From Salpingoeca rosetta (taxonomy: Eukaryota > Protista > Choanoflagellata): a stretch of 64,000 nucleotides of DNA. The position numbers and the translations under genes were made by a program. Below are positions 1 to 64,000 of this stretch, in pieces. The notes beneath the pieces are model-generated. The model made no database searches. It saw only the letters and a program-made list of their open reading frames with translations, and was not told where the DNA came from. The stretch covers positions 2,569,144-2,633,143 of the forward strand of contig JAWQFM010000002.1 in the NCBI GenBank assembly GCA_033442325.1, read 5' to 3'. Positions within the stretch are counted from its first letter, which is position 1, and the number at the start of each line of letters is the position of its first letter.

Positions 1-325
1 GCAGTTTATGCCTCAACAACAACAGCAGCATATACCGATAGCCCCAGCTGGTGGCCAGCACCCAGGAATGGTAGCAGGTGCTGGCGAGGGTACGATGCCA
101 CCTGTGATGCCGTATCCTGCTCCTCAACCGCCCGTGCCAAACGGCGGTGTGCACCACGGCGCACCAATGGCACAACACATGTACATGGGCCCATACATGG
201 GCCAACTGCAGCAATTTACGCACGGTGCGATGCATGTGTTTGTGTATATCGTGCACTGCATTTGTATTTCTCATGCTTTCCACCCGGGTGTATGCCAATG
301 CCTCATCATCTCACACTGGGGTGCG

Positions 326-384
<59 letters not shown>

Positions 385-448
385 TGGTTGAGCAGGGCCT
401 CATTTCACAGGCGGACGAAAGCGTAACTCTCGCAACAAGTTCAAATGA
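1..448 (+). CDS. 3' end of a Pro/Gln/Gly-rich low-complexity protein (5' part outside window)
   Basis: Exon 1-224 (QFMPQQQQQHIPIAPAGG...QQFTH), GT donor at 225, (GT)n intron, AG acceptor at 395, last exon 396-448 (GPHFTGGRKRNSRNKFK*). No recognisable domain. Confidence 0.6.
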
Positions 449-552
449 CGCCACTTGCTTGTTGCTTAGTGCAGGCTTGTTGAGGCTGTGTGGATATGTA
501 TGAGCATGTTCGTGTGTGAATATGTATGAGAGAGAGAGTATGTGTGTTTAGT

Positions 553-625
553 TGTTTGTTTGTTTGTTTGTTTGTTTGTTTGTTTGTTTGTTTGTTTGTT
601 TGTTTGTTTGTTTGTTTGTTTGTTT
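553..625. repeat. (TTTG)n microsatellite between convergent genes
   Basis: Visible perfect tetranucleotide run; similar runs at about 45115-45170 and 53957-54047. Confidence 0.95.
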
Positions 626-1035
626 GGTTGGTTGGTTGTTTGTTGTGTGTTTGTTTGGTTGGTTGTTTGCTTGTGCTTGGGCGAGAGATGCGATGACTGC
701 CCCCATTATATGTGTGCGCACAGTGCCCTGTGCTTGAAGCGTTTGTGATCGTGTTGTGAGTATGATTGCTTGTGTGGAGTCGTGTATTTGACGTGCTGGG
801 TTTAATTGCCGATGAACAAAGAAGAGATTGTGGTGTTGGACAAACCAGCCGGCCAGCCAGCTCTGAATGACAGTAAACATTTGACCGATGCGCTCACCAG
901 TAATTTAACAATCCACAGTGCGTGTGAATGAGCGTGTGTATGCTTGAAAGCGTGTGTGTATGAGCGTGTTTGTGTGCATGCGTACATGTGCATGCGTGTG
1001 TGTATGCGCATGTATATGTGTATGAGCGTGTGTTC

Positions 1036-3584
1036 TTAGGCGGTTGGAGGGCGTTCATCCAGCCAGCGTTGAAACTCTTGTTGGAAAGCAACCTGGGGAT
1101 GAAGAACACGCATGCGGTCATGGTAAGTTGAGGCGCAATGCGGCCGTTGGCACTGTTGGGAAGGAGGGCAAAGGGATTACTACATCACAACAACCCACCT
1201 TTTGCTTCTCAAACAGGTGTTTCAGGTGTTCTGTTTCCTGTTTCAGCGATCGCAGCTTCGACAGCTTCGATTTGTACCTGTGTATGTGTTAGTATAAGTA
1301 TTTGAGCGTCAGTGTGTGTGTGTGTGTGCGTGTGAGTGTGAGCGTGAGTGTAAATTGGAGCGTGTGCGTGTGCGTGTGAGTGCATAGGTGATCAGGGGAG
1401 AGACCAAGCAGAAAGCGCGAAAAGTTACAAAAGCGTACGCTGTCTGGCAAACTTGAAGCTCTGACTGCATCGCATCCAGTTCTGGGTCCACAATGTCCTC
1501 TTCTTCCAGCCCACTTCGGATCTGTCGATGCATGGCAAGTGTGGTGGTGGAGATGGTAGGGGAATTAAGATCGCGGGTGCACGTGGAGAACAAGAGCACG
1601 CACAGGCACGGGGGGGGGGGTGGGATAATGTGCGTGCGCGAGTGAGTGAAGATGCGTGTAAGGGATGTGCATGTGCATGTAGGTCGTGCATCATCATGAC
1701 ACGCGGCAAGCACTCACGTGTTCTGTGAGATGCTCTTGCTGGTGTCGCGTCATGTGCCGCTTAATCTCCGCAATAATATCCCTGGAGGATAACGAGGGGA
1801 AGTATGGATGAGAAGACAAGGCGGGGGGGAGAAGAGGAAGGGAGGGGGGAGGGGTACGCGATTGCGACACCAATGACACATCCAAGGTGCCCAGAGCCAC
1901 GCGGAACCAGTGCAAAGCATGTTGAACGCGCGTGGAGGGGGAGTTGATGCAGAAACGTACTTGGCTTCCTGCACCTCTTGTCCAAGACGTTGAGCTTGCG
2001 CGTACAGGTCTTTCAGCGTCGTCTTTGTTCGATCGAGGATGGGGTATGCCTGTGAAGTGTGTGCGTGTGTGTAGGGGGGGGGAGAGCATGGCTTGTGGTT
2101 GTAGGTTGAAAGGAGTCGAAATGGCTGTGTTTGTTCATCATCATGAGGCAAAGCACGCACACACACACACACACACAACCCACAACACACACACACACAC
2201 ACAACATACACACACACGTGCTCATACCTGGCTCTCTGTCTTGAACTGCTCGAGGAGAGCTTTCTTCTCTTCTGGCGACAAGTCACGCGTTGTCGTTGTC
2301 ATGGCTGGCGGTCCTGTTGCTGCTGGTGTCCGGATGGTGCTGGAACGAGAGGACGACGTGTCCGATGTGCCGCCTTCGCCGCGCGCTCGTCGAAGTTTCG
2401 CCACCAAAATGCGAATTTCGTTATCGCGCTGCTCCAGAAGCGATTCCAACCGCGTAATCTAAGGGGTTGTGTAGGTGTCAGTGTGGGCGAATTGGTTGTG
2501 TATGTGTTAGTGTGGGCGAATTGGTTGTGGTTGTGAGGGAGGGAGCAAGTGTGTGTATGTGAGTGAGCAAGAGAGTGTGTGTATGTGAGTGAGCAAGTGT
2601 GGGAGTGTGTGAAATGTGTGTGTGTGTGTGTGTGGCATGGAGAAGAAGGGAGGGAGAACAACACAGGTGTGTCGAAAGGTAAGTAGTGACAGCATTGGTG
2701 GCAAACGTACGTTTTCATTGGTGGCCTCGTCGTGGTAGTATTTGGTTCGGCTCACATCCAAATCACCATCACCATCACCACCACCAGTTCCTTCCTCGTC
2801 CTCTGTGTGCCCTTGTGCTGGGCCGGCATTCTCCCTTGCCAAAAGCAGTGACGCCTAACGTGGTGGCAGAGTGAGTGAGTGGGTGAGTGGGTGTTTGTGG
2901 GTTAGTGTGAGTGAGTGAGGGGGAGGGATTGTGTGTGTGTGTGTGTGTTCGCATGTGTGTGTGTGTGGATGTATGTGTGTGTGGGTGTGTGTGGGTGTGT
3001 GTGGGTGTTTGTGGGTGTGTGTGTGCGTGTGTGGATGTATGTGTGAGTGTGTGGATGTATGTGGGTGTGTGTGCATGTATGTGTGTGTGCATGTGTGTGT
3101 CAATGGGATTGTGGAGTAGCGCGCGTAATGTTCAAACCACCACGTGTCATAGACTGGCCCAGCGAGGTGGCTGAAAGCGCGTTCGTTGCACCTTGAAGTA
3201 TGAAAAGCAGTATTGGATCTTGCGCATATCTCCAAGCACAAGGTCTGCATCTTGTGCCGTGCTGCTCACGTACGTGTCAACCATTTGTCGCAACCTGTCA
3301 CGTGGCGTGCACACACGTACATGTGTTTACATGCACGTGAGAAACTTGGGCAGCGTATGGTGCCTGCAAGCACGAAGGACAGGTGCACACCACTTACGCC
3401 TCTTTCTCCTCGTCGGTCAATGGCTCGGACATGTCCACCTGTGTGTGTGTGTGTGTGTGTGTGACAGTGAGAACAAGTAGCAAATACTCGTCGATGACCA
3501 ATGACGTGCGCTGTGTGCAAGTGCACATGCGTTGCTGTGGTAGTTCTCATGTGAAAACACGTGTGTGTGTGTGTGTGTGTGTGG

Positions 3585-3620
<36 letters not shown>

Positions 3621-5344
3621 AACTCACGTCACCAGAGAGCAGCGCGAGCTCTGCCTTGAGTCGCGTCACTTCCTGCTTCAGCCGAATAATTTCAAGCTTC
3701 GGATCTACGCGTGTGTGCGTGCGTGCGTGCGTGTGTGTGTATGTGTGTGTGCGTGTGTGAGTGTGTACGTGCGTATCCAAATGTACGTCAGTGTGTGCAT
3801 GGCGACACGTGCAATCCTAGAAAGCAAGTTGGTACTTGTGTCTGTATTAGCAGTCGTTCCTGCAGAACCCACCGAGCTCTTCATTGAGGCGGGCGTCGTT
3901 CTTCACAAGCGCAACACGCTGCGAAAACCGGCCAGTCGATATCGACTCCTGCATGTGCGTGTGTGTGTGTGTGCGTGTGTGCGTGGGTGTTGGAATACAA
4001 GATGTGCGACGAAGAAAGCCGTTGTGCGTTTCGATTGCACAGTCGCGACAATCAATGGTGGCACCACTCACCGCCATGTTCCGCTCCTCCGAGGACATGG
4101 TGGCAATCATGGTCGTCTTGCAGTTGCCGCCAAGACTGTCGCGAAGAACAGACGTCAGCAGCGAGTTTCGGTACGGAACGTGCCGACGCGTCTTCTCTGA
4201 TAGCGCAACGATCACCTACAGTGGCGTGTGAATGGGAGAGACGGACGTGACATGGTGATGATTGAGTGTGCGTGTGTGAGTGTGTGAGTGAGTGAGAGAG
4301 TGTGTGTGAGTGCGTATGTGTGTGTGTGTGTGTGTGTGTGAGGTGTGTGTGTGTGTGTGTGTGTGAGGTGTATGTGTGTGAACAGTGTGCATGGGCTGAC
4401 ATCAAACACAAGTGATGGCCTGTGCTGACACGTGTGCGTGTGTGCGTGCAGGATGAATGTGCTGAAGGACGGGGCAACACGCACCTGCTCCAAGTAGTGA
4501 AGCGAGAGGTTGATGTATTTCGCTTCCGTCAGCAGCACACCTTCCACATTCGTTTTCTTGATGCGTTCTGTGGGAAGCAGGGAGGCGGTGATTTGGGGGG
4601 GGGGGAGGGGGAGGGGTGGCAGCAGTGCAGTGAGAGGGAGAGAGAGAGAGAGAGTGTGTGTGTGTGTGTGTGTGTGATCGTGAAGAAAAGACGGATGGTA
4701 GGGGAAGACAAGGCGGCGTAGCATGTGCAGACGCGGTTGACAGCGGGATGTAAAGCAAGAGGCACAAGTACAGATATGCGCAGACACACACCCACAGATG
4801 CGCAATCACTACACATGCACACGAATACGCACACACACGCACGCACACACAGGCAGACAGACACACTGGCGCAATCAATGCACACACATACATACAAGCA
4901 CACATGCGCAATCAATACACATACATACACGCACATGCACACACCTGATCCAGCAAGGTCGACCAGGTGCAGCTTGCCCTTTCGCCAGACAGAGGAGCCC
5001 GTCTCACGCGAGGTCACGTAGATGGTGAAGATGCAGTGGGAGCGTGTGGATGCCATGTTCATGGGCGTCTCGGCAATCATGCGGTTGGTGTCGCCGACGA
5101 AGAGCGCATTTAGCGCCTGCTCTGTTGTCTCCACGGGGATTTGAGACAGGTTGTTCAGGTGCACGTCGCCGTCGGGGCCTTCCATCAGGTTGATCTGCAC
5201 ACAGTGGACAAGTCATCAACATGCAAAGTGTCCCTGAAACGATGGTTTGCGACACGCAAACAGACCGACCGGCAGGCAGGCACACAGCCAGACACAGGCA
5301 GGCAGGCACACACACACAAAACACAAAAACACACAGCCAGACAG

Positions 5345-5386
<42 letters not shown>

Positions 5387-6178
5387 ACACAAACACAAAC
5401 ACACAGACACAAACACACAGACAGACAGACACTCACGCAAACACACACACACACATACACATACACATGCACACCTTTGGCAGGTCCTCCATGCCTTTGA
5501 GTTTGCCTTGCTGCGGTGTTCCCAACAAGTCGTAACCGTTCTCATTGTAGATTTCAAGGTAGGAGACGCGCGTGGAGAACTCGCGATCAGGGTGGTCCGC
5601 GTAGAACTGGAACAGAAACTCCAGGATGCGAGGAATCAGGCCGCGCTGGTCGTAGTTCTCGGCGCCGCCCGTGATGGTGAACGTTTTGCCCGACCCCGTC
5701 TGACCATAAGCAAACACAGTCCCATTGTACCCTTCAATGACGCTGCAGCCCAGCACCAGAACCGAAACAAATGAAACACGAGGCAACACACAAAGCGTGG
5801 CAGATCGTGAGCACTTTGGACAAACAACAAGAGCATTACATCTTGGCGAGCAACAGCTGTCACGTCACCATTCACATGCAAGCGGAGATGCCGGCAGTCA
5901 GCTAGGGAATGCACACGGTACCCTCTTCCCCCTTGCGTGTGCGGTTACCTTTCAGCGACTGGCTTGGCAACGTGGTTGAAGATGGTGTCTTGGCTGGTCT
6001 CGCGCTGGAACACCTTCTGGAACTTGAACTTGTAGTCCTCCCGCGTGTGGTTCACAATGTCCTTTGTGTTCCGAGGCGTGTGAATCTTCAAGATGTCGCA
6101 GTCATCTTGCGGGTCCAGCTCCACGCCGTCGTACGGCTTGTCCGTCGGCTTCAGCCGACAATACACCACGATGCTCAT
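1036..6178 (-). CDS. KIF6: Kinesin-9 family motor, KIF6 orthologue (multi-exon)
   Basis: Spliced exons give [11 protein letters not shown]..., P-loop [23 protein letters not shown], switch [18 protein letters not shown], switch [11 protein letters not shown]|[40 protein letters not shown], and a KIF6-type tail ([26 protein letters not shown]|[13 protein letters not shown]). Stop TAA at 1036-1038. Confidence 0.93.
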
Positions 6179-6638
6179 GCTCGGGATTGAGGACGTAGGA
6201 GGAGAAGAGAGGGAGGAAGAAACGGTCGTCCGTCAGTCAGCAGCGTCCGTCAACAACAGCTGGTTGCGACAGGATGAAATGTTAGTCAGACCAAAAATGG
6301 TGTGTCCTCCTGTTGATGGACGCGACAACACTGATGGTGTGACTGATGTGTGTCATAGCATCATGTGTCTGATGTGTCACTTTCACATGACGACGGCTGA
6401 GTCACAACACAAGGTCAGGCATACATTCACGCAAACACACAGCCACGGGCAGAGTGTCTGTCTGTTGTGTGTGTGTGCGGTGGGCATTTTCTATCCCACC
6501 TTCCTTCCCACGAGAACACGAGCAGCCAAGCGACATCTGTTTTCTTTTGCTGAGTCCACTGCACCGCTGCGTCTCCTTCTCACCTCTCGTCTGGTTCTTC
6601 TGTTGCGCTGTTGACTGTGGGCCAACACAACCAGCACA

Positions 6639-9600
6639 ATGACCAGGCCGAACAGCTGCTGGACTGCAGGGCATGCGTTGGGGTTGATGCTTTGCATCGT
6701 GTGCTCTTGCAAGCTGGTGGATGGTGGGGCTGCAAAAGTGTACGGATTTACCTCGTTTGCGCAGGAGTTCAATGTTGCCTGCCCGAATGGACAGGGATTT
6801 CGTGGACTTCGCTCCATTCACGAGAATGAATATGTAAGATGAAGCTTGAGATGCATGCTTGAGGTTTGCTGTGGCTCGCTCGAAAGCACATGCAATTGCA
6901 CCTTGTGTATGTGAGTGTGTCTTCAAGCTGTTTCACTCCACAGAAACAACTGGAACGACTTGGCTTTTAATCCTTGTCTTCAACCCCGTCTCTCGTGCTG
7001 TTTTGTTCTGCCTTCTTGCTTCCGTCTGTGATGCTCGTCAACCACGGGTTGTGATCTCAGGGTGAGACTAAGCGAACACTCGGTGTTTGAGGTGAAGTAT
7101 AAGTGTTTCTGCGCACACGCAAAGCTTGCCTGTTGACCGTTGCTGACTTCTTGGTGAGCTGCACTCACGTCTCACCTTGTTTGCCTTGTTTGCTCTTGTC
7201 AGAGGACCGCAAGTGGAGGTTTTTGTGTGAAGATGTTGGATATGGACCAAATGACAACGTCGCTAAGTTTGGCACACTGGAAGACCGGAAGGAGAACTAC
7301 GATCATCCACAAACCGTAGTTTGTCCTCGGCACCACTGTTCGTTCAAGAAGTCAAGAGTGCTGTTTGTGTCTACCACGCTGGCTTCGATCACCGCTTCTG
7401 CGTGTGCACAAGCTCACACCTGCGCTGGTCCGTTTCACCTGTGGCTTGTGGCTGATTGACACTAGACTTGGCAGGGGCTCTCTCAAAGTTTCACGGGCAT
7501 TACAGCGATCGGCTTTGGATCTGGACATGTCGTCAGGCTACAGATGCAGTGCTCTCTAATTGTCAGAGAGGTGACTACGTTAACAATTGGGACGAACAGT
7601 TCAAGTTCATAGCTTCGGATAATCGCGTGATCACGGGTGAGACTTCGTGTTGTCGTGAGTACTGTAGGCAGTACATTCTGGTACGTACTTCAGAATACGT
7701 GCGCATACTTGGAGTACCAATGTAAACCCGCGCTTTGCTGAGTCTGTTCCTGCTCGTGTTGACAGGCGTGAACTCCTATCATGACAACAACAAGGAAGAC
7801 CGTCGATTTCGCTTCACCACCTGCCGAGTAAGTCAAGTGCAACCCCTTAAAGTGGTCGCGGTGATCTCCATCTTTTTCGTTGCTGAAGTTTAATTGCATT
7901 GCACGGGAATGCACACATTGCCGACAACAAGGTGGACTGTTCGCCGTTCTACGAGCAGCATGACACGGGATGTGTGCCGACAGGTGCGTACAATATCGAG
8001 TGTACACGGTTCCTCTGCACGAAGTTTGGAACAGATCGTGTGTCGCTTCCTGTGGCATGGCTTCACAAGCATGTTTTGTGGTGTGATGTTCACTGTACAG
8101 AACTTAAGCCGTCGCCTTCGCCCTCCTACGATGAGCACTTCCAGCAAACTTTCTTCGTCACATGCCACAACAACCAGGGCCTGGTCAGAGTTCGTTCTGA
8201 CTATGACGAGGGCCAAGGTGAGGATTGCGCGACTGTCATCTTGCGGTCGTGCGCTTGCCTGTTGGTTTCATTTCCGCCCGCCTTGCACTGTTCAAGCCAA
8301 CATTGTCTGCATTTTACTGTTTCATGTTGTGTGGTTGTCAGGGGATCGCAAATGGCGGTTTCAATGCGCGCCAGTCGGAAGTACTCAGGTGGCAGACTTG
8401 ACCGAAATGAGTACCGCTGGCGTCGAGGACCTGCATGGCGCCGTCAACATGATATGCCCCACAAACTACTGTAAGCTTGTCTTGTGTCAATTCTGGCGTG
8501 TTTGTTGTGGTCAATGTGTAGGTTGCTTCCATAGACGCACCATCATAGATCATGTGCTCACCTTGCAGACGTGCGTCCGTGACTTACGATGCAGATTTGC
8601 GTGCAATCCAGTCTGGTTTTGTCCAAGCAATGAAAGATCGGTTGTTCAAATTCCAATGTCAGCGCATCACGGGTGCAATTCTGACAAACTGCCAGCGACG
8701 CGAGTTTGTGAACCCTGTTCACGGCGCCCTTGACGTTGACGTGGAACGTCATCAAGTGATTGCTGGTACGTAGCAAGCGTCCTTGCTCGATGAGCGTGAT
8801 TGGCAGGCAAGTGAATTTGACTCCAAGCTCACGCAAAGCCGCCTGATCGTGCTGATGGCGAATGCAGGGCTTGCTTCGATGTACTCTGCAGTTGACGAGG
8901 ACAGGCGGTGGCACGTGACAACGTGTGATGTGAGTATATTTTGTTTCCATGTGGCTGGTCTGGTACGCCTGTCTCGCCAACACGGCTATATGGTGCCTTC
9001 ATCATGTTCCTTCTTCACGGTATTCCTTGATTCCCTTCCGTGGTTATAGGTATCGTGTGCCAACGGCTTTACATCAGACGGTGCTCGAGGCTGCATTGGT
9101 GAGAGCCAGCGTTCGCATTGTACAGAGAGAAGGGGTGATGCGGGAGAAGCGAACTGCCAAGAAACTCGAGAAACTGGACTGCCTTTGGGTTTTCAACTGC
9201 ACGAACCCTCAGTACCAATATGCTCTTCGACGCCGCATTGTTAGAAGCGCCATGCGGAAAACTGGTTCTCCAAGATGGGATTCTTTCAGGCAACTGTCAA
9301 GGACGTGTCGGTAAGTGATCAAGTGAATATGGAGAGTGCTAGCGGCCAATCCTTCAGCCATAGTCTCGCAGGATACTAACACCCCCCAAGACTGCAAGTC
9401 TCCCTTCATCAGCGTTCATTTCTGATTCCATGGCATACGTTCTAAATCGACGATCAGGTGATGAGTGCCAGTACAGCGGCTGCAACCTTGGATATCGGCT
9501 GTTGAGTCCACCTGTGACGCGCGTTTGCCAGGCGGATGGCTCATGGACGAACACGGCACCAGTCTGCAAACGTGTGTTGGCTTGCTCGACATGAGCGAGA

Positions 9601-11017
9601 ACGGCGTGTGACTTGATATCGTTCAGTCGGGGACAAGCACTGGTGCCAACGTTGCGCGCCACGACTCTAATGGCTTTCCTACGAACCATGTCATCTTTTT
9701 GCTCCCTGCAGGCATTGAAAGTTGTGGACCCCAGGTGCTGCCCAATGGTCATGTGATCGGTGCCTGTGACGGTGGCATTGGTACGTGTGTTGCTGTTGAT
9801 TACGAAATGTTGCCACTGTCAGAGCACTTGCTGCATGGGAGCGCTTTTCGGATCCCGCACATTGCTGCGCTCATGTGCCTGCATCTCAATCTCACCCAAT
9901 GATTTAGGTGACGCGTGCACATTTTCTGGATGTGAGGATGGCTTCAAGCTGTCGGAGACAGGCGTGACGCGCGTGTGTCAAGCCGATGGCACCTGGAGCA
10001 ACTCTCCGCCACACTGCGAGCGTGAGTACCCAAGACGCTGCACCTGTGTATGCATGCCTTCATGAATGCCACATCACATCAATTCTTTGCCTGTTGGTCA
10101 GGCAGGGAGACTTGAGTTGGTCGTTGTTAGAACACTTCCCTGGTTCTCTTACAGCCCTGCCGTTGTATATGCGCGATAACAGGTGTACCATGTAAACCAC
10201 TGACTCTACAACACGGCCAACTTGTTGGAGACTGTGGCGGTGATTTCGGTTCGTGTTTGCGATAGACATTTGGCTGTTTGTTCGTAGGAAGTGAAGGAGG
10301 GCGTGAGTGAGTGAGTGAGAGTGTGTGTTTGTGTGTGCGTGTGCGTGTTCAGTACTGGCTATGTACATGTATGCTGGTGCATGTACGTTTATATGTTCAC
10401 GCGTGAACGCTCAAGTTTTGGATGTAATTGCCTGCGTGTGTAACCTCACTGGCCGTACAGGAGACACGTGTGTTTATCGCGAATGCAATGATGGGTACAG
10501 CATGTTGGTGCCTGTCGGACCTGATGATCCGGTGAAAAGTGAGTAACTACCAGCTGTCCGCTCATGAATGGATGGGGTTGAGTGCTTTCTGCTCTGCGTG
10601 TACGTACCAATTGCCTGTTTATCCACATTCATCGATCGCGGTTTCGTCGCAGGCGAGGGGACTGAGTTCAAACACGCCACGTCCCCCGTGTCACGCACGT
10701 GTATGGGGAATGGCACGTGGAGCAACGGGACCCCGATTTGTCACCGCACTCCGACCACCTGGTTTCATCACATTCCGAGCATCTTTTGGGACACAATGCA
10801 AATCCTGTGGAAGGATATCACTTTGGTTGTCGAAGGAACCTGCCACGCTATGGACAAACTTCAATGCTGGCTCCAGAACGTTGACACCCGTATTGTCTGG
10901 GCTGTCGGCAGCACGTGTGTCCTGATGTTGCTTGGTCTGTACTGGTTCGATGCCCCTCTCCCAGCAGCAAACGAAGCTGCTCAGAACAGTGGCACAGCCC
11001 GAGCACTCACAACTTGA
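6639..11017 (+). CDS. Predicted type I membrane protein: signal peptide, 2 dermatopontin/HAAF-like domains, 3 sushi/CCP domains, TM helix, short tail
   Basis: Hydrophobic N-terminus (HALGLMLCIVCSCKLVDG). Six S-x7-DR-x-[WF]-x-[FWV]-like repeats ending in Cys (SIHENEY-E-DRKWRFLC; SKFHGHYSDRLWIWTC; SYHDNNKEDRRFRFTTC; SDYDEGQGDRKWRFQC; SGFVQAMKDRLFKFQC; SMYSAVDEDRRWHVTTC), plus VNNWDEQFKF. Three CCP modules (GCNLGYRL...TRVCQADGSWTNTAPVC; GCEDGFKL...TRVCQADGTWSNSPPHC; ECNDGY...SRTCMGNGTWSNGTPIC). TM IVWAVGSTCVLMLLGLYWF. Stop at 11015-11017. Confidence 0.85.
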
Positions 11018-11381
11018 CGTTTGGCGTGTCCCCACCCACAAGCGTTCCGCAACACGAAGACACGTCTTCGCAATCACGTTCTTTCTGTTCATTGTTCACG
11101 ACAAACACTGCATGCTCTCCCACACCACCACTCTCTCAAGTGCATAACATGGTGAACGCAGACATGAAAGATGTCATGTCACTGTTCATGCACGTGATCA
11201 TGCTGTCTTTAATCGTTCTTCTCCCCCCCCCACCGTAAACCGCACAAATTCCCCGCCCCCACCCAAAACCAAGTAAGCAACAATGAATGAACGCGCGCAC
11301 ACAAGCGAACCAACAGCCTGCATGTGCGTGTATGTGCGTGTGTGCGTATGTCCTCAAACTTCCGCGACGCGAGTTGCTCTC

Positions 11382-16938
<5,557 letters not shown>

Positions 16939-17073
16939 GGCTCCAATTCCTGCTGAGTCAGCGAAAACCACAAGAGCAGAATAAAAAAAATATACACCAC
17001 CACACAAACCAACCACCAGATACAGACAGCCACACCAAACCAAACCAACCTACAGCCACTAGCAGCACACGAG

Positions 17074-17762
17074 ATGGCAGGCGGAGGCGAGCAGCCCAAC
17101 ATGTTCCGTGCGCTGAGCAACGAGATCAACGTTGCCGGCATCATGCGGTGGACGTGGAAGACCTATCACAGACAACCCGTGCTGGTTGCAGCAACGGCAA
17201 TGGCCGTCCTCGGTCAGTCCACGTGTCATGTTGTGTGATATGAATGTGAATGTGCAAGTGTGTGTGTGTGCGTGTGTGTGTGTGTGTGTGTGCGTGTGCA
17301 TGCGTGTGTGTGTGTGTGTCATTGTGCGTGTGGGTGTCATTGTGGGTGCATCTGGAGTTTGCTCGAGTCTCCAGGACATTGTCATGTGACATCTGGCGTG
17401 TATAACGACTGGAGCGCACCACATGCACTGTTGTCACTGACCTCACGCTGCTTACTCCCACCCACTTTGTGCTGATCATGTGCAGGTTGTGGCGCAATGT
17501 ATGTGGCGAGCGACAGGGATAACAAGGAGAGGCAAAAGTACAAAGAAGGTACGCATATGTGCGTATGTGTGTGTGTGTGCGTGCGTACGCGTGCATGCGT
17601 AAACCTGTATGCATGCGCAACGGTTCACCCTTTGCATCCACAGCTGTCCCTTGCCTTTCCTCCACTGTCCTTCCCCCTCCCTAGCCAGTTGAATGCTCAC
17701 GACAAACGCACCCACGTCTCTCCCCGTTCCTGTACACTGCAGGCTTCGTCTCCTACGACTAA
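17074..17762 (+). CDS. 73-aa single-TM microprotein, NDUFA3/NI9M (complex I B9)-like
   Basis: Exons 17074-17212, 17486-17548 and 17743-17762 (222 nt, GT-AG introns, phases agree): MAGGGEQPNMFRALSNEINVAGIMRWTWKTYHRQPVLVAATAMAVLGCGAMYVASDRDNKERQKYKEGFVSYD*. The W..[KR][EQ]PVLV followed by a TM resembles NDUFA3. Confidence 0.7.
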
Positions 17763-18376
17763 GAGAGCTGCTTGGAAACACGTTGTACTTTTCGTATCGT
17801 ATGTTCGCTGTGTTGTCGTTGTGTGTGTGTGTGTGTGGCGTTCTTGCCTGTATGGCCGTGCGTGTGCGTCTTGCGTCCTGTCCATGTGTGCTGGTGAGTT
17901 TTGTGTGTTGTGATTACCGTGGCGTGCCATCACATGGGTCGAATACAGGCGTGCGTATCATTCTTTCGTGTGAGAATGGCCATCTCAGTGGCACGTGTGG
18001 GTGGTGATGGGAGGAAGGGAAATGGACGAGGTGGACGCATGCTGTTCAGTCTGTGTATGTGTTTGGACGGGTCGTGTATGCATGTGGGTCGTGTGTGCAT
18101 ATGTGTGTGTGTGCATGTTTGCATGTGTGTGTGTGTGTGCATGTGTGTGTGCATGTGTGTGTGTGTGTGTGTGTGTCGCGTTCAGCACGGGTCTATGAAA
18201 GCACAGAGAAGTGTATTGTGGCCCATCCGTTTGTGGCACCATCACACAAACACAGGCACACACGTTCAGACACAGACACACAGAGACACGCGTTCAGACA
18301 CAGACACACAGGTACACACACGTACAGACACAGACACACAAACACAGACACAGACACACAAACACAAGAGTGGGAA

Positions 18377-18815
18377 CTATTTGGAGAGGCGGTTGAAGAT
18401 GGATTTGGCACCACCGCCACTGCCACCAGTCGCACCAGCAGCAGCACCACCACTGTTTCGCTTCTTGCTGTTCTTGTGCCTGGCGTTGTTGTTCTTGCTG
18501 CTGCCGTTCTTCTTCGTCTGAGGTGCGAGCCGGCCCCTGTGACCAGACACAGCAACACACACACACGCACACACGCACGCACACGCACACGCACAAGAAG
18601 TGAGCATCGTTGTCGTGGCTTGGCCTTGTCGTGCATGAGGCGAATAAGTGAGCAACATCAAGCAACACATGCACGCGTATACATACGTGTGCAGTTGCTT
18701 GTCTGAGTCGACGGCATCCATCTGCGCACCAACAGACCCGCGACCCCTGAACACAAACGCACACACATACATGAGGTATGCATGGGTTAATCAACGCAGT
18801 CACGCGTGGGCCATG

Positions 18816-18903
<88 letters not shown>

Positions 18904-19521
18904 GACGTACTGTTGGAGTGACTTTGACACGAGATGCGGGCACTTGCTGCAGCTCATCGTGATCGGCATGCGGCACCGCAGCCTGTGGGTGGTGTGCATG
19001 GACTGCTTGGTCAGGGTGATGGTGTTCTGAGGTGACAGCATACGCGTGCTGCTGTTGCGCGTGCAGCATCTGCGCTTGCGAAGGGTCATACTGGCCATGC
19101 GGCTGCACGTATGACTGCGGCTGCTGTTGCTGCTCTTGCACATACTGCTGGTGGGGCGCATACGTCACGGGTACACCGCCATACACTGGATACTGCGCTT
19201 GCACCATGCCGTGCTGTGCACTTGGAAGGGCTTGGTGGTGCTGCTGGTGCTGCTGGTGATGATGCATGTGTTGTGCTGGTTGGTGCTCCTCATGCTGGTG
19301 CTGTTGATCCTGCTGTTGATCCTGCTGTTGCTGTTGCGTGTCGCTGGCCTCGGGCTGCTGCGATCGCCGTGCCTTTGCACGCTGCTTCTCCTGATACTCA
19401 ATCAACGCCTTTGCCCGCTTCAGGATCCGGATGATGTGACCCATGCTCACAATGCCGAGATCCTATGATGAATTCGTGCGTGCGTGCGTGCGTGCGTGAG
19501 TGAGTATGTATGCGTGCGTGT

Positions 19522-19561
<40 letters not shown>

Positions 19562-19981
19562 GTGTGTGTGTGCGTGTGTGTTCTTCAAAAGCGTATTCTC
19601 AGGGGGCGCGTTCGGCCAACAACCTGGAGGATCTCCTTGTCGAGATCAGCGAGCATATCCGACTTCATGTGGTTGTCATTGAACACCTCCGTGTACGTTT
19701 GCGCCATCTCCTCTGTTGAACGTGCACGCAACACAAGCAAGATGCCATGAGTACACCATATGCACAGAGAGAGAGTGTGTGTGTGTGTGTGAGTGAGGCA
19801 CACACACAGACACAGACACAGACACAGACACACAGACACGCACACATTCATACACACACACACACACACACACACACCCTCTGTTGCACTCGCGAGCGTC
19901 ACCTGGGATGCTGCAGCTCATGAAGAACTTGAGCCAGGAGAAGGTCTTCTTTGGTATGGACGACGACGACGACGACGACAT
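18377..19981 (-). CDS. C19orf47-like protein (N-terminal SAM-like domain, Q/H-rich middle)
   Basis: Spliced FSWLKFFMSCSIP|EEMAQTYTEVFNDNHMKSDMLADLDKEILQ|DLGIVSMGHIIRILKRAK resembles the C19orf47 N-terminus (WIQFF...GIP...Y...F.DN.I...ML.DLNKE...LGV...GDII.ILK.AK). Ends KSIFNRLSK*. Confidence 0.75.
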
Positions 19982-20223
19982 CGTGGCTTCGATCCCTCTC
20001 TCCACTCCAGTGATTCCAGCGTCCACTCAAGAAGCAAGCGAGCCTGTGGTGCAAGTGAGCGAGATGAGTGAGTTGTTGCTTGCTGGTGAAGAAAAACAGC
20101 AACGGCGAAAGCACAAGAAGAAGACCAAGCAGAAGGACAGCAAACATCACACGCACAAGAGGCACACACACACACGCGCGCACACACCCTCGCTGTCTGA
20201 CTCGCTTGCACCGACCGGCAGTG

Positions 20224-24286
<4,063 letters not shown>

Positions 24287-24476
24287 ACTGTGTGTGTGTA
24301 TGTGTGTATGTGTGTATGTGTGTATGTGTGTGTGTGTGTGTGCTTTGGCGGTTGTGTGGGGACTCGTGTTCAATACAACAATACAAAATGTTATGATGTT
24401 CGAAGGGAACAAAACAATAAACCAGGAATAGAAGAAGGGAAGTAAAGGTGTTCAAAACCCCCAATCACATGCACGC

Positions 24477-24518
<42 letters not shown>

Positions 24519-24629
24519 TGCGGATGCTATTGTCAAGAGAGGGAATGGGAAGAATGGGCGGATAAGAAAGAGAGGAAATGTAACGGGGAGTGACAAACGA
24601 CAGACACTCAAGCACAAGTGGCCTCTGGT

Positions 24630-24699
24630 TTACAGGTCTGTCTCAGCCTCCATCTTTGGTGTAAACTGCTTTGTCACACACGCGGCAGGAATCATGCCT

Positions 24700-24770
<71 letters not shown>

Positions 24771-27231
24771 TACTCATGGTGAGTGAAAACAAGGTGACAT
24801 CACTCAACCAAATTTACAAGCAGAAAAGCACAACAACAGCAGCAGACGCACCTCGCTGCCCCGTGATTTCATGCGTGCCAAGGAGAACGTTTGGGTTTCG
24901 CAACGTCTTCACGTCAATAAATACATCGCCCACCTGCACGCACGGATGTGTGCACGGGTGGCGGAAGGGGTTGCGAGAGAGAGAGGCATGACAGTGCACG
25001 TGAGTGTCAGTGTGGTAGGGGGCACACGCAGCGGCACAAAGGCATGGCTGAAGAACAAAACATGGCAGACGCACGAAAATACGCGCACACACACACATGC
25101 ACGATCAGCATTGCACACCTCAAAGGAGAGCTCCGACGGATCCTCTGCTTCGTTGGCCGTGACGGCCATGAATACCTCGCTCTCGCTGTCCGAACCCCAC
25201 GCCCGCTGTGCATATGCACACGCGCACGTGGCCAGAGAAGGAAGTGAGACACATCTGATGGACTTCACACGCTGGCACACACACACACACACATTCACAC
25301 ACACAGACACACAGACACAGACGCACCTTTGCGAGAGGGGATGGCTTGTTCATGCGTGTAGCATTTGGCGCCAACAACCGGCCGGGCACAGGCGATAAGG
25401 GCGACTCTCGCCCCTTCGCCTCCACTGCTGCAACCCCTGATGATGTTGACACTGTTGTAGTTGACGTTGAGAACTGCGTTGGCGGTGCCGGCGGGTGCGT
25501 GGCGGCAGCTGAGGATCCTCGACTGCTGCTGCCACTGCTCGTGTCACGGCTGTTCTTGTTCATAGTCCCTCTCGCGTGTGCTGCTGTTGCAGCTGTTGTT
25601 GCTGCTGTTGTTGTTGCATCATGCACGACGTGTTTCGCAAGATCGTCCTCGCCTTCCTCCTCCGTGCTCTCATCATGCACACCGGCAACAGTATTGAAGC
25701 TCAGAATCGCCGCCATGAGTTGACCTGAAGACAAGACACAGTCGCACAAGTACAGGTAACATGGAAGGGGCGGGGCCAGTGAGTGGTGAGCAAAGGGGGG
25801 GGGGGGGCTTGTTGCGTGCACACGAGGGAAACGAAGAGGTGTGTGTGTGCATATGTGTGCAAGTTCAAACGATTGATCGAGTAAGAGCACGCCCACAACC
25901 ATGAATACTCAACGCTTACCCTCTGGTGTGGACATGTCAGGCACAGGGCTTTGCTCCTCCTCCTCCTCATCGTCATCTCCTGCCTGTTGCCGCTGTTGTT
26001 GATGCTGTTGGTGTTGCTGTTGTTGTCTGATCGCGACCTCGGGAGCGCCCGCAATTTCGAGATATCCGCCGTCCGATGGGGCGCCGTGCTGTTGGTGGTG
26101 AGGGGTGGTGGTGGTGAGGGGTGAATGGAAAAAAGTGTTCAGTTCTGAGGGAAGACATTGAATCCAGACACCATACACACAATCAAACAAAACCACGCAC
26201 TACACACGCACGCACACACACCCGATACACACTCAATACACTCACACACACACGCACGCACAAACACACACACACACACACGCACGCACGCACAAACACA
26301 CGCACACACACACAAACACCACTACCCACTTTGCGGTCGACATGTGGGGAGGGCCTGACGTTGATGCGGCGTGGCGGCGGGCTGTCTGTAAACTCCACCT
26401 GCTGTGGCGCGGTGCTCTCCCCTGCAACTGTCCTCAGCACCTTTGGTGTGAACGAGATGGTGGCGGGGGCACGCGGGTTTGCTTCCGTCGCGTCCGTTCC
26501 CGATTTACCCTCGACAACAGCAGGCTGCAGAGCAATGGAGGTGGTGCGGGAATGAGCGAGTGTGTGTGAGTGTGTGAGTATGTGAGTGAGTGAGTGAGTA
26601 TGTGAGTGAGTGAGTGAGTGAGTGAGTATGCGAGTGAGCGAGTGATATTGTGTGTGTGTGTGATTGTGTGTGTGTGTGAGTGAGGGCAAGTGTGTGTGTG
26701 TGTCTCTTGAGTGTTGCGGAAGGTTTCAAGCAGCATACATGCAGCCACGGTCACGACACGGCCGCTGCACTGCACTTTCTTCACCTGTTTCGTGGATGCG
26801 ACGCGCCCACCAGCGGCAACATGATGACGGGCAGCACCATCATCGTTGTGGTCGTCGTCGTCGTCGTGATCGTCGTCGTTGAGGATAACACCACCTCGCC
26901 TGCTGGCACCAGCACCAACATCAGCGCTTGCAGCTGTGCTTGCGCTTGCAGTGCTGCTTCCTAGCGAGAGCGTGGTTGCTGTGGTGACGGTTGACAGGGA
27001 GGTGGTTGCGATGGGAGGGGCGCCTGACGACGAAGACGCGGACTGCGCATGCGTTGGATCGAACTGAAGCGCAGAGGAGATGGCCCCACGGTTCACACTC
27101 ATCCTGCTCTCGTCATTGTCATACGACATTGTGTGGCGCTGTGGGTGGTTGTGGTGGTTGTGGGGGTGGTGAGTGTGAGAGTGAGAGTGTGTGCACATGG
27201 TCGCAATTGTGCGCGCGAGTGTGTGTGTTTG

Positions 27232-27291
<60 letters not shown>

Positions 27292-29393
27292 CCTGTGTGG
27301 TGTGTTGGAAAGCACAATCCATTACACGTGTGGTCAAGCAATAACGCGCACCCACCTTGGAGAAGAGGGATGACAGCCTGTTTCTTGCTGTGCGCAGCTT
27401 CGATCGGTTCTTGCGCAACTGCACCCCACTCTCCTGCTCGCAAGGCATGTACATGGATGGTATTGAGGTGATGGGTGAACAGACAGGGAAGCATACCGCG
27501 AATACACGTTGTTGACGTGCACAACACAACAAAACTATGCAGGCACATGGTATTGTTCATCCATGGCCCAACATACACACACGCGCGCGAACACACACGC
27601 ACACATGCACACGCACGCCTTCGTCTTCGCTGGTAGTTTGTTCGCTGTCACTGCTCGACTTGACGTGCTGACTCCGGCGTGCAAACGACATTGAAACGGC
27701 CCGACGCGATCGCTGTTTCGCAGACTGGAGGTGATGCACACACACGTGCACACACAGACACACGTGCACGCAGAGACACACGTGCACGCAGAGACACACG
27801 TGCACGCAGAGACACACGTGCACGCAGAGACACACGCACAGCCGCACACACACACACACACACACACAAGCGCACAGACGCACAGAAGAATAAATGGTGA
27901 GATGCACGTGCCGGGGAGGGGGTGTGGAGTGAAAGTCTCAGCGAAAGTCAGGCAGTGCTGAATCAATCAAAGCCACACACACACACACACACACACACGA
28001 AAATTCACTCTCGCACGAAAATACACACACACGCGTGGGCTCTCTGCGTGTAATTGCACACGCGCAACACTCACGTTATCGCGCAGCACGACGCCCTCCT
28101 TGGTGGCCATGTCGGCGAGGGAGATGGACCCGTCCTGGTCCCAGCCAATGTCGTTGATGCTTGGCCGACGCTGGTCGCTTCTAACAAGAGTAGTTGTGGG
28201 GAGGGTGTTGAGTGGTGTGTGACGTGACGAGTGGCGTGATAACTGAAGAACTGGCAATCGTAGACCTCGCACATTTGTATCCACACAAGCGCACACATTC
28301 ACATGCACACATTCACATGATACCCACGTCCCCACCTTCGAACGCTGCCTGGCATGAGTTTGCGTGAGAGCGTGGAGATGCCACGAACTGTCGCCTTCCG
28401 AAGTGCGCGCGGCGCTTTGAGCGCAAGCGAGCGCTGACTCGAGCCCTGTGGCAACGCAGAGGGTGACGAGGTGTGGTGTGGTGTCAGTTGGTGGTGAATG
28501 GTGGGATGAACAGGCCACGGTGGCGTGAACAGGGCGGGTGTGATCAGAGGGGGCACTCACATCCATGTCGATGACTTGGATGCCTTGCTCCATGTATCGT
28601 GTGACGCGCGCCAGGTGCTCTCGCGCCTAATCAACGGCGTGTGGGTGGTGGGGCGCACATAACAATGAGGTGATCGTGGGGGTGGTCGTGAGTTTGCGCG
28701 TGACATCACACTTCAAGCAGGCACACACGTACACACACACATGTACACACACACACACACGTACACACACACACATGCACACACACGCACGCACAAACAC
28801 ACACGCGCGCACACACGCACAAACACACACACACACCTGCATTTCGCCAACTTTGTCCTCAAGCGCTTGTGAGAGGGAAATGTTCTGCTGGTAGTGCTCA
28901 GCAGCCTTGGGAAACCATCACAAGAACGCATACACATGTAGGCACACAAGTACATGCACAAGCGCGCAGTGAGCGAATGCAACAGGGCCATAAAGAGGGC
29001 TTCATCTCCACGAACACACACAAACACACACAAACACACACACACACAAACACACATACACACACACAACCTCTCTCTCTCTCTCTGCCTCTCCTCACAT
29101 ACTCCCTCGAATCAGTCACCTTGGTGTAGTTGCGCCTGTGTTCGTACATGGCTGCAATGTTTCCGTGTGCGCCCGCCAGCCCGCTCTTGTTGTCCAGCTC
29201 CTCCATGAGTTCCAAGTGCCGCGCATGGTGCTGCAATGCGTGCTCGTAGTCGCCAAACGCCTGGTATGCGCTGCCCAGGTTGCTGTGCGTGATGGCCTCG
29301 CTCTGCTTGTCCCCGAGCTTGCGAGCAACTTCAAGGTCCAGGTCGTAATATCGGATTGCCTGAGTGTGTTTGTGTGTTTGTGTGTGTGTGTGT

Positions 29394-29434
<41 letters not shown>

Positions 29435-29772
29435 AAAGGAAGGAAGCGCAAGAAGTCAAGGTCATTGCTGACATGCACACAGTGCAATTCAATTCGAAAA
29501 TGACACGTGCAAACACCATGATGCTGTTGATGTGAACACATGTTATCCGTGACCACCACCAATGAAGCCATGTGCTACAGCTCACCTCCTGGAATCGTCC
29601 CTGCATGCGGCGAACGTTTCCAAGACTGTTGTACGCGCGCGACTGTCCAGCTAAGTCGTTGTACTGCAGCAGGGGTTGGGATGGCGGTGATCGTGGTGAA
29701 TAAAGAAGCAGGAAAAAGAAAATGAGCGAGCCAACACAACACGTGCACGCAGACACAGCGCACATGCACGCA

Positions 29773-29839
<67 letters not shown>

Positions 29840-30441
29840 GCACGCACGCACGCACGCACGCACGTGCACACAGCGAGTGAGACGGACAACCACAGGCCAT
29901 TTCCTTGCCTCAGTCTCACCTTGATTGCAATGTTGAGTTTCTTCTCATACAATCTAAACGCAGACTCAAGGTCCTTGACACGTTCATACGTGCTGGCTAA
30001 ATGCCCACACGCACGCCCCAACCCGCTAGGATCCAGCTCTTTGTTCTTCCTCCCAAACGTCTGTGACAACACGTGGACGAAAAAAAAACGGTCAGCCAGC
30101 AATGTGCAGAACATCACACATGCATCAGACAAGAGACTGGCACAAATAAGCGCGCTCACACAAGCATGCATTGAACACTGAAATCAATGCACATAAACAC
30201 AATCACCAACACCACACAACGCACATGTATACACGCACGTACATGTACACACACAACACACACACACACACACACACACAAACAAACATACACACAATCA
30301 CGTGCATGAGACCTTGCGATAGTATTTGACGGCGCTGTTGAAGGCGTTGTGGTCCCTCGGCTCTGTGAGCCGCCCCATGCTCTCCTCAAGCCCGCACGCA
30401 TTGCCAAGCATGTGGTACACGTTGCCTGCAGCGAAAGGAGA

Positions 30442-30510
<69 letters not shown>

Positions 30511-30893
30511 GGGGAGGGGTGTAGATGGTTGGTGATGACAGGATGTTGCGGCACAGGAAGAAGGAAAGACACAATCACACACGCACATGCGCGCGTATGC
30601 ATGCACGCACGAATAGACACACACACACACGCCACTGCTGCGCGTACCGATGCTGTCGAGGGCGCGTGCCTGTGCCGCCGAGTCACCGCAGGACTTGGCA
30701 ATGCGAAGACTACGCTGGTAGCACTCCGACGCCTTCTCAAGATCGCCCATCCCTTTGTACGTGTTGCCCAGGTGCGCATACGTCTTTGCCTGGTGGTGGT
30801 GGTGGTGGTGGTGGCAGTGCACGGGATCGTGTGAACGGTTGCGAGCACAGCAACATGTACACAACAAACTGCAATTGTTTCAGGCATAGAGAG

Positions 30894-30958
<65 letters not shown>

Positions 30959-31688
30959 TAGAGAGACAGATAGAGAGACAGACAGAGAGGTACCTGCACA
31001 CATGCGCACGCACGCACCCCCCCCCCCACAAGCGTGAATACCCACACGCATACACGGCCAGATGCGCACGCACCTCGCTGCGTTTGTTTGCCATGTTTCT
31101 GTGGCTGAGGAGCTCCTGCTTGTGGAAGCGCAGGGCCTGGCGATAATCCTTTTTCGCATAGTAGCACAGCGCCAGCTGCACCAGGGCATTGGCCCAAGCA
31201 AGTGCACGTGTGATGGGAGATGAGCTGGTGAGATCAAGTGCAAAGTATGGAGGGAGGAAGGGTGGAGGGCACACATGCACACACGCAGAGGAAGAGGAAC
31301 AGAGATACCGCATACACAGAGACACAGATACACAGATACACATGCACATTCACTCAGATTCACACACACACATGCATACACAGAGACGCATGCGCTACCT
31401 GTGAGACTGCTGCGGCAAAGGCCTCCTCCATGTCGGTGCCCATCTTGATGGCGCGGAGAAACAGCTGAATGGCACGGTCGTAGTCGCCCTTTGCAGCCTG
31501 CTCCTCGCCGGCAATGGCATATGTCATGAACGTGGGCTTGCGGCGCTTGGATTTGGACCGCTTCGACGCGCGGCTGCGGCGCCCACTTGATTGCCCGTGG
31601 CCATCGTCCCCTTTGCTTTCTCCATCATCACTCTTGTCTTTCGGTGATGACACGGCATCCGTTGGCGACAGTGTGTTTGACACATTAG

Positions 31689-31719
<31 letters not shown>

Positions 31720-32157
31720 CTGTTGCTGCTGCTGCTGCTCGCGGCGTGGTGTGGCGCCGTCGGCAACCCGAACCACGACCTCGCTTGTGGCGCTGCTGGC
31801 TGCGTGAGCTGTGCCATTTGGTGTGCGCGTTGTGTCGCTTGCAGACCCTTCACCTCTCGCTGAGGTGGATGCGGGTGGCGTCGCTGTTGTCGTTATCGCT
31901 GGTGCTGAGGATGAGAAAGCGTTTGGGGGCGGCACCCACGACGCATCAAAGGGGTTAGTGCTTGTCTTGGAAGCTGACTGTTGTTGCTGTGGCTTCATTG
32001 ACGTTGGTGGTGGTGCTGGGGATGATGCTGACGTTGAGTGGGCGTCTTGATGCTGCGGTTGTGATTGTTGTGAAGCACGTGCCGCTTCTGATGTGCTGTT
32101 GTTGTTCTTGTTGTTCTTGTTGGCTTCTGTTGCCTCGTGTGGATCACTCGGGTCCAT
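24630..32157 (-). CDS. Pins/LGN/AGS3 (GPSM1/2)-type 8-TPR protein with a long disordered region and a C-terminal degenerate SH3; no GoLoco motifs seen
   Basis: TPR array colinear with LGN: [28 protein letters not shown]...AVSQLALCYY...HLGNTYK...[12 protein letters not shown](insert)[10 protein letters not shown]...RAYNSLGN...HSNLGSAY...DKVGEMQAREHL. C-terminal [19 protein letters not shown]|VGDVF...[11 protein letters not shown]|GMIPAACV. Stop at 24630-24632. Confidence 0.85.
27761..27832. repeat. 18-bp tandem repeat (CACGTGCACGCAGAGACA)x4 in an intron
   Basis: Four exact copies, preceded by one degenerate copy. Confidence 0.9.
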
Positions 32158-32662
32158 GGCTGGCCTGGCGTGTGTTGGTTGGCTGCCCTCCGCACGCTTT
32201 CACGTCGTCGTTGAAAGCTGTCGTGGTGATGAGGGGGTCAAGGGGACAACAGCAGCCAGCACCAGCGAACAAGCAAGCAAGCGCACCACCCACTCGCACT
32301 CTCGCTTTCAGTTGTGGGTTTTGCGAATTGCACGCCTGGATGACGCAAATTGCAACGCAACAACTGAATTCAGTGGTGCCAAGAAAAGGCCAAAGCAAGA
32401 AGCGCAAGCATTCCCCGTCATCATTTCACACACACGAACACAAACAAAAACCAGCAGCTGCAGAAGTGTGCCAGCCAGCGCATGATCGATCAACCAACCC
32501 GCACGGAACGAACACCGCACACTCAGGCGTGAGCGGCTCGACTGCTCAAAAACCCACACTCCACAGTAAGCACACAGCAACAGCAAGCACACAGCGAAGA
32601 CACACGCACGCGCGTCCATTTTCCCACACAACACCCCCCCCCACACACACACACACACCATC

Positions 32663-33377
32663 ATGGCGGACGAAGAGCCAGCCTCCTTGTCGTCCTCGGC
32701 GTCCACGGCCACGGCCAACACCACCACGTCCAGCAACAGCAGCGGCAGCGATGAAGCGCATGCAAGTGCACCACCAGCACACGCCCTCGATCCTGTGATG
32801 GACGTGGATGATCACGGGGAGAACGACGACGACGACGTCGATGTCGATGATGTTGACGACGATGAGCCACAGCAAGATGCAGGTGACAACACACCAAGTG
32901 GTCGCGGTGCTTCGCCCAAGGACGACGACGATGATCTCCTGGACATTGACGACGACCCCAACGACAACGCCGTCATTCATGAAAGCGACGCGGATGACGG
33001 GTTTGTGGAGGTGCGCCACGGGGGCGACAGAACAGGCCAGCGGCGCGGCGGCTCATCGCAGTCCCCGTCCCCTGTTGATGCATCGCCACGCGCCGTGTCA
33101 CCCGAGACTGCACCCGGCCACACCCAGCTCTCCACGTCGGAGGCGGTGAAGCGTGTGTCGGGCGCTGCCGTCAAATACGTCACATCCTGGCAGGAGTTTG
33201 TGGTGGATGTGGTGTCCGAGATGAAGAATCCAACGCGCCCCATCACACAGGAGGTCTGCGCATATTTCACACCCATGTCGCAGTGTTGGGAATGCGAGAT
33301 GCGTGTGGCAGCCGCTGATAAGCCGTCAAGCCCCGAGTGCTGTTGGCTGTGAATGCTGCACATGACACACATGTCAT

Positions 33378-33469
<92 letters not shown>

Positions 33470-34988
33470 CACACAAACACTCTCACATTCATGATTGCGT
33501 GTGTGTGTGTGTGCGTGCACCCAGGTTGAGGACGATGGCGCTGCTCTGAACCGGCATCTGCTGGTGCGCAACTTCAAGCGCCTCAAACGTGCACTCCAAC
33601 CCGCCATCGACGGCCACCACGCTGTCCTGCGCATCATGCACTGGGAGAACCCCTACCAGAGTGCAGCGGCGCTCACCGTGTACTCCGTCTGCGCCTACTA
33701 CAACATGCTGCTGCCTGTCATGCTTGCTGGCCTGCTGAGCTTCCTTGGCGTGCACTATCTCCGCCACCAGCGGCAGCCGCACCGCACTCCTGCCGTTGAG
33801 AACGACGACGATGACAGGTCCCTGATCGAAAAGGCCCGCGCAGTCAAGGAGGTGCGTGTGTGTATGTGTGCATGTGTGTGTGTGTGCGTGTGTGTGTGTG
33901 TGTGTGGTGGAAAGGGATGCATGTATGCTTTCTTTTCATTCTCGTGAGCGTGCTTGTTCGTCATTTGTTGCGTTTGAATGCCACCGTGCGCAGAACCACA
34001 CTGTTGGTTCGCGTGCCCACGGACTCACATGCTCGTGTGCCCACGTTTGCGTGCAGATTATGCGACGTGTGCAGAATGGGGTGGGCAAGGCCGCCGACCA
34101 CATTGAGAAGATCCACAATCTCTTGCTGTGGCGCGCACCCGAGCAGTCCTTGAAGCTCTTCATTGGCGTCCTGGCCGCGTTTCTCCTCACCTTCTTCACC
34201 CCACAGTGGTTCTGGCTCACCCTCCTCAAGGTTGCACACGCTGTGTGTCTGTGTGTCTGTGTGTGTCTGTGTGTGACGAACAGCCTGTTGTTGGTGCTGC
34301 TGCTCCTGTTATGCTCTCGTTTTCGCTCCTGTTGCTGCTGTTACTGCTGTTGCTCCTGTTGCTGTTGTTACTGCTGTTGCTGTTGTGCCACCCTTTCCTA
34401 TGGTCGTGGTGCTTCACACAACACCATGTGCTTCCCCCGCACCGCTGCTTCAGATTGTGATTGGCGTGCGCTTCCTGGTGCAGCCTGGCCTCTACCACAA
34501 CTACCCGCGCCTGCGCGAGAAGTACGACTCCAACAAGTTCATTGACAAGCTGCCCACCAACGTCCAGGCAGAGCGCCGAGCTCGCACCGCCGCCGCCGCC
34601 GCCGCTTCTGCTGCTGCTGCCAGTGACCGCGACCGTATTGGTGATGGCGATGGGGGTGGTCAGGGGTCGTCTGGCCGCTCGTTTTCGCCGCGCCGCCCTC
34701 GCTTCCGTGGACGTCCACAGCACACCGCATCACCGAGCCCACTTCGAGACGGCAGCAGCAGCAGCGGCGGCGGTGGTGCCAATGGCAACAGCGCTGGTGC
34801 TGCTCGTGGGTCATCACAGCACGACGATGAAGGGCGCACTCGGAGTGAAAGCCTGCGGAAAACGCAGGAGCGCTCGGAAGGCGATGTCCTGTGCGATTTG
34901 GGCGTCCCGCTCTCGTGAGTCGTGACTCGAATGTGTGTGTGTGTGTGTGTGTGTGTGCGTGCGTGCGTGTGTGTGTGCGTGTGTGCGT

Positions 34989-35062
<74 letters not shown>

Positions 35063-35795
35063 ACGATCAATCGGCCCGTATCGTTGCCTACCTGTCTGTC
35101 TGCTTTCCCGCCTGCTTCCTCACCCGTCGTCTACATCACCCGAATTCCGTCGTCTGCGTGTGCACGTGCGTGCGTTTGTGGCGCAGGGAGCAAATCATCG
35201 AGACGAACCAGTGCTTCTACATGCCGGACCGCCGGCTCACGAATCTCCGCCGTGGTCGCCTCTGGGTCACAGACACATTCTTCTGCTTCATGCCAAACAG
35301 CAAGGATGACAGGTATGCACACCCGCTGCTGGCGTTTTTTTTTTTTTTTAAGGGGTGGGGGGTGGGGTCGGGGTGTTGAGTTGCCTTGGGCTGAAGGTTT
35401 TGATGTGTGCTGTGCGACACAAATGCGATGTGTTTTGCGAAGGACACCGCACACGTGCGCATGCACATGCTCACTCACCTCCTACACACCCTCATACACG
35501 CTCTCACGCGCATTCACACACACACACACACTCTCTCTCTCTCTCTCACGCATGCACACATATGAGCAGCAAGTTCTGCTTCCACCTGAGCCGTCTGATG
35601 AAGCTTGAGCGGACAGGAAAGGTTCTTGGCAGCCGCGGCTTGATGGTTCAACTCACGTTCAAGGAGGTCACGGGCGCACCTGTTGTGAAGACGCTGAGTG
35701 GCATCCTGAATCCAACTGCTCTCATCAATGCAATCTCAAAACAGCAGCGGCTTGTTGCTGAGCGCACACAGGGCACCGCGCTCGCGCCATCTTGA
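32663..35795 (+). CDS. GRAMD4: GRAM domain-containing protein 4-like membrane protein
   Basis: Acidic N-terminus; LVRNFKRLKR...MHWENPYQSAAALTVY; VQNGVGKAADHIEKIHNLLLWRAPE..KLF; YPRLREKYD...KLPT; C-terminal GRAM domain (RRGRLWVTDTFFCF). Confidence 0.85.
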
Positions 35796-35805
35796 ATGCA
35801 GGGTG

Positions 35806-35950
35806 ATTGTTGGTGGTTCGTGGCTGTTCCGTGGTTGTTCGTGGTGCTGTGTTGCCGGTTGTTCGTGATTGCTTGTGGCTGTTCTTCGTGGTTGTTCGGT
35901 AGTTGTTCGTGGCTGTTCCGTGATTGTTCGTGGTTTGTCGTCGTGGTGTG
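35806..35950. repeat. Degenerate (GTTGTTCGTG)-like minisatellite just downstream of the GRAMD4 stop
   Basis: Repeated gttcgtg/gttgttc units are visible. Confidence 0.7.
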
Positions 35951-36705
35951 GTTGCTGGTTGTTACTGTGTGTTGCTGGATGGCAGTGCTTCGGATGTATG
36001 AACATATGGACGAAGAAAGAAAGGGAATGGGGATGTTTGAGGAGAGGAGGAAGGGTGTGTGACTGCATATTGTTGCTGCCACCAGTTGTGTCACTGTCGC
36101 GTTGTTTGTAGTTTGTCGTTCGTTGTTGTTCCATGACAACCGCTCTTTTGTTTGCGTGCATCTTGCGTGCTCGTTTCACCCCCTCCGTGCTCCCTCTCTG
36201 CTCAGCGCAAAGACCATAAACGACAAGTTATCGACCACAAGTGTTTGCAGCCTCTCTGTTTCACTGCTTGCATGTCTATTGCGCGTTTGCAAGAAGGAAG
36301 AGGGGCGTGTGTGTGCAGCAACAGCAATGTGTCATGCCATGTAACCTCGTTGCACCAACCACCACAGCCCGGCAAACACACGCTGCGCATGCACACACCC
36401 CAACACACGAACAAACAAAACAGCCCATCGACCAATCACGCACGGCCTAACACCATGGAGCATGAGAGGAGCCATAAAACAACCATGGATGGAAGGGGTC
36501 ACAACCAGCACAAACAACACGATGCAAAAGGCACAGCACGACATAACACACGCGCACACGAACCAAAAGAAACGCAAAAAAAGAAGCAAAAAACAGATGA
36601 AGCGGACACACAGCAGTGGTTTGCAGCGCTGATCAAAGGTAGTCGGGCAAGATGGGGGAGATGTGTGTGTGTGTGTGTGTGTGCGTGTGTGTGTGTGTGT
36701 GTTGG

Positions 36706-42216
<5,511 letters not shown>

Positions 42217-42509
42217 TCACAGCCAACACAGCCAACACGGCCAACCATGCACCACACATTGCTGCTGCTGGCACCACCACGTGGACGAGCGAGAGGTCAC
42301 GAGTTGTCCAGCACGACAGAATGCTGTTGATGACGTACGTCCTCACCGAAGCACGCGGTGTGTTGTCTTGTCAAAGACTGTGTTGGGCAGTCAAATGCAC
42401 CTGGTTCTGCTTAACCAAACAAAGTGCATGCGTAGCCAGGAAGCACAGCACAAGGAGTAGCACAGATGAGCGGAGCAGGCGCCAAAGGGATGCACGCTTG
42501 TGAGCGTGT

Positions 42510-42547
<38 letters not shown>

Positions 42548-42976
42548 GAGGGTAACGGCTGTCGTCTGCGTTGATTTGAGACGACTGTGAAACTGAAGAC
42601 GAAACAAACAAAACAGTGTGTGTTTCAACTGTGTTTGCTTGCTCGCATGAATTGCCACAGCGTGCACATGCACAACTTTCGGGAGTGAACGTACTCATAC
42701 ACACATACACACGCGTGCGCACACGCACACACGCACACACACGGCCGACTGTGCCGTGCATTGCTCGCCCACACACCCATATCAAGACACATACCAAACC
42801 CAGCTTGCTTGCACCACAGGCCCCCAAGCGACAGCCCTGTTGGCACTCACCGCCCTCACTGGGAGACGGTTTTGGCGATTTGCAGGTGGCGTTGCAGAAA
42901 ATCGCACGGCTGTATGTTTCGCACAAGTATTGGTGAAGGCGTGCGCACTCTGAAACAGATCCACCACGCCGGAACT

Positions 42977-42983
42977 TGGCAAC
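42977..42983 (-). promoter_or_regulatory. Candidate RFX (X-box half-site) GTTGCCA upstream of RSPH9
   Basis: TGGCAAC on the + strand about 220 bp before the RSPH9 ATG. A 7-mer, so it could be chance. Confidence 0.35.
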
Positions 42984-43200
42984 ACACAAACGCTCACACA
43001 TCAACAACAAAGCAAAGCAGCAGATACAGCACCACAACACCGCCACCCACCCACAAAGCAAGCAAGCAAGCGTCGAAGCTGCATCCGTGACCGACGGCCT
43101 GCTGTATTGAACGACCCTCGAAACGCACCAGCTGCGCCACACTCCATATCCACCTTCACTCCCACTTTCACCCACACACACACACGCACGAGTGCACACA

Positions 43201-43748
43201 ATGGACGTGCAATCGCTGTCGCCTGCCTTGGACCACTTGTCGTCAAGTGGCATTGTGCTGAGCACGGAGCGCCGTGTCTCGCTGGACACGTCGCTGACAC
43301 TGCTGATGCATGCGGAGAAGCTGAAGCAGGTCAAGTACTGGGGTCGCATCCAGGGCGTCGCAGCAGACTATCACATCGCACAGGGCTCAAACGACGATGG
43401 CTACGCCACCAAGAGCTTCTACAGGTGTGTGTGTGGGGGGAGGGGTGTGGGTGTTGGGCTGCGCAATGGCGCTGGGGAGTGTGTGTCTGTCTACCTCGAT
43501 GCGCTGTGCTGTTGGACTCTTTTCATTGGCTCACAATCACGGTCGCATACCGTGCTGCTGTTTTCACGTGTGTACATGTGTGCAGTATGGACTGCATCCG
43601 CTGGGCGCAGCTGCCGGAGATTCATCCTGTCCTGGCAAAGTCCTGCGCCAAGATCCGCGGGCGCTTCACAGGCAACCCCTCTCACGAGTTCACAGTCACA
43701 GAAACAGGGCCATCGCCAAACGAGACCAGGCCAGAGCTGCCCGCAGAG

Positions 43749-43828
<80 letters not shown>

Positions 43829-44096
43829 CTGTCCTTGTTGGTTGCTGTCATGTCTGTTGCATGCACCTGCTCACATGTACACTTCTCCCTCCCTCTCTCG
43901 CTCACTACCGCGCGCACACGCACGCACAAACCACGCACGCGCTGCAGGTTGAGGCGATTCGGTCTGAGGAGACCAAGGGCGATGGGTCCATTGTTGTGAC
44001 CACCACCATTACAGAGGAGAAGCGGTTGGCCGCGGCCGTCGCAGCCATCGACAAAGAGACCCGCATTGTCCCGCGTGGCGCCTACAGAATGGTGCG

Positions 44097-44172
<76 letters not shown>

Positions 44173-45068
44173 GTGTGTGGGTGGGTGTGTGTGTGCGTTC
44201 GTATGTGGTTGTGTCGTGCTTGCGTGCGTGCGTGCGACGCACCCCATTGGTCGTCATGACGCTGCATCCCGTGATCCACACTGCGCCGCTGCACTCCGCT
44301 CATGTACAAACACACCGCCACCACCAGACCCCCTCGGACGTGGTTGAGAGGAATCACGGCTTTGGCGGGCTCTCCCACCAGGCTGCGGGCAAGATTGAGA
44401 GCTACATGCACTTCCGCCAACCCATCACTCTCCTCAGCAAGTCGCCACTCGAGCGGGTACGTCATGCGTGCGTGCGTGTCTCTGTGTGTCTCTGCGTGTC
44501 TCTGCGTGCTTGCGTGTGCATCTGTGTGTGTGTGTCTGTGTGTGTGCGCATCTGTGTGTATCTGTATGTGTATGTGCAAACGCTCTTGTGAGCACTAGTT
44601 CCCATCTTCATCATCACCCCATCTCATCCCATCCCAACGCTGTTGTTCTCACGCGCATCTTCTTCTTCTTCTTCTTCTTCTATCCTGCAGGCGCGCATGG
44701 ACCAAGGCCTCGACTTTATGGACTCCATCTCAGATGACATTCCAAAGGTGTGCAGACTTGTGTGCGTGTGCTTGTGCTTGCGTGTGCTTGTGCGTGATGA
44801 CAGTGCGTGCTGCGGACCGTGTCGCTCACCGAAGCCACAACACCTTGTTCCTTGCGTTGCCCCTCCTCCCGCCCTTCTCGGCGCCAAACCCCACGCTGTG
44901 CAGAACTGCTGGAGCATCCAGTACCAGAACGGGTCAAAGGCGGTCGTTCTGCGATCGCTCATCTGGCCCGGCTTTGTCTTCTTCCACACCCCAAACTCCC
45001 CGCTGTTTGGCCACGCGTATGTCGGCACAGGCCAGCGCAACAACGACCTCATCTTCGAGCTGCCCTGA
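43201..45068 (+). CDS. RSPH9: Radial spoke head protein 9
   Basis: [18 protein letters not shown]...[19 protein letters not shown]; [13 protein letters not shown]; [25 protein letters not shown]; [12 protein letters not shown]|NCWSIQ...[15 protein letters not shown]...[13 protein letters not shown]. Confidence 0.95.
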
Positions 45069-45376
45069 GGCACAGGCACGCCTGCATCTGTGTGTGTGTG
45101 TGTGTGTGTGTAATGTTTGTTTGTTTGTTTGTTTGTTTGTTTGCTTGTTTGTTTGTTTGTTTGTTTGCTTGTGTGTGTGTGTGTGTGTATGTGCAATAAA
45201 TTGGTCTGACCAAGGTGACCTTCCTGTGGGTGCTTGTCGGTTTGTTTCCGCTCGTTCAATGCTGTGTTCCCAAATCAGTGTGTGTGTGTGTGTGAAGCCT
45301 CTTGCAACAGTTTTGGAGTGTTGTGGTTGTTGTGGACTGCTTCCGTTGAATGAACGAACGTACAAACGATCAGGTG

Positions 45377-45532
45377 TGATGTGCGAATGAAGAGAGCAAA
45401 CACGCACACACAAAGAGAGCAAACACACCCACACACACAACATGATGTGCGAATGAAGAGAGCAAACACGCACACACAAAGAGAGCAAACACACCCACAC
45501 ACACAACATGATGTGCCGATGAAGAAAGCAAA
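45377..45532. repeat. 66-bp tandem duplication (about 2.4 copies) in the RSPH9-ATP10 intergenic region
   Basis: Unit starting TGATGTGCGAATGAAGAGAGCAAACAC at 45377 and 45443, with a diverged partial copy at 45509. Confidence 0.9.
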
Positions 45533-46147
45533 CTCATGCAAACACATCCCCTTGGCTGTCCTTCGTCCTGCTGCATTTTGGGGATATTTTGCTACAATTT
45601 TCCGTGCTCGTTTGGAATCGTGGGAGGTGTGTGCGTGCTGCTTATCCAGCAACAAAACACCACACACGCCTTCGCGCCCATCACCAACAAGCAAGCGCAG
45701 CCAAACGCTGTGCCACCCACACCAGCCACCCACACCAGCCACCCACACCAGCCACGCACACCAGCCACGCACACCAGCACACAGCTGCTTTGCTCGCTGC
45801 GTGGAGCAAGCCAAACGGCAACCTCACGAAGGAGGACGCCTGTTGATCTGCGTGTGCACGCTCCTCATCCACACCCACACCCACACACACCCACACACCG
45901 CATCACGTCAACGTCATCAGCATCACAAACCGCTTCCTCCGGACACTCTGTTCAGCGCCGCCTAGCAGCAGCTTTGCATCTTGCTGTTGCATCAGCTTCT
46001 TCTTCTTGGAGCACAACACAATAGGAGCGTGAGCGTCCCCCATTGTGGAACCGCTTCCACCTTTCCCACTGCAGCTTGATCGGCCACAAACACACACACA
46101 CACACACACACATACAAGCATAACCACACACGGACACACACGCCACA

Positions 46148-48658
46148 ATGACCAAACATAAGTGGCACCTGGACAAAGAGCGGATTGTGCAGCCACACAA
46201 CCATGAAGTTGCGTTTGAGAAGGGCTACGCCCACAACGGCATCCGCACTACCAAATACACCCTCGTCACCTTCCTTCCAAAGAACCTCTTTGAGCAGTTC
46301 CACCGCCTGGCCAATGTGTACTTCCTGTTCATCGTCATCCTTAACTGGGTGCCGTCCGTGCAAGCTTTTGGGCGTGAGGTGGCCATGTTGCCACTCCTCT
46401 TTGTGCTCGCCGTCACCGCCATCAAGGACGCCTTTGAGGACAGGCGCCGTGCAAACCAGGACAAGAAAACCAACAACACCATCGCCAAAGTCTACAACAA
46501 GTGAGTGCTCCAAGTATTGTCGGTGGCGGGAGTCCGCTGCTGTGATTGACATGCCAACGTGCCGTCGTGCCTGTGCGAGGTTGTCATGGCTGCATCTGTC
46601 AACACCCGCTGTCGTGCTGGGTAATTATTGTTGTTGGCTCACGGGGGTCGTTGCATGGTGTGTTTGTGTGCACAGGCAGCACAAGTGTTACGAGGATGTT
46701 GCTTGGCGCCACGTGCAAGTTGGTGATGTGATTCGCCTGAAATGTGACGACGTCATCCCCGCTGATCTCCTCCTCCTCCACTCCTCACACGAGGTATGTG
46801 TGTGTGTGTCTGTGTGTGTCTGTGAGTGTCTGTGTGTGTCTGTGTGTGCGTATCTGTGTGTGTGCGTGTGTGTGTATGTGTGTGTGTGTATCTGAAGGGT
46901 CGTGTTGTTGAGTATGCATGCATGTGTGTGACGGCGTGGCTGATCCGTCACGTTCAAACTGGTGTGTAGGACGGGGTGTGCTATCTTGAAACCGCCAACC
47001 TCGATGGCGAAACCAATCTCAAGCAGCGCCGGGTCTACTGCGACGTAAGTGCAGCACGCCAACCACACATACGCATGCACACACACACACACACACACGC
47101 CTGCACACACGCGCGCTCACACACACACACACACACAAGCACACGCGCACACACACACACACAAGCACACACAAGCACACACAAGCACAATCACGCACAC
47201 ACACACACACACGCACACACTTCGACACTGCACATTGCTGACATGTACACGTGCGCGTGTTCACAGCGCGGGTCGAACGAGGACGAGTTTGATGTTGCAA
47301 ACTTCAACGAGGAACTCAAGTGCGAGCACCCAAACAGCAAAATCTACCAGTTCAACGGACACATGTACGCTCACCGCGGTGGGGATGGAGGGAGGGGAGA
47401 TGGAGCCATGGAGGGAGCGACGTCTGCGCTTGTCTATCATATGCACATTCACATTCACAAGCATGCGCACGTACACTTTCACATACGCACTCACACACAT
47501 TCACACACATTCACGCACGCACACACATGGTGGCGTGCAGCACGCACGGCGGAACGGTGGTGCCGCTTGACACGAACAACATGCTGCTGCGTGGATGTGT
47601 CCTGCGCAACACTGGGACGGTGATTGGGTTGGTGGTGTATGCTGGACACGACACCAAGGCCATGCTCAACAACACGGGCCCGCGCTCAAAGCGAAGCAAG
47701 CTCGAACGCGCCATGAACTACCAGGTGCTGTGGTGCCCTGTGTAGTATGTGTGTGTGCGCGCGCGTATGTGTGTGTGTGCGTGTGCGTGCGTGCGTGTGT
47801 GTGTGTGTGTGCGTATGCGTGTGTGTGTGTGTGCGTGTGTGTGTGTGTGTTCGTTGTGTCGATCGAGGCGATATCAAACCGCAAGATGCTGTAGTGCTAC
47901 CCCTCCTACCCCTCAAAACACACACCAGCAACCCCGTTCCCAATTACCAATGTGCTCACGTGTGTCCCCTACACCGCATACCATCCGCTCTGCGTAGATT
48001 CTGTACTGCTGCATCATCCTGCTGATCTTGTGCGTCCTCGGCGGTCTGTGTGCCGGTCTCTGGACACAAGCACGCGACTACACGGTGTGCAACGAAGAGC
48101 TGCTCCCATGTGCATGTGTGTGTTGTGTTTTGTGTGTTTGTCATGTGTGCCATGTGTGGGTGTCGCTGTCTGCGTGGCCCCCCATCGCTCTGCCTCCCTG
48201 TCCCGTTATCTCTCTATTCCTCTGGCTGCATATCCGTCGCTTATGTTGGTCGTTGTAACCCTTGACAGCCCCGCGTGTGATTTGCCCTCACAAACTTCCT
48301 CACACGCACACACACACACACACACATTCTCTCTCACTCACTCTCACTCTCTCATTCACTCTCACTCACTCACTCACTCACTCACACACACACACACACA
48401 CTCTCTCTCTCAACTGTGCCCTATGTTTGTGCATTCTTCAGAACATCCTGTATCTGCCGTGGCAAGAGGGCGACCCACGGCCACCGCTGGAAGGGTTCAC
48501 GCGCGTGTGGACCTTCTTCATCATCCTGCAAGTCATGGTCCCCATTTCCCTCTACGTCTCCATCGAGATGGTCAAGCTCTTCCAAATCTATTTTATCCAG
48601 GAGGACGTCGGTGCGTGTGTGTGTGTATGTGTGCGCGTGTATGTGTGGGTGGGTCTGT

Positions 48659-48721
<63 letters not shown>

Positions 48722-49580
48722 ACGTGCAGCAATCCGCCTGTGAGCTCACCGCTGCCTCCATTTCTCCTGCTACTGTTGCTGCTGCTGCAGAGCTGTATCA
48801 TGAGGAGACAGACACGAAGATGCTCTGCCGCGCACTCAACATCACAGAGGACCTCGGACAGGTGACGACATGATGAAAATGATGGTGGTGGTGGTGGTGG
48901 TGGTGAACACACATTGTGGTTGGTGTCTCGCTGCTGTGGCTCCTGTTGTTGTTGCACCTACTTACTGCCTTGTTGCTATGACTGGTGATGACAACATCAA
49001 TTCACCCACCACCACGTTTCATCCCCACTCATCCCACCACTGTCGCCGCCACTGCTGCGACCATCAGATCAACTATGTGTTCTCGGACAAGACAGGCACG
49101 CTGACGCAGAACAAGATGGTATTCCACACGTGCAGCGTTGGCGGCGTGATTTACCGCCACCAGGCGCAGGAGGAGGGCAAGGACTACCAGGATGCGTTCT
49201 CGTTTCCTTCCGACCCAAACCTCGTCAGCAACCTCGCTGCCGATCGTGGTGAAATTGGCAAACGTGAGCAATTCTTAAACACACACACGCACGCACGCAC
49301 GCACACGCACGCACGCACACGCACACGCACACGCTTCTACTCCTATTCCTGCTTGCATCTGGCTGTACGTCGCTGTGTGTGCGTGTGTGCGTGTACGCTT
49401 TGTGCTGTGTGCCACTCGTCGACGCTTTGCTCACAACACTGCCGCGCCCCAACTTCTCCTGAATTCCCGTGCTGTGCTGTTCTGTATACGCTGACAGGGG
49501 CGTCGCCACTGCACATCTTCATGCTCTGCCTCTCCGCCAGCAACACCGTCGTTCCAAACCGAAAGGACGGCAAAGGTGAG

Positions 49581-49645
<65 letters not shown>

Positions 49646-50821
49646 ACACACACACACACGCATACACACTTACTTTGTATTGCAGTTACTGCTGTGCGTG
49701 TGCATGTAGTGTTGTTTGCATCACGCGCAACGTGTCATGTTTCGCGTGCACCCTTTGTCATGCATGCGCCAACTCATCATCATCATCACCACCACCATCA
49801 TCATCGCCACCACCATCATCATCGCCATCATCATGACTATGGAGCAGTCAAGTTTGAGGCGGAATCGCCGGACGAGGCCGCGCTCGTGTCCGCTGCGAGT
49901 GTGTACGACTACCACCTCGAGGAGCGCAAACTCAACACCGTCACCGTCAGCATCAGGGGCCAGCGTCACACGTACGAGGTGCTCGCTGTGCTTGATTTCG
50001 ACAGCACGCGTAAACGCATGTCTGTCGTTCTTCGCCTCCCCGATGGCACCCTTCGCCTGCTGTGCAAAGGTGCTGACTCGGCAATTACGTCCGTCCTGGG
50101 AGCAGCAAGCTCAGATGTAGGTGTTGTGTGTCTGTTTTCGTGTCTGTGTGTGCGTGTGCGTGTGTGTGTGTGTGTGTGCGTGCGTGCGTGTGTGTGTGCG
50201 GTATTGTTCGTTACTCCTTCCCATGTGTCCCTCCATTCAAGCACACCAGCCCTCAACCTGTCTCCCACCACCACCGCCTGGCTGCTGACAGCACGTGTTG
50301 GCGGAGACGTCGGCACACCTTGACGAGTTTGCCCGCAGCGGCCTGCGCACCCTCTGCTACGCCTATCGCGATATTGCCCACGACGAATACGAGGACTGGG
50401 CTCACCGCTTCCTCGAGGCAAACGTGGTGCGTTATTTGGGGGGGGGGCTATGTGTGTCGCGTGCGTGTATATTTGTGACTGTGAGAGTGTGCGTGCGCGC
50501 TTGTATGCGCGTGTGTGTGTGTCGCGTGTATATTTGCGACTGTGTGTGTGTGCGTGCGCGCTTGTATGTGTGCGTGTGTGTGTGTCTGTGTGTGTGTGTG
50601 TCTGTGTGTGTCTGTGTGTGTCTGTATTTGTGACTCACGTGCGAATGCATTTGTGTGTACGTGTGTATTTTGACCTCTTGGCAGCTGCTGGGTGAGGAGC
50701 GCAAGCAGCGACGCGTTGAGCTGTAAGTCGCCACTCGCCTGATGATTCGATGCGAACATAATGCGGGCACAATCAATGCCCACTATACATGCATGGATGA
50801 TCTTCGTTCCCACCATGTCAC

Positions 50822-50855
<34 letters not shown>

Positions 50856-51380
50856 TCCATCAGGTTTCAGGAGCTTGAGCAGAATATGATTCTCGTCGGG
50901 GCAACGGGAATTGAGGACAAGCTGCAGGACGGCGTTCCCGAGGCAATTGCCGATCTCAGACACGCTGGACTCAAGGTATGTGTGTGTGTGTGTGCCTGCG
51001 CCTCTTTGACCTGCGCCTCTTTGACCTGCGTGCGCTGTTCATGTTCGTGGCTGCTTGGCCATGTAGTGTGACTGTTGTGACTGTTGTCTCACTTCTCCGC
51101 CTCGCTTCCCCCTCAATTTCCTTCCTTGCCTGCTGCCTTCCCTCTTCCTTGCTGCAGGTGTGGGTGCTGACTGGCGACAAGCAGGAGACGGCGATTGAGA
51201 TTGCAATGACGTGTCGCCTCATTACCCGCCGCATGCACACCATCATCCTCAACTCGGAGTACGCCCGCCTCCACTACGACAAGGGCAAGACCATCGCTAC
51301 CGTCGCACACCACCGCGCCGCGCGCAGAGAGGTAGACATATACACGCACGCACATGCACGCCCACACATGCACATGCACG

Positions 51381-51470
<90 letters not shown>

Positions 51471-53909
51471 CACACACACACACATGCACATGCACACACC
51501 CCTTCCGTTCTGCTGTTGCTGAGCGCTCGGTGTGCTCAGCAGTCGGGACAGTGAGGTTGCTGTGTCGGTGATGTGACTGTTGACTAAAGCCTTCGTTGCT
51601 TGCACCTCCCCTTGTAGTGTTGCTCACTGCACATGCGTACATTGCGCGTCGCATTGTTTGTCTTGGTTGCAGGTGCTTGACATCATCAACCAGCATCTCC
51701 AAGACATCGAGCAGGCCCAGCAGGGCGATCGCGTAGGAGCACATGCGTGTTTGCGTGTTTGCGTGTTTGCGTGTTTGTGTTTATGTGCGTTTATGTGTGC
51801 ATGTGTGTGTGTTTATGTTTGTGTGTGTTTATGTGTGTGAACCGTCCATTCTCCAGGTTATTCCTTCACGTTCGCGCACTAATGCATTCCCGCTCACACC
51901 CACACAACACACACACACCGCATCCACAGCGGGAGCTTGCGCTTGTGATTGACGGGCCAACGCTCTTCTACGCCGTGCAGGAGGCGGACGACGTCAAACA
52001 CCAGTTCCTCAGACTCGCGGAGCAGACAAAGGTGTGTGCGTGTGTGTCTGTGTGTGTGTGTGTGTCTGTGTCTGTGTGTATGTCTGTCTTGTCTGATCTG
52101 AGAGTGATCTTCACAGCCCTTCAAACCCCTCATGTCAAACCTCTCGTGCGCTCACGCCTCCACCGCCGGCTGCCTCACCTGTTCTTCGGTTCGTGCGCCG
52201 CGCAGGTTGTCGTTGCGTGCCGAACAACACCGCTGCAGAAGGCGCAAGTGGTGGGACTCGTCAAGGACAACCGCGACGCCATGACGCTTGCAATCGGTGC
52301 GGTGCCGTCCTGTGTTGTGCGATGCTGTGCTGTGTTGTCATGTTGGGTGGTTGGAGTGAAGGCGCGTGTTTGTTTTTCTCGACTGGTGTTTGTTGCAACT
52401 TGTCACTCGCATCACTCTCCTCCACTCCACACATGAGACTCATGTTCCATATCCACGCCACTGCTCACACCGCCACCACCACCCATGCGCCACCACCTCA
52501 ACTGTCATCGCTGTGCTGGTCAGGCGACGGCGCGAATGACGTGAGCATGATCCAGATGGCACACGTCGGCGTTGGCATTTCGGGCCAGGAGGGCATGCAA
52601 GCCGTGAGTACACACATACACACACACGCACACACACGCGCGCGCGCACACACACACACACACTACCACATGCATGCGCTGCTATTGGGTTTCTGTTGCT
52701 GTGCTGTTGATTGGTTGAGCATGTGGTGGATGCATTGTGCATATGTTTCACGTTGTGTGATGTCATTCTTTACTTTGTTTTGGATTTTGCCTTGGCGCAT
52801 CACTTGCATGCAAGCACCATCATCGCCACCACGCTCACCTCCTTCCATCACACCACGTCCACAACCCCAACAGGTGATGGCGAGCGACTTTGCGATTGCG
52901 CAGTTCCGCTTCCTGGTGAAGCTTATGCTGGTACACGGCCACTGGTCGTACGATCGCATTGCCAACATGATCCTCTACTTCTTCTACAAGAACTCCTGTC
53001 TCGTCTGGGTCATCTTCTACTTCCAAATCTTCGCGGGCTTCTCCGGTCAGCCCGCTATCGAACAGGTACACGCATGTCTTTCACTTTGTGCCTGTGTCTG
53101 TGCGGGGCTGTGTGTGTGTGTGCGTGTGTGCGTGTGTGCGTGTGTGTGTGTGTGTGTGTGTTTGGAAAGCGTATCATTCATGTACCTCCCTCCCTCGCCC
53201 ACTCACTGGCGCCCTTTTCCTCTGTCCTGTTTCTCCTGATCACAGCTGTACCTGCAAACGTACAATTTGCTGTGGACGTCCATTCCACCCATCATCACCG
53301 CTGTCTTTGACCAAGACGTGCAACCAAACATCCTCCTCAACAACCCAGCCCTCTACGAACAGGTGCGCTTGTGTGTGTGTGTCTGTGTGTGTGTGTGTGT
53401 GTGTTTTGCCTGTTTTTGTGTGTTTACAGTCGTGTTTGCGTTTCGGGCAACCAACCACATGGCCACATCATGTACCCTCACACACACACACACACGCCAA
53501 CCTCCACGATTGCGTTGTGGCCGCTGCAGGGTCGGCTCGACCTCACGTACAGTGGAAAGTTCTTCCCCACGATGCTTGACGGGTTTTACCAGAGCATCGT
53601 CATCTTTTTTGTGCCGTACTTCGTGTTCCGTGACACCGTTGTCAACGAAGGGCTGCTGGTGTTTGGCACTGTTATCTTCTACTGCACGGTCGTTGCAAAC
53701 CTGCTCCACCTGTGCATCATCACCCGCAACTACATCTGGATTCACTACCTTGGTCTTCTCTGGAGCATTGGCGGCCTCTTTGCCTTCTCCCTCCTCTACA
53801 ACGGCGTCTACTTCTCCGATTCAAGCCTCGTGCCAGACCCGTACTTTGTCATGCAGGTGCGCTGCGTTGGTTCAGAGAGACAGTGCGAGAGAAGGGCCGG
53901 GCTGTAAAG

Positions 53910-53953
<44 letters not shown>

Positions 53954-55001
53954 GGATTTGTTTGTTTGTTTGTTTGTTTGTTTGTTTGTTTGTTTGTTTG
54001 TTTGTTTGTTTGTTTGTTTGTTTGTTTGTTTGTTTGTTTGTTTGTTTGCTCGTCACGTGTCATTTCAACTCCCTTGTTGAGTTTTTGTATTTGCGCATGC
54101 CTTTGCGTGCGTGTTCGCTTTTCCTTGAGTAACAACATCCTCACCATGACCCATGCCCCTTCCACCCCACCTCCCATCGTTGATCAGGAAACGATTGCCG
54201 ATTCACGCTTCTGGTTCTGTCTTTTCTTCGTTCCCATCGTCGCTGTGGGGCCTCGCTTCATCACCATGTGCGTACAACCGCAATAGAAAGAGTTTATGCT
54301 GTGTGAGAGCGTACTGTGTGATTGTGGTTGTGTGTGTTGTGTGATTGTCTGTGTGTGTCTGTGTGTGGTTGTGTGTGTGAGTGTGTGTGTGTGTATCTGT
54401 CCCCTCTCCGATGGTTGCTTGTTGTTGTGTTACATCGGTTTCAACGATGCCATTGTCATGTCCATTCTCACCACGTGTGTCTGTACGTGCTGCTGTTTGT
54501 TGCTGTTTTTGCGTTTGTGTTGCTTGTTGCTTGTTGCTTGTTGTTTTTGGTGTTTGCAGGTTCTCCCACCGGTGGTTCACGCCAACGATTGCGTCATTTG
54601 CGCGAGAGAAATCCGAGCTTGAAACGCGTGCAGCGGGCCTCGATTCCACTGCTTGCATGCACTACCCATGCATGCCCTGGTACGTCTTGCACATGTGTCT
54701 GTGTCTGTGTCTGTGTGTGTGTGTGTGTGTGTTTGTCTGTCTGTCTGTCTTTTGTTTTGCACTTCAGTCTTTGCTGTGAGCGAGTACTGCGATTCAATTG
54801 CTCACCCGCGTTATTCGCCTCCCCCCTCCGCCGCCACCACACAGCCAAATGCTGGCTGAGCCTTGCTGTGTGTACACGGAGCCGCACTACAGCTCAGACA
54901 CGCTCGATGTGACCACGTGCGTCTCATATGCGCCCTCGAATCGTGAGACCGTTGCACTTGCGGACATGCACAGCCCACGGCAGTCATACTCCGACGCATA
55001 A
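46148..55001 (+). CDS. P4-type ATPase lipid flippase, ATP10/Dnf-like class
   Basis: [25 protein letters not shown]; NWVPSVQAF; [12 protein letters not shown]; [14 protein letters not shown]; phosphorylation site FSDKTGT; [10 protein letters not shown]; FDSTRKRMS; LLCKGADS; GLRTL; [10 protein letters not shown]; [10 protein letters not shown]; [13 protein letters not shown]; HGHWSYDR. Confidence 0.96.
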
Positions 55002-55196
55002 CCAACAGGCCACCGCGTGCTGGAGGGGGAATGAGAGAATGTGTGTAAGTGAGTGTGTGTGTGTGAGAGAGAGAGAGAGGGGGGGGGGAGCATGTGAGTG
55101 AGTGCGTGAGTTCGAATGAGTGTGAGACAGAGAGAGAGAGTGTGTGTGTGTGTGTGTGCGTGTGAAATTGTGTGTGTGTGTGAGAGAGAGAGAGGG

Positions 55197-55300
<104 letters not shown>

Positions 55301-55872
55301 GAAGCCGATGTGCTCGTGGGCAGAGAGTTGACTATTCCTTCATCATTCATCATCAGCAATAGGCGAACCTGCTTCCCTTCTCCTTTGCTTCTGCTTTTTT
55401 TTTCCAGCTGCTGTCTTCATTTCTCTCGTTCATGCTGTATGCGTGTATTGTTGCTGCCTGTTTGTCATCTTCTGGGGACACTGCTCTTCCTTGCTGACTT
55501 GTTGAATGCACCACGACGTGCCGTGTCGTGTCGTGCACATGCACATGAAATGGCATGTCTTTCGTTTGGTGTTGGCGAAGTGAAGAATGCGGCGTGTGCG
55601 AGGGATCTGTGATGAATGTTTGCTTGACGAACGTGTTGTTCCCTTCTTGTTCATGTTGCCGTTTGTTTATCTTTGTTGCTTGACGGGTAAACACCCCTCT
55701 TCTTCACCCTCTTCTTCCTCTCCGTCTATGCCTGATGTGATGACTTCTCATACACGAATAAGTCAAGTGGACTCCTCCGAAACGAAACAGCACCACACCA
55801 CCACACAACACAAGATATGCCAACAACACATGCACACGAAACAAGCTGCGCATGCAAGTCGCATTGTGCTTG

Positions 55873-55987
55873 CTAGTCTGTTAAGGATGGGCTGACACTG
55901 ACCTCTTCAAAGCACTCAATCACGTCCTCCTGCAGCCGGGACATGTGTGTGTGTGTGATGAGAAGTAGGGGACGCGGTGAAGACGAT

Positions 55988-56073
<86 letters not shown>

Positions 56074-57943
56074 CATGTGCGTCCCCCCCCCCGCCACACA
56101 CACACCACCACCACCACCATCCACACTCATTGAGGCATGCACGACGAAGAGCATTGGCACGCGACTCACCTCCTTCAAGTCGTCAAACTCCAACAACTGC
56201 AGTCCACACTCCATCCCCTTGGCCGCAGTTCCTATGTCATCCTTGCCCTGCTTCAGACTCGCCGCCCGCCCTGCCCATAGTGGGTGGTGGTGGTGGTGGT
56301 GGTGGTGGTGGCGGTGGTGGTGACGCAGAGCGGTGTGCTAGGAAGGTGAGTTTGAGTGTGGAGGAGGATCAAAACGTTTGCGCTTGCAGAATGTGCGACA
56401 TACGACTCGGCAAGCAAGCCACCGCTGACCTTCGAAGATGAGGTTGTTCTTGCGGAACACACGGAACACGCCCTTCCGCACCATTGATCCTTTCGTCACG
56501 CGCAGGCCAGCTGAGATGTACGCACATGTGGTGTGTGAATAAACAAATGGCAAGATGTACAGCACCACACGGTGTACAACTGTACATGCACACATGCACA
56601 CATGCACACATGCACACATACACACACATATGCACACAAATGCGGTGCACTTTGTGACTGCAGCGGGAGAACAACGCACCGACAATGGCAGACTTGCGGC
56701 CCGTGAGTTTGAAGACCTGCAACACCTGCGCTGTGCCCGTGCTGTTGAGCTGCACCGTCTGTGGAAGCAGAGACGCCATCCGCTCTTGCAAATCGTCCAG
56801 CAGCTTGTAGATGACACTGGTAGCGGTGGTGAGCAGTGGTTGTGAGCAATGGTGGTGATGGTGGGGAGGAAGAGGAGTGCCCACACACGGAAAGGCAACA
56901 GATCCACAGAAGCAAACGTCGACACATCGTGAACAAACACCGCGTCTCTTCCCGCCGCCACCACAGCAGGGATGGACACCTGTGTGCCATGTAGTGCAGG
57001 CCTGCACTCTCGACCATGCGTGCCTCTGCCTTGGACTCGCCGATGCCAAACGTGACCAGGTCCGCTGGTGGGGGAGTGAGGGTGGTGATGGAGAGATGAG
57101 TGGAGTGAGTGGTGATTAGTGAGGTGAGCAGGGGCAAGAAGAAGTGAGTGGGTGGAGTTGAGAAGAAGGGAGATGGTAATAACAGCACAGAGATTTCTCA
57201 GAAGACTGCCAGCGAGAGTGGAGACGCCAAGTGACCACAACCACCATCACGCCCAGTGCAGCGTACTCCACGGTGAACTGAATACTCACCGTTGAACGAC
57301 TTTGCCAGCTCAACATCTGACTCCGTGATGGGACCGACGCCCAAGCGCACGACAGCACACTCGACTGCACATCCGCATTGGTGTTGTGTGTGTATGGTTA
57401 TGAAAGTGAGTGTGAGGGAGGTCGTGGTGATGAGCAGTGAAAAGTGTTGTGTGACACGCTCGCACCATTCAAGCGCACGCAAGCACCACCTGCAACCACC
57501 ACTACTCTTGCACACGCCAGACACGGCAGCGAGCGTACCTTTGTTCTGTGGAAGGCCATTGATGAGCTCCAAAACAGCCTCTGTTGTCCCCTGCACGTCC
57601 GTCTTCACGACAACGGAGTACACGGGGATGTCAGATGCATTCGCATCCGCCTGTTCGCGCGATTTTGGGGGGGGGGTGAGGCGACGAGGTTGTGGATGTG
57701 AGCTGAACACACACGCTGATGGCGCGTGAAGTCAAGAATACAGGGCATGTGAGGGCACGATCACACACGTGCGCGCGCAAACTTGCGTGGCTCATCATCA
57801 CATGGGGGCAGCGTTCACCATCTCTTACCTCCTTGACTCGCGGCACAAACACGCGGCGGCGTCGGCGTCGGCGCGGCTGCTGCTGCAGCAGCAGTTCTCG
57901 TTCTTCCTGCTCCTGTTTCCGGCGCTCCTGTACGCGCGCGCGC

Positions 57944-57985
<42 letters not shown>

Positions 57986-60570
57986 TTGTGGAAGGGGGAG
58001 GGAGAGTGTGTGTAAGCGAGAGAGGGTGCATGTAAGCGAGAGAGAGAGTGTGTGTGTGTGTGCGAAGTCGACGCTCAAGTACAACATACAACAGGGGCAA
58101 GCGTGAGCGACAGACGGCAGGTGCATGTGCAAGGGGGCGGGTGAGCTCACGTCGACAATTTCCTTGACGGAATCAAGTTCCTCCAAGGATTTGATGTTCT
58201 CATTTTCTTCCGCCAGACGCCGTGCCGCCTTCTGCTCTCAATCCACAGACAGTCAAGGTTGGACAAAGGAGGGGGGGGGGCGGTTACAGGAAGGTGGGGT
58301 TGTGTTCTGTGTGTGTGTCTGTGTGTGTGTGTGTGTGTGTGTGTCTGTGTCTGTGTCTGTGTCTGTGTGTGTGTCTGTGTCTGTGTCTGTGTCTGTGTCT
58401 GTGTCTGTGTCTGTGTGTTCAAGGTGGTTCAGCTTGGATCTGACTGCTTCTACATGTGTGTGTTCGTGATGGCGCAGGTGGCGCTTCTGCCAGTCCCTGT
58501 CATGTCATCGCACCTCGTTCTTGACGACTTGGAATGCGGAGCCAACATCCGGCAGCTCCTTCCATCCCATCACTTCAACAGCAGTGGACGGCGGGGCCGT
58601 TTTCACACCTGACACATCCAAACGCGATCGCCACAGAAAGACAAACAAAACATCGTCAACACACATGGAACAAAGACAGGTCGTGCAACGATTTGTGAAA
58701 ATGTGAGATACGCGGCTGTTGTTGAGGATGATGATGTTTGAGCTGTCAGCACATTCTCACACAAGCACACACACACACACTCACACACACACACACACAC
58801 TCACACACACACTCTCTCTCTCACACACGCGCACACACACACGCGCGCGCGCGCACAAGCACACACACGTGCGTACACACGTGCACAAGAGAACGTGATT
58901 GACCCAATCTCACGTTTGCCAGCGTCGTCCGTGAGGGCTTTGATTCGACCGAAAACCGTGTCCGCACACACGAAATCGCCAACTTTGAGCGTTCCGTCGC
59001 GAACGACAACAGTGGCGAGTTGCCTGCAGGCAATGAACAAAGAACACGTGCAGTTGTGCAATTGCAAGTGCGCGCATGTCAACGTCAGACCATATGAGTT
59101 CAAGAGATGCATGCGCAGGCATAAGCACGAAAGTAGACAACGTGCACGGTGTGTGTGTGTGTGTGTGCGCGCGCATACTATGCTCCAGCAGCCCACCAAC
59201 CCTTTGTGCTTGTCGGTCCTGCTCTCAATGACAACGCCAGTAGCAGGCGCAGTCCTGTTGCGTGCACGCACACACACACACACGCACACACACACACGCA
59301 CACGCACACACACACACACACGCACGCACGCACACGCACGCACACGCACACAGACACACGAACACATCACGTGCACGTCACAGGAGTGGATGTAGGTGAG
59401 GAAGGTGACGGGTGCACAGCGAAGGGAGGAGAGCAGAAGACAGAGAAAAGGAGACACTGTGTGTGTGTGGGTGGGTGTGTATGTGTGTGTATGTGTGTGT
59501 GTGAGTGTGTGTGAGTGTGTGTGTGTGTGTGTATGTGTGTGTGTGAGTGTGTGTGAGTGTGTGTATGTGTGTGTGTGCACGTACGGTGAAGCTGTGAGTT
59601 CGGCCATTTCCGCCTGCAGAATAATCGCTTCCTTCAGTTCATCAAGATGCAGCCGCTGTACGCAGAGCAGAGGGGACGGGTGTTGCGTGGTACACAATGC
59701 ATGTTTGAATTTGCGCACGCGAGAGAGAGGGAGAGACACACAGAGACAGAAAGACTGTCAATACTCAGGCGTCCACACATATGCAAAGGCAAGCGTGCAT
59801 CGCAACTCACGTGCAGCGCCGACACTTCCACTGCTTGCACGTCTCCGCCAAACTCTTCCAACCTGAAAACACGCGGACATGCACACACATATGGATGTGA
59901 CAACGAATGTGATAACGTATTTGTGTCTGTCCAACGCACACAGGTGTATTGATACGCTTGTGTATGAGTGTATGAGTGTGCGCGCGCGCGTATGTGTATG
60001 TGTGTGTGTGTGAGTGTGTGGGTGTGGGTGAGCGTGTTTGTTTGCTTGTTTGTTTGTGTATGAGTGCGCGTGTGCGCAACTGACGAGAGGTCGTGTTGCA
60101 TGAGCTCCTGCTTAACGCGTTCGGGCTCGGCGTTGTCGCGGTCGCACTTGTTGATGGCAACGACAACCGGCACTGCAAGCAGGCAGGATGGAAGGAGGCA
60201 GACAGAGAGGGAGACGGATAGAGCGAGAAATAATGCAAACTGTGAGCAGCTGCTGGGTGCACACACACCACAACGTGCAAGGTGTGTTGGGATGCACAGA
60301 GTACTTCACACACACACGCACACACACGCACGCACACACACGCACACGCACACACACACGCACACAACCGACCAAGCAGTGAGGTTCGTACCATTTGCGG
60401 CCTTTGCGTGTCGAATGGACTCGAGGGTCTGGGGCATCACGCCGTCATCAGCAGCGACGACGAGCACAATCATATCCGTTGCACTCGCGCCGCGTGCCCG
60501 CATGGCCGTGAACGCCTCGTGGCCAGGCGTGTCCAGGAACGTAATCGTGTTGCCTTTCGTCAGCGGCACT
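55873..60570 (-). CDS. MTIF2: Mitochondrial translation initiation factor 2 (IF2/infB family), 5'-truncated as assembled
   Basis: [40 protein letters not shown] (G3); VAINKCD (G4); VEVSAL (G5); [13 protein letters not shown]; [12 protein letters not shown]; [10 protein letters not shown]; VIYKLLDD; GMECGL. No G1/G2 or N-terminal exons found before the COMMD3 stop. Confidence 0.9.
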
Positions 60571-60577
60571 GCGCCCA

Positions 60578-60722
<145 letters not shown>

Positions 60723-61077
60723 CCGCCACCTTGTCTGTCTGTCTGCTCGCTTGCTTGCTTTTGAATACACGCTTCATCCCCCACACATATGCACGCGCTG
60801 AAGCTGTGTAACAAACGCCCCATGTGCAATGACGATGATAGAGAGGACAGAGAGGACAGAGAGGGCAGGACGAAGAGGAAAGAGAGAGAGAGAGAGAGAG
60901 AAAAGATAGCAGAGAGGGGGAAGGCAGGGATGGCGCAGAGAAAGAAAGAGAGAGAGAGAGCGCGCGTGGAGAGAGGGAGAGAGAGAGAGATGTGAAGCTC
61001 ACACACGCACACACACACACGCACACACGCACACACACACCTTCAAATCACACATAAACACTTACAACATACAAAAG

Positions 61078-62709
<1,632 letters not shown>

Positions 62710-62779
62710 CGTCGTCTTTGCGGTTGCGGAAATTTGTTGCTTTTCTTTCGCCATTTCTCTTCAATCGCAGCAGTCAGCG
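62710..62779. promoter_or_regulatory. Very short head-to-head intergenic region (COMMD3/SYMPK); probable bidirectional promoter or overlapping 5' UTRs
   Basis: Only 70 bp between the two homology-supported ATGs (62709 on -, 62780 on +). Confidence 0.65.
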
Positions 62780-63291
62780 ATGTCGGACGTGCACACCCAG
62801 GTTTGGTTCAGTGCCTTGCCTGACTGAGCACGGTTGAGCGTGGTGTTTGTCTTGCTTGGTACTACTTGTTCTTAGTTGCTGTGGGCTGAGTCTTGCTGGT
62901 TGCTGGTTGAGTGCTACTTCTTGCTGGTTGGCTGCTGCCTGTTTGTTGTTGTTGCTGCTGTTGCCGCTATCGCCGTGTTGCTGTTGTTCACAGCGCGGTC
63001 ACTGATGCCGCCTTTGTGGCTTTGGTTCTTGCTCAGGTGGTTGCGCTCTTGAACGAGCTGCACGCCAGCACACGAAAGGTTGATAAAGTCAACCGCCTGC
63101 GCGATGTGGAGGAGTTTGTCGTGCGAAAGGACCCGGGCCTCTTGGACAGCTTCTTCGACGAGCTGATCCAGACCCAAACAGATGCAGAGCCAGCCGTCAG
63201 AGTTCAACTCATCAGTTTGCTCGAAGCAGCCTGGTCAGTGACGTATGCGTATGCGTGTCTGAGTTCTTGTGTGTGCGTGCGTGTGTGTGTG

Positions 63292-63336
<45 letters not shown>

Positions 63337-64000
63337 TTTTATCCTTTTTATCCTTTTGTGTGTCTGTCTTTCTATCCGCTTGTGTCAGTGTCGCCCTTCC
63401 GCCAAACCTTACCACGCTTGCCTCGCCCGCCACGCTGAAACCCATCCATAGTCTCCAAGATACGGCCATCATTGCACGGGCCCTGCCGACCCTTGAGTAC
63501 TTGCTTGCAGACGAGACACCTGTGGTCGTGAAGCGGGCCGTGCGCTGCTGCGCCAACATCACCCGCCAATGCTTTGCCCAAGCTGCGCCCCACGGCATCA
63601 ACCGGCATCCAAGTCACGAGGTGTGTGTGTGTGTGTGTGTGTGTGTGCGTATATGCCTGCGTATATGCCTGCGTCTGTGTTTTGCCTGGTCTGTCTGTCT
63701 CTCTGTCTCCCTGTCTCTCCGTCTCCCTGTCTCTCTGTGTGTTGACACGTTTGTGTGCTGCTCTTTGCTTCGCCTCACCTATTCCTCCATTCCATGGACC
63801 CCCCGCCCCCCGCTCACCTCACCACCACCACTATGGCAGGCGGCGTGGGCTGCTTGCATCAAGCTCAAGGCACAGGTGCTGGCGCTGCGTGCAGACAAGA
63901 ACCCGGGCGTGAGCAGTCACGTGTTTCACTTTATGGAGACACTTGTGCTGCTGTTCTCCTATCGCACGCGCGGCAGTGTGGGCACCCAGCAGACGGATGC
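62780..64000 (+). CDS. SYMPK: Symplekin N-terminal region (runs off window)
   Basis: MSDVHTQ|VVALLNE...VEEFVVRKDPGLLDSFFDELI...VRVQLISLLEAA|C...LLADETPVVVKRAV...|AAWAAC...NPGVSSHVFHFMETLV, matching the symplekin N-terminal HEAT domain. Confidence 0.88.

What the first reader, a model, noticed from the sequence alone, without database searches (positions are those of the whole stretch)
6834..7204. Candidate single-nucleotide exon (G at 7061) in the dermatopontin-sushi gene
Seen in sequence: exon 1 ends ...GAA TAT|gtaag (6833/6834, phase 0). The next large exon starts after ...ttgtcag (7202) with AG GAC CGC, which needs phase 1. Between them is ...gatctcag G gtgaga (AG 7059-7060, G 7061, GT 7062), preceded by a pyrimidine-rich tract. 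Adding this one G gives TAT-GAG-GAC-CGC (Y-E-D-R), restoring the S1...D9-R10 spacing seen in four of the other five repeats. The duplicated second domain has a phase-1 intron in the same codon (CAA G|gtgag...cag|GG GAT CGC), so G|gtgag at 7061/7062 looks like the ancestral donor. The nearest larger candidate exon (6944-7061) has an in-frame TAA. Inference: a new intron inserted 1 nt upstream of the old donor left a 1-nt exon, or an equivalent recursive-splicing site. Such exons are very rare and standard gene predictors miss them.
Basis: partly seen in the sequence, partly recalled or inferred. Interest (0 to 1): 0.85.

Follow-up and report, generated by a model that had tools for sequence, protein, structure and literature searches.

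The report
One-nucleotide exon in Salpingoeca gene
RNA reads show that the dermatopontin-sushi gene PTSG_01519 of the choanoflagellate Salpingoeca rosetta carries one extra G between its first two large exons, best explained by a one-base exon that the public gene model misses; the papers I found describe such exons only in a few plant and fungal genes.

Summary
Raw RNA reads (23 reads, 15 start points) and transcript contigs from two other studies join 6833 directly to 7202. The mRNA therefore reads GAATAT-G-AGGACCGC. The canonical in-frame junction 6833>7205 was not seen; it would have been listed from 3 reads.

Read as one intron, the gap would be GT..CA or TA..AG. The other nine introns that the reads confirm in this gene are all GT..AG. 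G7061 (ctcAG|G|GTgagact) is the only G in the gap flanked by AG and GT/GC. All four splice sites around it score like real sites of this gene. Chance gives such a site in 0.2-0.9% of trials.

Five paralogues and the gene's own second domain have a phase-1 intron at this spot (G|gt...ag|AG GAY CGN).

The public protein (XP_004997497.1) reads YDRKW and lacks the Glu.

Not shown: splicing intermediates or lariats that prove 7061 is the base used.

The kind is known from Arabidopsis APC11, plant VPS55 and Fusarium CYP621A. I found no report for choanoflagellates or animals. Five dynein heavy-chain genes of the same genome show equally well-formed candidate 1-nt exons; I could not check these with reads.

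The parts
6639..6833 (+). Coding part of exon 1 (Met1-Tyr65: signal peptide and the start of dermatopontin domain 1). It ends in phase 0.
   Evidence: sequence, frame. Pfam DERM profile positions 2-28. RNA depth 41-52 in X22, and the joint leaves at 6833; single copy in the genome.
6834..7060 (+). Intron A, 227 nt, GTAAGA...CTCAG. It has a pyrimidine-rich stretch (about 6990-7030) and a possible branch site in cgtcAAc (7036-7042).
   Evidence: donor 6.1 bits (true donors 2.0-8.9), acceptor 2.8 bits (true acceptors -5.7 to 8.5); depth falls to 5 or less; no other copy in the genome.
7061..7061 (+). Proposed one-nucleotide exon, G. It is the first base of codon 66 (GAG, Glu).
   Evidence: the mRNA has one G between 6833 and 7203; this is the only AG-G-GT/GC in the gap; chance 0.002-0.009. 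Its use is inferred, not directly shown.
7062..7202 (+). Intron B, 141 nt, GTGAGACT...TTGTCAG, phase 1. It is the counterpart of the family-wide intron in the codon before Asp-Arg.
   Evidence: donor 8.0 bits, acceptor 4.0 bits; its first 8 bases equal the confirmed donor at 7637; paralogues have an intron at the same codon; depth 0.2.
7203..7337 (+). Next exon. It starts AG GAC CGC AAG TGG (..E-D-R-K-W).
   Evidence: joint into 7202/7203, next joint at 7337>7466. DERM profile from position 30 at Asp; single copy.
8218..8341 (+). Paralogous phase-1 intron of dermatopontin domain 2 (CAA G|gtgagg...ttgtcag|GG GAT CGC). It serves as the reference for the ancestral arrangement.
   Evidence: joint 8215>8340, cut +2, GT..AG; 11 reads in X22 and contigs of X4 and X5.
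7203..7204 (+). Second AG of the CAGAG tandem acceptor. The public model uses it (TAT|GAC, no Glu).
   Evidence: XP_004997497.1 reads NEYDRKW; this junction is not listed.

Best explanation
The gene PTSG_01519 has a constitutive one-nucleotide exon, G7061, between two ordinary U2-type GT-AG introns: A (6834-7060, 227 nt) and B (7062-7202, 141 nt). The G is the first base of a GAG codon. It restores the family's conserved ...x-E-D-R-x-W spacing and keeps the frame.

The AG of intron A lies inside the U1-binding window of intron B's donor (AGG|GUGAGA). The two introns therefore cannot be recognised at once and must be removed one after the other, as at a recursive splice site that leaves one base behind. 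Either order gives the same mRNA.

Shown here: the mRNA sequence, that the genome sequence at the donor is correct, and that the locus is unique. Inferred: that 7061 supplies the G, that splicing is sequential, and the order of the two steps.
For: 1. RNA.
- The joint 6833>7202 (equally 6834>7203) has 23 reads from 15 starts in X22. It also stands in contigs of X4 and X5 with no other letters. That is three studies.
- No 6833>7205 joint is listed.
- The nine other introns are all GT..AG.

2. The genome is right at the donor.
- An unspliced contig of X5 (6817-6967) and one of X4 (6905-7231) match the window with 0 differences and 0 gaps. No inserted letters are listed.
- Runs X1-X3 hold all sampled words of the stretch.

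3. Exon 1, exon 2 and intron A are single copy in the 55 Mb genome.

4. G7061 is the only AG-G-GT/GC in the gap. Chance of AGGGTRAG there is 0.002-0.009.

5. A weight matrix from 15 introns of this gene.
- Donors: 6834 = 6.1 bits, 7062 = 8.0 bits. True donors score 2.0-8.9.
- Acceptors: 7060 = 2.8 bits, 7202 = 4.0 bits. True acceptors have a median of 4.1.
- The alternative TA donor scores -9.0 and the CA acceptor -3.3.

6. Family context.
- Five paralogues have S-x6-G|gt...ag|AG GAY CGN at this spot.
- Glu precedes Asp-Arg in 25 of 59 repeats.
- The Pfam DERM profile leaves exactly one position (29) between Tyr65 (28) and Asp (30).

7. The same genome holds equally well-formed candidate 1-nt exons in five dynein heavy-chain genes. 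There the missing base cannot be borrowed from a flank.
Against: - No read or contig shows an intermediate, either A removed with B kept or the reverse, and no lariat was examined.
- Because 6834 is also a G, the mRNA alone cannot tell G7061 from G6834.
- The total gap of 368 nt is not unusual for this intron position in paralogues (280-369 nt), so length gives no support.
- Intron A contains a higher-scoring unused acceptor (6943, 5.5 bits) and donor (6911, 10.3 bits). The small matrix therefore does not by itself predict the observed choice.
- Read depth in the first 100 nt of intron A (about 5) is higher than in the rest (0.2-0.7), and I cannot explain this.
Confidence: 0.87

Rival explanations
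1. One 368-nt intron with non-canonical ends. Either the cut falls after G6834 (TA...AG, 6835-7202) or the acceptor is CA at 7201 (GT...CA, 6834-7201). AGGGTGAGA at 7059 would then be a coincidence.
For: The aligner reports exactly this joint (GT..CA, both = 1), and no intermediate using 7061 was seen. The total length matches paralogue introns at this spot (280-369 nt).
Against: - The TA donor scores -9.0 bits and the CA acceptor -3.3 bits.
- The nine other introns that the reads confirm are GT..AG.
- Perfectly good AGs lie 1 and 3 nt downstream of the supposed CA, and a GT lies 1 nt upstream of the supposed TA. From general knowledge of the spliceosome, the first and last G of an intron are needed for both catalytic steps.
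- A full AG|G|GTGAGA site arises by chance in 0.2-0.9% of trials.
Confidence: 0.07
2. The public model is right. The main mRNA uses GT6834 and the second AG (7204) and gives TAT|GAC, with no extra base.
For: It is canonical and in frame, and it is the deposited model (XP_004997497.1, NEYDRKW).
Against: This junction is not listed in X22, where 23 reads show the other form, and it is absent from the contigs of X4 and X5. It may still exist as a minor NAGNAG isoform below 3 reads.
Confidence: 0.01
3. A sequence error or a strain difference. The real donor is TATG|GTAAGA, one G was lost in the assembly, and the intron is an ordinary phase-1 GT-AG intron.
For: It would give the observed mRNA and the family's usual structure.
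Against: - An unspliced contig of the same run that carries the spliced form (X5, 6817-6967) matches the window with no gap.
- No inserted letter is listed among the unspliced X22 reads.
- Runs from two further studies, kind not on record, hold 0.93-1.00 of the sampled words.
Confidence: 0.02

Closest known systems
Arabidopsis thaliana APC11 single-nucleotide exon (Guo and Liu 2015, PMC4674806)
   Same: It is a constitutive 1-nt exon flanked by AG and GT inside what was annotated as one intron. It is needed for the frame and was missed by annotation. The authors also argue for sequential removal of the two introns, defined intron by intron.
   Different: The base is A, not G. It cannot be confused with a flanking base. 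It was proven by substituting the base in reporter constructs. It is conserved across land plants (PMC8831610). Here the proof by substitution is missing and the base equals the first intron base.
Plant VPS55 1-nt microexon (Yu et al. 2022, PMC8831610)
   Same: It is a 1-nt exon with a conserved GTRAGT donor, absent from reference annotations, and found with RNA-seq.
   Different: It is alternatively included in some lineages and is conserved over hundreds of millions of years. Here I see one isoform and have no orthologue to compare.
Fusarium CYP621A one-nucleotide exon (Nelson and Syed 2026, PMC12940212)
   Same: It was inferred from exon phase, a conserved motif, an intronless relative and public reads. 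That is the same line of argument as here (paralogues plus RNA reads).
   Different: It is the middle base of a Gly codon and is conserved in 20 species. It is a fungal gene with very short introns.
Recursive splicing at ratchet points and RS-exons (Drosophila, vertebrates)
   Same: An AG juxtaposed to a GT is used first as an acceptor, after which a donor is used at the same place. Splicing is necessarily stepwise.
   Different: Classical ratchet points leave 0 nt and serve very long introns. Here 1 nt stays in the mRNA and the introns are 227 and 141 nt.
Spliceosomal twin introns (stwintrons) of fungi
   Same: Two introns are so close that they must be excised in sequence.
   Different: In a stwintron the inner intron interrupts a splice signal of the outer one and nothing is left between them. 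Here both introns have complete signals and a base remains.
NAGNAG tandem acceptors
   Same: CAGAG at 7200-7204 offers two acceptors 2 nt apart. The public model picks the second.
   Different: The spacing is 2 nt, not 3. The reads show use of the first AG together with an extra G, not a choice between the two AGs.

Membership tests
Nuclear single-nucleotide exon | The mature mRNA holds one base that is not contiguous with either neighbouring exon under canonical GT-AG splicing. | tested here: met
   joint 6833>7202 (GT..CA, or shifted by one TA..AG) in raw reads and in contigs of three studies; the frame is kept and Glu66 is added.
Nuclear single-nucleotide exon | A matching base in the intervening DNA is directly flanked by AG upstream and GT downstream, with usable splice signals. 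| tested here: met
   ctcAG|G|GTgagact is unique in the gap; all four sites score within the range of confirmed sites; chance 0.002-0.009.
Nuclear single-nucleotide exon | The genomic sequence at the junctions is correct and the locus is unique. | tested here: met
   unspliced contigs show 0 differences and 0 gaps; other runs hold all sampled words; single copy.
Nuclear single-nucleotide exon | Changing the candidate base changes the mRNA base (the test used for APC11). | not testable with these tools
   This needs genome editing or a minigene in S. rosetta.
Nuclear single-nucleotide exon | Two separate introns are excised, shown by intermediates or two lariats. | not tested
   The read laying cap is 1. 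One search lists no joint 6833>7061 or 7061>7203 at 3 or more reads.
Classical recursive splice site (0-nt ratchet point) | AG|GT with nothing left in the mRNA. | tested here: not met
   One G remains. The two true AG|GT sites in the gap (6863/6864 and 7091/7092) cannot add a base.
NAGNAG alternative acceptor as the full explanation | The mRNA forms differ only by the choice between the two AGs, with the donor at 6834. | tested here: not met
   GT6834>AG7202 gives a frameshift with a stop. GT6834>AG7204 is not seen.
Introner or transposon-born intron (for intron A) | Many similar copies in the genome. | tested here: not met
   the only match of 6834-7060 in the 55 Mb genome is itself.
Dermatopontin family (Pfam PF14704), the host gene | Matches to the DERM profile and the repeated D-R-x-W-x-F-x-C motif. 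| tested here: met
   exon-wise matches, best 1.5e-10; six S-x7-D-R repeats in two domains; at least 76 exon matches of the family in the genome.

The most novel reading that the evidence does not exclude
Salpingoeca rosetta may be a lineage in which one-nucleotide exons recur. There is the G in PTSG_01519, whose mRNA is verified here. There are also a T in a DNAH2-like dynein gene and a C followed by a T in each of four other dynein heavy-chain genes; these are inferred from invariant motifs and well-formed AG|N|GT sites. They would have arisen where a second (or third) intron came to lie 1 nt from an existing splice site, which forces stepwise splicing. That would make this genetically tractable organism, one of the closest relatives of animals, a place to study how a spliceosome handles exons too small for exon definition.
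Probability: 0.6. Interest if true: 0.8.

Novelty: new member of a known kind. Interest (0 to 1): 0.7.

Why it matters
One-base exons test the limits of splice-site recognition. No exon definition is possible, and the two flanking sites overlap each other's binding windows. The papers I could search describe them for three gene families only, in plants and fungi, and none for choanoflagellates or animals.

Here the mRNA evidence comes from three independent studies. The family context shows which intron is the old one.

S. rosetta can be genome-edited (my own knowledge, not checked here). If so, the APC11-style substitution test could be done in the native locus.

In practice the finding corrects a deposited protein, since XP_004997497.1 lacks Glu66. 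It also shows that gene predictors hide such cases by choosing a nearby in-frame acceptor. Other examples, such as the dynein genes noted here, are therefore probably hidden in this and other genomes.

Tried and rejected
- **Tandem duplication as the origin of intron A.** The starts of A and B look alike (GTAAGAtgAAGC against GTGAGActAAGC, and TGYTTGAGGT 228 nt apart). Ungapped identity at offset 228 (21 of 40) is no better than at many other offsets (up to 23 of 40). A against B by local alignment gives P = 0.17. Rejected.
- **Introner or repeat origin.** There is no other copy of 6834-7060 in the genome.
- **Homology of intron B with the domain-2 intron.** The signal is weak: a 12-nt exact match with P = 0.012, and P = 0.046 globally. 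The other paralogous intron pairs show none. Not usable.
- **RNA structure.** A helix between CAGGGUGAGAC (7058-7068) and GUCUCACCUUG (7169-7179) appears in the minimum-energy and centroid folds. Overall folding is no better than shuffles (z = 0.2 and 0.7), and about one such repeat is expected by chance by my own rough estimate. Recorded, not claimed.
- **Other two-step routes.** Routes through the 0-nt AG|GT sites at 6863/6864 and 7091/7092 cannot add a G. The exon 6944-7061 has a TAA and has no read depth.
- **Intron length as an argument.** Dropped after paralogues showed introns of 280-369 nt at this spot.
- **A protein with the extra Glu in public collections.** The 90% cluster of the public model has that one member only. 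I did not type the spliced protein into any tool, so a direct look-up was not done.
- **Orthologues in other choanoflagellates.** Searching with exon 1 found only distant relatives.
- **Public model of the DNAH2-like dynein.** The S. rosetta protein itself did not appear among the hits, so I could not see how the public annotation treats that site.

Full report
**What is in the sequence**

The window belongs to a 55.4 Mb, 68-contig assembly (contig 2, 2569144-2633143). The gene is Salpingoeca rosetta PTSG_01519 (XP_004997497.1, EGD80936.1, UniProt F2U0K8). It encodes 670 aa and is annotated as a sushi domain protein.

Its coding sequence starts at ATG 6639. Exon 1 ends with GAA TAT at 6833 in phase 0, followed by gtaaga. 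At 7059-7063 the sequence reads AG G GT (ctcag g gtgagact). The next large exon follows ttgtcag (to 7202) and starts AG GAC CGC, so it needs one base from upstream. A second AG at 7203-7204 would allow an in-frame TAT|GAC.

Pfam finds dermatopontin (PF14704) pieces exon by exon. Tyr65 aligns to profile position 28 and the Asp at 7205 to position 30, which leaves room for exactly one residue.

**The RNA test**

The look-up of sequencing runs listed runs of the same organism from several studies. I laid two raw-read RNA runs (X21, X22) and the contigs of two older runs from other studies (X4, X5) on 6450-9450.

- The junction between the first two large exons is 6833>7202. It skips 368 nt, its ends read GT..CA, and one base fits on either side, so it is equally 6834>7203 with ends TA..AG.
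- It is carried by 23 X22 reads with 15 different starts. It also stands in one contig each of X4 (depth 164) and X5 (depth 128, 136 nt on the shorter side). The aligned contig pieces listed for this region show no other letters and no gaps.
- The canonical junction 6833>7205 does not appear in the table, which lists anything seen in 3 or more reads from 2 or more starts.
- The nine other junctions in the stretch are all GT..AG, with introns of 102-146 nt.

Building the coding sequence from these junctions gives a protein identical to the public one over its first 404 residues, except for one added Glu after Tyr65. The public model used the second AG and so hid the problem. Direct splicing from 6834 to 7202 without the G would shift the frame and hit a stop.

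**Artefacts**

- The same X5 run that carries the spliced contig also has an unspliced contig covering 6817-6967. X4 has one covering 6905-7231. Both match the window with no difference and no gap, and no inserted letters are listed for the unspliced X22 reads.
- Runs X1-X3 hold all sampled words of 6600-9000. A lost G at the donor is therefore unlikely.
- Exon 1, the next exon and the 227-nt stretch between 6834 and 7060 each match only themselves in the genome. No hidden paralogue can have supplied the reads.

**Where the G comes from**

Taken as one intron, the gap has ends that no known spliceosome uses efficiently, while a GT and two AGs lie within 1-3 nt of the supposed cuts. The only way to get the observed mRNA with canonical sites is through G7061, which is the single AG-G-GT/GC in 6834-7210.

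I built a small weight matrix from 15 introns of this gene: nine confirmed by reads, and six obtained by mapping the public protein.

| Site | Score (bits) | Range or median of true sites (leave-one-out) |
|---|---|---|
| Donor at 6834 | 6.1 | 2.0 to 8.9 |
| Donor at 7062 | 8.0 | 2.0 to 8.9 |
| Acceptor at 7060 | 2.8 | median 4.1 |
| Acceptor at 7202 | 4.0 | median 4.1 |
| TA donor at 6835 | -9.0 | |
| CA acceptor at 7201 | -3.3 | |

The first eight bases of intron B (gtgagact) equal those of the confirmed intron at 7637. The end of B (ttgtcag) equals the end of the confirmed intron at 8341.

AGGGTRAG arises in 0.2% of 20,000 dinucleotide shuffles of the gap. From its rate in the whole window, 0.009 are expected.

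Two facts weaken a purely score-based argument. Intron A contains an unused acceptor (6943, 5.5 bits) and an unused donor (6911, 10.3 bits) that score higher.

**Family context**

The genome has at least 76 exon-level matches to the dermatopontin profile. In five paralogues (loci L006, L007, L009, L013, L021) the first repeat ends S-x6 followed by G|gt. After an intron of 280-369 nt it resumes ag|AG GAY CGN, which is a phase-1 intron inside a Glu codon just before Asp-Arg. The gene's own second domain has the same intron with a Gly codon (8218-8341), confirmed by reads.

Glu is the commonest residue before Asp-Arg, in 25 of 59 repeats. So the acceptor at 7202 and a G|GT donor are the ancestral pair. 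In PTSG_01519 the only G|GT that fits lies 227 nt downstream of the end of exon 1.

**How it most likely works**

Two ordinary introns, A (6834-7060) and B (7062-7202), flank a one-base exon. U1 pairs with three exon bases and six intron bases at a donor (established knowledge). The AG that ends intron A therefore lies inside the U1 site of intron B, and the two cannot be engaged together. Removal must be stepwise.

- If A goes first, TAT is joined to G and the donor becomes AUG|GUGAGA.
- If B goes first, the acceptor becomes cucag|GAGGAC.

This is the combined model of intron definition plus recursion that Guo and Liu proposed for APC11. I could not determine the order.

X22 depth is about 5 over 6854-6954 but 0.7 and 0.2 further on, against about 50 in the exons. 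I cannot explain this gradient.

**Origin**

That fits the anatomy, but I found no trace of how it happened.

- There is no other copy of intron A in the genome.
- There is no significant similarity between A and B.
- There is no excess identity at the suggestive offset of 228 nt.
- The total length of 368 nt is normal for this intron position in paralogues.

Recruitment of an internal AG|G|GT after loss of a G at the original donor cannot be excluded.

**What is known**

In the papers I could search, nuclear one-base exons are described for three cases:

- Arabidopsis APC11, proven by substituting the base (PMC4674806).
- Plant VPS55, together with APC11 across land plants (PMC8831610).
- Fusarium CYP621A (PMC12940212, 2026), which calls itself the second example.

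Searches combining choanoflagellate or Salpingoeca with microexon, micro-exon or recursive splicing found nothing relevant, and the gene's locus tag appears in no paper. I therefore rate this a new member of a known kind.

**A lead from the scan's own notes**

Two unchecked first-reader notes on the same genome propose one-base exons in dynein AAA1 regions. I looked at the loci.

- An intronless paralogue reads QCVVFNCSDQLDY.
- One paralogue has a single ordinary intron (AAC T|gtacgt...ccag|GT).
- A DNAH2-like gene reads ...GTC AAC|gtaagt, then ...ttgtgtcgttgcag|T|gtgagtact, then ...gcag|GC TCT GAT.
- Four further paralogues read ...TTC AA|gt, then ...ag|C|gtaag (or gtacg), then ...ag|T|gtaag, then ...ag|GC TCN GAT.

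Orthologues of the DNAH2-like gene from Monosiga brevicollis and animals all read V-N-C-S-D/E. The T (and C) are therefore required and cannot come from a flanking base. I had no reads call left to verify these.

They make it likely that this spliceosome handles AG|N|GT exons as a matter of course. That raises my confidence in G7061, and it suggests the phenomenon is recurrent in this species.

**Verdict**

- The one-base exon at 7061 is the best explanation (0.87).
- A single non-canonical intron is the main rival (0.07).
- The public protein model lacks Glu66.

Noticed in passing
G000 C3:815900-817700 (L025, - strand); C21:1106100-1108050 (L022, -); C20:944500-946450 (L023, -); C7:1251400-1253200 (L024, +); C23:470300-472400 (L026, +): Five dynein heavy-chain genes break the invariant V-F/V-N-C-S-D motif of AAA1 so that 1 base (T) or 2 bases (C, then T) are missing between the long exons. 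Each missing base has a well-formed candidate one-base exon (for example gcag|T|gtgagt, or cag|C|gtaag followed by ag|T|gtaag). Orthologues read NCS(D/E). Not checked with RNA reads.
   Followed up: partly
window 6414-6634: A 5'UTR intron (CAAG|gtcagg...accag|CACAATG) ends 4 nt before the start codon. It is spliced in the X4 contig (loose end at 6633 matches 6382-6411). The X5 contig runs unspliced from 6450 to 6833, so there are alternative 5' ends or a retained intron.
   Followed up: partly
window 7058-7068 and 7169-7179: An 11-bp inverted repeat (10 Watson-Crick pairs plus one G-U) pairs the one-base exon and both adjacent splice sites with a stretch 23-33 nt upstream of intron B's acceptor. 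It is present in the predicted minimum-energy and centroid folds, but overall folding is not better than shuffles.
   Followed up: partly
window 7113-7147 and about 8836-8860: Intron B and the intron 8766-8867 share a motif, CACGCAAAGC(t/c)..GCCTG..GCTGA(c/t). The global alignment has z = 5.5 against shuffles. It ends in a branch-site-like CTGAY. Its meaning is unknown.
   Followed up: no
window 6854-6954: Same-strand RNA depth in the first 100 nt of intron A is about 5 in X22, roughly 10% of exon depth. It is 0.7 and 0.2 in the next two bins and 0.2-0.75 in the bins lying wholly inside two other introns. Unexplained.
   Followed up: no
window 6639-11017: The public protein XP_004997497.1 (670 aa) maps to the window with GT-AG introns throughout. 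It agrees with the RNA junctions over its first 404 residues except for the missing Glu66.
   Followed up: yes
window 7764; 8199; 8892: Letter differences in the reads. A>G at 7764 lies in an acceptor and looks like overhang of spliced reads. G>T at 8199 (6 of 31 reads, 2 starts) and T>G at 8892 (3 of 54 reads) are minor and look like errors or duplicates.
   Followed up: no

Follow-up and report, generated by a model that had tools for sequence, protein, structure and literature searches.

A putative TPR-SH3 scaffold gene of Salpingoeca rosetta with LGN/Pins-like repeats, distinct from the published Pins orthologue

Results

A predicted 20-exon gene on the minus strand

The window analysed here is a stretch of 64,000 nucleotides of the S. 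rosetta genome (contig JAWQFM010000002.1, positions 2,569,144 to 2,633,143). On its minus strand, between an ATG at 32157 and a TAA stop at 24630, lies what we read, with some reserve, as one gene of about 20 exons (24630-32157). The predicted product is a scaffold of about 1165 residues, composed of a disordered head, LGN/Pins-like TPRs, a linker and an atypical SH3 domain, and the gene is not the Pins orthologue. As indicated in Table 1, exons 1 to 9, all with canonical GT-AG borders, encode the 205-residue disordered head, eight TPRs of about 40 residues and a capping helix. A preliminary description of this DNA had placed the gene's bound at 31530, and the true start is the ATG given above. 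All the strings that it quoted were recovered once the minus strand was spliced at GT-AG sites: the TPR1-2 junction spans exons 1 and 2, the TPR4 helix with its insertion exons 3 and 4, and the cap exons 8 and 9. The eight repeats and the capping helix could thus be counted in the spliced model, as that description had claimed.

In the predicted protein, the disordered head with its polybasic patch would be followed by the TPRs and cap (residues ~208-570), some 520 residues of disordered linker, and the atypical SH3 domain (residues ~1098-1151). At its beginning the linker is strongly basic and contains many phosphorylatable Ser/Thr residues, and this portion is conserved in another species. 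The chain would end in -ETDL, a sequence of the class I PDZ-ligand type.

Table 1. Exons of the predicted gene (window coordinates; L018 to L021 denote relatives of the gene)
Exon	Coordinates	Strand	Residues	Predicted content	Basis
1	31399..32157	-	1-253	ATG; 205-residue Ser/Thr/Gln-rich disordered head ending in a 14-residue polybasic patch; TPR1	Open frame, GT donor; weak Pfam TPR matches; tail conserved in L018-L021
2	31074..31175	-	254-287	TPR2	Best PDB stretch on TPR2 of LGN and Pins; 80% identity in L020
3	30648..30789	-	288-335	TPR3 and beginning of TPR4	Pfam TPR_1 4.7e-9; Pins 114 bits, LGN 110 bits
4	30313..30425	-	335-372	TPR4 helix A, ~18-residue insertion, helix B	Conserved in L018; alone without PDB match
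5	29920..30060	-	373-419	TPR5	62% identity in L018
6	29586..29663	-	420-445	TPR6 helix A	
7	29120..29359	-	446-525	TPR6 helix B, TPR7, TPR8 helix A	63% identity in L018; Pfam TPR_7 and TPR_12 ~1e-9; Pins 111 bits, LGN 108 bits
8	28837..28905	-	526-548	TPR8 helix B	
9	28561..28626	-	549-570	Capping helix	46% identity in L018
10	28336..28445	-	571-607	Basic linker segment, net charge +10, with a 16-residue motif	tblastx conservation with L018 (53% over 32 residues, E 2e-8); splice sites
11	28075..28180	-	607-642	Contains RRPSINDI	Phase matches exon 10; strong GTGAGT donor
12	27617..27724	-	643-678	Basic, Ser-rich linker	Ab initio: best exon chain, coding score
13	27356..27436	-	679-705	Basic linker, net +7	Ab initio; GC3 0.78 in used frame vs 0.42 and 0.50
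14	26755..27138	-	706-833	Ser/Thr/Ala-rich, acidic His/Asp run	Ab initio; score 75 in frame vs -4 and -2
15	26330..26524	-	834-898	Linker	Ab initio
16	25920..26088	-	899-955		Ab initio, frame uncertain (two frames alike, 59.6 vs 56.1)
17	25327..25724	-	955-1087		Ab initio, frame uncertain (76.1 vs 70.9)
18	25119..25205	-	1088-1116	SH3 strand a and acidic RT loop; AVTAN replaces ALYDY	
19	24852..24933	-	1117-1144	SH3 core; VLLG replaces WW.G	
20	24630..24697	-	1144-1165, TAA	SH3 end (MIPAACV), tail -ETDL	

The TPR and SH3 exons are connected in frame by an ab initio chain (20 exons, 1165 residues) and, judged from this chain only, most likely lie on one mRNA. Between exon 11 and the SH3 exons, the six exon-like intervals with the top scores are mutually phase-compatible, and their summed score is 334, as against 161 on the opposite strand. 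Eight runs that are probably RNA-derived contain 0.36-0.38 of the words sampled from 24600-30500, close to the 0.34 expected as the share of 31-letter words lying wholly within model exons.

We considered that the exons might instead belong to two genes, one encoding a TPR-only protein that ends soon after exon 11-13 and the other a downstream disordered protein with a C-terminal SH3 domain, in which case the architecture would be a joining artefact, leaving an ordinary TPR protein and a small SH3 protein. The ab initio nature of the joining, the in-frame ATG codons within exon 14 and the ambiguous frames of exons 16 and 17 speak for such a split; no protein of 162-516 or 218-695 residues from the locus came up in the protein collection, which says little. 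However, the best exon-like intervals chain in phase all the way from exon 11 to the SH3, and no non-coding gap on the strand exceeds 350 nt (predicted introns, 115-350 nt), leaving no space for a 3' UTR, a promoter and a 5' UTR. The flanking plus-strand genes, a convergent one ending at 24286 beyond the 3' end and a divergent one starting at 32663 beyond the ATG, also leave scant space for a second gene. We consider the split rather improbable and keep the single-gene model.

The gene is distinct from the published Pins orthologue

The canonical S. rosetta Pins is PTSG_04091, the reciprocal best match of fly Pins (Anderson 2016). Looking for its published linker peptide, we found that it maps to contig C10 and not to the window. 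The C10 gene encodes TPRs together with two GoLoco motifs, each complete and interrupted by an intron. Judged by sequence, the gene of the window is thus distinct from the published orthologue, which is a new finding, and represents a second, GoLoco-less, LGN-like TPR gene. The term paralogue used in the preliminary description is fitting, since the canonical TPR and GoLoco Pins is located elsewhere.

The same description had reported no GoLoco signature, and three approaches agreed on this point. When the whole genome was scanned in six frames with the Pfam GoLoco model (PF02188), no match was obtained in the window gene even at E<=10, while the same scan does match C5 and C10. A GoLoco regular expression returned only SDQR at the joint of exons 10 and 11, without a preceding GoLoco helix, and the alignment by hand of this sole xDQR was negative as well. 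The lack of a GoLoco motif in the predicted gene is thus supported.

Could this joint (KLMPGSVR/RSDQRR) be a decayed, cryptic GoLoco split by an intron, so that the protein might still touch G-alpha? The R-x-D-Q-R sequence does follow a partly amphipathic stretch, the intron position resembles that of the C10 GoLocos, and exon 10 is conserved in L018. But the motif is matched at only about 5 of 19 positions, Pro and Gly stand at the place of the helix, and neither the FF/LL pair nor the central Gln is present. Even at E<=10 the Pfam model does not detect the DQR half, whereas a C10 half-motif gives 21 bits. We consider a cryptic GoLoco highly improbable.

The TPR array resembles that of Pins/LGN

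Single TPR exons match the Pfam families TPR_1, TPR_7, TPR_8 and TPR_12. Among natural PDB structures, Pins/LGN ranked first for exons 3 and 7 (111-114 bits), two of the five TPR exons that were searched, with TONSL as the next natural match after LGN in the exon 7 search. As a control, the closest generic S. rosetta TPR segment reached 55 bits, with kinesin light chain close behind; the scores of exons 3 and 7 are about twice this value and kinesin light chain is absent from their matches. As a positive control, an exon of the true S. rosetta Pins gave 133 bits. Expressed per residue, the window gene scores about 1.4-2.4 bits, versus 3.4 for the true orthologue. An LGN/Pins-like TPR array, as read earlier, is thus supported by these matches.

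If the repeats are LGN/Pins-like, the kinship may nevertheless not be a special one. The gene, even as a single gene, could be a member of the broad class of 40-residue TPR_12/TPR_7 proteins, which includes rapsyn, TTC28, TONSL, kinesin light chain and many S. rosetta TPR genes, and the Pins/LGN label would then be wrong. Exon 7 shares 41-49% identity with other S. rosetta TPR genes and, in the best stretch, about 36% with Pins; the whole array is 26-28% identical to many S. rosetta TPR genes. Searches within the genome with TPR1 or exon 7 placed other S. rosetta TPR genes ahead of the C10 Pins, to which the similarity is low and not colinear. Designed consensus TPRs scored above Pins in every PDB search, and the atlas look-alikes of exon 7 were generic TPR clusters only, the top score going to a rapsyn-named cluster. 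The exon register relative to LGN is mixed: exons 1 and 2 fall on the corresponding repeats, exon 5 does so with Pins only, exon 3 does not, exon 7 is shifted by one repeat and exon 4 is unmatched. The insertion in TPR4, described earlier as colinear with LGN, showed no detectable likeness to LGN when exon 4 was used in the PDB search. In contrast, the doubled score relative to the generic control without kinesin light chain, the presence of exactly eight repeats with a cap, and the alignment of TPR1 and TPR2 onto TPR1 and TPR2 of LGN argue against a wrong label. We regard a wrong label as a serious though unlikely alternative, and retain the LGN/Pins-like reading.

The predicted gene ends in a degenerate SH3 domain

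An SH3 pattern had been noted in the last three exons. In-frame splicing of exons 18 to 20 indeed yields an SH3-like domain, which scored 28.5 bits (E 2.7e-7) against a home-made HMM built from 22 S. rosetta SH3 domains; none of 5000 shuffles exceeded 9.0 bits and none of about 1000 ORF pieces of the window 5.4 bits. The profile alignment crosses both exon joints without gaps. The SH3 call is defined by this home-made profile and the joined exon model; none of the single SH3 or linker exons matched Pfam, and a six-frame SH3_1 scan did not detect the domain.

Concerning the ligand residues, all of which had been described as lost, the ALYDY and WW.G motifs are indeed replaced (Table 1), but the PxNY motif reads PAAC and has kept its Pro. 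The aromatic PxxP-binding platform is missing, so that only this Pro and the acidic RT loop are left. A degenerate SH3 domain at the predicted C-terminus is thus supported.

Relatives of the gene

The layout of exons 1 to 10 recurs in at least one other eukaryote (L018/L019). When exon 1 was searched against the protein collection, it retrieved first-exon fragments of relatives (P0001, P0032 and P0035) and bacterial TPR proteins; S. rosetta's own protein was not among the matches. The contigs bearing these three fragments are 1.4-4.9 kb long and end before the SH3. No relative with the whole TPR-SH3 architecture was found with single-exon queries, because query length restricted the searches. 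Homologue searches with exon 11 and with the frames of exons 14 and 2, short queries in searches that depend on shared words, gave no matches, which carries little weight. A metagenome locus search with the exon 7 alignment returned a single long TPR gene (L054), which is unrelated.

Discussion

Like Pins, LGN (GPSM2) and AGS3 (GPSM1), the predicted protein would carry eight N-terminal TPRs of about 40 residues with a capping helix and, beyond these, a long disordered linker. Unlike them, it would have no GoLoco motif, an SH3 domain and -ETDL at its C-terminus, and a 205-residue disordered head. Other scaffolds offer partial parallels. In p67phox (NCF2) and NOXA1, adaptors with N-terminal TPRs and an SH3 domain at the very C-terminus, the domain order is alike, but their TPRs number four and bind Rac, they contain a PB1 domain, and their SH3 domains are canonical; no sequence relation to them was seen in any of our searches. 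SH3TC1 and SH3TC2 also combine SH3 and TPR modules in one scaffold, in the reverse order by description, with the SH3 first and the TPRs last. In rapsyn, TTC28 and TONSL the same class of 40-residue TPRs is joined to another effector module, described as RING, CHAT or ankyrin/LRR instead of SH3.

By analogy with LGN, an extended peptide of a partner would lie in the concave groove of the TPRs. Localisation would be independent of G-alpha-i and might occur through the basic linker or head, the PDZ-type tail at the C-terminus, or the SH3 domain. The linker or head could bind acidic lipids, with phosphorylation as a switch, and the SH3 contact, since the PxxP-binding aromatics are absent, would be non-canonical or intramolecular. 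Purely by inference, the protein might play a role in oriented division or as a cortical anchor.

The linker may hold a further likeness to LGN/Pins. Ser614 in RRPSI, a short motif picked after the fact, fits the Aurora-A-type motif [RKN]-R-x-S-hydrophobic (PMC8576264), as does Thr708 in KRHTM, likewise picked after the fact. About 44 residues separate Ser614 from the cap, a position at which LGN and Pins have their Aurora-A/Dlg-binding serine, and RRPS-I-N-D-I matches RRHS-M-E-N-M of LGN in place and form. The GK domain of S. rosetta Dlg binds the linker of fly Pins and not that of S. rosetta's "own Pins" (Anderson 2016). That the window protein, with this site and its PDZ-ligand-type -ETDL end, rather than PTSG_04091, is the choanoflagellate Discs large partner would explain this puzzle, and the TPR-Dlg link would then be older than animals and located in a GoLoco-less paralogue; we rate this as very unlikely.

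Work on the origin of oriented division has so far treated PTSG_04091 as the sole Pins-like gene of S. rosetta. A second, GoLoco-less LGN-like scaffold with an SH3 domain and a PDZ-type tail would add to the candidates for TPR-based cortical or spindle complexes among the nearest relatives of animals, and would show that the LGN-type TPR module was joined to different anchoring modules before animals. As S. rosetta is genetically tractable, the idea is testable.

Two side observations were made on S. rosetta MAGUKs. In the PDZ domains of the Dlg-like C17 gene, the class I histidine seems to be missing when read by eye. Introns interrupt the GK domains of these MAGUKs.

The window gene encodes a familiar type of scaffold in a previously undescribed form. 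The preliminary observation on it was confirmed, and its interpretation as a G-alpha-independent Pins paralogue was partly supported.

Structure of the window gene

On the minus strand, open frames joined at canonical GT-AG sites gave nine exons, from the ATG at 32157 to position 28561, which encode 570 residues comprising a head, a TPR array and a capping helix (see the table). The introns of the gene are rich in (CA)n and range from 115 to 350 nt. The full model has 20 exons, numbered from the 5' end, and 1165 residues. All the protein strings quoted in the preliminary description were recovered across the predicted exon joints. Positions 27734-27776 fall inside the intron preceding predicted exon 12, amid imperfect CA-rich repeats.

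Features of the window gene, its neighbours and related S. rosetta loci (window positions unless a contig or residue is named)
Feature	Location	Strand	Basis or remark
Convergent neighbour	21378-24286	plus	ends 344 nt from window-gene stop codon
C-terminal EAETDL	24630-24650	minus	
Three SH3 exons	25205-25119, 24933-24852, 24697-24630	minus	in-phase joints at canonical sites
Exon 10	28445-28336	minus	
Capping helix	after the eight repeats, to residue 570	minus	spliced model
Eight repeats, each about 40 residues	after the head	minus	spliced model
Ser/Thr/Gln-rich head, 205 residues, ending in polybasic patch	N-terminus	minus	spliced model
Divergent neighbour	32663-33352	plus	starts about 500 nt from window-gene ATG
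RRPSI	Ser614, 44 residues past cap		Aurora-A motif fit
KRHTM	Thr708		Aurora-A motif fit; spans predicted exon joint
Full GoLoco motif	C5, 268028-268090	minus	Pfam model
Canonical Pins (PTSG_04091)	C10, about 1,058,040-1,062,010	minus	published linker peptide
Dlg-like MAGUK	C17, about 457,400-460,300	plus	three PDZ and SH3 in one exon

Since the convergent gene ends at 24286 and the divergent one starts at 32663, the interval between them can hold only one or two minus-strand genes, and its largest gap is at most 350 nt. A division into two genes would fit the low complexity of exons 12-17 and the ambiguous frames of exons 16 and 17. Against it, however, stand not only these limits but also exon 10, which is conserved in another species (53% over 32 residues) and joins exon 11 in phase. 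Dynamic programming, with codon log-odds learned from the well-established exons, further gave a best in-phase chain of six exons lying between exon 11 and the SH3 region; their splice sites are good, and the introns measure 121-350 nt. These six were also the top-scoring exon-like intervals when the phase rule was dropped (score sum of 334, compared with 161 on the opposite strand). In addition, 0.36-0.38 of the words sampled from 24600-30500 occur in eight sequencing runs of probable RNA origin, where the model leads one to expect about 0.34, counting 31-letter words wholly within exons. A single gene carrying both the TPR and the SH3 exons is thus quite probable, exons 12-17 being predicted.

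This gene and its divergent neighbour, whose first exon is very acidic and Asp-rich, probably share a bidirectional promoter region. By eye, the frames of the convergent neighbour resemble a diphthamide-synthesis ATP-binding domain and, after it, a RidA/YjgF-like domain.

A search with exon 1 retrieved first-exon fragments in three other assemblies. Contigs L018 and L019, which come from two sequencing runs of another eukaryote, match exons 1-7, 9 and 10 in separate blocks that keep the exon order of the window gene, with 39-67% identity. Two metagenome contigs carry exons 1-2, with exon 2 80% identical in contig L020. Every contig with a relative ends short of the SH3 region, and a word search among proteins 0.55 to 1.75 times the query length, with stop-free queries of at most 397 residues, found no full-length relative.

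The TPR array compared with Pins and LGN

Single exons of the gene matched the Pfam models TPR_1, TPR_7, TPR_8 and TPR_12, and we compared the TPR exons singly with all solved structures. Exon 7 (80 aa) scored 111 and 108 bits with Pins/LGN, the next natural match being TONSL (38 bits), and exon 3 (47 aa) scored 114 and 110 bits. As controls, the in-genome TPR nearest to exon 7 (71 aa, contig C35) reached at best 55 bits with Pins/LGN, with kinesin light chain close behind, and one 39-aa exon of the S. rosetta Pins orthologue reached 133 bits. Designed consensus TPRs scored above Pins in all these searches. Because the exon scores of 108-114 bits lie between the two controls, the array is, judged from sequence, LGN-like above the generic level, yet less so than the S. 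rosetta Pins orthologue.

The strict colinearity with LGN that had been proposed for the eight repeats is only partly supported. TPR1 and TPR2 align on their LGN counterparts, exon 3 aligns best with TPR6, and exon 7 is one repeat out of register; the exon with the TPR4 insertion had no LGN match in the solved-structure search. For exon 5 the matching repeat is TPR5 in Pins and TPR8 in LGN.

GoLoco motifs and the SH3-like domain

In the whole genome (55.4 Mb, 68 contigs, the window being part of contig C2), the Pfam GoLoco model matched one half-motif on C10 with 21 bits and one full motif on C5 with 41 bits, and had no match within the window gene. When a GoLoco regular expression was applied to all frames of the gene, the sole match was SDQR at the exon 10/11 joint. 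By hand alignment this site retains the Arg, Asp, Gln and Arg of the motif; however, it has neither the hydrophobic helix pair nor the central Gln, and a Pro-Gly lies inside the helix, so that a cryptic GoLoco is very improbable here. The reported absence of GoLoco motifs is therefore upheld. The C5 motif, the only one in the genome above the Pfam cut-off, stands at the very start of an open frame that continues into a long low-complexity tail, and the 10 kb upstream of it showed no TPR-like frames.

Taken alone, none of the three SH3 exons matched Pfam, and a six-frame SH3_1 scan found nothing there. We then built a local HMM from 22 complete SH3 domains of the S. rosetta genome, taken from the SH3_1 scan. 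The joined three-exon model scored 28.5 bits with it (E 2.7e-7), the alignment being ungapped over both joints. Among 5000 shuffles the top score was 9.0 bits, and among about 1000 window ORF pieces it was 5.4 bits. The domain keeps an acidic RT loop, the ELSF..GD core, the Gly and the Ile-Pro, and has lost the Trp, both ALYDY tyrosines and the Asn-Tyr following Pro. The description of an SH3 lacking YDY, Trp and PxNY thus stands except for the Pro, which is kept.

The protein ends in -EAETDL, and its last four residues, E-T-D-L, resemble a class I PDZ ligand, a likeness noticed post hoc. The S. rosetta genome gives more than 100 PDZ matches.

A separate Pins orthologue on contig C10

The S. 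rosetta Pins is PTSG_04091, the reciprocal best hit of fly Pins, for which a linker peptide has been published (Anderson et al. 2016, PMC4718807). This peptide is absent from the window and is encoded near 1,059,300 of contig C10, with LGN-like TPR exons 5' of it and three GoLoco helices and two [DE]DQR halves 3' of it. These make up two complete motifs, in each of which an intron separates the helix from [DE]DQR, and one partial motif. Since the linker peptide and the GoLocos map to C10, the window gene is a second gene, distinct from PTSG_04091. The third GoLoco helix of the C10 gene (MSFFEML...) reads into a stop, and its TPR1 seems to require a tiny intron or a frame change near 1,061,960. 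Just upstream, on the same strand, is an open frame of 1094 aa with an SH2-like end.

The preliminary reading as a Pins paralogue gains from this separateness; on the other side, similarity between the two genes is low and not colinear, and genome searches with TPR1 or exon 7 of the window gene found other TPR genes ahead of Pins. For these reasons 'paralogue of Pins' is a plausible designation rather than an established one. Also in S. rosetta, long open frames of TPR_12-type repeats that seem to be free of introns number in the dozens (C25, C29, C20, C35, C33 and others). They measure 500-1100 aa, with one of 3106 aa, and their repeats are 30-49% identical to exon 7; they look like a large lineage expansion.

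Possible anchoring and partners

By analogy with LGN and NuMA or Inscuteable, the TPR superhelix would bind an extended peptide, and the anchoring role of GoLoco/G-alpha-i in Pins would need another source. Candidate anchors are the polybasic patch preceding TPR1, which the relatives share; exons 10-13, which are basic and Ser/Thr-rich (net charge +10 in exon 10 and +7 in exon 13); the PDZ-type tail; and the atypical SH3, for which folding back onto the protein is an alternative.

The Aurora-A phosphorylation motif, as quoted in PMC8576264, has only two fits in the whole protein (see the table). Introns interrupt the GK domains of the S. rosetta MAGUKs. Ser614 lies at about the same post-cap position as the Dlg-binding serine of LGN and Pins, and on this ground the window protein, rather than PTSG_04091, might be the choanoflagellate Dlg partner, an idea to which we give a low probability. 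Read by eye, the Dlg-like gene on C17 has three PDZ domains in which helix B apparently begins without the class I histidine. More PDZ matches lie densely clustered at 453-468 kb of the same contig.
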